A DNA stretch of 64,000 nt from Oopsacas minuta (GCA_024704765.1 JAKMXF010000343.1:434001-498000); one strand, 5' to 3'; shown: positions 1 through 64,000, counted from the stretch's first letter. Translations and numbers: made by a program. The notes: generated by a model from the sequence alone, not told the origin.

Positions 1-3000
1 TCCAATATATGCAACGAAAACTATAATGTATAATACCATGAAACGAGGAATATCCTTGGAGAACACAGCTTTAACCGTATCAATGTATGCACCTAAAGAT
101 GGGATAATTCGTGTATATTTCAGCAAAGAAATCGTGAAGCCGATGAAAGAAAGTGAAGCAAAAAGCCAAGCAATATTTGCATACTGGAATCTGATGCCGA
201 AATACAAATAAAACGATAATATTCCCAGCAAGTCTGTCGGGCTATCATAAATGTATTGGAGTGTTGCTTGTGGTAAATAGAACATTCTCCTGTTTAGGAT
301 AGGGAAAATCTGTCTGAATTTTTTCACCCACTCCAGCGTGAGGATGAAACAGTTTGTTTGATCCTTCAAATTCTCACCTTTTTCTAATTCATCAAATTTC
401 ATCATTTTGAAAGTTTTAAATTCCTGAAGTGTCAAATTTTTCTGCTTCACTAATCTCAACCAACCATACGCAAACTCAATGAACTCACTCACTGTCAACA
501 AACACACATACACCCATGAGAAAGTTTCACAAGCTAATCGGACATTTGAACCTATTTGAGTTATTTGGAAGGTTTTCAAATCATGATCACATTCATAAGA
601 TGCGATGAAGAGAGCTGCCGAAAGCACTGCTAAAAACACGAAGTAAATAAGGAAAGAAAGTACATACCAGATCCGATAGAAATTGAGTTTCTTCTCAACA
701 GTCTTTTTCACAACAGGATGTTCACGTAGTTCCTTATCATTACAATCAACTAGTTTATGCAATAAAGATGGTAGTAAATGAGAAAAATGTTTGCTGAATG
801 GTGATTCGCCTTTTGCATTGATGTCAAGCATTAGTGCTTTACAATGTACTTCTGTTCCCGATTTAGTTTCCACGCACATACGATTGAAAATAGTTTTCAA
901 AATGTCATATTGTTCATCTTCCAAAAATTCGTGATATATCTTCGCTCCTTCATCAAAATATTCCATGGGTACTCGCTCAATGAATGTCGTTAATACAGAA
1001 TCATGGGATTTCCTTTTGGCAATGCTTATGGGAGTTTCTTCATCTACATTTTCAGCTTTGAGCTGTTTGAATGCTGTTTCTATCTGAGCTTCTCTCAGTA
1101 GAAAATCTGCACATTTATAAGAGTTTTGAATAGCAATAATATGCATTGGAGTATTATTCTCATTATCTTCCCGATCCAAACTAACTTGAAATTCTAATAG
1201 TAACTCCAATATATGTGGATAGTCGTTTCCAAGTGCTATATCTATTGGTGTTTTACAGACGGCGTCTTTTTCATCAGCTCTAGCTCCGTATTCTAGAAGT
1301 ACTTTAAGAATATTTCTGTCATTCTTCTTGGCTGCAAAATGTATTGCTTTTTCTCCAGTACTATCAACTGGTAACTCTGGATCAGCTTTGAAATTTAGAA
1401 GTGCTTTAACGCAATCTCTATAGCCCCCTCTTATTGCATAGTATAACGGTGTGTTACCATCACTGTCTCTTGTATTAGGATCCATTCCATTATCTTTTAT
1501 CAGAAAACTAAATTTTAAGAATGTATAAAACAGTTTCATTGAAATTTGTAACTGGGGATATCTAGCAAAAATCCATCAAAAATCATTGATCATATTTATG
1601 ATAATTATTACGATTACAGGAAAAGTTGTATTTAATTACAATCGGTTACAATTTTATTTTGGAATCTATGAAATATCAGATATCTACTTTTCTATAATAT
1701 ACTGTCAAGTTACCTGATAAGATGTAACTGTCCTCCATTAACAGCTGAATGTAATGCACTAGTTTGCATGTGACGTTCATCCCATAGTGTAGCTTTATGT
1801 TTAATTAGAAGTTTCACTAAATCCTTATGACCTGATTTAGAAGCATTATTTATAGCGGTACATGTTGATTTCTCACTTTTGTAATTAGGATCATTCCCTT
1901 CAGCTAACATATAACATGCTAGGTCTGTGTATCCTCTCTTTGAGGCTAGATTGAGGGGTGTCAATCCCTGATCACTTTCAAAATTAAGGCTAGCCCCTTT
2001 GCTGACAAGAAAAGTAGCTAAATCTACCTTGTTTCTCTCAGTAGCAGAGGATAATAGGATTCCTAGTTGATCATTCTTCTCCTCATCGTCACTGTAGCAA
2101 TTTAGCAAAACCTGGAGAATAAAGTCACATACAATAATATGATCTACTATATGTCTCTTGAAAATTTGCCAAAACCAAGTACGTGTTTATTACTATTAGA
2201 ACAATTGATGGTGGACAAAACTTTTGCTAATTATTTTCTACAAATGAATACACTTTATTAAGACTTATATTTTTGTAATTTACCATATTTACAATGGGTA
2301 ATCTTACCTCAATTGTTTCCTGTTTGGTTGCTAATTCTGTAGGCCTTTTGCCTTTCTTATTCACTGCCGATAGAACATCTTTCAGCTCTTCTACTCGCTG
2401 TACTCCTTTCTCCATTTGGCTTACAATAATCATTTCTAACCCTGTGACGTCATTATTCATGGATGCAATATGTAGTACATTATTTCCATATCTATCTTTA
2501 ATTGAAATATCTGCACTACTGTCGAGTAGAAGTTCCATTATGGAATAATCTTGTTTATTAGTCGATAAATGTAGTGCTGTTTCTTTCGTCTCATTGATAA
2601 GATCCAAGAGTTCACCACCTATGGTGCAACTAAGTTCATCCCTCGAATCTCTGCTTAAACCTCCCCAAGTGAAAGTGCGTTTAACTGGACCTGAGATGAG
2701 ATATAAGTTGAATAGAGTCTCATTGATTATAAATATGTGTATATGTATAAATACAGGCGATTCCGTTTATCAGGCTCATATCATTTAGATTATACAAACA
2801 CGTTCGGTAAATCGGGAAACTTGCTTAATTCATACTTGTCAACTTTCCCAAGATTTTCATATGCAGGATGTAAAGCGAAAAGTTCACAATTCTAGCGAAA
2901 ATAAATGATATTTCTTGCTATTTTCTAATAAAGTACAGGGGAAGATCATAGTATTTAATTTGCGCTTCTAAGGAATTTTGAAAATCCCGGGATCTCGAAA

Positions 3001-5052
3001 TAAATAGGCATGGTAATAGTACTATGTATGTTAATTCTGACAAATATCCTGCGAAAAGTTCTACTCCACTTAAGCGGAATCCATTATAAATCATAAACAC
3101 ATTGTTACGTATAAAATTACCTATGCTAGCTGAAGTAGCCCTTCGTTGTTCAATTGCTTCTGGCACATTTTCTACAATAGCTTGTACTGTTTCTGTATTT
3201 TCTGCATACACGGCTGTGTGTAAAATACTATCTCTTCTCCCCATTTCATCACTTCTCAAATCTAACGGAAACGTTGGATTCGTTGTTTGTAACAGTTTTT
3301 TCATTGTTTCATTATTTCCATACTTTGCACATATGTGTAGCAAGCTCTCATGATCTGTAAGCTTTCTAGAATATTACAAATATCAATAATAATATACGTA
3401 TATTAATCAATTCATATTTTCTACGAATTTCTATGGAATTCTAAATGAAATGACCAATTTTTGGGTATTGAAAATGTGTGATTTATTAATTATTCACATT
3501 ATTCAAAAATATTCTTAAATAATCATTCGTTTGATGTTTTTACAGTGAATTATTAATTAAAACAAGATTCCACCAAATATTCCATTTGGAAATAAATGTA
3601 AATTTGTATATAAAATTTCAGAGTTTTTCTCAAACTTTATTTAAAAATTGGTATAAAATAACTATTTTGAACTCACTTTTTATTGATGGAAAATGGATTA
3701 GAAAGGACTGATTCGAGTATAGTAAACTGAGTAAATGCTTTCTGCATCAATTCAATATCTCCTGCGAGCACAAGATTCCGCATAAATGTATTAATCCTAT
3801 CTTTCTTCCTTTGAACTGGTTTCCAGAAATTATTCGTCAAACGTTGGAATTGATTTTTTTCAACAACATTTGTGAACAATCCTGGTAAATTCACAAATTT
3901 TATCTCTAAATTATTAATTTTCTCTCCAGCAACGATTTGGGGAGCTTCATCGCCCTCACTCGGTATATAAAGGTAAAACTCCCTCTCATCTTTCTTCATA
4001 AATCTGTCCAGCCCGAATCTACCTGTAGCTGAGACAATAGATGCCTTAGGTACTAAATTGTTGTATGGAGGGGTAGTAATGTCTACTAATGAAGAAGTAT
4101 TTCCTTCTTCAGTGGAATCATCTGACTTTAATACTTTGTCATTGTCGTATCCTAGAAATGTATACCATTAAATTTGTATAACTCGGAGAAGACACACCCC
4201 TCGAGAAACAAAAATTAGTAGTACGTACGAATGTCCTATCCGAATATTATTTTCCTTTGAATATTTGCAAAATACTATTTAATCTAACTAGCCAGAATAT
4301 GTGAAATAATCTATAAGTCTATACTTACCCAGATTACTGAACAGGACATTTATGCTTCCAACACCACCTTTAGCTCCATCTGATTCTGAACCTGTAGTAG
4401 TTATTTCTTGAAATTCAAACCATTCAGGTGCTAGATGGGAGAGGGTTAATTAATGAAAACAGAAATAATGAGTTAGGTGGCCGGGCATAAATTATTGGGT
4501 GTTCTCTCTAAGCAATCAGAAGGCACAGTACCATCCACTATGTAGATGATTTATTGGATTACTTTATTCTTTCCAGTTTTCATTATTGTGAAAATTCAAA
4601 TTGGTCATTTCCCTAAAGGTTTTTCAACAGTTTACAATATCAAATATTGGCCTGAGCTGGAGGTATACAAAAATTCGATTGCGTTGTGAGATAGCAAATA
4701 TATTCACAAAATTGCAAAAATTTCAAACGGGTCTGACTGTTACATTTATGTAACCAGAAATTCCACATCGCATAATACAAACAACAAAAGGTTCGAATTA
4801 CGGTGGGACCTTCATAAACCCGATACTCATTGGACATGAAAATTTGTCGGTTTAGCATATTGTCTGGATAATTATGTAGATGAAAATAGTTTGTATGTCG
4901 GAAGCTATTTCAGATCAGAAACACTGTCGAATTATAGAGGTCTCCCGGATTATATAAGTGTCAGTCTATGCAAGTTACAAAGTATATTAATTGAACTTAC
5001 ATTGTTTTGATTTTGGGCTACCGCTATCTTTTGAGAAATTTGACGCTTGCAT
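1..5052 (-). CDS. Ankyrin-repeat TRP channel (TRPA-like), multi-exon, 3' end beyond the left edge
   Basis: Exons joined by GT-AG, approximately 5052-5001, 4430-4330, 4152-3677, 3357-3121, 2690-2300, 2115-1714, 1510-1. Many ankyrin repeats (TALHLS, TPLNLAS, SALHSAV, TPLYYAI, KAIHFAA). The last exon stays open to base 1: HPVVKKTVEKKLNFYRIWYVLSFLIYFVFLAVLSAALF (S1) ... LLKYTRIIPSLGAYIDTVKAVFSKDIPRFMVLY (TRP S4-S5 linker/S5). The ATG at 5052 is a tentative start. Confidence 0.85.
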
Positions 5053-6684
5053 ATCTCTTTCACCAGTTAGCTGTAATATAAAGTTAAGTTAGTTGTTAAA
5101 TTTAAATGAAATTTGTTGTATTTATACTAATCATTGAAAAGTGCTTTCAATATTATTTTCATTAACGGTGTTGCATTACAGGTACTTTGGGAAATTTTTG
5201 AAAAGATGTTAAACTTCACAAATACCAAAAACTGTATGTTCTCTTGGATAATTTTCAATAAAATTTCAATCTTTTTTAGAAAATTTCCAAAAGTTAGCCG
5301 TTATCGCCAAAAACTGAATTTATGCACATTTGACGTCATAGTTGACACCTTTTTATGGTTCTTGGACGTAAAACATTACGGGACATTAATACAGCTAGTA
5401 ATCGTATCAGACGACATTAATCCTTTTAAGCAATGCAAAGAGCAAAAGAACATACAAAGTATCCACCATATAGTGAACAGGATTCAATAGAATTCTCGGG
5501 ATAGAACTCGGAGAGGCCAGCCACAGGATTTGTTTTGAGGGGGCCTGGTGGATTTTAGGGGAGGCACAGTCTCTAAAATCTATTCAGTTTCCCACTATCC
5601 CTTGGTATAATTCTAGAGATAACTTCTGTTATTATAATTGTTTATTTCATTGATGGAATTGATAGCTTAGAATTATGTTGATTTCGAATTAGCAATTTCT
5701 TTAAAGCTACGATCAATCGAGAAGAATATTGCCATTATAAGTGGATCCTACCCATAGTGCAATACCGTTAAGTTATGACATTCTAAATAACAATTATCAT
5801 TACCAGCTCATCATTCTACACAACTTGTACGTATATGATTCTTTCCAATGTTAATGCAATTGAAATAGGGATATATTATCAGAATTATAGCCACGTGTAA
5901 GCATTGCATTATAATAAATATATTTAGGAAATACACACAAGCCGTGTAACATATTCCATTGTCTCCACGAAGTGTAACAGCCCCATTATTTTTATATTGC
6001 AAAAATTTCCCAAAGCGTCACATATGGAGGGGGGAGATCAAATTTTCGGGATCTTCGTGTTACATTACGTTTGAACAAGCGCTAAGAAATGACATTATCA
6101 ATTTACATATCGTTATATAGATATATTTATATCACTTAGTATATTCGTAGCTTTATAACTCTATAGCTCTAGTAATCTTCATTAGATTTGTTAGTTTGAG
6201 AAATAGTGAGTAGTCCCTTAAATCGTACGCTCAATAATCCGAACAAATAATATCTATTTTGCCCAACATCATTATTCGGAATAGCGAGGCCTTGTATTCT
6301 ACATTCGATACTTTGAAGATACAAAGACCACAGAGTTTATTATATATGATATCATACAAGTAAATTTGAAAGATAATTATATGATATTACCATTTCCAGT
6401 TTTCAGTATTTAAACACAAAGGTATAGTATAAAGAATATTTTTAAGAGATGGCTTCTTTTGTGAATATTTCTTTATAACATACGTGCATACTCTTTAATT
6501 TAGTATATCTGGCATAACTCTGGTTTGCACCTTTCACAATCTATTATAGAATATCACAAGTTTAATGTTTGTATTCATAGGTTATTATGTGTTTTTGTGA
6601 CGTGAAAAACTGTACGTGTACGTAGATATCAATGGAAACTAGAAATACGTACACGGGATGAAAGATATCAATTTTAAAGTTGTA

Positions 6685-6842
6685 CAGTGTAATCTCCACA
6701 AATGGGGCTTGTGGAAACGGGGAACTTCTGGAAACAGAGTGAGTTAGGCAAATTCCTAATCCCATGCAAATGAGCCTCCACAAACGGGGAAACGGGTAGC
6801 ATTTTCGGCGTCCCTAGCACCCTGTTTGTGGAGGTTACAGTG
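6685..6842. mobile_element. Short Tc1/pogo-like MITE
   Basis: Imperfect TIRs CAGTGTAATCTCCACAAAT / GTTTGTGGAGGTTACAGTG; TA on the left only; a related element lies at about 18470-18635. Confidence 0.5.
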
Positions 6843-8281
6843 CAGTGTAGGGTTTGTGACGAAAGAAATGTAAAAATCCAATTGACTTACCGGTAGCTAG
6901 CTTCGGGGTTATATTGTACAATGAACTCTCGTACAAAGAAGTGTTCATGACCCCAGCTTTATTCGTTATAAATTGAGTAAAATCTGCTACTTTGAAGGTA
7001 TAGGGAAAAGAATCTTTATTGTAGTACTTGTGTAAGATTCTTGATATAGACTTAACTATTCAAATCTGTAGATAATTAACATGTACATGATAGAACTATC
7101 CGTAATTCGATATTATTACGGGCTTGTGACTTGTTTTGTTGCTAGGCTAGTTGCATAGGAATTAAGCTAGCCTAGCCAAGAATGAAATCAAAAGTCCATA
7201 TCACATATGTTACGATTGTATGGAAAAGTTCATAAGTCGAGTTGTGGTTTACACTGTTGCACTAAGCTATAATCTCATCAAACGCTTATTTGTATTAGGT
7301 CATACAATAACAAATGGATTTGATGTATCCAAATTTCAAAGGTGTAATTGGTAGTAATGAAAAAATATGAGAGGTTTGCTGGTCAGAGCTGATTGTCACG
7401 CTATTTTAAATTTCTTTATTTTAGCTTATCTATAAAATACAAATAATATCCTTTACACCAATTATACAAAGCAAATTATACTTGTGATTAATAAAAACAA
7501 AATTCTATCTGGGAAGTGGTGAGTAATGATTCTAGGAATTTCCTGACGAATCATACAATTTTGTCAGTAGTAATACATCAAAATGCAGATGATTTAATTA
7601 GCTAGTGTATTACCTGGAATATACACTGGAGAAATCTAACACACATATTATCATCCTAGTAATATTTTAGTTTAATTCTGACACAATTTGCCCCCAAATA
7701 TGCCTCAGGTTTGAATGGTTGCCTGTAGTTGCTTAGGAACACTGAACGAATCTCAAATTTCAAATAATATTCGCGGTTTCGTCATGCACTAAAGCCACAG
7801 TTTGGAGGGAAATAGCTACATCACTCATAGCTTGAGTAAAGTTGAGTGTAGGACTCATCTTTCCATCTCAATGGTGCAAACAGCGACAGCTTACTTACCT
7901 TGTAACCAGCTGGGAGTTAATATAATCTAGTTGTATAATGTGAATTTATAATTTGGTTGTAATCTGCTCTAGATGAAATAAGCAATGAATAGGCAATTAG
8001 GTAATCATGTTTGCGAATTTCTTAAACATCATTTCTTTTTAAAATATAGATTAGAGTACAATATTTCTAACTTTAGTGTGATAAATACATTCATTCTTCT
8101 TCAGTTTTGGTGTGTTAATTAATTAGTAATTCAATATACGTAAAACTGCTGTGTATACAAATAATAATGTATGATAAGAGATCTATTATAATTGATGTGG
8201 TAATATATTTTGCAACTGAAAATAGCTTACAGAATATTGTATTAAATATGCCATTCCACATGTGAGAACACCAAATATGTA

Positions 8282-8799
8282 CAGGCAGCCCTTGCCGTTC
8301 GCGGGGGTTACGTTCCTGAGAATTGTTGCGAATGGCAAAATCGCTAATTGCAAGACGTTAGTTCAATGAGAATAGTGGGGTTACGTTCCTAGATTACAAA
8401 ATGACAAACAATAAGCGTTACTATATATGATCGGAATGTATAATTAAGCAATAATTATGAGTTCTAAAAGGTTAATTGTATTCACTGAGTTATAAATATT
8501 ATTTGTGTGAGCATAAGAGGGTAAAACTTGTTTATGTTTAATAAGAGAAGTTTCTGTTTTTACGTGATTAAAATACCACAAAAAAGCTAGATATGTTGAA
8601 TTAGATAAAATTTCCAATCTAAGTGGGCTGTTTATCGAGAAAAAAAACATTTTACCATAGTAATACATACAAAATATAAAAAACTGACATAATTCGTAAC
8701 AAAAACCGCGAATAATCGAGGGAATACATCGCGAACGATAAAACGAGACACAAAATATTTCCACGAATAATCGAAACAGCGAACGGCGAGGGCTGCCTG
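8282..8799. mobile_element. Tc1/mariner-pogo-type MITE, 518 bp
   Basis: TIRs CAGGCAGCCCTTGCCGTTCGC / GCGAACGGCGAGGGCTGCCTG flanked by TA on both sides; partial relatives near 22807-22890 and 49800-49902. Confidence 0.8.
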
Positions 8800-9417
8800 T
8801 AGCTAGACTTTAGTGGATTAACTACAGTGGACGACCTTTGGGAGATGATCAGTGTCTTTATTTACAATTTATTTGGTTGTTGGGGTAGATTTTATTTGTA
8901 CTAGAGATCACAAACCCATAGGGAGGGTATATGATGTATAACACAATTGTTAACCATATTCGTACCAACGATATTCATCTGTAATTGTTGTAAGACCAAT
9001 GCATTCCTACCTCATATGCGTTCTCACTATATTGAGTAGGTTCGATCTAGGTTCCGGTTCCATTCTCTGAGCAGGAACTGTAACCATTTGGAGGCGGTCT
9101 TCTACATCGTTCCAATGTTACAATAAGAAGATTATTAGAGAACTCTCTACAAATTTTTATAACTGATAGCTAATTCAGCATCGCAACAAATTATATACAA
9201 GGAATGTGGGTAGTTATAATTGGAACTAATTTGTATGTTGAAAGCCATTTGACCTAACACATCCGTAATTCTGTGAGACAATAGCCTCGTGGTAGAATTG
9301 AAGGAAATTTGATCTGTTGAAGCATTATATCCCACCATTTTACATCTGAGTAATTAACTAGTCTGGATATAAATACAGTCTGTAAATGAGGCTAATCAGG
9401 AACAGAACAACAAACAA

Positions 9418-10578
9418 ATGGCGAACAGATACATGGAAGAAATTCATATGTAGCTTTCGAAAAAGTGGAACAACTAATCCATTCCACATTCGAGGAGATC
9501 ATTAGAGTAGCGACCAAGAGGAGAGATCAACTGCTTGTCCAGCTGAATGATAAGAAGCAGAACTATTTGAAGAATGAGCAGATAAGGCAGAAACAATTAG
9601 CAAATCTGGAGAAGCTAATCAAACAATTGAATGAGACTAGCATCCAACAAAATACCATCGTGAAAGTCCAAGAGGAACAAGTGAAAAATTTAGAAGAAGA
9701 AAAGAAGAAATACAGAGATCCAACACCTATCCTAATCCCTACCTTCAATACTGAGGGTCTATACTCTCTCCTACAACAACTGGAGAAGTTGGGGTCTATT
9801 CAGGATATTGCTATACCCTATAGAAATGAGATTGGGCCAATAGAAGGATTAGGGAGGATGGCAAAATGAAAGAAGAATTGGATACCCCTCTTGGACTAGC
9901 TCTAGATAGAGAGAAGATCTATATAGCAGATTCAGGTAATAACAGAATACAGATCTTCTCTACAGAGGGTAAGTTCGTTCAAGGATTTGGTAAGGGGCAG
10001 CTATGTTCTCCATACGGTATAGCATTATATAACGAATGGGTGTTTATAAGTGATTGGGGAATTGATTCTATATTTAAAGTCTCTAAAAGAAATTACAAAT
10101 TCATTAAGAGTGTTAAAGGAGGTGTTAGTGTCCCTCGTGGTCTAACAACTGACACAAACGGAGAAGTGTTAGTTGCAGATTCTTTTAATAATAGAATTGC
10201 AGTATTCAGCGGTGATTTAAAATATATCATAGAAATAGGAAAAGACAAACTTATAAACCCCTGTGACGTCAAAATAAATAATAATTTGATATTTGTAGCA
10301 GACAAAAATGAGATTAATAATATACACAAATTCTCTAAATCAGGTGATTTGTTGCAAAGTTTCATAAAATTAGATGATGGAAGAGACTGTATTTTTATGT
10401 GTTTCGATTTGTATAATAATATTCTAATTAGTGATTGTTGGGGGAGTTGAATTCAGCTAGTTACTAAAGATGGACAGCTAATACACAAATTCAAGTTGTT
10501 GTTCCTACAGGAATAGTTGTTAATAATAACTCTAATATTATTTGTGGTAGTTCTGTTTCCGTGTTTGTATATTCTTAA
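9418..10578 (+). pseudogene. Coiled-coil + NHL-repeat gene, frameshifted
   Basis: ATG 9418 is out of frame with the coiled-coil ORF 9465-9869, which is out of frame with the NHL ORF 9866-10450 (PLGLALDREKIYIADSGNNRIQIF, PRGLTTDTNGEVLVADSFNNRIAVF); a further frame break precedes the stop at 10578. Confidence 0.8.
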
Positions 10579-10789
10579 GTTATTATATTCACATTTTTAT
10601 TAATATGTTTATGTTTGTTCGTTATCAAGGAACAGATTTATTGAATGCTATTTCATACTTACCAATCACATGTAACTGTTTCCCTGGATTTCAATTGTAT
10701 AAACAAGAACTGTAATATGAATTATCCATCTTTTAAGAGCTAAATAGCCATAAATATCCAATATTTCCCTAAGTTTAGTTACTTTTCCC

Positions 10790-11417
10790 CATGGATCATC
10801 TAAGGATTCCTGAATGGTTGGTAAGTAAGTTATTTTGAATTAGAATTTCTCAATTCTGGGATGTCGCATAACTATACTTTTATCGTGTTTACCAAGAAAG
10901 TAAACATATTTAGTTCTATAAACTTGACTAAATATATCGAATATGTTGAAGATAGAGACAATAAAAGAATACAGATCTTCTCTAAAGAAAGTATGTTAAT
11001 TCAAGAATTTGGTAAGTGGCATCTAGATAATCCGTACGATATTGGATTATATAACGAATGGGTGTTTGTAAGTGATCGGAGACTAGATGCTCTACTTAAA
11101 TTCTCTAAAACAAAATTACAAACTACTTAAGAGTGTTTATTAAGGGAGTTTGTTTCCCTGATGGTATAACTACAGACACAAACGGAGAAGTGTTAATTGC
11201 AGATACATTTATAAATAATATAGAATATATTGGAGAAATAGGAAAAGACAAACTAATATTCCCGTGTAACATCAAGATAAATAATAATAAGATATTAGTA
11301 ACAGACAACAATAAGATTAATAATATACGCATATTCTCTAAATCAGGTGACTTGTTGGAAATTTTCATAAACGATGCATACTGCAAATATTCTGACAAAT
11401 GCAACTGGTTTGTCTGA
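10790..11417 (+). pseudogene. Degenerate tandem partial copy of the NHL gene
   Basis: DRDNKRIQIFSKE...LYNEWVFVSD and TTDTNGEVLIAD...EIGKDKLIFPCNIKINNN closely parallel 9866-10450, with frameshifts and deletions. Confidence 0.75.
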
Positions 11418-12059
11418 CGAATGCATGCGTCTCAAAAATAGTCGTCAATCTTTCCTTAATTAAGTTCTTTTCAGGGAAAATAAAAATCTCTGTAAAATTG
11501 AATATACATATTTATCCCAGTTATACAACACAAAATAGTTATTCTATAGAATCTATTACAGATTTTTAGATGGCTAAAGCGTAGAATGCTATGGCTAAAC
11601 ATTAAAGATTTTTGTTCGCTCGTTTATGAATTATTAGACCAAGAATATTCAGTGGTGAATATTAAAGCAATTATTATGTGGATATTCATTACAGTGAAAA
11701 TTAATTCCAAGAGTTTGATGTGGGAGGCAAATCGGACAAAATTGGCCTGGCCTAGATTTCTTTTAGAAAGTCGAGTGAATTCATCAAAAATATATATGAA
11801 GAACTCCAAATCATGGAAAGAGATACTGGCAAGGTAACGCCAAGTTCGTTAGCTAATTCGATAAAATGCCATGCCAGTAACGCAACAGATACACCAGCAA
11901 CAACCAAGGGGTGTCAAAATGTTCGTCAACGAGGCGAACCATACTGGACGCAAGAGTTCAAATCCTCGCGTCAAATAGTGGAGATAAATGACAGCACAAA
12001 TTGGTCCAGACCACTTTTGGCTGGCTAAAACTGGCCGGGGAATCATTTTTGGTGTGACT

Positions 12060-12330
12060 GTTTTATCTTAGACTTTCATGGTAGTATTTTGTCGAATTCT
12101 TGTCTCCATTAGTGGTTTGATCAGCTTCTCCAGATCTTCTACTTGTTTTTGTCTGGTATTTTTCCTTATTTGGATAATCCTCCTTCATGTCAAACAGCTG
12201 GACATGTACGTCATCTCTCCTCGCTCTCCCAATAATCTCCGTAAAAGTTGAATGGATCAGCTGTTCCGGTTGTTCAAAGTGTTTATTGGAATTTCTTCTG
12301 CGTATTTGCTCGACTTTAATTTGTTTGTTG
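12060..12330 (-). pseudogene. Relic of the NHL-family coiled-coil N-terminus
   Basis: EQLIHSTFTEIIGRARRD..VQLFDMK and, after a frameshift, RQKQVEDLEKLIKPLMETRIRQNTTMKV match EQLIHSTFEEIIRVATKRRDQLLVQL...RQKQLANLEKLIKQLNETSIQQNTIVKV at 9465. Confidence 0.65.
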
Positions 12331-13067
12331 TCTTGATGTTTATGATGAGTCTCATTTACAGAATATTCGTGTCTTTGCTACAATCTTCTTGAGAAGATTG
12401 TAGCAAAGAAGAATATTCATATTTCTCTATACCAGCTGTGTAGTTGGATGTGAATTCTGAGAGAACTTTTCAAGTATAGTCAATATTCACCTTTGTTCTG
12501 TTAGAAGAGTATTTGTGTGTTTATATATATATGTATATTGTTTGTACTCAGAAATTTTGTTTCGAAATGATTTCCTAAATACAAATATTGTAATAACAAA
12601 TGAATGCTATGATTACAAGTACGACCTAACAATACGTCCCCTACCTGAATATTTGATCCATCTCTGCTGTAACTAACTTTGGATCCAAATAATTGACAGA
12701 AAGATGGTCTCTGGAAAATTCGTCTTCGTCCTAGGTCATTTTAGATTTTGAGGATGGTTTAGTGGTTATTCCTACTCGTATGTTTCCCCGACGAATCTTC
12801 CAGCGACCATTTTCATACCCACTAACCCGGAGATCACTCGTAATAATTTCCCGAAATTTCGACAAGTTCCCTGGATATCTAAGATTTACATCCATAAATA
12901 GCAACTTCAGATTATAATTTGGGAAAAAGGCACATGAATTTGCGAATTTTCCCTGGAGCTGGATTTGTTGTTATAATCCCGGGAGAGTTAGCAAGTTTAC
13001 ATTTTTCCCCGGGACCGAGTTTTTGTCATTACTTTTACGCTCTAATTATCTGTATAGTTATTTTTAG

Positions 13068-14036
13068 ATGGAGTACGAATCAGAGAAGTATCTATCCACA
13101 AAAGAGACTGCACATAATACACTAAAAGAATTTGGTGTTTCGATTATTCCTAACATTTTGGATGAGAAGGAAATCGTTGCTATGAATAATGGCATTTGGA
13201 GCTTTTTGGAAGAGATTACGTCAACTTTTAAATCTCCTATAAAGAAGGAGGACACTAGTACTTGGAGAGAATTCTACAATTTATTTCCCATCCACTCAAT
13301 GCTACTTCAGCATTTCGGCATTGGACATGCACAACACATTTGGGATATCAGACAAAATCCAAAAGTTGCTGAAGTATTCGCTCATCTTTGGAAGGTTCCT
13401 TCTGAGGAATTATTGGTTAGTTTTGATGGATCTAGTTTCCATCTTCCCCCAGAAGAGACCAAACGTGGATGGTACAAGAATAATAAATGGTTGCACTCAG
13501 ATCAAAGTTTTACGAGAAACAAACTGGAATGTATACAAGGATGGGTCACAGGGTATAATGTGAATGAACACGATGCTTCACTGACTGTGCTAGAAGGAAG
13601 TCATAATTTACATAAAGAATTCAGAGAGCATTTCAAAGTCACAGAGAAGAAAGATTGGTTCAAGATTAATGAAGAACAAACCGAGTTTTATATTAAAAAA
13701 GGCTGTAAGCAGAAGATTATAAAATGTCCTGCTGGGTCGCTTGTTTTATGGGATTCAAGGACGATACACTCTGGTATAGAATGTAATAAGAAAAGGAAAA
13801 AGTCAAACTTCAGGAATGTGGTGTATGTGTGTATGACACCAAGACGATTGGCTGACTCCGTCCAGTTGAAGAAGAAGAGGAAAGCTTTTACAGATCTGAG
13901 AACAACATCTCATTGGCCACATAAGATATCATTGTTTCCTAAGTCACCAAGGACTTATGGAAAGGCTCTTCCTACCCTAAAAGCTATTTCTCCTCCTGTT
14001 GTGACAAAGTTAGGTAAGAAGTTAGCGGGTTTCTAA
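13068..14036 (+). CDS. Intronless Fe(II)/2-oxoglutarate dioxygenase, phytanoyl-CoA dioxygenase (PhyH)-like, 322 aa
   Basis: Intact ORF with HxD (WLHSDQS), LTVLEGSH and distal His (GSLVLWDSRTIHSG) motifs of the PhyH family. Confidence 0.85.
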   Translation: MEYESEKYLSTKETAHNTLKEFGVSIIPNILDEKEIVAMNNGIWSFLEEITSTFKSPIKKEDTSTWREFYNLFPIHSMLLQHFGIGHAQHIWDIRQNPKVAEVFAHLWKVPSEELLVSFDGSSFHLPPEETKRGWYKNNKWLHSDQSFTRNKLECIQGWVTGYNVNEHDASLTVLEGSHNLHKEFREHFKVTEKKDWFKINEEQTEFYIKKGCKQKIIKCPAGSLVLWDSRTIHSGIECNKKRKKSNFRNVVYVCMTPRRLADSVQLKKKRKAFTDLRTTSHWPHKISLFPKSPRTYGKALPTLKAISPPVVTKLGKKLAGF

Positions 14037-14846
14037 TATCTTACCAACCCACTAACTTCTTGTTTGGATTTTTGATATTTTTTGTTATTTAGAATTTTGA
14101 TTGAAGGAATACTTTTTGAGAGATTTTAACCTCAGATTCAAACATCGAAGTAAGGTGTTGGCTAATAGCCACTAAATATATCACTTGACGTTGGCCATCA
14201 TCAAATTTATTGTCGGGTACTGGCTAGAATATGCTCCCTACCCAAAATTATACATACCACCCATTTTCATGGGATTATTTTAATGTTTTACACTTCGGGT
14301 GGAAATTTTTGATATTATCCCATTCACATACTTATCACTAAATAAATATTTTCTAGAGAAACATGCGAAATTATCATCTAGCACATCCATATATGGTATC
14401 TAAATTGACTAATTCATGAATTACTCGATGAATTACTGATATTTCAAACATTTAATTACATTTTGTCCAAACTGATAGCCTAAGATGGGATATTGATTTT
14501 TGAATAATTCATGATTTGAATAATTAATAATTCTTTGCCATTTTTCAATGAATTAGCCAGCTAACCATTCTAGAATTCATTTGTGTGGTATGAATTCTAC
14601 AAGGGTAAATCCAAATTTTAGGACGTGGGCAGGCCTTATTATATAATATGCGTCACAGTACAACTTATCCCATATTATTTCACCAATTTTGTGGGACAAC
14701 TATGGTGGAACAATTTTTGTGTAGGAAAGGAAACAGTGACCTCGAATACTAGTCTGTCAGCCGACATTCTTAATGATATATTCTTTCTAACATCTCTAGC
14801 TATTCACTTCACTACTAACTACTAATGAGATAATAGAGATTACCTA

Positions 14847-17800
14847 ATGAAGACACGCTATACTTTATTTCTATTACAACTACTGCTACTGGTAATCTCT
14901 ACACAATTTCGGCTTTCATCTCTATCCAATATTGAAATTGCTCTAAACCAACCACAAGTGTTACTACCTGCAAATCCTGAGTCAGGAGTAAGAGCTAATT
15001 TTACGCTAAAAGCAGTAGATGGTTGTTTCACATGGAAAAGCACTCGACCTGAAGTAGCTTCAGTTCAGCCGTTATATCTACTCCAGGATAAACCTCAGTG
15101 TTCACGTCACGGAGTTGTGACGTCAGAAACTGATGCTATAACTCGGTTGAGTGCAGTTGTTCTAGCTGAAGAGTTGATTAGTGGACATTTACTGAGGTTT
15201 GTTGTTATTTAGAGAAAGTTTTTGAAATATTCTGAAAATGTATATTACTATTGAGTATACAGAAGGCTGCGCTTAATAAGGCCACTTCTGGAGAACAGGA
15301 CATTTTGACACGAATAACTGGCTTATTAATTCTACTATATTATGCTGCTATAAACAAAATTTATAAACGTGAGATATAAACAACAAACATTAAAACAACA
15401 AATTGGAATATTATTTATTCATTTTGTTCATATTTATAATTATCCGATTGCTTACTTTATCATAAAATCTATAATTCAGTCTGTCTCTTGCATGATGTCC
15501 GTTTAAGGAAAGATTTATTGTATGCTACTTTGAATTGGCTTTCGCAATAAGAAGATGCGCATAACTTTGTATTTATCTTGTTTATCGAGGGAGTAATTAG
15601 AATTCAATAAAACTTCACTAAATATATCTATTATACTGAATGATAGACAAATGTTGCTATTAAGTGTTAAGCGAGTTTCTGTATGATTGTAATCACAATA
15701 TAATCCTACTGATATCAATCTAATTACTCAGGCCAGCAAGATCCTGGCTTGTAGTTTCCATAAGCTGTCTTCATTGGCTTAATTGTATGTATTTTACAGA
15801 TGTGACATTTTGATTGACTCTATTCAACGGATCGCAATCAAAACAACAACAAGAGAATTATTAGTAGAAGAGGCACCAGAAGAATTTCAGATTCTAGCTT
15901 ATGACCAAGAAGGTAACGTATTTAGCAGTTTAGGCGGGCTAAAGTTTCATTGGTCTATCCATCTTGACGACGAGAATAGGATGCAAAAATTTGCGCCTGA
16001 GTCTATTATTACTTTTGTGAAGTTTGCTGATTCTAATTATGAAGCTGATGACGTAATCAAGGTATGTAATAATATTGCTAACAATTCATATGGTAATTTT
16101 AACACATTTCGTTACATCTGACTTGGTTATAAGGGGAGTTTCCTGTATAAGAGCGTGTTAGATTAAAAGTAAGTATTTCAATACGGCATGCAGCACAGGG
16201 AACTGAAGTTCAGGGTAGACGCATGCAAGTAGGGAAGTCTGACATTTCGTTCCACCACATTTCCACTCATCTATGGTAAATCCCACTTCACCAACTACAC
16301 CAACTAGAGTAGTGCTTCAAAAATTCTACATATGTCAAGAATGAAATGTCGGTATCCCGTACGTAGAGAGCACTTTATGTTGTTACTACCCTATTCTGGG
16401 GGGTTGGACACCAATATACGGGATCTGGTGTTCCAGACCCCCAGATTTCTGAAAGATTGGAAGTTTCACGTATATACTCTGAGGTATCCTAGAGATTTAT
16501 GTGTGGTTTGTAAATTTTTCATAGCTCCAAGGCATGTCTTTCCCTATCTACAAAAATGCATTAGATAATACGTACTGCGGATAAATGATTGGATTTTTCA
16601 CGGTCCTGCTTAAAATACTAACGAGTTTTACTTCTAAGTTTATATTATTTCCTATTCAATTGAGTAGGATCTTGAATCTCGTGGTTCCAGAGGAGATAGA
16701 ATACTAATACAAGGTCTTCAGACTGGAACAGCTATAGTAAGTGCTAGACTTGTTGAGAGCTTTCCTGTAGATACGCCTACACCTGAGGATGCTGTTAGAG
16801 TACTGGTTATGGAGAATATAATGCTGTTTCCATCCTCTGACGTATACATACTACCTCTATCATATGTAGACTATGTTGTAGAACGTAGGAAGTATGGACG
16901 GATGGAAATACTCAGTGTTCCTTCTGAACAGTATAAGTTTATTGTGGCTAATGATACTGTAGGGTGAGTTGTATATTGTATGGTGAATTTAGTTTGAATT
17001 TACCCTATAGATACCATCGATAATCTAAACAATTCAAGCTGATACAATCTGATTTAGAATTTTCAACAAGACGAGTCGATTATACTGCAAACGATAATGT
17101 AATACTAATCTCAACTCCTGTTATATCGAAGTTCAAGAGACAGCGAGGATACCTTATAACCATTGAAATTTACTTTAGTTTGACGGTTTGAGGCCATAAT
17201 TGTACAATTTCATACTTCGATATAACGGAGGTGACTGTACATTACACTTGTTTACAGCCTTTTCATTAGCTGTACAAGATTCGTAAATACATGTTCATAG
17301 ATCCTATAGCAATGTTTCAATGTTATTCACTAAATATTAAATTATAGGTAAAATCATATATTCGTGTCTGTAAGATTACGTATTGAGTTTTACACTTTTA
17401 ATATATAAGATTAGTTAGAACCAAATACAGTAGGCACTATCGTAATAATTACCGAATTATTCTCATTTGGAAAGACATTGAAAGAACTGAAAATTTTAAT
17501 TTTAATTTAACTCTGTAGATATATACATCGAGACCTACCTCGCTTCACAGGGGTACAGCTAGGACAAACTGACGTTATACTACGAGATGCTAACATGGCT
17601 GGTCTAGGGGGACCTCATAGCACCAGAGGACCTTCTGCTGGGGTACATGTAGTACTTCCTGCTCGTATGGATTGGTTTGTGAGTCCTGGAGGTGTGTGGG
17701 TATTAGAACGTACTAGGAGGTATCAGATGAGTGTAGAATTGTTTGATAGACTCAAACATACTATCTTATTACAAGATGACGTAAAGTTAGATACTGTTAT

Positions 17801-20800
17801 GGATACCAGTCATTTCACGGTTAGTTATGGATATACTTTGTAGATTCAAAAGGGTTAAAGAGATTAGTTTTTAAGGGAATATGGTCGCTTGGAAAATTGG
17901 AAAATTAGTCCTTATACTTGCATGGATGTTAGCGCGGCCAACTTTTCGCCAGTCATTAATTTATCATTTGAATAATCATATTTTTGTTGTTATTGGTTAC
18001 TACTATACCCGTTAGTTCGATAATCTTGTCTGGATCATCAGTATCGCCTAACCTGTGCAGTAGAGCTCCTTCCAAAGAGAATACTTGATATTTCTATCGG
18101 TATAGTCTCCGATCAGGAATTAAGTTTATTATCGAAACAGATTGACATTCCTTCTTTAACTTGTGCATTCTCTTGCCATTGACGCGTGATGAAATAGCGT
18201 AGCTTCTCACCAGTTGGAGATAACACGTGTATACATGAGTTGTCTGTATAGATTATAGCGTACATTTTATCGTCTAGAATTTTGCACTACCTCATGTGTG
18301 ATGAAACCTCGGTGTTATAGTTTAGAATTCATCACTACTATCATGTTATTATTATTATTATCTGCTACATACACAGATCCGTCAGTTGCTACAGTGAGGC
18401 TGAAAGGATAACTAAACTCTCCTATACCATTATATTCCTTTCCTACTCTATTTAATAATTTATGTTTGTTGCAGTGTGCCAACCACACAAACACGGTGTG
18501 CTAGCACGCCGGATTTAACTACCCATTTCCCCGTTTCTATCGAATTCCCAGTTTATAGAAGTTCATTTGCTAGGAAATCGTTCTATTAATTTCCCCCTCC
18601 ATTTCCAGAAGTTCCTCGTTTGTGGAGGTTTCACTATACCTTAAAGTGAGATATGGAATTGAGCATGCTATCACTAACGCATACTTCCTTCCCAATATGC
18701 CTCGCGGATATACAAACTTTCCCATACAGACTGATTCAATGTATTCTCCTGTAATAGATAATACACCTGAATCCATTCTACCATTTGTTACGTAGATGAA
18801 CTGTGTATACTCCTCAAAAGCTACTCCTCTAGTATATTCAAGTCCTCCATCAGCTTTTTTTTTCTTCCCGACAGATATACTCTCCTCTATCTGTTGAGTT
18901 TCACACTGAATCATCACCTCTGTCTCCCTCACTGTAACCTGTAGCTCTTTCATCTTAGCGTCCATCTCCTCTATCATGAAAGATAGTTTTCGATTCTTCT
19001 AGCTGATGAATAGTTTGGTACGTCCTGTTATCGCAGCCATTCTCTCTTCCTGGTCTCTAAACTCAGTGATTAGCTCAACACGTCTTCTGTTGAGACAGTG
19101 TACCAGATGATCGAACAGCTGATTAATACGAGCTTCTGCCAGGTCCATAACTTCAATTTCTGGATAGCGTTTTGCCATTGTTTGGTAATTTCTTAAATTC
19201 GTTGAGAATTAGTTGAGCAGATATAATTACTTACTTACGTATAGAGCAGGACACCAAATGGCTAATATATTTATCAGATTCTGGGATATAATATATGCTA
19301 AGTTCTCCCACGGGAGTGATAATACAAACTTGTAACTAATTTTAATTATTCTTCCCTTCTTCGGGAGATACAATATCTTATGAGATCTATTGAGGGTAAT
19401 TGGATGTGTAGAGTCCGAATTTGAGATTTTCAGAGCCTCAAATTTACAAAATTACAGATCTATCATATGATTAATTTCTCACCTTTAGCAATATATTCAG
19501 ATGTTATTATACATTTAATTCCAACGACTAATTAAGGTTTATTGCAGGGTTTCCTTGGGGATGAAATTTCGATACCCATTACAAGATTCCCATAGGAAAA
19601 ATGCTATTCCCATTTCCATTCAATTCCCATGGCAACCCTGCTTTATTGGGTATAATAATGGCCCAATCAGCACTCCCAGCCTATCTACTGTGCCCCTTAT
19701 TATGATTTATGAGTATACTAATCTTATAGATACACTATGAATCAGAAAACAGTTCCTACTTTGAGGTTACTCCTATCAAAATAGGAGTAACAAAGCTGAG
19801 ATCTTCTCTAGAAGAAATTACAGTTATTAACATGTTAGGAGATAAGGAGCCCTTACAAATAGGTCTTACTAAGCTACAGGAGGTAACCATATATGAGCCT
19901 ATAGCCATTATACCGTCTATACTATGTCTGTTATGGGATTTGGGGTCTAACCGGACATATCACGGGTTCTTAGCAGCTGAGGGAGGATCTGGAGAATACT
20001 ATTGGTCAATAGGAGAGACGAATATAGCTTCTATTTCACAGATTGGAAAGGTGATTGGCCTAACAGAGGGAAGAACTGTAGCTAAAGTTAACGATAGAAT
20101 GAATAATCTACATTTCGCGACTGCTCCTGTATTCGTAGTCCCGCCTGACGTCATCTCATTCCTCCCCTCCCAAGTAGAGATAGAGATCGGATCAGAGGTA
20201 ATACTCCCTCTTAAAGTACAAGCAGACGTTATCGTAGAAAGCAAGCATTTAATGATAGAATTCAATGACTGTCGTCACATTCCATTAGACATAGCAACCA
20301 GTAGTGAAGAGGTATTTATACTATCAATAGCCAAATCAATAGAGCTTACAGATCTACCTGAATCTTCGTGTATCGGTATAAGAGCAGTAGCTACATCGGT
20401 AGGACATACTAAATTAACTGTGACATATAAAGGAATGGGCCGTTTTATAACCGCTAGTGTAACTATAGCAGCCTATCCTCCTTTACAGGTGATTGACCCT
20501 CAGGTAGGCGTAGCTGTGGTTACGTTAGCCTCATCATGGACGTATAAATTCGAAGGTGGCCCGCAGCCCTGGGTGCTCGATCCATCTTCGTATGTAGAAT
20601 CACTGGAAAGTGAAGCTAGAGAAGATATTCGTATAATACAAAATAAAGTATATGAACATGAATACGTCATACTATGTCTGAAGCTGAATGAACAACAGCT
20701 GACATTATCTATATACAATCGTCCTAGTGCTAAGAATCCTCTTCCAGCTAGAGTATCACTCACGGTATCGTTTGCATGTGCTACTCCTGTATCTATGCAA

Positions 20801-23800
20801 CTTATCACTTTACCACATCCTCCGCCCTCATGTCCTCTTCTGCAGTCACAGGGGTCTGTACCTAGTTTTGCGGTACAGAGAGGGAGAATGGTTGATGTAG
20901 AGGTGTCAGTGTTTGATGATGAAAACCGAAGATTTGATAATTTCTCTTCAATCGATTGGCATTGGACTAGTTCTAACATACAGGCATTAACTGTGGTAGG
21001 TGATAGGATAATCCAGAATCACAGATTGAATACATTGAGCTGTCAGCTGTCAGATGAATCACTTGACACACAATTATACGCTAGAGCTGAAGAATACTTA
21101 TTCGAACATCTACATATAATCTCAAAATCCCGAGAACAAATAGTTCCACCACTATATCATACAGTATTCTTATTAGCACGTACAACACTTAGTCTATCAC
21201 CTGATAGTGTAAATATATATAACTACGAGTTGAATACTGTATTTCTTAATATTACAGAAGGTTCAGGTCATTTTCTATTGAAAACATTCCAGCCTAATCC
21301 GCTACAGCTGATTGAAGCTACACATCTACCTGCTGTATCTGCTGTTCAGATTGTACCTCTCAATGAGGGATACACTACCCTTATAGCAGAGGATCTATGT
21401 CTGGTGCCATCTCCAGGAGGAGAGGCTCATTTAGCTAGAGCAAACATACTTGTGTCTGGAATATATGCTGTAGAGATACAAACTGTTGATAAAGTGCAGG
21501 TTAGTTGATACAATGGGTATAGAGCTAATATTTTGACCGCTAACCTATTTCATCAAAAAGCAGGGATGATAATCCAATCCAATCGATCAAATATTGAGCA
21601 ATCGATACTTTTCCTTAACAATCCAAACGATATCGACTATCGAGAATTGTATCTATTTTTATCTGGTTGACAACACAATATACCCTTGGTTACCTTTTGT
21701 AATTTGTAATACGAAAAGAATGGGGTGTCAGCCTGCACACTTCACATACTACCTACCCCCTCCTCTCTCAGTGTTACTTTGCGTTTAAACGGGCCCTATT
21801 TAAAGAAAAAAATCGATAAAATCGATTTACATTCGTAGATAAATATCCAATCAATAAATATTTGCGACAATCCAATCGACAATCGATAATTGTCTCTATT
21901 GGATTGGATTACCATCTCTGTCATTCGCTGGCAGTAACTTTTGTAGAAATTTCAACATTCAAATTATAGTAGTCTATTGATAAAACTAATCTCATACTCG
22001 TACTCAATCAAATGTGTTTTGAAGTTCGATTTCAGCTCTCCACGACGCTAAATAATGTTTCTAATGTCAGGCCAATGTCTGATCCGTGTTTGTTTGCAAA
22101 CATACGAACAATATACTACTGTGTGTAGATTTTATGAATTTCACTGTGTATAGATTGGTGACTCAATCCTTGGACTAGTCCGTGTACTAGACTCATCACA
22201 CAATCCCTTTCCCTCTTCACAACACATCCATATGTCTTTAACCCTTAGCATACGTAGAGACATACTCTCTGTAACGCCAGCTAGTTCTACACACAAGCAT
22301 TCACTCCTTCTTTCCCAACTCTCTCACAACTCAGTATATCACATTACTGGTAAAAGTGTAGGCTTCACTAATATTGCTTTCAATACAACCACAAAGTCAG
22401 GTTCAGTTATTTCTAGTCGTCCTACAGAGATACAGGTCTTCCCTCCCTTAGCTCTCAATCCTAAGCTGATTATTCTGCTACAGGGGTGTGTATTCCAGAT
22501 TATAGCAAACGGTGGTCCTCGTCCTTATGCTAGTGTACAGTACTCTAATGAAGATGACGTCATTGCTACTGTTGATGCTGGTGGCCTTATATCCTCACAC
22601 GTAATAGGTTAGAATAGCTACAGTATATTCATATATAGGTCAGATGGATTGTATCTATAAGGTGACTACTTGAAATCTAGTAGATAATTATTGCCCTGCT
22701 AACCTTGTCGGGATCCCAGGATAATCTCGGGCTATACCTTCATGTAGATATTTCTTGAATTGAACGTGGTATGCCAATTATAATTACTCAGAGGCGGAGT
22801 TGATTACAGGCAGCCCTCACTGTTCGCGAGTTCCGACTACTGACCCAATATTTGTTCTATTTTGTTTTGCTTTCGTGACTTATTCCCTAGAGTAAGATTA
22901 TTTAAAATATATGGACACAACTTCACTATTCTCAAAACTACATTACACCGTTTTCAGAAACTAAACCCCCACGAAACGATGTCCATATATAGTCATATAG
23001 TGTATACAATATTTGAATCGCCAGTTCCCTCTAGGTGAGACGCTAGTAGTTGGACGTTCTCAAGCTCTAGACCCAGTATCTGGTAGAATAGTAGTATTCT
23101 CTGAAGACTCAGTTAGAGTTAGAGTTGTCAAGCTGACAGGTGTCAGTATATTCATAGCACAGAAATTTCTTGTAGAAGGCAGCGACGTATCTGTTCGTGC
23201 ACAAGGTTATGAAGATGATTTCCTATTTTATTTCTCTGATCCTTTTCAAGGGTTGTTATTCCATTGGTGGGTTACAAACAGTGATGCAGTAGAGGTTAGG
23301 TCTGTATACTCGGATAGTGGAGTATTCCTGGAGGAAGAGAGAACATTTGTGGGTAGGATTATAGCAAAGAGTGTAGGAGCTTCTACTCTACATCTCAAGG
23401 TTGAGTGTAGACCAGGATTGTGTCAACCTGATGGGTGAGTTAACTAATTGTATTCAAAATACTAGTCTTTTCTTACTCAATTAACAACATATTGTGATTT
23501 TTATTCTGAGATTTTTTGGATAGAATCCTAGATTTCCTCTACTAAATGGCCACTCTTGCTTACACATATCTAAAGTCACCATTTGTGGCTATTTCAGGCG
23601 ATTTCTATGCTTTGTGAGAAGATAATTCTTTATATAATTCCTTTCTAAGAAGCAATCTGTAACTGTTGATTCAAAATAGAGACATACATCATACCATTGA
23701 TATCTTCACTTGGTTATAATAAGTTTTTCTTGTGGGTGTTGCTGTGAGTATATTGATGAGTGATTCACAATATTTACATGAATTACAATTTTTTCTCATT

Positions 23801-26800
23801 CACTGCCACCTTCCTTCTCAGCGCCCCCCCTGAAGCAAGCAAACACCCCCGTTGGGAACCACTGCTGTAGGGTATACAATCTTTCCTGCTTCATTTGCCC
23901 TGTTGTCCTATGGTGTGTAGGAGAGTGTTCCAACTTTAGAGAATATCTTCACTTTATGATCATTGAAATTCTGGTTAGCATCCTGACAGAAGAGTGAAGA
24001 TTGTTTTATTTGCTGTCCATCACCTTTACTAACTAGGGAGCTTTTCATCTCCCGCGTGAGAGAACATTAGTATACAGGTAGATTGAATACATAGCACATA
24101 TGTGTCAGCTTAACGTCAAGAGACTTGCTCATTGTTTGATGTGTTATGTGAGTTTTGAAGTCTAAGGATGAGTCTAGGATTTTTATTCTGTGGTTGTTAC
24201 TAACTACAATATACAATATCTCCGTTGTTAGAGACAGTAAGACCGTTAGGGTAACAGAACTGATCATCAGCTGATCCCATACCACTCCCAGTCGTATCGA
24301 TTAGACTGAAGCCTGCTTCAAACTTAAAATGTAACAATGCGAGTACTTCTATGTCTGTCATGTACAGATTGTCTCTGTGTATAGCAACACCATATGGCTC
24401 TCTCAATATATATTTCATGCTCCAAGGTATAAAAGTAGACTTAAATGGCTTGGCAGTAGGTTTGAAACCGAATTCTTATTAACCAAATAATATTTGGCTA
24501 ATTCAGCGGTTCCCAACCTGTGGTCCATGGATCCCTTGGTGCTCTACCGACAACAGCAGGGGTCTACGGGTGAAATAGGTTGGGAACTGATTGCTTATAT
24601 GTACGTATATTAATTCCTCAATCAATTCTACACAAAAAGCATTTACGATATATATATCTCTTCAGGTCAATATTTCACGATCAACTGCGTATACAAGTTG
24701 TACCTAAACTAACTCTACTGTTCCCTTCTGCTTCTGGTTCTCTCCTACTACCTCAGAACGGATACACGCGTGTAAAGACTAACATAGATACAGATTCACA
24801 TCTCAGCTATGCACTAGTCACTCCTTGTCAGGATATCTCTGATGACAAGCAGCTGACGCATGTCATTAGGCTGTCAGATAGAGGAGAGGTTAGTTATCGA
24901 TTTCCTAAAGTATACTGTCTATGTATTATAGGTCACAACGGGCCAATAATATTTCGACGGTTAATACGAATTCCGTATAAGACGAACAAATAATGACTGT
25001 ATGTTGGTGTACCACTGTTCCCCCGATCGGCATCTGGCCAAGAGAAACTGTAATTTTAATACTGTATTATAGTTCACATTTGATGACCTCAATTACATCA
25101 TTTCTCTAATTTACCAGCGGGCCTTATGTACATAAATTGAATGAAAATAGTTAAACCTCATCGGACAGTGAGAAGTGTCACTGTGGATAAGAATTTTAGA
25201 ATTGTTTTGAATATGTTACAAGGATTGAGAGGAAATTATTTCAGAATTTTACGGTGCGATTATTGGTAGCCTAAACACGGGCCGGGTTTCGACCTCTGCT
25301 ATTCATATATTTATTCAAATGGAGAATATCGATTTACAGTGGAATAAGTAGGAGAGTGATTGAATAATATAATATACGAATTAGGTATAATAGAACGCGA
25401 TAAAAGGTTTGTATGTATTATTAGCTGATGGACGTACTCTTATCCGAATAGAAATTAGGGATTGTATTAACATGAATGGGAACTAAAGTGTTGTTTCGAA
25501 AGAAGTAGTACACATTAACTGAGTGTTGGTCTTATCTGAATTCTCCGGTATATAAGCTATACTAGGCCATTCCTGAATTTCATATTTATTTAACCCCATG
25601 TATTAGTATGCTTCAATTTCTGCACAAACCAGATTAACCGGTGGTCTCACTAAGCGATATACTATATCCCCTTAATTCTAGATACACACAGGCAGTTCAA
25701 CAGGTAATGACGTCATCTTAATAACGTCACAAGACTCTGGGCTTAATCAGACAATATCAGTATACGTAGAAGTTAAGAATATAGAGGGAATAACTCTAAG
25801 ACCTGAATCTCACATATCAGCTCTAAAGAACTCGTCTGTACACGCGTATCCGTTGGGATTCAGAGCTAAATTCAAAGCTGTTCTACAGGATAATTTGGGT
25901 AGAGACTTCGCTCCAGCTCAAATCCCTCTAAATTTAAACCTTAATCGTCTTGATGTGCTAGAATTCAGTTCTATTGATACTAATAGCTCTCTAACAATTA
26001 GACCTATTAAACAGGGCTATGCTATACTCAAGGTATGTGTGAAGAATCTACCTCATATCTGCGACTATTTACACCTAAGAGGTGACTATGCAATCCTTCC
26101 ATCACATCCTCACATACACGTAGGGTCACGTGTAGAATTTAGCTTATACCTAATCGATGAGAATGGAGATTGGACAACAGGAAATGAAGCTATCATTAGT
26201 TTATCTCCTTCATCAGGAAAGGGCATAACCAAGGCATCAGGACACACAACCATATCTCATAGGATTAGCGGTTTGGGTGAGACTGCAATGGATGTGTGGG
26301 TGCATAAAGTTGATCATATAGTATTAGGTGAAATCAGTCATGACGTCATCACAAATGCTATCACTACATCTCCATATCCATATTCACTACCAGTAGAGTT
26401 CTATCATTCAGAGGGAGCTAATGTATTTACACCTATACCTACTGAGATAGGGTTTATACAGCAAATGAACTTGTCTTGTACTTTCTATACATCTACAGGC
26501 GTAACTGACCTTGATGTTAATTTCCCTCCATTTTCTATTTCTTCTAAATTCGATTCAGAAACGAATGAGTATTCATGTGAACTAACACCAAGTAGTGATC
26601 CACAATCTCAGATTATTTGGGCGAATTCAGAGCATTTCTCTGTTCAGTTGTCAATGTATGCGACAGTAGAACAAACAGGAATGTACACATTTGTATCAAA
26701 TCAAAAGTCTATACAGATAACTCCAGCTTTCTACTTGACTGAATCTTTCATAACATTAAGTCCTTTGAACCAAAAAGTTAGTATTACAATTATAGCAAAT

Positions 26801-27370
26801 GAAAAACATGCAACACACCTGAGGACACAATCAGAAGAGGATCTGATTTCATCTCATATCCAGTCATCAGGGAATAATATTATCTTAACAATATCTCTAA
26901 TTAAAATTGATACACAGTCGTTTACTACACATGTAACGCTGTCTAGCTCGCTGAGTGCACAGACTGCAATTCTCAGTATATTTTATAATAATTCACTTTC
27001 TGCATTGCCGACTTCTTCAAGGCCTATTTCTGGCCAGAGCGATTTCCTAGGCGAGAATATTATTGGGATATTTATTGGTATTGTGTTAGGGATGGCAGCT
27101 ATTTTGATGTTCCTTGGGTGTCAGGGGAATTTCCCTCTTTCCGGGGGCGGGTATACTCATGGCGGATTCCAACAGACACTCCCTCCTGTCCCGAGTCCTG
27201 GGAACTTTTCTCCTCTCCACACCTCTTTCCAGAGATCTCCACAAACTTCTCCAATGCCTACACGGAGATCAGCTACCACAATTTCAACACACACTCCCAC
27301 TTTTACCAGTCCAGGTGCTAGCTTCAGATCTCGCTCTGCTATCAATTTATACAGTCAGTCAGCTAACTAG
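14847..27370 (+). CDS. NUP210: Nuclear pore membrane glycoprotein 210 (gp210), 9 exons, 1914 aa
   Basis: Exons 14847-15196, 15800-16061, 16668-16963, 17519-17819, 19730-21499, 22154-22607, 23035-23434, 24666-24888, 25682-27370; all GT-AG, phases consistent, total 5745 nt. Signal peptide, Nup210 N-terminus (VLLP..ANFTLKAVDGCFTWKSTRPEVASV; LRCDILID..TTTRELLVEE), Ig-like repeats, one C-terminal TM helix and an S/T/P-rich tail. Confidence 0.93.
17108..17237. mobile_element. Tigger/pogo-like short MITE in NUP210 intron 3
   Basis: Right end TTCGATATAACGGAGGTGACTG-TA; degenerate left end CTCAACTCCTGTTATATCGAA. Confidence 0.5.
17960..19178 (-). pseudogene. Coiled-coil + NHL pseudogene nested antisense in NUP210 intron 4
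   Basis: MAKRYPEIEVMDLAEARINQLFDHLVHCLNRRRVELI..., ORF 18570-18977 (LEYTRGVAFEEYTQFIYVTNG, KFVYPRGI), then GEFSYPFSLTVATDGSVYVAD; frameshifts and a MITE-like insert at about 18470-18635. Confidence 0.75.
19545..19640. mobile_element. hAT-type MITE, 96 bp
   Basis: TIRs CAGGGTTTCC / GGCAACCCTG; 8-bp TSD GTTTATTG / CTTTATTG (7/8). Confidence 0.7.
21561..21920. mobile_element. hAT-like MITE in NUP210 intron 5
   Basis: TIRs CAGGGATGATAATCCAATCCAAT / ATTGGATTGGATTACCATCTCTG with repeated internal AATCGA motifs; TSD not preserved. Confidence 0.55.
23870..24418 (-). pseudogene. NHL pseudogene nested antisense in NUP210 intron 7
   Basis: PYGVAIHRDNLYMTD, DQFCYPNGLTVSNNGD, NNHRIKILDSSLDFKTHITHQTM split over several frames. 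Confidence 0.7.
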
Positions 27371-28355
27371 TGCTTGCACCTGTAGTAATACACAGAATGC
27401 ATTGTTTAAGTGTATCCCTCTCTTTCTCTAATCACAGAAAATTAAGAACAATTTACTTTTAATATAATTACGATATATCACTATTGTTATTTGTTATATT
27501 ACATTATTAGATACTGTTTCATAGATCTTACAATTTGAAGAGATTTTAATTAATTAAATGCCACAGTTTATATACTATGTTTCTCTTTCAGTATATCGCA
27601 ATTACTCACTTTCTGAGCCTGATTTCGTGGGAAAATTGAGTATATCCAAGGGTTTGTGAATATGCTGTTAACAGCTTAGCTGTTTCCATCCATGACTGTA
27701 TAACAAATACACTACATAATACAATAAAACTATCGTTATATGTCTTTAATCCAAGCTCGTTAAATACTGAGTTTTTTGTAATAAGATAACAATTGGAATC
27801 TGCTGTATACGAAGCATATTTTGTTCGATCTACACGTAATTCTTCTAGTAATTTAATGTACAAAGACCTTATAATGACTAGAAAATGTAATTACAATACT
27901 GTATGCATTGAAAAGGTCAAATTGGGGATAATTATAATCACTTTTTAAACGCATTTAAGCTATCAATTTCTCTAATAGTTTTACAATTCTTATGTCATTA
28001 ATTACTCTTCAATCATATTGTCTCAGAATATTTGTTCATATCCTTGGAATTGTCAACGTCTAGTTAGAGGAAGTCCAACATACATTTCGTTCTAGGTCAT
28101 TTCCAATAATCAATGGTAAAGCCCTTCTCCAACAACTAAGAGAGCCTCAAAAATACATATATCTGGAAATATATATGGATATAATGCCAAAATGTCAGTA
28201 TCCGGTAATTAGATTTTTGGCTAATTGAATAGAGAATAGGAAAAGTGGATAATATTAAAATTTAATAACTAATAAATGAATAAATATAATTATCACTGGC
28301 AAACTATTAAAAATTGGAGCAAAATATTGTGAAATTTGAATCTAGCATCAACTCA

Positions 28356-29588
28356 TTAGTTTTGATATAAGAATATCTGTATACAGTGATTTGGATTTTG
28401 AGATACAACAATAATCCTTCCTTCGAAATCTAAAGCTATTCCTCTTGGTTTGATAAATTCTCCCATTTCTCTGCCTTCTCTACCTATTCCATGTATAAAA
28501 TCTCCTCCATTTGAGAACACACAAATACAATGAGAGCGATAATCGGAAATGAGAATATTGAATGATCTATCTAAAATGAAGAAATGGGGAAGAGTTACCG
28601 AAGTGCCCTTTCCCCAAGGTATAATCTCTCTAATCAGCTGATGAGAATATGAATAGAATGCTACACAAGGATTACGACAAGACAATACTACAATCTCTCC
28701 AGATGTTAGTACGATATCTCTAGCTCCATAAATATTATCAATACATGAATTAAATGTGAGATTCAAATTCAAACATTGAACTCTATTATTATCAAAGTCA
28801 GCGATATAAATCATGTCCATTGTAGGAGAGACAGCTAATCCCTTTGGCTTATCAAATTTCATTTTTTTCTTTCCTCTACCACCAATAGACTGTATAAGTT
28901 TCCCTTCTGTAGAGTATACATTGAGACGGTTTGAGCTATGCTGTATAACGTATACTACATTCTGTTTAACGCATATGCCAGCTGGTTGATCCATTTTCTC
29001 ACTGAATTCGGATAGGAACACAAAAGATTCGTCAAAAACTTGTACTCGATTGTTGCCTTCATCACCAATGTAAATACATTTGGTTGTAGGATTAATCGCA
29101 ATGCCTTGGGGATAGCAAAACGCACTTGGTGAATATCCTGCTATGCGATGGTTACCGAACGTAATTATAGGTTGTGTTTGTGTGTGTTTCTCTGGATTGA
29201 GTTGTGTGTTATCTGTTATTGATAGTTTAATTTCAAATTTAACATCCCATTCCAATTCTACAGTTTTGTATAAGTAATTTGATTTTTTGATTTTGTTTTC
29301 TAATTCTATAATTCGTGCATCAATGGGACTAGTACATGCTTTTAGTGTTTCATTTTCTTCGTTCCCTCTCAGAGCTGACACCAAATTGTCTTTTGTTATT
29401 GCCAAATTTGTAATCTGTTTTGATATTCCACCTCCTGTGTATTCATCTTCTAATCTCTCTAGTTCAGCTAAGAGATCAGCTTCCTTTTCTTGTAACTCTT
29501 TATGAGTTCTCGTAACCTTATCCTGTATTTCTCTACGCACTCTCACTAACTGGGAGAGGAAATTATCTTCTTGATCAACATTAGCCAT
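28356..29588 (-). CDS. Intact intronless coiled-coil + NHL-repeat (TRIM-NHL-like, no RING) protein
   Basis: ORF 28356-29624, likely start MANVDQ at 29588; coiled coil then NHL blades (FCYPQGIAINP..DEGNNRVQVF, FDKPKGLAVS..ADFDNNRVQ, FIKPRGIALD). Confidence 0.85.
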   Translation of the reverse strand: MANVDQEDNFLSQLVRVRREIQDKVTRTHKELQEKEADLLAELERLEDEYTGGGISKQITNLAITKDNLVSALRGNEENETLKACTSPIDARIIELENKIKKSNYLYKTVELEWDVKFEIKLSITDNTQLNPEKHTQTQPIITFGNHRIAGYSPSAFCYPQGIAINPTTKCIYIGDEGNNRVQVFDESFVFLSEFSEKMDQPAGICVKQNVVYVIQHSSNRLNVYSTEGKLIQSIGGRGKKKMKFDKPKGLAVSPTMDMIYIADFDNNRVQCLNLNLTFNSCIDNIYGARDIVLTSGEIVVLSCRNPCVAFYSYSHQLIREIIPWGKGTSVTLPHFFILDRSFNILISDYRSHCICVFSNGGDFIHGIGREGREMGEFIKPRGIALDFEGRIIVVSQNPNHCIQIFLYQN

Positions 29589-30834
29589 AATGACCTTGAG
29601 AGTGAAACAGTACAATAATCTCACAAAAGAATGGCTTATATTTTGCAGTTAATCTGCTAGTGAGATTGGTAATTTCAATACTGGTGGAACATACCATATT
29701 TCACTAAATAGCCCTGGGGGCCAGAGAAGGCTCCAAAATTTGTAAATAAAATTTGCTAACACCCTATAGAATAAATATTTTGATGAACTTTACGCCTCAG
29801 TTGACAATGCAGCAATTAGGATAAGTTAGGTTCTAAAATCATTGGTATTTTCTAAAGTTGCGAAAAAATCGACACGAAAAGAATAATTCCGGGAAATATG
29901 GTATTCCCTGATTATAGAAAGTTTTATTTATGTGTATTGGGTTTTACGTAGTAAAATCTCGCCAGCAGTGTTCCCTTTAAGCATTCCGCTGGGTATCCTC
30001 CTGATTTGTTGGTCTTTTTAGACCTAACCCCCCCCAGAAATTTAACATATTGAGTGCCTTCCCAGAGAGTTAGACTATTGGGTATGTAATGTATATTAAA
30101 GTGATTTATGGAAAGTCACATACACCTGTATATAGTGATTTACCTTTATTCGCTGCAGGAGTGATGAATGTGACAAGATTCAACCGTTTTGTACTACAGT
30201 AATCAAATCTAATTTACTGTATTATTCCCTAATGCTTTATACCTGTATTTTATTATTCCCAATTTCAAATAGAGTAGTACATATTCCTCTCGTAATATGA
30301 TCTAATTATTCCATATGACCATATCCCATATCCCATATCCCATAATTTATGCGTATAAACAGAGATCAAGATAAACCGAATTTGTTTATATTATCTTTAT
30401 GGACGGTGTCAGTATGCAACTTATAAAAATCTCAAATCACCGTATGTACCGACTTAGATTTTACCACAAGACCGCGAGCATAAACATCAGTAGAAATGAA
30501 CTCCATACGTTTACACATAAATTTACTGAAACTTGGAAGCAATTGACCTGTACGTATTCAAACAATTATAGTCTCACAGCTTTTAATCTATACTTCATAC
30601 TTTATATCCTATTACAATAAATAATATGTATAAATAGGATCAATGATTTGGGAGTGATTGAATTTATTATATAATTTCTATTCGATAGATTTATATGCAG
30701 TAGAACCTCTATAAGTTGGGGAGGTTGGGCCGGCGAATTTTCTGAGAACCCCCCCTTACCCATTTATAATTTCAAATGTAAATGTCCCTAATCAGAGATC
30801 TTTGAGTCAATATGTATAGCCACTTCCCCCAACC

Positions 30835-32390
30835 GGATACCGACAATTCGCACCTAATTTGATTGGCCTACTGTATCCACTTGCCCAGCCTCAACAGATG
30901 CTCCTGGACTTTGAGAAGGGCCCGATTACCAGCTTTGAGCATGTCTGGCCTAACACAGTAGTGAAGTGCTGCTTCTTCCACCTCACACAGAATATCTGGC
31001 GACATGTGCAGTCTGTAGGGCTGCAGTCTGCCTACACACATGACGAAGAGTTGGCTATGTGCATCCGGAGGATACCAGCCCTTGCTTTTGCCCGACCAGC
31101 AGACGTACACGATCTGTTTGATCAAGTGGCAATGGACCTCCCCCTTACGTCTGAGATAGGCGAACTAGTCGACTACTTTGAGAGGACGTATATCGGTCGC
31201 ACGCTAGCCAGTGGATACCATGTAGCGGCGACGTTCCCCATCGACCTGTGGAACTACCACCTCAGCACGCCCTTCGGGCTCCCCGTACAACCAACGCCGT
31301 GGAGGCATGGCACCACAGCTTCAATGCCACTGTCGGCTGCCATCACCCCACCATATGGAAGTTCCTCCTAGCCCTCAAGCGTGAGCAGGGCCTAGTGGAG
31401 GTGCGGCATACTAACTACCTCGTTGGCAAGCCACCAACCAAGCGAAGGCGGTCCCAACAGAGTGAGGAAGCGTTGAAGACTCTATTTCATGAATATTATT
31501 CTCAAGATCGTTCTAAAATGGAGTTCTTGCAGGGTGTAGCACATCATTTCAGTCTGGGAGCCGATTAACATGTTAATCTAAAGGATTATCCAGCCCTCAA
31601 ATACATTGATTAGAGATAATCCTTTAGATTAACATGTTAATCGGCTCCCAGACTGAAATGATGTGCTACACCCTGCAAGAACTCCATTTTAGAACGATCT
31701 TGAGAATAATATTCATGAAATAGAGTCTTCAACGCTTCCTCACTCTGTTGGGACCGCCTTCGCTTGGTTGGTGGCTTGCCAACGAGGTAGTTAGTATGCC
31801 GCACCTCCACTAGGCCCTGCTCACGCTTGAGGGCTAGGAGGAACTTCCATATGGTGGGGTGATGGCAGCCGACAGTGGCATTGAAGCTGTGGTGCCATGC
31901 CTCCACGGCGTTGGTTGTACGGGGAGCCCGAAGGGCGTGCTGAGGTGGTAGTTCCACAGGTCGATGGGGAACGTCGCCGCTACATGGTATCCACTGGCTA
32001 GCGTGCGACCGATATACGTCCTCTCAAAGTAGTCGACTAGTTCGCCTATCTCAGACGTAAGGGGGAGGTCCATTGCCACTTGATCAAACAGATCGTGTAC
32101 GTCTGCTGGTCGGGCAAAAGCAAGGGCTGGTATCCTCCGGATGCACATAGCCAACTCTTCGTCATGTGTGTAGGCAGACTGCAGCCCTACAGACTGCACA
32201 TGTCGCCAGATATTCTGTGTGAGGTGGAAGAAGCAGCACTTCACTACTGTGTTAGGCCAGACATGCTCAAAGCTGGTAATCGGTCGGGCCCTTCTCAAAG
32301 TCCAGGAGCATCTGTTGAGGCTGGGCAAGTGGATACAGTAGGCCAATCAAATTAGGTGCGAATTGTCGTGGTGCGAATTGTCGGTATTCC
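30835..32390. mobile_element. Palindromic non-autonomous Mutator-like (MULE) derivative
   Basis: Arms 30835-31590 and 31615-32390 are reverse complements around a 24-nt spacer. Each carries a C-terminal MULE transposase fragment (DFE, CCFFHLTQNIWR, RTTNAVEAWH). Ends GGATACCGACAATTCGCACC / GGTGCGAATTGTCGGTATTCC; flanks CCCCCAACC / CCTCCAACG (9-bp TSD-like, 7/9); GC content visibly above the flanks. Confidence 0.9.
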
Positions 32391-32729
32391 CCTCCAACGA
32401 CTGTTTCTAACGATATTTGATCACTAAGGTTGTTGGTTGAATGTACAAATTATTGGTTGAATCTTCTTAGAAACCCAAAAATTTCAATTCATGATAACGA
32501 TAAATACGTGTTTTATCCAAATTTAGCACAAAATTTGATTTTTTCAAGAAAACGAATTTCCCACTTGTAGAGGTAAACCTCAATGGCGTGAGGCATGTTT
32601 CCTCTAAAGTATCCCCCACTCCCCGCTCATAGAGGTTCCCCATTTATAGAGACCCCGCTTATATTTTGTGTACAGTTGAAATCGGGGTTTTTGTCCATTT
32701 CTTTACACGAGAATGAAGACAATATAAGG

Positions 32730-32902
32730 CATTGGTTCTCAACCGGTGTGACGCGGCACACTTGTGTGCCTCAAAACTTTGTTAGGTTGTGTCACCAAAA
32801 TGTTACCTGCATTAAACAAATCTGTTTTAACGCTTTCAGGGCTCATTTCCTAAGGCCTCTGGAGATGAAATGCCGCAGTTCGAAAAAGGTTGAGAAACAC
32901 TG
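32730..32902. mobile_element. hAT (Charlie-like) MITE, 173 bp
   Basis: TIRs CATTGGTTCTCAACC / GGTTGAGAAACACTG; exact 8-bp TSD ATATAAGG. Confidence 0.8.
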
Positions 32903-34113
32903 ATATAAGGTATTTGCTAACAAAATACTATTTTTACAATTTATACGTTCTTTTTGAGGACAAAATGATCCGATTTCAACTGTATTTGTTTCAGCTATAA
33001 TGCCTATACATATCATAATAACTTTCCACAGTAACGAAACCAGATTTAACATCCTAATGTTAACAATAAACAGTTTTATGTGATTCGAATACGTCACTAA
33101 TTGTTTATATGTTTAACAGAAATTATCGGAAAATAATGCAAGTCTGCTAACGGTCTGGGTTTAAAATGGGACTTCCCTGATTCACGAATGGATAAGTTTT
33201 CTTGACGAAATTTTAATTTGTCGTTTGTTGAAAGTCCGCCTAGAAACATTCCCTCTGTAATTTTCAATCTCCTTTTCTTGGCTAGAGGGAGGTATTTATG
33301 GTGCCGAAAGGTGGTCCATGAATGCTCGCAATTAGAAAAATGAAAAGTCATTCATGAGGTATTACTTGATATTTTATAGGTTTCGCTACGAATTTAAGAA
33401 AATTGATTACCGTGAAAAGTAAAAAGAAATACTTAACAACTGTCATGAAACAATATTCTGTGATTTACGTGCAAGGCTAAATGTGCAACAAACAACAAAT
33501 TTGAAATGTCTTCAAATAAAGTTGTCCGTTCCGTTGCCTGAATTACCCCCGAGTATTTGTGCTTTGCCTGTTTAATTTATGGAGCTATTTTCAGTGGAAT
33601 TGTATAAATCACAACCTTATTGGAAAGAGGTAATATACGTATATTAAGGGGAGATTACACATTTTGTCGAGAAATTTAAAAGCTTATTAGAATTAGTCTA
33701 GCCTAACAAATCGGGGTATTCAGCATTTTGCCACATTTTAAATATTCGAGTGTCAGGCAGGACATGACACTCAAAGCATTTCCGAAGAAGTAGGGCGTTC
33801 TGTCCAATCGTGATAGAAGTTAAGTTTGTGACTTCACGTTGATATTATTACGTATCGTGCTTGGTATTCAAACCTGGTCCTGTGTGGAAAAACTGAACCT
33901 GGAAAGGCTGATTGTTGGCATATAGGGGCATTTGGGGGCTGGATTGGACAAGATCAAGTCTTACCGATATATTTATTTAAATTTAAGTCATTTAACACAA
34001 TTCCCGGGATTTACCTAGACTTGTAATGTCGAGGGTGACAATACATCTAGCAAGCGACGCAGAACTAAGTGAATAATTATAATAGGTTATATACTAGCAT
34101 AGTCAAAATTCTC

Positions 34114-35046
34114 ATGAAAATTAATTTGTCACGAAGATATATCTACATCATTCTCATACTACTTGTTATTGAACATTTGGTACTATACAATTCTAACCCT
34201 CCAGATTACAGACCTGTAAACTGTGATGTTTTGAAAGCAACCCAACACATACAGATAGCAAAAACAACAATAAATTTAGCCACAACCACCAAATCACCAC
34301 ATCCAGAAATGTTTTTGTTCATAATTATATTAACAGCTCCAAGCAATTTTGGAACAAGACAAGTCATAAGAACCACATGGCTCAAAGATGTAGTCAAAAA
34401 CCCTAACATCAAATACAAATTTTTCGCTGGGACCAAGAACTTTTCACCAAGAAAGAAAGATTATCTTTCCAGAGAAACAAAACGAACTAAAGATATCGTT
34501 ATATTTGAAGACTTTGAGGAACATTACACAAGATTGACATATAAAATGTTAAGAATTATGAAATGGGTACAGCAAAATACAAATGCTCAATATTATTTGA
34601 AAGTTGATGATGATAGCTATTTAGTAGTTGAAAGGTTGATTAATATATTATTGAAGGAAGATTTACCAAAGAATAAATTTGCTATGGGGAGAGTCCATAA
34701 GAGGCCACTCAATGTTGCTAAAACTGGTAAATGGGCAGATGTTAATTGGATCTTATGTGAAGAGTATTTATCTTACCCAGTGGGTGCTGGTTATCTCCTC
34801 ACACAAGATCTAATGAAGTTTATCGCAATTAACAGCTATAGACTGGGTTTCCATATTAATGAAGATACAGCTATTGGAGCTTGGCTGGGGGGATTGAATT
34901 ACACATTACTGAATGATAATAGAATAATACCATATGGTGGTGAGGGGTGTGACAATAAAGTATTTATTCTACATAAACAGTCCCGAGTTTATTTACAACG
35001 AAGATACAAAATGTGGATAGCTAAAGGAACTGTTTGTACTGAATAG
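34114..35046 (+). CDS. B3GALT6: GT31 beta-1,3-galactosyltransferase, B3GALT6-like, intronless
   Basis: Type II membrane anchor; ILTAPSNFGTRQVIRTTW, YYLKVDDD (DxD), GKWADVNWILCEEYLSYPVGAGY, EDTAIGAWL and GCDNKVFILHKQS follow the B3GALT6 motif pattern. Orthology not tested. Confidence 0.8.
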   Translation: MKINLSRRYIYIILILLVIEHLVLYNSNPPDYRPVNCDVLKATQHIQIAKTTINLATTTKSPHPEMFLFIIILTAPSNFGTRQVIRTTWLKDVVKNPNIKYKFFAGTKNFSPRKKDYLSRETKRTKDIVIFEDFEEHYTRLTYKMLRIMKWVQQNTNAQYYLKVDDDSYLVVERLINILLKEDLPKNKFAMGRVHKRPLNVAKTGKWADVNWILCEEYLSYPVGAGYLLTQDLMKFIAINSYRLGFHINEDTAIGAWLGGLNYTLLNDNRIIPYGGEGCDNKVFILHKQSRVYLQRRYKMWIAKGTVCTE

Positions 35047-35324
35047 TGGTGTATTTTTACAAAATTTTCCATTTATGTAAATATAGGGCTAGTATTCGAG
35101 GTAATTCAGTATTTTCTTCTTCTCAACTGTTTTTGAAAAGATCAACTAGAATATCTAATTCCTTCTCAAGGTTATGACGTAATGATTAACAAATTTGAAA
35201 ACATTAATAAATTGGTCAATCCTGTAACCAGGATTGTGGCCATGTTTTCCAAGATTTTCCAAAAAATGAAAATTGGAAAATTTTTAGCTCAAATTCTCAA
35301 ACATTTTGTGAAATCTTAACAAAT

Positions 35325-35384
35325 ATATGACATATGACATATGACATATGATATATGACATATGGTTTATGGTTTATGGTTTAG
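35325..35384. repeat. Compound heptamer microsatellite (ATATGAC)n-(TTATGGT)n
   Basis: Read directly from the sequence. Confidence 0.8.
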
Positions 35385-35424
35385 TTAATCTGAACAGAAA
35401 AGTGACAAAATTTGTTATTTCTCT

Positions 35425-35597
35425 AGGTTAGAAAATGAGCGCGATCGGCAGCTATGACAGTCTACTCTCGTTAGTAATACAAAATCCGTTTAATAAGTAT
35501 ATTTTAACGTTTCTTTTGGTGTGTTATTAACTAGAGTCTACTTAGTAACCGCACTTTAACTAGATTATTATAATGGCCTCAGAGCCCCAAGAAGTAA
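35425..35597 (+). repeat. 173-bp direct duplicate of the AKR upstream region and first 8 codons
   Basis: Matches 37520-37692 with about 3 substitutions; includes ATG 35573 encoding MASEPQEV. Confidence 0.9.
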
Positions 35598-35937
35598 ACG
35601 AACGTAATTACGTATTTCGTGAAATGAAACACTTCAGAATTAATTGACTTTTGCATTCTCGCCAGTCCTGGCCACAGGATGAATAATCTCCATCTCGCTC
35701 AACACCTGATATACATAGCCGAAAGAGGCTGTAAGGTTGGTCAGGTTTGAACAAAACAAACTTCCTACTGTTAGTTACTACAGTTAGTATCAGACCAATT
35801 CAACACTAATAGTTTTCAACCATATTTTGACAAGGGAATTAATAACTCCTGAATCAACTGACAGAATACACACATAATAATTATAGGCATTTGATAATTT
35901 AACTGAAGCATAGCAATGATTGAAGTTAATTAGTTAA

Positions 35938-36702
35938 TTAGAACAGTCCATCTGTGCTCAGATACCCTGGAATAGCAGTAGCAGGGAAGGTGAAGATGTG
36001 ACGAATAATCAACCTTAGAAGATCTGGATCATTGGTTGGTAACTGGCCTTGTGCTCCTGTTAACAATCCCCTCCCAAGTTCTCTGTTATAGCATTCGAGA
36101 TGCCGTATACCGAAACCATAAGGATCTCTGAATGTGGGGGAAATCGATCCGCAGAGAACGAGAGTTGGGGTATGGGGGCAGAAATCGAAAGTAAAATAGT
36201 TGTAAATAAGATCAACTCCGGGGGTAACTTGAACTCCCTCCTCTCCTCCATAGACACCATATAGCAACTGGTTATCAAGAAATAATACTTGATAACCTCC
36301 TTCGATCCCCACGAAGCATCGACTGCCTTCTCTTCCATTCAATGCCCATTGGTTGTGTGTGATTGTCAATTTTACATGAGCATTTGCAGGATAGAGAATT
36401 GCATTTTCAAACCGTCTACGTCCTTGGATAATAGCGGAATTTGAGAAATCCAAACCAAACACTCGATTGAAATATTTTATCGCATCATTCGTCGTTTTTT
36501 CAATTTCTGCATCATTAAATTTTAGAATTTCTTTGAAATACACCATTTCTGGGTCGAAAAAATCAGTTTCTTCTGCGCTAACTATTTCATCGATTGTGAC
36601 ACTTAGTGTAACGTTAAACCACCCTGCTGGACAACGATTAGAATATGCAACTGCAAATAATACAAATAGCACTATGAAATAATCCCAAATCTTCATATTC
36701 AT
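35938..36702 (-). CDS. Uncharacterised secreted protein, 254 aa, intronless
   Basis: Intact ORF with signal peptide (IWDYFIVLFVLFAVAYS) and a globular Cys-containing mature region; no domain recognised. Confidence 0.75.
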   Translation of the reverse strand: MNMKIWDYFIVLFVLFAVAYSNRCPAGWFNVTLSVTIDEIVSAEETDFFDPEMVYFKEILKFNDAEIEKTTNDAIKYFNRVFGLDFSNSAIIQGRRRFENAILYPANAHVKLTITHNQWALNGREGSRCFVGIEGGYQVLFLDNQLLYGVYGGEEGVQVTPGVDLIYNYFTFDFCPHTPTLVLCGSISPTFRDPYGFGIRHLECYNRELGRGLLTGAQGQLPTNDPDLLRLIIRHIFTFPATAIPGYLSTDGLF

Positions 36703-37667
36703 GGCATTTGAAATTTACTTGGCTGGATACAATGAAGTTATACATTGGTTATACATTGGCAGTTTGGCACACTGTATTATAGGGAATTCAACCGTAAAAT
36801 GAAGTAATTCTCAGCCATAGCTAATTGATTATCTTTCTACAGCTCATCATATTTTCATTAAATATTGGCCATCACTCTTTATGCTAAGAATAAAATAACA
36901 TACGAGTACAGTAGATTTAGATATTATTGGGTACATAAATAAGGTGTCTAATATACGCATATACTGCTTGTAGACAATGTCATAGAGATAATTACATAAT
37001 TATTAATTAGCATAGATTGAGGTTAGACTCAATGTCATCCAAAGTTTAGCCTATTACAATCTTGATGACTATTCTTTATACCCGAAATCGCCTAAATAGT
37101 GCAAAATATCGGAAGCTAAAAGTGTATAGTTTGTATTAATTGATTATTTTATCACAATGAATCGTAATAATTTCCCATTCCAATGCTCTTGATACTTAAT
37201 ACTTCTTAGTTTGCGGCAAAACAAGGTAAATCGTGCGGATATCTAGGTCATTATAGAATATAAATTTTTGTACATTGTTATTAATAAAAGCAAGTAGAAG
37301 GTGAATCGCATATAGAAATTTTTGATGAACATATTTAGCCTAAAACTTGATGACCTCCTCTTTTGATTCATCAAAAATTGATGAACTTCTCAACAACAAT
37401 AACTCACGTATGTTAATTAGTGTATCAGATATCTGGTATAAATGAAGCTCTATTATGTATTAACCTTCCTGAATGATAATTCTTTAATAACCTATCTTAT
37501 ATTTCCTAGGCCTCTGATCAGGTTAGAAAATGAGCGCGATCGGCAGCTATGACAGTCTACTCTCGTTAATAATACAAAATCCGTATAATAAGTATATTTT
37601 AACGTTTCTTTTGGTGTGTTATTAACTAGAGTCTGCTTAGTAACCGCACTTTAACTAGATTATTATA

Positions 37668-39306
37668 ATGGCCTCAGAGCCCCAAGAAGTAACCGCATCT
37701 CCGTTAGTTAAGCTAAACAACGGACTCACTATTCCTCAGCTAGGATTGGGAACATTTCTATCAGACAAAGGTCTGGTGGGTGAAGCTGTGAAGCAAGCTA
37801 TTAAGATGGGTAAGGAATTTATCGTTTACATAATTTATTCAGTTCATATTTGTCCCATTATTACGTTTATTGAATATTGGAGTTTTCGGGGGACTTCACA
37901 TGTTAGTAATGAGGAATCTCGTGGAATTTAGCACTTTTCGGATGGATATAATACTCTCAAAATATGTTTGGAGGATCGAGGCAATGATATCCGCACAGAA
38001 CCAACTCATTTTAATTAACAGAGCTTATAAATTAAAGGAGCTAAGCTTTCTATAGCCAGTGGTGTATTTATGGAAATAGTTTTTCACGGATTATGGATTT
38101 TTCTAAAAAATTTCAGTTATCTGAAGTCGATGTTACGCAATATGATAGCCTTTCCCGTATTTCATGCAAATATAATACCCTAAATATGTGTACAGTCAAT
38201 TTCCATTTATCGAAGCTCAAAGGACCGCTATAATTGCTTTGATATAACTGACGGAAATAATCTTACTTTTACGGTTTTGGCCATATTTGTAAATGATACT
38301 TGATATAAGCGGGTATTTCGTTATATCCGTGTACGATTTAACGGGAGCTGTCTGTATCTTGTTTTTTGTTATGTAATGTGGCATTGTTGTTGTTTGACTA
38401 AATTTTACACAATATCGCACTTCCTTACAAAACGTACGTTTAGGATATCGACACATTGACTGTGCTTGGGTGTACATGAACGAAGAGGAAGTAGGATCAG
38501 GAATAGATTGGGCTATTAACGAAGGAATTTGTAAGAGAGAGGATCTATTCATAACAACCAAACTAAGCGGTAGTCACTATAACGAGATTAAATGGGCATT
38601 AAATGACAGTCTGAAGAAACTGAGACTAGACTACGTAGATCTCTATTTGATTCATTTACCATTCGAAATGAAGAATGACCCCACAATTAAATCACTTGCT
38701 GACCTAAAGAAAGAACACTGTATCGGTTATAACGCCGAGAAAATGAGTAAAGTATGGAGTGAGTTGGAACAACTGGTTAGTGAAGGGCTAATACGAAGTA
38801 TCGGTGTATCTAACTTTACAATTAAAAAACTCGAGGCAATTCTAAAGACAGCAAAACTAATACCAGTCGTTAATCAAGTGGAGATACAGGCTTATTTCCA
38901 GCAGAATAAGCTCAGAAGTTATTGCAAGAGTAAAGGTATACTCATACAGGCTTTCAATACATTAGGAAATCCTGGACTTTTCAAAGGCAAGTTAGATGTG
39001 GAGCCACTCCTTGACAACGCAGAAGTGAAACAGGTATGTGAAAAACATAGAGCAACACCTGCACAAGTATGTATAGCATTTGGCCTTGCGATAGGGGATA
39101 TTCTGATACCTAAATCGGTTACTGAATCTCGTTTGAGAGAGAACTTTAAATCGATTAACCTAAAGCTAGATGAAGATGATGTGAAGAGACTGAAATCTTT
39201 AGACAAAAATCTCAGATTATATACCATGAAGGCATTCTGTGATCCAGCAGGTATCCCGTATGAAGAATTCTTTGATGTCGAGTTCGATTCTTCATACCAG
39301 ATTTAG
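37668..39306 (+). CDS. Aldo-keto reductase (AKR1-like), 2 exons, 334 aa
   Basis: Exons 37668-37809 and 38444-39306, phase consistent; LGLGT, GYRHIDCAWVY, LFITTK, DLYLIH (D-Y-K-H tetrad), SIGVSNF, NQVE, IPKS. Confidence 0.92.
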
Positions 39307-39510
39307 ATTCCGTTGCTAGAGTATTCGAGTAGCTTTTATAACAATATTATATACAAAAATTCATTTTCGAATTTGTTAGTATCCTAATATTGGTATGCTT
39401 ATTTAGTAAATTTAGTTACATTATTACTCCTTAGTATAAATCAAGTATACTCAATATGAACTCAATAGCCAACACGACTTATACTAAGGTTGAGCACAGG
39501 TATGGAATCT

Positions 39511-39671
39511 AAGTTGAGGTAGATCCCACTCCCTACGAAGCTGTTAAAATAATCGGTAACAAGGCGAGAACGAGCACAAAGACAACAGATGCTGTCATGA
39601 TACAGCGATTGCTGCCATAATATTCGTCAGAGATTATGTTGTGTATGGAAAATTCATGTAAATTGGATTAG
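39511..39671 (+). pseudogene. 3' relic of a sixth galactose-3-O-sulfotransferase copy
   Basis: KVEVDPTPYEAVKIIGNK..NEHKDNRCCHDTAI...MENSCKLD* aligns with the C-termini of the array genes, with frameshifts. Confidence 0.75.
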
Positions 39672-40447
39672 AATATTTTTGCCATCTTTAGTTCAGCTCC
39701 AATAAGGAGATGCTAGATGGTATGGACGATGTGCGACGTCCGTGCGAAATCTAGCAGTCCAATTAACCTGGTTAAATATGTGACAAATGCAGAGAAATAC
39801 ATTATGCTAAAGCAACTGTTGAATAACATTATCTTGAATCAGCTAAAAATTATTCATTAAAATTTTTCCAGTTGAATCAGGGAAGGAAGTGAATTGGCTG
39901 TGTTGTGTGTTGGATATACAATCAATAATAAAGACTGATGTAATAAGGATTATTTGAGTATAAAACTCAAGGTTGTATCTTACCCTCTAAATATAGTTGT
40001 AATTATTCGATCGACATCTTCCATGGCCAAAGAGTCTATAAAGGGACAATATTCTGCATTTCTAGTGCAATTTATGCAAACAAGATTGCGTAGCTGGATA
40101 ACACTGAGTAGTAATTGCGAAATGACAGAATTTACACAAAGGACACATAAGTAGGCAAATTTGAAGCAGGTAGTGGAGCTGAAACAAATTTCCAACTAGC
40201 AGTAGCCTATGCATTCCATAATAGGTACTTTGTGATAATTAAAAATTGTCCTATCCTGTATGGATGGAAGACCATGCTACCAACATGCTGTGGATAAGTT
40301 GTGAATTTTGATACCCCACGCTTACTCAGTTGGTACTGTTATGCTATACTTTCTATGGTTGGTAACATATGTACAGCAATTTGCTATAAAAATGTTTAGA
40401 CATAGAGCACACCAGTATCAAGCTAAGATAAATCTTACAATAGAATT

Positions 40448-41713
40448 ATGTGGAAGAAAATTAAATCTGTAGTAAAAATATTTGGGATATTATCGCTTGT
40501 CGTAGTATTATTACTATTATTAGTCTCCCTTCCCTACATCAATGATAGAGGCCAGCAAAGCATATGCATTGAAAACTGCTATCAAATAATCTATTCAAAT
40601 ACAAGAGAAAGCTTTGTAGAAATAATTGATCAAAAAGATACGAACACTACATGGAGATGTGTAAATCCTGATTACATTGGTGATAATGCTAGAACTTCTG
40701 TAGCTCTACTAAAAGTACATAAAGCTGGGAGCACAACAATTGCTAGCATTCTATATCGATTTGGAATTCGTAGGAGATTAAGTTTTATAATGCAAAAGGA
40801 TGATACAATCCGATTTTGGCCAAAGACAATTGATAAAGCTTATAAAGGATTTTACCCTGCTTGTAGAGATAATAAATATGATATTCTGAATATTCACTCA
40901 AGATACAATGGTAGAGATATTCTAACTAAATATATGCGAGAAGATACGTACGTTATAGCACCTCTGAGACATCCAATGGATCAAATGATATCAGCGGTAT
41001 ATTACCACGGGTATATTAATCTCCTCGAAAAAATAAATAAAACATTTGAAGACTTCTTAGATAATCCAAATATATTAAATAAAGATACTGGAGTGGTATT
41101 GCTGACATGGAACTTAATGTCTTATGACATTGGATTAGATGATTTTGATATACCAAATGGAGTTAGCAAATCGTATCTTAAAAGTCAGCCAAAGTATATT
41201 AAGGAAATTGATAGGTTTTTAAATTGGACAGAAGAAAATATTGATTTCTTTTTGATTCGTGAGAAGTTTGATGAGTCATTGATTCTGTTGAAAGATCGGT
41301 TAGGTTGGAGAATAGAAGATTTAGTCTATTTCTCACTGAATACAGCTGCAGAGCCTCCAAAGAGGAACAGAAGGGATACGAATAGGCTTCGCATTAAAAC
41401 AGAGGAATTCTCATACATAGATTATCTACTCTATGAGAGGATGAAGCTGAAGCTGGATAGAATGATAGAGGAGAAAGGAGCTGAGTTAGAGGTAGAAGTG
41501 TCCAAACTGAGAAGTTTGAATAAGGAATTTTCAGAATATTGTCTGGAGAAAGTTGAGGTAGATTCCACTCTCTATGGAGCTGTTAAAATACTCGGTAACA
41601 AGGTGAAGAATGAGCACAAAGACAATAAGTGCTGTATCGAAACAGCGATTAGCGAAATTCCATATTCGGAAGATATCAAGAAGTTCATGGCGAATGATTG
41701 TAATTATTATTAA
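40448..41713 (+). CDS. Galactose-3-O-sulfotransferase family protein, copy A
   Basis: Type II TM anchor; 5'-PSB KVHKAGSTT; 3'-PB LRHPMDQMIS; IREKFDESLILLK (GAL3ST family). Confidence 0.9.
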   Translation: MWKKIKSVVKIFGILSLVVVLLLLLVSLPYINDRGQQSICIENCYQIIYSNTRESFVEIIDQKDTNTTWRCVNPDYIGDNARTSVALLKVHKAGSTTIASILYRFGIRRRLSFIMQKDDTIRFWPKTIDKAYKGFYPACRDNKYDILNIHSRYNGRDILTKYMREDTYVIAPLRHPMDQMISAVYYHGYINLLEKINKTFEDFLDNPNILNKDTGVVLLTWNLMSYDIGLDDFDIPNGVSKSYLKSQPKYIKEIDRFLNWTEENIDFFLIREKFDESLILLKDRLGWRIEDLVYFSLNTAAEPPKRNRRDTNRLRIKTEEFSYIDYLLYERMKLKLDRMIEEKGAELEVEVSKLRSLNKEFSEYCLEKVEVDSTLYGAVKILGNKVKNEHKDNKCCIETAISEIPYSEDIKKFMANDCNYY

Positions 41714-41737
41714 ACTATTTCATTATGTGTTTTGAAG

Positions 41738-42367
41738 GGATCTGTATATTTTGATCGAATTTTTGTAGAACTTTGATCAAATTTTCTTATGTCGAACTTT
41801 GATCGAATGATGAAAAAGGCAAATTTTGATCAAAGTTCTACTAAAATGTCTCCAGTCGAACTTTGATCGAAAAATTGTAGAATTTTGATCGAAAATGGGA
41901 ACTTTGATCGAAAATGGAGAAAATACAACAAAAAAATCCAACGATACGCCATTTTACAAAGATTAATAATAATCAATCCAAAAAACTCCATCCAATCATA
42001 AAGTTAGCATAAATTCCACACTCCCGTGCTTTAGTAGCTAATAACGAACACAAATAAATACTCCCAGAGCCATAAGGTAGCGAAATAAATCCCTAATCCC
42101 CTTGCAATGGTACTCTTTCTAATTAATAAAATATAAAGTGAGTGTGGAATTTATGCTAACTTTATGATTGGATGGAGTTTTTTGGATTGATTATTATTAA
42201 TCTTTGTAAAATGGCGTATCGTTGGATTTTTTTGTTGTATTTTCTCCATTTTCGATCAAAGTTCCCATTTTCGATCAAAATTTGCCTTTTTCATCATTCG
42301 ATCAAAGTTCGACATAAGAAATTTTGATTAAAGTTCTACAAAAAATTCGATCAAAATATACAGATAC
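41738..42367. mobile_element. Foldback-type long-TIR element
   Basis: Arms 41738-42023 and 42140-42367 are inverted around a 116-bp spacer; multiple GAACTTTGATCGAA-type motifs; exact 8-bp TSD TTTTGAAG. Confidence 0.85.
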
Positions 42368-43093
42368 TTTTGAAGTTAAGAGCATACACATGTACATATT
42401 AAAATGCATAAAGGAAGTCTGGAAAAGTATATTACACATCTACTATATTATTAAATCTCAATTCTTGTCTATGTGTGTTTCTTTGTCAGTTTGTCCGTTG
42501 TCAAGGAAAGGATTTAAGGTATGCTCTTTTGAGTTGAATTTCTCAATTCAAAGTTGTCGCATAAATATGTGCGTATTTATCCGTTTACCAACAAAATAAA
42601 AATAATTCAATAAAGCTTGAATAAATAAATATTTCACACTTCTGGATTAATCATTTGTAAATTGATTTGTTGTTTTTATGAATATAATGTAAACAAATAA
42701 TAGGAAATCTCAAAGTATGTCTCAACTTGCTCTCAACAGGGACGGGTAACAAAGGTGGAATACGAATTTCGCATTTCATGTTTCTTATATGTAAATTTAT
42801 TGTTATTGTTATGATACATAGAGTAAAAGTATAAACCTGAATGCTGGATCTGACCTAATTACTACCCGAAGGGGCTGTAAATTTGGATAATAAGGGATAC
42901 CTCTAGTAGGAGCAAAGCGATGGGCAAAATAGTTGTAATTATGAATAACGAATTTTGACAAATATATCTTCATCATATTTAAGCATCATTCGATAATTGG
43001 TAAGTAAGGCTCAGAACTTTGTACATTTAGCAACCTTCTGCGCACAATAATCTTGGGTAGAAATTCACCAATTAGTATACTATTAAGAATAAT

Positions 43094-43174
43094 AAAACCT
43101 CAAATCATCGTCTGTGCTGACTTAAAATTGTATTGAGGAAATTTAAGTCGGCACAGAAGATGATTTGAGATTTT
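43094..43174. repeat. Short hairpin / mini inverted repeat
   Basis: CTCAAATCATCGTCTGTGCTGACTTAAA versus TTTAAGTCGGCACAGAAGATGATTTGAG (26/28); a related half site lies at about 50020-50057. Confidence 0.7.
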
Positions 43175-43253
43175 TAGAACTGAGTGAGGATGTAATAGTA
43201 TTAGTCAGCATAGTAAAAATATACACAGTAACTTATAAACAATATTTGAAAAT

Positions 43254-44594
43254 TCAATCCAATCCACAAGAATTAGCCATATATTTCTTAATTTCTCCAA
43301 CATACTGCAACTCATTGAGGGCCGTCTGATGACAGCACTTATTGTCTTTGTGCTCATTCTTCACCTTGTTACCGAGTATTTTAACAGCTCCATAGAGAGT
43401 GGGATCTACCTCAACTTTCTCCAGACAATATTCTGAAAATTCCTTATTCAAACTTCTCAGTTTGGACACTTCTACCTCTAACTCAGCTCCTTTCTCCTCT
43501 ATCATTCTATCCAGCTTCAGCTTCATCCTCTCATAGAGTAGATAATCTATGTATGAGAATTCCTCTGTTTTAATGCGAAGCCTATTCGTATCCCTTCTGT
43601 TTCTTTTTGGAGGCTCTGCAGCTGCATTCAGTGAGAAATAGACTAAATCTTCTATTCTCCAACCTAACCGATCTTTCAACAGAATCAATGACTCATCAAA
43701 CTTCTCACGAATCAAAAAGAAATCAATATTTTCTTCTGTCCAGTTTAAAAACCTATCAATTTCCTTAATATACTTTGGTTTACTTATAAGATACGACTTT
43801 TTAGATCCTTTTGGTATATCAAAATCATCTAATCCAATAACACTAGACATTGAGTTCCACATCAATCTCATTGCAAGAGGATCGTTGGTTAATATATTAG
43901 GATTGTCTAAGAATTCCTCAATTGTTTTACCCATCTTTTTGAGTTTATTAATATACCCGTAGTAATATAGCCCTGACATCATTTGATCCATTGGATGTCT
44001 CAGAGGTGCTATAACGTACGTATCCTCTCGCATATAATTAGTTAGAATATCTCTACCATTGTATCTTGAGTGAATATTCAGAATATCATATTTATCATCT
44101 CTACAAGCAGGGTAAAATCCTTTATAAGCTTTATCAATTGTCTTTGGCCAAAATTGATGTGTATTATCCTTTTGCATTATAAAACTTAATCTTCTACGAA
44201 TTCCAAATCGATATAGAATGCTAGCAATTGTTGTACTCCCAGCTTTATGTACTTTTAGTAGAGCTACAGAAGTTCTAGCATTATCACCAATGTAATCAGG
44301 ATTTACACATCTCCATGTAGTGTTCTCTTGCTCTGGATCATTTATATGTACAATACTTTCTTGTGTTACATTCGTTACGTTATGTTCATATCCATGTATT
44401 TGTACAACAATGCTTCCATTTGTGTTGTGTACAACTGATTGATGTATTGTATGATCCTCCTCATTTCCATGTATATCTTGTTGTTTGGCTTTTCTGAGAA
44501 AATGAAGGGCAGATAAAGTTAACAACATGATAACAATAACTAGTAAGAGATACCATCTGAGTTTTGATGTGGCTACTGGTGTTGACTTTTCCAT
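43254..44594 (-). CDS. Galactose-3-O-sulfotransferase family protein, copy B
   Basis: Likely start MEKSTP at 44594; same motifs as copy A. Confidence 0.9.
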   Translation of the reverse strand: MEKSTPVATSKLRWYLLLVIVIMLLTLSALHFLRKAKQQDIHGNEEDHTIHQSVVHNTNGSIVVQIHGYEHNVTNVTQESIVHINDPEQENTTWRCVNPDYIGDNARTSVALLKVHKAGSTTIASILYRFGIRRRLSFIMQKDNTHQFWPKTIDKAYKGFYPACRDDKYDILNIHSRYNGRDILTNYMREDTYVIAPLRHPMDQMMSGLYYYGYINKLKKMGKTIEEFLDNPNILTNDPLAMRLMWNSMSSVIGLDDFDIPKGSKKSYLISKPKYIKEIDRFLNWTEENIDFFLIREKFDESLILLKDRLGWRIEDLVYFSLNAAAEPPKRNRRDTNRLRIKTEEFSYIDYLLYERMKLKLDRMIEEKGAELEVEVSKLRSLNKEFSEYCLEKVEVDPTLYGAVKILGNKVKNEHKDNKCCHQTALNELQYVGEIKKYMANSCGLD

Positions 44595-45822
44595 TAAGTA
44601 ATTAATGTATTTGATTATAACAGTTGCTTCCGTATATTGGAACGCTATATAGCAATTAATATAGTTGGGAACAACCAAATACATTCAAATATGACGTAGT
44701 GAAGAACGATTGTTTTGATGGGAGAAATTTTAAAGGGCTTCGCAATGCAATGGAGGCTGCCTCAGACTTGCTAGGCATAATAACTATCGGTAGATTTTCG
44801 GGCTACTGATAATTATTGGGTCCAGGTCTCCCATGGTGATGCAGCCAAATTGTACATTTATCAAATAAAAATAATTCTGGAATAAATACAACAAAAATTT
44901 GATGTATTGAATATTTTTTTCCTTAAATACTTGTAGACGCCTGGACAGCCTGGTGTACAATCAGTCAGCTCGTGTTATTAACTTATTATACGCCGCGTCG
45001 GCTGTTTCGTCGTCAATTGCGTAACTAGAATTGATTGCCTCCTCGTTTTTTCGGTCGTTGCCCCATTTCCCTATTGTGTTCGACTGTTAGCCATTTATTG
45101 AGGCAATTATTCATCCTTGGTTCTTCGCTCTGAGATCTCTGGTTGCGCCATACCTGTACATTTACTTAAATAGTTGAATTTTTACGTTGTTTTTGGGCAT
45201 TTCAAAATGGATTCTCCGCCGACTCGTAGGCCTAAACTTCCCGATAAATTCTATATAGGGCTCTGATTCTTATATATTGTAATTTGACATTATGAATTCA
45301 ATTACTAGAATATTCAAATCAATGCTATTATAATGCAATATACATATTGGAAACCAGGATTGGAGCCATAAATGAAACTATTAGCAGAATAGAATGGTAG
45401 ATTATACTAGCAATGATTCACATGAATAATATTAAAACAAAGGCGACATATGAATTCAAATCGCGAAACGAACAAGACTGAAATGCTTGCATTTAAGTAT
45501 ATAGCATGGCATAAATCCCGGTGATGGAGGGCTATATCCCAATCGGTTTGAGGAATATTGGAGATTTCTGATTTACAATACCAAATTATCAAATTTCGAA
45601 TCAAGTTTCCACTGTTAATGGGAATTTGATAATAAAGTTTGAGCGAATATATATTAACGCAAAATCTTGAAATATAATGTTACATATTTGCTGCAAAAAA
45701 TGTAGTATTTTACAAAAATTTTCGAAAAATAATGATAAAGTTACATAACCAGAGGTAACCTAAACTGTTAATCATATTTCAATTTAGATATTAGGAAATA
45801 TACCAAATCGAGAGTAATCCGT

Positions 45823-47118
45823 TTAATTCAATTTACAAGAATTATTCATATAAGCCTTAACTTCATTAAGTAATGATTTCTCTTCAATCGCTGTTTCAAT
45901 ACAACATCTATCATTTTTTCGCTCATTCTTCAACTTATTGCTAAGTATATTTACAGCTCCGAGAAGGTTTGGATCTACCTCAACTTTATCCAGACAATAT
46001 TCTGAAAATTCCTTATTCAAACTTCTCAGTTTGGACACTTCTACCTCTAACTCAGTTCCTTTCTCCTCTATCATTCTATCCAGCTTCAGCTTCATCCTCT
46101 CATAGAGTAGATAATCTATGTATGAGAATTCCTCTGTTTTAATGCGAAGCCTATTCGTATCCCTTCTGTTCCTCTTTGGAGGCTCTGCAGCTGTATTCAG
46201 TGAGAAATAGACTAAATCTTCTATTCTCCAACCTAACCGATCTTTCAACAGAATCAATGACTCATCAAACTTCTCACGAATCAAAAAGAAATCAATATTT
46301 TCTTCTGTCCAATTTAAAAACCTATCAATTTCCTTCACAAATCTTGATTGACTTGTAAGATACGATTTTTTAACACCTTTTGGTATATTAAATAGACTTA
46401 ATCCGAGATCATAGGACATTGAGTTCCACATCAGCCTCATCACATCAGGATTTTTATCTGTTAACATATTAGGATAGTTTAAGAAGTCTTCGATTGTTTT
46501 TCCCATTCTTTCTAGGCGATTAACATATCCAAAGAAATTTAACGCTGATATCATTTGATCCATTGGATGTCTCAGAGGTGCTATAACGTACGTATCCTCT
46601 CGCATATATTTAGTTAGGATATCTCTACCATTGTATCTTGAGTGAATAGTCAGAATATCATATTTATTATCTCTACAAGCAGGGTAAAATCCTCTATAAA
46701 CATTATCAATAGTGTTAGGCCAAAATTGATAAAGTTTAGACTTTTTAGGCATTATAAAACTTAACCCTCTACGAATTCCAAATCGATATAGAATGCTTCC
46801 AATTGTTGAACTCCCAGTTTTATGTACTTTTAGTAGAGCTACAGAAGTTCTAGCATTATCACCAATGTAATCAGGATTTACACATCTCCATGTAGTGTTC
46901 TCTTGCTCTGTACCGTTAGGTTTAGGAATTTCTACTATGGTGTTCGTTGTATTTGTTACAACCGTTACATTCGAATTATTTGATTGATGTAAATGCTTAT
47001 CGTGTTTGTCCTCCTGTTTGATTTTTCTGACCAAATGAAGTGCAGATAAAGTTAGCAACACGACTATTATCCCTAATAATATCCACCATTTCATTCCAAA
47101 TTTAATAGATTTTTCCAT
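45823..47118 (-). CDS. Galactose-3-O-sulfotransferase family protein, copy C
   Basis: KVHKTGSST, LRHPMDQMIS; intact ORF. Confidence 0.9.
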   Translation of the reverse strand: MEKSIKFGMKWWILLGIIVVLLTLSALHLVRKIKQEDKHDKHLHQSNNSNVTVVTNTTNTIVEIPKPNGTEQENTTWRCVNPDYIGDNARTSVALLKVHKTGSSTIGSILYRFGIRRGLSFIMPKKSKLYQFWPNTIDNVYRGFYPACRDNKYDILTIHSRYNGRDILTKYMREDTYVIAPLRHPMDQMISALNFFGYVNRLERMGKTIEDFLNYPNMLTDKNPDVMRLMWNSMSYDLGLSLFNIPKGVKKSYLTSQSRFVKEIDRFLNWTEENIDFFLIREKFDESLILLKDRLGWRIEDLVYFSLNTAAEPPKRNRRDTNRLRIKTEEFSYIDYLLYERMKLKLDRMIEEKGTELEVEVSKLRSLNKEFSEYCLDKVEVDPNLLGAVNILSNKLKNERKNDRCCIETAIEEKSLLNEVKAYMNNSCKLN

Positions 47119-48015
47119 AATTTAGTTACCAAGTTAATGCAGATACACAAATAAAAGTATAAGAATAATACATCCTGATGTGATTTGGATTCTTATGAGT
47201 GTATCTATTATTATTATCATACTGTTATACATCTGCCTATATTTCCCTTTTGCTTGTTTATTCATCTCTATTCTGCAGTATACGAGTATTTGATGAAGTA
47301 ATATAATACTTTGGAAATCTTGTCTTGTTTAGTGAACTTCCTGAGTTATACTCTTCTATATCATTAATGTATAGGTTAAAATACGAGGATACTCAGGAAA
47401 CTCTGGAGAGTTTGTTGTATTGTCCACGTTTCAACACTTTATCTTGGACATATGAGTTTTGGCGTCTGCTGGCTTGGATATTGGAGGTTCAGGCAACAAT
47501 TTGAAGACTAGCATATATATATTTGGCATAATATACCCATAATACCTCTAAAGGACAGGTTTGTAAAACCTATAGTTTGGTAGGATTTCCGGACTCTTAT
47601 AAAATGATGATAATTCATATATTAATAATAATATTTAGAGAATTTGTTAGTCACTCGGGAAAGCACAGCGAAAGCAAAATGAAAGTAGTACGGAATTTTC
47701 CATAGATACGTCTTGATTCATATAAAATGGAGCAGCAAACAAACACATGCCATACATTCAATATAGGTTTCAGCAGAAAAAGTCGTGCGGCAATTGCCAG
47801 ACCGGCTCCACTGGCCAGTTGGGACTATGTGATAACCACCTTGAAATTCCACTTTTAATTGATCAAAACAGCTTTTAGAAAGCGCCAGATTGTATTATAT
47901 GGTAAACAGACTTAAGCCTGTTCGTGGAGATAAGACCAGTGGAAATAAGCGGATGCATAATGTATCATCTTTTGTTAATATAAGTAATGATTTGCATAAT
48001 ATATGAGTACGTAAT

Positions 48016-49278
48016 TTAAAACCTTACACAAGATTTCTTCATATATTTCTTAACTTCTTCCACATATGGTAACTCATTAATAGCTGTCTCATGGCAACAG
48101 ATATCATCTCTTCGAACATCCTTTACCCTATTGTCAAGTATATTTACAGCTCCATAGAGAGTGGGATCTATCTCAACATTATCCAGACAATATTCTGAAA
48201 ATTCCTTATTCAAACTTCTCAGTTTGGACACTTCTACCTCTAACTCAGCTCCTTTCTCCTCTATCATTCTATCCAGCTTCAGCTTCATCCTCTCATAGAG
48301 TAGATAATCTATGTATGAGAATTCCTCTGTTTTAATGCGAAGCCTATTCGTATCCCTTCTGTTCCTCTTTGGAGGCTCTGCAGCTGTATTCAGTGAGAAA
48401 TAGACTAAATCTTCTATTCTCCAACCTAACCGATCTTTCAACAGAATCAATGACTCATCAAACTTCTCACGAATCAAAAAGAAATCAATATTTTCTTCTG
48501 TCCAATTTAAAAACCTATCAATTTCCTTAATATACTTTGGTGTACTTATAAGATACGACTTTTTAGATCCTTTTGGTATATCAAAATCATCTAGTCCGAT
48601 AACACTAGACATTGAGTTCCACACCAATCTCATTACAAGAGGATCGTTGGTTAATATATTAGGATTGTCTAAGAATTCCTCAATTGTTTTACCCATCTTT
48701 TTGAGTTTATTAATATACCCGTAGTAATTTAGCCCTGACATCATTTGATCCATTGGATGTCTTAGAGGTGCTATAACGTACGTATCCTCTCGCATATATT
48801 TAGTTAGAATATCTCTACCATTGTATCTTGAGTGAATATTCAGAATATCATATTTATCATCTCTACAAGCTGGGTAAAATCCTTTATAAGCTTTATCAAT
48901 TGTCTTTGGCCAAAATTGATGTGTATTATCCTTTTGCATTATAAAACTTAATCTTCTACGAATTCCAAATCGATATAGAATGCTAGCAATTGTTGTACTC
49001 CCAGCTTTATGTACTTTTAGTAGAGCTACAGAAGTTCTAGCATTATCACCAATGTAATCAGGATTTACACATCTCCATCTAGTGTTCTCTATATATTGTA
49101 TTCCTACAGTACTCTTTGCTGTAATGGTTACATTAGTATCACTTGGATAATACCATTGTCCATATAAGATGTCTTCCTGGTTAACTTTTTTGAGGAAATG
49201 GAATTTGTTTAAAGTTAGCAAAAATATTAGTAGAAATAATAGTATAAAAATCAGCTTTTTGATGTTTGAATTTTTCAT
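48016..49278 (-). CDS. Galactose-3-O-sulfotransferase family protein, copy D
   Basis: KVHKAGSTT, LRHPMDQMMS; intact ORF. Confidence 0.9.
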   Translation of the reverse strand: MKNSNIKKLIFILLFLLIFLLTLNKFHFLKKVNQEDILYGQWYYPSDTNVTITAKSTVGIQYIENTRWRCVNPDYIGDNARTSVALLKVHKAGSTTIASILYRFGIRRRLSFIMQKDNTHQFWPKTIDKAYKGFYPACRDDKYDILNIHSRYNGRDILTKYMREDTYVIAPLRHPMDQMMSGLNYYGYINKLKKMGKTIEEFLDNPNILTNDPLVMRLVWNSMSSVIGLDDFDIPKGSKKSYLISTPKYIKEIDRFLNWTEENIDFFLIREKFDESLILLKDRLGWRIEDLVYFSLNTAAEPPKRNRRDTNRLRIKTEEFSYIDYLLYERMKLKLDRMIEEKGAELEVEVSKLRSLNKEFSEYCLDNVEIDPTLYGAVNILDNRVKDVRRDDICCHETAINELPYVEEVKKYMKKSCVRF

Positions 49279-49919
49279 ATTTTACTATAGAATTGCTCTT
49301 TCTATACATATTCTTATCTCTTTGTACTCTATGTATGGTAATACAATAAATCAATCCAATGTGCATTATTCCGGTCTAGAATTTCTTTTTCGACATTTCT
49401 TGAACAAACGTACGAAAGGCGAGACCAAAGCTTAATGAGAATAGAGGGATTACTTTCCTAGATATCTGGACCACGCACACACAGTGCTACTAAACACATC
49501 AGAATCTATAATATATGAAGAGTTATGAGTGAAATTATAGCCTTTATTCACAGATTTAGTTGAAAATCAAGAGTTTTAATACTTGGCACGGGCAAAGAAT
49601 GAAAAATCTTGTTTCGAAAATTATCTTCTTAGTCTTAATTGACACAAATAAAAACTACAATATTTGAAGTAGTGAGTTACATAATTATAATGCTAATGGG
49701 AAAATACAAACTCAACACATATATATGATGGTAATAAAGAAAAAAATGGAAATACTTAGAAAAAACTGTTAAATTTTCTATCAAATTGCTAATGTGCGTA
49801 GCGTAAGCCGCGAATAGTAGAGGGAATGAATCGCGAACAACAAAACAAAACACAAAATATCATCCGCGAATTGTCGAAAGCGCGAACGGCGAGGACTGCC
49901 TGTATACGTATTACAGATA

Positions 49920-50564
49920 GGTAAGTAGCCACAAATAATATAAGAGAAGCGAAGCCAGTATTATAATCTCATAAAAGTAGATTCCATCCCAATTTTTGTG
50001 GATTAAACTTTTTAGGTTTCAAAAATCTAAAATCAGCGTCTGTGCCGACTTAAATTTTACCAAATTTTAGCAAAGAAAGATAAAATTGAATTTTATAATC
50101 TTGTTAGACAGTTAATAATGTCAAAATAGGATTATACGTCCCTGTTTATCCCTATTTAACAAGTGGAAGCTAATCTCTAGGATAATTTTGAAATGTTCAC
50201 CAAAAGGTGTAAAATATGATTAATCACATGATAACTTTGTATATATATATAATACAATGTATATAGATCACTTGAATCACAGTCTACAATCAATACAAAA
50301 TACATTACAATGCTAATTAAATGACATAAACTCCACCAGAACTAATCTTATGCACTTACGCCTAATTGTAAACCCTACAATCTGATTGGGCTAAAAGGTG
50401 TCAAAAGGTGTGAAAATATACAGATTTAAAATTTTTCTAATATGTATATTTGAATTCAGATTTTTTAACCTTGAAAGTTCAATCCACACAATTGGGGTCT
50501 GATTTTACTTTTAGGAGATATATTAACTGGCTTTCTTCTGAATTCGTTTGTCGGCTACTTTCCC
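49920..50564. mobile_element. Old long-TIR non-autonomous element
   Basis: About 140-bp degenerate inverted arms (GGTAAGTAGCC...GAAGCCAGT...CTCATAAAAGTA...TTGTGGATT versus their complement at about 50425-50564); no TSD identified. Confidence 0.6.
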
Positions 50565-50669
50565 ATCCCTATTACAGTGTATGTACTTAAAATGTTACCA
50601 TGATAGTATCACAAACTATAAGAAATATTAAAATTAGGAAGACACATATGTATACGTTTCAGTAGGAAA

Positions 50670-51950
50670 ATGAAAAAATCAATATTAGACATCAGATGGT
50701 GGCGCATATCAGCTATAATGATTGTGTTGCTAACTTTATTCGCCCTTGATTTCCTCAGAACTATTCAGCAAGATACACATAGCATGCACTGGCATCAAAC
50801 ATATAATCCGCTTGTAACTACACCAAAAGACAGTATTGTGGATTTACTCCATCGAAACGGTACAGAGCAAGAGAACACTGCATGGAGATGTGTAAATCCT
50901 GATTACATTGGTGATAATGCTAGAACTTCTGTAGCTCTACTAAAAGTACATAAAACTGGGAGTTCAACAATTGGAAGCATTCTATATCGATTTGGAATTC
51001 GTAGAGGGTTAAGTTTTATAATGCCTAAAAAAGTATCTAGTTATGAATATTGGCCAAAAACTATAGATAAGTGTTATCAAGAATTCTACCCTCCTTGTCA
51101 ACAGGGCAGATTTGATATTCTGAATATTCACTCAAGATACAATGGTAGAGATATTCTAACTAAATATATGCGAGAAGATACGTACGTTATAGCACCTCTG
51201 AGACATCCAATGGATCAAATGATATCAGGGCTATATTTTTACGGATTTGTCAATCGGCTTAAAATGATAAGTAAAACAATTGAAGATTTCTTAGAACATC
51301 CTAATATATTAACAGATGAAGATCCTGCAGTAATGTGGTTTATGTGGAACTCAATGTCTTATGACATCGGATTAGACGATTTTGATATACCAAAAGGCGT
51401 TAAAAAATCGTATCTTATAAGTAAACCAAAGTATATTAAGGAAATTGATAGGTTTTTAAATTGGACGGAGGAAAATATTGATTTCTTTTTGATTCGTGAG
51501 AAGTTTGATGAGTCATTGATTCTGTTGAAAGATCGGTTAGGTTGGAGAATGGAAGATTTAGTCTATTTCTCACTGAATACAGCTGCAGAGCCTCCAAAGA
51601 GGAACAGAAGGGATACGAATAGGCTTCGCATTAAAACAGAGGAATTCTCATACATAGATTATCTACTCTATGAGAGGATGAAGCTGAAGCTGGATAGAAT
51701 GATAGAGGAGAAAGGAGCTGAGTTAGAGGTAGAAGTGTCCAAACTGAGAAGTTTGAATAAGGAATTTTCAGAATATTGTCTGGAGAAAGTTGAGGTAGAT
51801 CCAAACCTTCTCGGAGCTGTTAATGTACTCAGCAACAAATTGAAGAACGAGCACAAACATGATAGATGTTGCTTTGAAACGGCTATTGATGAGAAGCCAT
51901 ATTACAACTTTATTAAGGCGTATATGCGTAATTCCTGTAAATTGAGTTGA
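50670..51950 (+). CDS. Galactose-3-O-sulfotransferase family protein, copy E
   Basis: KVHKTGSST, LRHPMDQMIS; intact ORF. Confidence 0.9.
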   Translation: MKKSILDIRWWRISAIMIVLLTLFALDFLRTIQQDTHSMHWHQTYNPLVTTPKDSIVDLLHRNGTEQENTAWRCVNPDYIGDNARTSVALLKVHKTGSSTIGSILYRFGIRRGLSFIMPKKVSSYEYWPKTIDKCYQEFYPPCQQGRFDILNIHSRYNGRDILTKYMREDTYVIAPLRHPMDQMISGLYFYGFVNRLKMISKTIEDFLEHPNILTDEDPAVMWFMWNSMSYDIGLDDFDIPKGVKKSYLISKPKYIKEIDRFLNWTEENIDFFLIREKFDESLILLKDRLGWRMEDLVYFSLNTAAEPPKRNRRDTNRLRIKTEEFSYIDYLLYERMKLKLDRMIEEKGAELEVEVSKLRSLNKEFSEYCLEKVEVDPNLLGAVNVLSNKLKNEHKHDRCCFETAIDEKPYYNFIKAYMRNSCKLS

Positions 51951-52972
51951 ACTGGATTGCCTCATATAATCTATCTACCGAGTTACAATATTAAATAGAC
52001 CATAGACAGAATTGCAAGGGGAATTAACTTTATACAGCATGTTATATTTTATGCGTCAAGTTTGAATATTTGTACCAAAAACACAATGCTCCACCCCCAG
52101 CATTAAACAATCTTGATTATAATATAATTTATGTAAACTTTACAATAATTGTGGAGAGCTGTAAACTTTTCATTTTTGAAAAGCTTAAGAATCTCTAACG
52201 CAGAAAAAACACTGTTTCTATTGATTTGATGATTGTTCATGGTTGGAATATTGACTTCAACCGTATCAAACAGACCACAATCAAGATTAAATAAATTTTT
52301 CTTTAATCTTTCCTCGATTTAATTAATGGAATTTGAGGGTCACATAATAGAGACTAGAACACTATACATAGCCCTGATCGTTGTCCTAATGTCCTTTACT
52401 GGGCTAGGGGGTATAACCTGGGTTAGCACTGGCATAAATATGCAAACGTTCGAGGAAAATGTTCTTTTATACAGGGCATTTAATGCCAGGATAAATTCAA
52501 TGGGACATAATACAAAATATACAGTACGGATCTCGAGTTAAGGTTCATCTAACTGGCATGTGTTTCCAACCGACATCTACTTTATCATAGTCAACTCTCG
52601 TTATATCGAACACGGATACATAGAATACCTGCTTATATAGAAGTATGAAATTGTACAAATCGCGGTCCTAACTTCGGTATAACTGTACATATTATTTAAC
52701 TCAGAATTCAATTAAATTCCAACGCTAAACTCCAAATAACTAAACAAAATATATCGCTACCCAATGAAACAAGATTATTTGTACAATAGAACAACCGAAA
52801 TACATACGTATATCCTACACATGTAATATGATCATAAATGTACTAGACAATGATAATCCAAGTCCTAGTTAACAACTTGTATAAAAATAAATATACGTAT
52901 AATAATGAATAATATCACTCTTCTAGACTATTACAGAACTATCATATTTGAACACTAGCTAAGACAAACACT

Positions 52973-55900
52973 CTACATCTTAATGTTGTGTGCTTTTGCC
53001 ATCAGAACAGCGAAAATAGTTAGTACCATCTTGTTGTTAACTTCTACGATGTCTTCTGGCAGGGCGTACACACGAGCTCCGATCTTTCGGGACATACTGA
53101 TTGCGTATTTAGCGTTCTGCATTCTTTGCTAGATATTAATTCCAAGTAAAGTACTTATAAATTGAACTACCGTTATAACGTGTGCTCTGGACCTGTGGGT
53201 TTCATTACGTTATGCGCGAAGTTTATTATTGAAAGATTTATGAGGTAGAATTCGCATACAACACAAGTGACTAGCCAAATGTTGATTTGACCAGCATTCG
53301 CACCGTAACTTGTACAAAATTTAAATATTTCGAAGTAACAGTCTTAAATCCGCGAATTATCACCTAGCAACTCAATACTCTGTGCAGTTATAATATTCTT
53401 CGAAACCATTATTGATATATCACTACATGACGTATGAGTATCAACAATAAACCATGAACTGTGGTTCGATCCGGAATCAGAATATCAGTTCTTAACCTGA
53501 CCGATGCTTTATAGCTCTGGTGCTATTCAAACGTTACGTAACACTAAAAAGGGATGAGGTAGTATGCGAAGTGTGAAAGACCCATTCTTTTGTATTACAA
53601 AACGGACACAAAGGTGTCAAAATTTGGGGAGTTTTATAGAAGGATTTCGGACAACGGGCAACTCTATTATATCTGACTTTGAATCTCATCGGTGGTATTC
53701 ATTATTTTATGAATTTCTAAACTTTTCTAGTACAATTACTGTTATATTATAAATATTAAATTACCTCCTCATCTGCTCCTGGGAATACGAGGTCATATTT
53801 AATAGCTCCGGGCTTAATACAGTCAATCAGATCTATAACAGGAATAGCTGTAGCAATACTAGCGTCTTTAAAGCTAGTAATCCTTGTCTCTTTCTGGCCC
53901 TCTTCTAACTAACAGGTTAGAAGATTGTGAAATACGTAGATCACCGAAAATACTCAATTAAGTACAGCGGTATCTCGTGAATATAATACGAACGCCGCGC
54001 CAACGGAAAATCAAAATTTGTTCGCTTTATCCGGAATTTGTATTGAACCATGTTCCACTGTATATATACGTATGTCTATTTGTACCAAAAATATATGTAT
54101 GTTACTTCCGAAATGACGTAATGATCATACCTTAGAGTTGACCCAGACAACAATCTCAGCATCTTCTAGCTTCTTACCAGGAGTTATGCTGCTTAGAATC
54201 TTGAGTGTATAAGTCCTCATCATCTGCCATATAAGAGCTATACAAATATGATTACGTAATATACAGTGAGGCCTAGGGTTACGTATTAAGAATATCCTCT
54301 TAAGATGATGAAGTCTCTCTTTATTATAACATAATTTATGGCTGACACTTCACAATAAGCGGATCGACTATCACAGTACTTAGCCAATAAAAATACACTC
54401 GTAGGTACGTACTTTTCTCCGAAACGGATTATCAATTCTTGTATTAATTGTAAAGAATATTCAGGTAAGACGTACTGGTTAGTATGTACTAATTTATTGT
54501 TTCCCGAAAAGGTAAGTCTTATCCGAGTTCTATTGTAAATATACTTGTATGTTGATATGGTATCATAAATTTCATGTATCTGATGGATTTCTTTGGACTT
54601 TAGGGAATCCAAATCCTCCGAAATCCATACTCCATAATCCATCCGGCCCCTCTGGCTCCACGACCTACTATGTCATAGCTCGAAGCACAAAATATTCAAA
54701 CAATAAACTTACCTAAACATAAGGTCTTGTTTTCTGTGTGGATATCATTACCATCAATTCCAATCAATTTCAAATCTAGCTTATGTCCACACTCAATTAC
54801 ATGGTTACAATTCTCAATCTTCTTTATCTTAGAGGAAGGTCCTGAGAATGTTTTTGTTACTTTCTTCCACTCAACTATTCCTGGTTTAATCTTGTCAAAC
54901 AACTAAACAAGAGAGACATAATATTCAACAGCTGAAGGCTACCTTTGACAAGAAAATGAAAATTTTAAATTCTTAATTATATAAAAACGAGGTTTGTGTT
55001 AGCCACGAAAATATTCGAAATAATAGAAAGTTTGTAGGCTATTAGCTATATGTACGATTGTATGTGTACACACGGGAGTGTAATTTTTCGCGGAGAAAAT
55101 TTCGTGGGGACCTTCGCGCCTAGATCTACACAAAACAGGAACAATTTTATTACACAAAAATTTTAGGCGAAAATCTTAGTACTGAATTTCCAAGTAAACG
55201 ATGTTTCAATTCGTTCAACAAAATATTGTGCTACGAATACAAACTTTAACATACTAACCTGTAACAACACTAATCCATCACTCAAATCTGAATATATATT
55301 ATTCACGAAAGGATCTACGCCTAGAGAATTCATCCAGTTTCTAAACGTCTTCTCTTCTCTCTTCTCTCCCATATCATTCATGTCAAAGTCAGGGAGATCA
55401 TCAGGAGGATCAAGAGCTGGATATGTGTTGAAGAGATTGGCTACGAAAGCCATATTCAGTTTCTTATTTCCATTAACAACATCCTATGAACATGAATGTG
55501 AAATAAATGGTAGTTTCCAAGGTTCAATGAATTGAATATATCGTATATACAAACAGATTATCGTATATACTCGAATACAGGAGAGTAAGACCCTCGCTAA
55601 TTAGAACAGCCTGATACCAAGGAATTATAAAGATTCTATCAACTTTATGTAAAGGTTGGATTAGCGAGGGTCTACTGGGGTAGCAGGGATACCCACCTTT
55701 ATTTACAAGCTACAATTCTAGGAAATGCTATAACTACTGAATAAGGGCATAACTATACCTTAGGTCTGACAAACTTCTTACAATCTATTTTGTCAGCCTG
55801 ATTCAGCATCTTACTAGCACGAGTTTCCATATCAACTTCCTAGAACATAACGTGATTATTATTATTATTACGTCATTCTGTTTATAAATTATACATAAAT

Positions 55901-58900
55901 ATTTCAATTACTTACGGATAGAGGAGATTGATCTACTCCAGAACCTGCAGGGGCGACTTGGTTGATTAGATATGTGTAAACCTCTGAATCCTACACAGAA
56001 ATAATCGATAAATAATATTCAGTGTAGCCTAGTTACAGGAACACTAATGGATGGTTAAAATTGTCGTCTTATCCGGAAATTCGTATTAACGAGGTTCCAC
56101 TGAAACATGCTACGTTTTATAATGGAATATCGTTAATACAGAACTTCAGAAAGCCAGTAAATGTCAATCTTCTCCAAAGAGAATCATTCGGTTACTACGA
56201 ATACAGGATAAGAAGATCAGAGTACAAATATCGACGGTCTCTTGCAGGGGTTTTCTAGGAGTTCGGGACCTCCTTTATACTTCAGATTTGAGGAAAAAAT
56301 ATTTAGAAGCATCCGAAACTAACTAATAAGCACAGAATTATACTAATACTATACTACGTCACACTAAAAAGATGGGTAATGTTTGTTCAAAATGGTCATA
56401 GAACAGTTTCACCAAAAATGACGTAAAATATCTGGCCAGTGTGCCCAAGTTTGGTCATATGGTTGCGAAACCCTTGTGTATAACATTAATTGACACCTTT
56501 ATATCAGATGTGAAGTTCTTAATATGTTTCTCAGGATGTCCTGCTTCATCCATCTGGTAATTAACCCAGCGTATTAATAGCTGATCAGGAGGCAGCTTCA
56601 TGAGATCCTGAATAGTCTCTCCTTCTTGTAGGAGACGGAAAAATCCTGGATTACCCTTCAAATCGATTTTAGAGAACAATCCGATCTATAAAGAAGTTAC
56701 AAAAAAGTAGAATAAATGATTGTCAAGTAATCTACGATATCTATATTAATGCAGTATTGATTATTTCCTTATATGGACATTTTGAAAATGGAAAGCTTGA
56801 AGCTTGAAAATATCAAATACTTCAATAAGAGTATCATTATAGTAATATAGATTATAAGTAAAATCTTAACTGGAAATAATCTGCCGCTTATTTCACTAAC
56901 AAACTTAAGATTTGCTTACTTCTATTTGTTTAATGTTTGAGAGTCAAATTTTAGGAGTTCAAGTTAAAGCCACAAATTGTGGACCAGGGATCGAACAGCT
57001 TATAAATCACATTGGATTTTCTTCATATTAACTTTCCACCTCATCGAATAAATTTATAATAAAATACTAAGACAGGACAAGGTCATTTAAACTGGTGACC
57101 GGTCTGGATTGCTGCATTAATATCTCAACCCAAGATTGTTGGAAGATTTTTCAAACTTCGGAATTTTTGAATGTAAAAAAGTGTAAGAAATTGTTGGGAC
57201 TATTGCGTAAAACGTAGTGCTAAAATCTGTATTCTAATTCATTAAATTCAGCTAACCATACCCTAATAACTTGCCAGACAAGCCCTAGAATAAGATGGTG
57301 TGTTCCTGCCATCAAATCCTTAGCTCCAATATTCTGAATACTACAGCCAATAGCAGCTGCACTATTTAATGCAAGATTCTGATTCTCAACAATTGTGAAT
57401 TGATTCAGTTTCCCTTTGTTAATTGCTCGTTCATCTATGGTGCCAGGAATAGCTGTGTTAATCAGTTTACTAGAAAAGTAGAGAATTATAATAAGAATTA
57501 AATCGATAATGTCAATATCCGGTAATTCGAACATTCGCTATCCAGAACAGATTTTGATTACTCCTGAGGGTTCGAGTCACCAGATGTTAGCAGTATTTAA
57601 ATGAAATTCATTGTGTATGATATTTGTGCAACACGAATAAATAAACAACAAATTATTCACTGGATTTCTAACATTAGAAATACAGTAGAGATTCAAACGG
57701 GACCTGGAAATATTTGACTGATGCCAATCAGAGTAATCTGAGTAGACCATGGGTCAACGGGGAAGGATTTCTCGGCCGGTACTTTTCTTGCAGGGACTCT
57801 CATGGAATGGCACTCTTTGAACGGTAACATATTATCCTGTACTAAATTGAGTATCTCGGTTGGCACATTGTGTCTTTCCTGGCTGCTGAATTGGCACTTT
57901 TAGGTGCCCGCCAACCACCTAGATAGACCCCTGTGGGTCAATGGGGCATGGATCATGGGTCACGGTTCGACTCGACTATTTCGAATGACACATTAACACA
58001 TCGCCATGATTAATGGCCGTTTAGGAATTTGGATATATTATCTTATTTTTATACATGTTTGCTGAGTAATTTCGTGGTGTGTCGTGTGATGGGTTAATTG
58101 GTCGCTAATGCAATGGTGACCCATGGTCAACTCTGATGTCAATTGTTAATCAATATTAATATAGATTATAGATACATTGTAACCTCGTTAATATGAACAC
58201 CAACAACACAGTCAAAATTTGTTCGTCTTATCCAGAAATTCGTATTAACGAGGTTCCACTGTAGTTTAAACTCACCATAACATAATACCATTCTCACATG
58301 AAGTGAATAGAGAGTCGTCGTCCTCGTTCATTGGTAGCAGATTTTTGAGATCAGGATCCTCTACCAACAGATAATTTATCCAATCAACGAAAGCATACTT
58401 CTCCTCCTCCGTGAAGCTATGAGTTGTGCCTTCTGCTGAAGCCACTGACGTGCCTCCTGTCTTGACCAGCTTCTTGACTCCCTCAGCTCCTTTCTCTGCC
58501 AGTTTAAACTCCTTTTTGCCTTGCTTTATAGACTTATACATCTACACAATAAGAATATATTATTACTACACGTCTCATGTATACCAATTGAATTTCACGT
58601 CACAATTAAATAATTCCAAATTTCCCCAATTCCACCTGAAAATACTTAAAAAGAATAGAAAATGTTCCTTGATTTTAAATAATTTGTCTTTGTAAGAAGT
58701 AAAGAGAAAATTCGCATATACGTGCTAGAGATCTCAAGCCCTGACCGAGCCTGAGACCCGTTCGGCCGGGCTTAGGGTCTATACTTCAGGGTTCCGAATA
58801 AACTGGCGATTAAATTTTGAAATAATTTCCTTAAATTCCTTTTATTTAATTAAAATCATCATTAAAGGAATTAATCACAATTTCGGACTGTACGATAGGG

Positions 58901-60448
58901 TTAATTCATTTTCCATTCAATTTTAGAAAATATTCTAAACCATGTTGTAGGCATACGCCGGGCAGGGCCAAAATATAACAAGATGAAATCTGGCCACATT
59001 TTTGCTATTTACAACTATGAGGATTGGGAAATACTGTCATGTTATTGATGTAAAATTGAGATCGGGATTAACACACAAATCTCGGGATATAAGCATTCAA
59101 TATAAATGTATGAGAGTTAATTCCCATAACTAAAATGTCAGAAATTGAATAGGACAGATAATTGTGAATAATTATGTGTAAATATATGCTAAAATCACAT
59201 ACATATACATTTTACACAACACAATGTGATCCCATTCACTCTCCACGAGACAAATTAATAAATGGAAGCTCAATTATGAATAGGACATACACACATATGA
59301 CGTACTCACAATGAGAATATCCAATAGTACATGTACTACGTACTATCCTCATTACACGCTTATCATATCATGGAACTAGAATACAGTGTAGAATAGAATG
59401 TAAAACATATATCCCAGAAGAATCTCTATAACGAATCTAACCCTTCAAAAGAACGCGAGTAGAAATTGAGAATAATAAAGCCATGCAATATATCCAACTT
59501 ATGTTGGGTTAGGCAGACTTACAGTGAATGTTACAGCTAAACAGCTGGAAAACCACGCACATATTAGAATTGATACTGAATTATTTATAAAAATAAGATA
59601 TTGTTGCAGGAAACACGAATAAAATAATATAACTTATTAGGGAAATGGTGGGAATTTTGGGATAGTTATCCATGCAAATGTTAAGAATTTAATATAAAGT
59701 GTGAAGTCACCCCTCTGCCTCAATAATATGCGACTAATGATACTTGGACATTTCGTCACCAGATAATTCGTCCAAACCTTTCGCCAGTCAGATAGTCCCT
59801 GGATTAGAATAGTACATAAATCTGTACTATTCTAATTGTAAGCACTGTAGGGTAAACGTATCTTAAGTGACATCGTGACGTCATTATCATAGACATATTG
59901 TAATTAAATTACAAGTTCATTGATCTAGGAACCTAGCATGAACTTTCTATGTACTCTTGAATTTGGCATGCACATGCGCCGAATCTGGGGCGCAGGGTAG
60001 ACCTGGATCGTTCAAGTAGTTAGAAAGTTCGGCGCCATTGTGGACACGAACTTCTATTAACTTTCAACTTGTGTGTCTAATACATTCTGGTTAAACTGAA
60101 TACGTTCAAGACAAAAAAATTGACGTACTACCGTCTGTGTGAAAGGGTCTATGTAATGTAATTTAGTAAATATTCTAACCTGTAAAAACTCATTAAACTC
60201 AACAGTCCCATTCATGTCTTTATCCACCTCCTTGATCATTTCCCGTACCTCGTAGCCTGGTACGTGTTCTCCAAGTGCTTTGAAGAGATTTGTAATTTCA
60301 AGACATGTGATGTGTCCGTTACCATCTGCATCATACTTTGGGAAGAAATATTAAATTAAGAATTATAAGTAAAGAGCAGTGAACTTACCAATTCGAATTG
60401 AGTTTTGATTTCAGACAACTCCCCTTCAGTAAAATCTGAAACGGCCAT
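52973..60448 (-). CDS. PLS: Plastin/fimbrin (EF-hands plus four CH domains), about 12 exons
   Basis: [11 protein letters not shown] (exon 60448-60389, 53-nt intron), [22 protein letters not shown] (60335-60180), [91 protein letters not shown]; stop at 52973. Confidence 0.95.
53965..54060. mobile_element. Tigger/pogo-like mini MITE in a plastin intron
   Basis: TA-flanked; CAGCGGTATCTCG...GTTCCACTG; same family as 58175-58261. Confidence 0.55.
58175..58261. mobile_element. Tigger/pogo-like mini MITE, 87 bp
   Basis: TIRs CATTGTAACCTCGTTAATATGAA / TTCGTATTAACGAGGTTCCACTG with TA on both sides; a half copy lies at about 56065-56102. Confidence 0.75.
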
Positions 60449-61329
60449 TGCTAATTTCAAAATAAAACACAGTAATGGAAAAGAGAATATGAAATTTGTA
60501 CGGTAGTTCTATAAGAATGTTTCTAGTTGCTAGAAACAGAAGTGGTGTCATGGAATGTGTTTATAGGCGTGCAATAGCTTTTCGTATAATTCTTCTAGCG
60601 GGTGGAATATTACGCCATATTGAAACTAGATTACCCCTTAGAGATAATCGATAGATCAAAGATCTGTGTTTGATGTGAACAACTTACGAGACAATAATAT
60701 CGTATTCCTAATTCATTTGATATATTAAAATAGATAATTTGGTTCAAAATCCAATTAGAGGTAAGAAATAGAGAAAAGTTATAAATCCTAATTCAAATAC
60801 CTAATATCCACTATTTATATGATAGATCAATAATCCGCCCATACCATACAATGAACTCGATAGGAATCTATAGGATAACCTTGAATGACAGTGTTCAATC
60901 GATGAACATGCCAGTAAGAGAACTCGACTCAAATCTTTATCTTTTATGGTAAAAGTGAAAAGCAAAACTTATTACAACAATAAGCCTACTGCTGAGCCAT
61001 AATAAGGCTTTTCATAATGTTATTTCTTAAAAACACCAAAGAAGGTAATATAAGAAGAATCTGATAATTGAAGTATCATATTATTCTAAGAAAATAGATT
61101 ATACTGTAAATCATAGCTGAGATTTATAATCAGTGGACTAGGGCCAGTAATCAGAGGTTCTAAATAAATACTATAGTAAGCATGAGATCACTCAAACGTA
61201 ATGGAACCAAAATTCCATAAATGTCAACATCCGGTAACTCGAGCCACAGGGTAAATCAAATTCCGTTCGAGATAGCGAATGACCTCGATCCATTTAATAA
61301 ATAGTGTCAATAACGTTTAATGATAGAGA

Positions 61330-61930
61330 TCAATAAATGTTGTAAGTGATATAATGAATAATAAAAGAATTTAGTATTACAATAGAGAACTGATTTCATT
61401 CAAGATAGAATAGTCAATAGCAGTGTTCTCGCTAGGCCTTTTTGGGGGGGGGCGCAGCCACCCCTTATTGTGATTATGCACCCCCCTATCGTGCCTAAAT
61501 AGACATAGTGTACCCCTCTATCATGGATAAACAGTGTTATATATTCACCCAAAAAACGGGCCATCATCTTCTTTTTCCTTAAGGGTGTATTTTTACGCGT
61601 ATTGTGCACAGAGTGTGTACGGCGCACCCCCTATTACATAATCCTGACGAGAACACTGGTCAATAGGGAGGTCACCTTCATCGTTTGATACATCTACATA
61701 ACTCTCGTAACTAAGGAGAGTCTCTACACATTCCAATACACCACTAGCAACAGCTAGATGCAGTGCAGTGTTACCTACCATATCCATCCTGTAAATTGAT
61801 TATTCCCTCATCACCAGATGATTGAGACAGTTGTTATTTTGATTATTATTTTGAACAGAATTTTCGCTTTTACAGGTAATCACTTATAGTATTCCAAAAA
61901 CTTTCAGTTCAAAACCAGGTAGATTTTATG
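61330..61930 (-). pseudogene. Inverted, internally deleted copy of the neighbouring ankyrin gene
   Basis: The reverse complement matches about 62695-62810 joined directly to about 63645-63880 (DGxGNTALHLAVASGVLECVE.LLSY); interrupted by a MITE. Confidence 0.8.
61421..61658. mobile_element. hAT MITE, 238 bp
   Basis: TIRs CAGTGTTCTCGCTAGG / CCTGACGAGAACACTG; exact 8-bp TSD GTCAATAG. Confidence 0.85.
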
Positions 61931-62833
61931 AATATTATCTGTTTTGCTTAGCCATCATACAATCTATAATTATCTATGATAGTTAATAGGGCGTGAGGTT
62001 ACCATAGCATAATTTAATGTAGCACTTTCAGATTAATTTAATAATGTTTAGTAATATTAAAAAGTTCAAGAAACAACAAATTAATCTCCTAATGTACCTA
62101 TGTATTGAATGATTATGAGAGAAATATTTGGTCATTGTGAAGAACGACACAAAACTCTATTATACATACCTACCAACCCTTTGTAACTGTATCCCTTGGA
62201 TATCTTCCTCGGAATCCCCGTATTTCTATTTTTCTATACTAATTACAGTAGAGTTTCATTAATACGAACACGGTTAACAGCCACACCGCTTCCTACGGCT
62301 ATGCCACTTCATACATACAGGAACCATTATCAATTTGAATAATTACAACGACATCAGTTAGCCTCAACTCTAACCAGAAAACTTTCCCCAAATTGTCGAA
62401 TTTAATCAACTGTTGACGTATAATAAATAGTAAGAGTCGTGTTAACTATGTTAAAGTCAAATATACTGAATACATCTTGGTAATGTATCATTAGTAGCAA
62501 CGTGTACCTCCTCCATTAACCATTACTAAGGTACATTTTAGGGGTAAACATTTGTTGTAGAAATTTCCCATTTTTCTCCAATAATTAATTGAAATGAATG
62601 TATTTTAAGGAAAATTAAATCCTTTTACACCTCACAATGAAAGTACATAAAATTAGATAAGTGTAAATATAGCCTATTGTATTTCAAGCAAGACATAATT
62701 CTACCTAGTTTTTGAACTAAAAGTTTTTGGAAATAATTGGAAATTTTGGAATAAAAGTGATTATCTTATAAAAGCAAAATTCTGTTCGAATAATAATCAA
62801 AACAACAAAGTTTCCTACAATGAATACTAACAC

Positions 62834-63854
62834 ATGCTTATATATTGGGATAGCCTACATAAAGAAGATTATACTACAAGTATTTACAGAAAATCACGCA
62901 TTAATACAGTTGATTCCAAGAACAACTCTACAACAGACACAGTTATTACAGATGTATTGAGAAAGTATGGTGAACAGTTCTTATCCTACTGCAGAACAGG
63001 AAATATATTCTATCTGAACGCTATTCCCTCTCACATCTCACTCTCATTCTCTACGTCAGAGATAATAAGAACAACTCAGCACTAACTCTATCTGTCATAC
63101 ATCAGGACACAATCACATTACAATATATCATACGCACTTTGTCTGATGCTTCCAACTCAATCTCTTACAATTATCTACAACACTATAATATGAATGGACA
63201 CACAGCTCTACACTTGAGTCTCCTGTTCAAGACAAACAGATGGTGAAGACACTGATAGAGACAGGCTGCGACCCTCTGTTAACAGATGGAGAGGGACATA
63301 ATGCACTACACTATGTAGCTGCTCACAACTTAACTGAGTTTAGTAGTGTCATTTACTCTTCACTCTTGTTCAGACACAAACACATCTACAAGAATGAAAA
63401 CAGCAGCAATAGAACACAAGAAATAGAGCTATCACTTCTTTCACATAAAGACTATGAAGGAATGACTCCAATACATATAGCTACACAACACGGAGTAGTG
63501 TTGATGATAGAATTGTTGTATCCCAATCAATCAATAAGTGAATCAGAGCTAGTAGAGAGTTTAACTGTGTTAACAGGTAAGAGTAAATCTAGTGTACTCC
63601 ATCTGGCCGTGACTACTGGTAATGCTATGCTAGTGGAACATATCTCACAACTGTCTCAATCATTTGGTGATCAGGGATTAATCAATCTACAGGATGGATA
63701 TGGCAACACTGCACTGCATCTAGCTGTTGCTAGTGGTGTATTGGAATGTGTAGAGATTCTCCTTAGTTACGGGAGTTATGTAGATGTATCAAACGATGAA
63801 AGTGACCTCCCTATTGACTATTCTATCTCGAATGAAATCAGTTCTCTATTGTAA
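62834..63854 (+). pseudogene. Intronless ankyrin-repeat gene with at least two frameshifts
   Basis: ORF 62834-63085, a second frame (VRDNKNNSALTLSV...NMNGHTALHLSL) and ORF 63240-63854 (GHNALHYVA, GMTPIHIAT, GNTALHLAV) are not in one frame; either a pseudogene or sequence errors. Confidence 0.7.
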
Positions 63855-64000
63855 TACTAAATTCTTTTATTTATTGATCTCACTAAAATTATTTATTTTC
63901 TCAATTAGAAAATGTATTGACATTTTCCAATACATGATATTTATATAAAATACAAGTACTTGTAGTGAATATTTGTACATATACTTACCTTCGTCCAATA

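Follow-up and report, generated by a model that had tools for sequence, protein, structure and literature searches.

The window (the whole 64,000-nucleotide stretch of Oopsacas minuta DNA that was analysed, GCA_024704765.1 JAKMXF010000343.1:434001-498000) carries, between positions 40448 and 51950, five intact, intronless genes of the PF06990 Gal-3-O-sulfotransferase (Gal3ST) family. The genes, A to E, are arranged in the order +,-,-,-,+, and their open reading frames (ORFs) and PF06990 matches bear out the five paralogs reported in a preliminary description of the sequence. The ORFs are 420-476 aa long, and all match PF06990 with E values of 1e-37 to 1e-41 and scores of 128-142 bits, the Pfam gathering cut-off being 27. 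Each gene can be segmented into a stem, three constant blocks (C1, C2 and C3) and three variable cassettes (V1, V2 and V3) that alternate with them.

Gene A (40448..41713, + strand) encodes a Gal3ST-family sulfotransferase of 421 aa (PF06990 E 1.6e-38). It consists of the stem (40448-40651), C1 (40652-40792), V1 (40793-40879), C2 (40880-40987), V2 (40988-41200), C3 (41201-41545, with the homogenised tract extending to about 41563) and V3 (41546-41710). The next three genes are on the - strand. The ORF of gene B occupies 43254..44684, with C1 at 44175-44315, V1 at 44088-44174, C2 at 43980-44087, V2 at 43767-43979, C3 at 43422-43766 and V3 at 43260-43421. Its start is most likely the internal Met (MEKST...) at 44594 and not the one at 44684, giving a protein of 446 aa; the predicted protein in the database is also 446 aa long. 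Gene C (45823..47118, 431 aa) has C1 at 46750-46890, V1 at 46660-46749, C2 at 46552-46659, V2 at 46336-46551, C3 at 45991-46335 and V3 at 45829-45990. The corresponding blocks of gene D (48016..49278, 420 aa) are situated at 48937-49077, 48850-48936, 48742-48849, 48529-48741, 48184-48528 and 48022-48183. Gene E (50670..51950, 426 aa) returns to the + strand, with C1 at 50883-51023, V1 at 51024-51113, C2 at 51114-51221, V2 at 51222-51437, C3 at 51438-51782 and V3 at 51783-51947.

A relic of a sixth copy, comprising the end of C3 and the start of V3, is found at 39511..39610 on the + strand (blastn, 85% identity to nt 1103-1203 of gene A); its nearest relatives are A and B. Beside the array lies an aldo-keto reductase (AKR) ORF or exon (38470..39306, +, PF00248 E 2.7e-45), which can be used as a synteny marker, AKR genes being neighbours of Gal3ST genes in related assemblies too (L017/L018, L020). 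The sequencing runs in which the array was found included no RNA run.

Residues K89, H91, R174 and S182 are invariant among 41 family members, at identities down to 21%, and K92, G94, S95 and T97 are at least 90% conserved among the same members. We take these residues to form the 5'-phosphosulfate loop (K.HK.GS.T) and the 3'-phosphate motif (R.......S). C1 holds the loop as KVHK.GS.T, C2 terminates in the 3'-phosphate motif LRHPMDQM.S, and C3, which spans KEIDRF to EFSEYCL, contains the family-invariant E..FDES and D325. V2 is a cassette of about 70 aa situated directly after the 3'-phosphate motif. The AF2 model of gene A (pLDDT 82) has the PAPS-dependent sulfotransferase fold. Upon comparison by VIA-align, Z was found to be 13.5 for the HS 6-O-sulfotransferase 5t03 (225 residues aligned) and 12.8 for the HS 2-O-sulfotransferase 4ndz; no solved Gal3ST structure was found for the family. 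A-E are classed as Golgi-type (type II membrane) Gal-3-O-sulfotransferases, with transfer to the 3-OH of galactose predicted.

Constant and variable blocks

The block-wise dS between paralogs A-E is 0-0.13 in C1, C2 and C3. It is 0.4-2.0 in V1, V2 and V3, with the exception of recently exchanged pairs (B-D across V1 and V2; A-B and A-D in V1), and 0.6-2.2 in the stem. Sliding windows of 60 nt alternate between 0-3 and 10-28 differences, and the longest invariant stretch has 114 ungapped columns, whereas 5000 random placements averaged 18 and never exceeded 40; the alternation far exceeds chance. The V cassettes are 87-216 nt long. Positions 41201-41563 of A and 51438-51800 of E differ at 3 of 363 nt (41230, 41233 and 41314), exactly the count given in the preliminary description. 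The peptide blocks quoted there were all found in the alignment, and its division into blocks nearly identical in DNA and blocks that differ strongly corresponds to adjacent dS values of 0-0.1 and 0.4-2. GC3 is 0.12 in C1, 0.27 in C2 and 0.40 in C3, as against 0.16 in V1, 0.29 in V2 and 0.37 in V3. The signature of GC-biased conversion used in other studies, a GC3 excess, was thus not clearly or consistently seen in the C blocks relative to the V blocks.

None of the non-coding flanks could be aligned between copies, save two short repeat fragments. Because the copies lack non-coding homology, exchange is limited to the coding sequence, and segmental duplication is ruled out as the source of the identity.

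The relationships between the copies change along the gene. V1 is common to A, B and D, V2 to B and D, and the start of V3 to A and B, so that gene B resembles D from C1 to V2 and A over the first ~90 nt of V3. In our own permutation version of a Sawyer-type test, used in place of GENECONV, concordant polymorphic sites form runs of up to 33 for A-B and up to 38 for B-D (permutation p <= 2e-4; global p <= 2e-4). V2 is incompatible with A and B forming a clade (p 0.004), and the first 90 nt of V3 unite A+B with a support of 86/94. The groupings noted earlier hold in the alignment: A+B+D against C+E at the HK.GS motif, B+D in the middle block and, where the C-terminus begins, A+B and C+E. The switching of relationships claimed from them is supported by the permutation runs and block trees. 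Two dispersed copies were rejected as V-cassette donors or as recent members of the homogenised group: L006 has a dS above 1.5 everywhere, and L007 is 5-8% diverged in C3 and 25-50% in V2.

Related species and a second subfamily

The array was compared with three related assemblies (ERZ25069837, ERZ25071281 and ERZ26869290). The dS of C3 is 0-0.08 within the O. minuta array, 0.62-0.97 between O. minuta and the three assemblies, and 0.17-0.29 among these three; inside each of them it is 0.03-0.06, between genes whose V2 dS is 1.0-1.9. Paralogs within a species are closer in C3 than orthologs between species, synonymous sites included. The C3 synonymous sites are nevertheless free to change, as follows from their divergence from the relatives. 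A disordered loop in C3 (residues 300-309, pLDDT < 50) reads EPPKRNRRDTNRL in all five O. minuta copies and (N/S)PP(E/D)RN(N/D)VDT(D/N)TL in 9/9 genes of the other species. In 4/4 species the C3 tract is bordered at nt ~754 and ~1117 (gene A numbering), with agreement within roughly 20 nt.

V2+V3 group by gene type across species, whereas C2+C3 group by species. The V2+V3 tree supports a "type II" clade that spans species at 100/100, and the AU test rejects each species clade (p 3e-8 to 4e-6), while the C2+C3 tree contains species clades (O. minuta 95/89, sp2 98/99) and the AU test rejects the type II clade (p 1.5e-6), the groups having been named after the alignment had been inspected. The incongruence of block trees expected in the preliminary description was therefore found, with V2+V3 and C2+C3 rejecting each other's groupings. 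Orthologous V2 and V3 cassettes of the three related species differ by a dN of 0.04-0.09 and a dS of 0.2-0.6; being conserved in this way, they are old, constrained sequence types and not fast-evolving ones. In the related species the cassettes are older than the species split. For O. minuta itself, the V-block trees reject neither monophyly of A-E (61/88) nor a C+E+type II clade (p 0.29), and the same age of the cassettes is merely suggested by diagnostic residues, which lean towards A/B/D being type I and C/E type II (5-6 versus 1, not significant). Because the V cassettes alone carry the history of the genes and the core that of the species, whole-gene hexactinellid Gal3ST trees and ortholog calls will be wrong.

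A Gal3ST subfamily on contig C309, 28% identical to the window array, has the same block architecture, with a dS of 1.1-2.2 in its V2 equivalent and 0.04-0.18 in its C3 equivalent. It is also a mosaic (a=d in V2, a=b in the 3' end, d=e in the stem), and in both subfamilies V2 begins right after the 3'-phosphate-binding motif.

Between paralogs, the block-wise Nei-Gojobori dN/dS of V1-V3 is 0.19-0.79 and for the most part 0.2-0.6; orthologous cassettes of related species give 0.13-0.3. The ratio exceeds 1 in no block except the unconstrained stem, the values being block-level ones with which positive selection at single sites is compatible. The cassettes had been described as "hypervariable" and actively diversified; this does not agree with a dN/dS of 0.2-0.8, dS being high as well as dN.

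Origin of the constant blocks

C1, C2 and C3 are homogenised, and the homogenisation, which is restricted to these blocks, is repeated across four species and a second subfamily; the copies are also mosaics of one another. Very probably this is an old tandem array in which C1-C3 are kept nearly identical by block-restricted, interlocus, non-crossover gene conversion. Homogenisation of the scaffold by conversion had been proposed in the preliminary description, and is upheld by the dS contrast, the permutation tests and the disagreement of the trees across species. Conversion is preferred to unequal crossing-over because homogenisation extends equally to copies on opposite strands (A and E on one, B, C and D on the other). 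Repeated conversion would homogenise C1, C2 and C3, while the stem, V1, V2, V3 and the non-coding flanks would retain their old divergence. The conversion tracts would begin and resolve within the most conserved blocks, and might be halted either by the homology cliff where the old V cassettes begin or by selection that keeps functionally different cassettes from being overwritten. The data fit both causes, and the array is a compact model in which to ask if the homology cliff suffices to fix conversion borders or if selection holds them.

The identity of the C blocks might be an artifact of the assembly, which was made by SPAdes hybrid assembly with Pilon polishing (PMC10280926), if multi-mapped short reads had equalised the paralogs or the graph had been mis-threaded through shared nodes. 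However, raw-read unitigs (Logan) cover the V blocks and the spacers uniquely, breaking off where these meet the C blocks, and the C blocks are shared with only a few alternative letters. In gene C, unique unitigs cover V2 (46306-46572) and the stem and spacer (46881-47908), ending at C-block borders; the ends of those in gene D (47879-48208, 48529-48769 and 49055-49583) also coincide with such borders. Since the unitigs break there, the C-block identity is present in the reads and is not a product of polishing, although the final 1-2% of identity, like the way cassettes are phased over the 345-nt C3, depends on the SPAdes/Pilon assembly. Furthermore, the same pattern is found in three independent assemblies of other species and in the second O. 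minuta array, and cross-mapping is unable to create blocks adjoining 25-40% divergence. An assembly artifact is thus extremely unlikely. A constraint on the C blocks at the DNA or RNA level (an embedded RNA element, an antisense gene or a regulatory site) would account for identity that covers synonymous sites and for sharp block borders, but it is refuted by the C-block dS of 0.6-0.97 against the relatives and by species-specific substitutions common to all paralogs within a species; this explanation is almost certainly wrong. It is also very unlikely that whole genes were duplicated recently and their V blocks then changed very fast, by positive selection or targeted mutation. The weak monophyly of the O. 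minuta V blocks and a V2 dS among A-E (0.4-0.66) somewhat under that between species point in this direction. Yet synonymous sites in the V blocks have diverged as constraint predicts, no alignment is possible over the stem or any flank, which makes the duplications old, and cassettes common to several related species are older than the homogenised blocks.

The V cassettes may tune the choice of acceptor, in which case the array would represent several enzymes with a common PAPS-binding core. An adaptive version of this, in which recombination in the C blocks reassorts acceptor-contacting cassettes into a combinatorial sulfation repertoire for self/non-self or symbiont recognition, would fit the switching of cassette relationships in both arrays and the recurrence of the variable positions, with V2 after the 3'-phosphate motif, in two such distant subfamilies. 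However, dN/dS is above 1 in no block other than the unconstrained stem, the conservation of cassettes between orthologs in the relatives points to a few stable types and not to continuing diversification, and passive, homology-limited conversion predicts the same pattern. Such a repertoire is distinctly unlikely. It is also unlikely that hexactinellid Gal3ST arrays are a conserved constant/variable module system, its borders kept unchanged over the divergence of at least four hexactinellid lineages and in both subfamilies, in which selection would protect a small set of acceptor-specifying cassettes and core recombination would generate sulfation diversity, conversion then being more than a by-product of sequence similarity. 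Delimited by sharp borders that are seen across species, V1, V2 and V3 are natural units to exchange in tests of acceptor specificity.

Comparison with known systems

Sponges are noted for sulfated glycans. A literature search found no paper joining Gal3ST, sponges and gene conversion, and the O. minuta genome paper (PMC10280926) mentions neither sulfation nor tandem arrays nor gene conversion.

Like the sponge proteins, the vertebrate cerebroside/glycoprotein Gal-3-O-sulfotransferases GAL3ST1-4 belong to PF06990, carry the PAPS-binding motifs and are laid out as type II membrane proteins whose catalytic domain is luminal, but they are only 22-29% identical to the sponge sequences. The vertebrate genes are dispersed and contain introns, unlike the intronless sponge array, and we know of no concerted evolution among them.

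Regional gene conversion occurs in the clustered protocadherins of teleosts (fugu Pcdh2, zebrafish; PMC1852091, and Noonan et al. 2004 as cited there). Both systems consist of tandem single-exon variable units, in which one part is >99% identical in DNA among paralogs, synonymous sites included, and the adjoining part is divergent. In both, homogenisation is lineage-specific, so that trees need the unconverted part. However, the sponge array is composed of complete independent genes and not of variable first exons spliced to constant exons; three homogenised blocks are interleaved with three variable ones, instead of a single 3' region being homogenised; no clear rise in GC3 is seen; and the tract borders are common to four species.

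A "peak of divergence" under conversion has been described for exon 5 of the human red/green opsins (Teshima and Innan 2008, as reviewed in PMC3924837). There, as in the sponge array, conversion keeps duplicates similar except in regions of high divergence. The opsin divergence surrounds sites with a maintained functional difference, whereas at the sponge borders selection is a candidate cause, and the opsin peak is narrow, around a few sites, whereas the divergent regions of the sponge genes are long cassettes with saturated dS. As the evidence stands, the array shows neither a new mechanism nor a recognition code; it is a clean, well-bounded case of a familiar kind of gene-family evolution, region-restricted concerted evolution, in glycan-modifying enzymes.

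Organization of the array

Five long open reading frames are situated between 40448 and 51950 in the order +,-,-,-,+: A (40448-41713), B (43254-44684), C (45823-47118), D (48016-49278) and E (50670-51950). Each matches the Gal-3-O-sulfotransferase (Gal3ST) family PF06990 of Pfam with an E value of 1e-37 to 1e-41, and none of the five requires an intron. A hydrophobic helix opens each protein; a stem of low conservation, containing N-x-T sites, comes next and leads to a catalytic domain that begins at WRC. The AlphaFold2 model of gene A (41 homologs, mean pLDDT 82) has a long N-terminal helix and is disordered at residues 34-69. It resembles heparan sulfate 6-O-sulfotransferase (Z 13.5) and 2-O-sulfotransferase (Z 12.8); a solved structure was looked for among Gal3STs and none was found.

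After the stem, constant blocks (C1, C2, C3) alternate with variable cassettes (V1, V2, V3). C1 holds the 5'-phosphosulfate loop, C2 ends in the 3'-phosphate motif and C3 runs from KEIDRF to EFSEYCL. All motifs and groupings listed in the preliminary description are present in the protein alignment, and its count of three differences in 363 nt between 41201-41563 of A and 51438-51800 of E is exact. When differences are counted per 60 nt, each of the ten gene pairs shows 0-3 in the three C blocks and 10-28 elsewhere. The longest stretch invariant across A-E is 114 columns; 5000 trials with the same number of variable sites placed at random gave a mean of 18 and a maximum of 40. The longest concordant runs of polymorphic sites comprise 33 sites in A-B and 38 in B-D (permutation p <= 2e-4). 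Except for two repeat fragments of 37-43 nt, no alignable non-coding sequence was found between the copies.

The Nei-Gojobori dS between paralogs is 0-0.13 in C1, C2 and C3, where dN/dS is not informative. It is 0.6-2.2 in the stem (dN/dS 0.3-1.1) and 0.4-2.0 in V1, V2 and V3 (dN/dS 0.19-0.79), recently exchanged pairs excepted (B-D throughout V1 and V2; A-B and A-D in V1). The cassettes had been described as hypervariable. This is not borne out, because their dS is high as well: they have diverged as ordinary, old paralogs do when moderately constrained. The feature calling for explanation is the constant blocks. Conversion bias was looked for in the GC3 of the A-E blocks and no clear bias was seen.

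The assembly combined Illumina reads with corrected PacBio reads in SPAdes, followed by polishing with Pilon (PMC10280926). Such polishing could remove small differences between paralogs. Logan unitigs assembled from this sample's raw reads provided an independent check. The V2 cassettes of C (46306-46572) and D (48529-48769), as well as the stems and spacers, are represented by unique unitigs, which stop at most about 30 nt from the C-block borders; within the C blocks there are only a few alternative letters. This is as expected for sequence truly shared among the copies. How the cassettes are phased across C3 continues to depend on the assembly, because no contig can bridge the blocks. A read run from another organism (X5) contains parts of the C blocks only, at 95-99% likeness.

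Between an aldo-keto reductase ORF and gene A, a Gal3ST 3' end survives as a relic of 100 nt (39511-39610, +) that is 85% identical to nt 1103-1203 of gene A. Its closest copies are A and B, and it is probably the leftover of a sixth copy. The spacer between D and E contains a high-copy repeat (about 50032-50420) with a Logan word depth of about 6000, where the baseline is about 70. The repeat, which has many joints and loose ends in the unitigs, is also deep in X5, and is probably a small transposable element; a 37-nt inverted match is found at 43139-43175. At 34069-35046 (+), 5.4 kb upstream of the array, is an ORF assigned to the beta-1,3-galactosyltransferase family (PF01762, E 1.8e-31); it is possibly linked functionally to the array by making the Gal acceptor. 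NHL-repeat beta-propeller ORFs occur at 28356-29624 (-) and 9866-10450 (+).

Concerted change of C3 in four species

Homologous loci were taken from the related assemblies ERZ25069837 (sp1), ERZ25071281 (sp2) and ERZ26869290 (sp3). They have the same neighbors, an aldo-keto reductase and an NHL-repeat gene, and are thus syntenic, which is supported by the NHL gene beside the Gal3ST genes of loci L019 and L021. The dS of C3 is 0.62-0.97 between this genome and sp1-3, 0.17-0.29 among sp1, sp2 and sp3, and 0.03-0.06 within each assembly for gene pairs whose V2 has a dS of 1.0-1.9. Hence, the synonymous sites of C3 are free to change, and the paralogs of one species change together, which speaks for conversion rather than constraint. 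The C3 loop at residues 300-309, disordered in the model, agrees with this: it reads EPPKRNRRDTNRL in 5/5 genes of this genome and (N/S)PP(E/D)RN(N/D)VDT(D/N)TL in 9/9 genes of the other species.

Separate trees per block, a check proposed in the preliminary description, are incongruent. In the V2+V3 tree one gene each from sp1-3 forms a "type II" clade (support 100/100), whereas in the C2+C3 tree the genes cluster by species (this genome 95/89, sp2 98/99). V2+V3 rejects every species clade (p-AU 3e-8 to 4e-6) and C2+C3 rejects the type II clade (p-AU 1.5e-6); the groups were named after the alignment was seen, which weakens the nominal p-values, not the effect size. Copies in opposite orientation are as homogenized as those in the same orientation, a pattern that agrees with non-crossover conversion but not with unequal crossing-over. 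On contig ctg26759 of ERZ25069837 (L017/L018), a Gal3ST gene, an ORF with a weak RAG1 RNase-H-like (Transib-type) hit and an aldo-keto reductase gene form a palindromic duplication, each arm of which measures roughly 10 kb, and its two Gal3ST copies encode identical proteins.

In the V-block trees, the monophyly of A-E alone has a support of 61/88, and the alternative, a clade uniting C and E with type II, also withstands the test (p 0.29). At columns that separate type I from type II by fixed residues in sp1-3, A/B/D go with type I and C/E with type II by 5-6 to 1, and LLGAV.ILSNKLKNE is common to C, E and type II. These diagnostic columns are at most suggestive of A/B/D being type I-like and C/E type II-like, with cassettes that would predate the split from sp1-3.

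The C3 borders were located by listing type I/type II differences around the block, in gene A nucleotides. The last dense difference before C3 is at 753 in this genome (A-C) and at 754 in sp1, sp2 and sp3. The first after it is at 1117 in this genome (isolated ones at 1033 and 1101) and in sp1, at 1123 in sp2 (two earlier, at 1098 and 1100) and at 1119 in sp3. Isolated differences occur just past the 5' border at 762 in sp1 and at 762 and 765 in sp3, and scattered differences persist within the tract in the sp3 pair L22-L19a. The borders agree within roughly 20 nt across four lineages and are therefore not random tract ends. Either the cliff in homology has preserved a mosaic that was present in the common ancestor, or selection acts against overwriting the cassettes; both fit the data.

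A second subfamily and the function of the blocks

Gene A shares only 28-31% identity with a second Gal3ST subfamily, which is found on contig C309 of this genome as three tandem genes (L023) and two more 100-160 kb away (L011, L013) and has the layout of the first. The dS of the second subfamily is 0.5-1.8 in the stem (one identical pair excepted), 1.1-2.2 in the cassette directly after the 3'-phosphate motif VRNP.SQL.S (0.58 in one pair), 0.04-0.18 in the following ~300 nt and 1.2-2.0 at the C-terminus (lower in two pairs). Relationships switch along these genes, with a equal to d in the cassette, a to b at the 3' end and d to e in the stem, and the switching extends to the copies 100-160 kb apart. 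The constant/variable layout is a family property in this genome. A dispersed copy on contig C33 (L007, L009; L024) is broken: its N-terminal half has four stop codons and lies on the strand opposite to an open 226-aa C-terminal ORF. Its C3 is 5-8% diverged from the array, placing this copy outside recent homogenization.

The family-invariant residues K89, H91, R174, S182, E272, E276 and D325 are within C1, C2 or C3 or at their edges, and G229 is the sole one in V2. In the gene A model, V1 comes after the helix that follows the 5'-phosphosulfate loop, and the 3'-phosphate-binding helix is immediately followed by V2, which consists of a series of short helices. In other sulfotransferases, the matching regions help to build the acceptor site. 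Given this placement in the model, the cassettes may, by analogy, set acceptor choice.

Comparison with known systems

Region-restricted conversion in tandem arrays is already well described for protocadherins, which the sponge array resembles: in fugu and zebrafish, 3' parts of paralogs are >99% identical beside divergent 5' parts, in a lineage-specific manner (PMC1852091). Theory and an opsin case show that divergence can persist as islands against conversion (PMC3924837). The sponge Gal3ST array belongs with these systems; noteworthy in it are the three interleaved tracts, the tract borders common to four species and the recurrence in two distant subfamilies.
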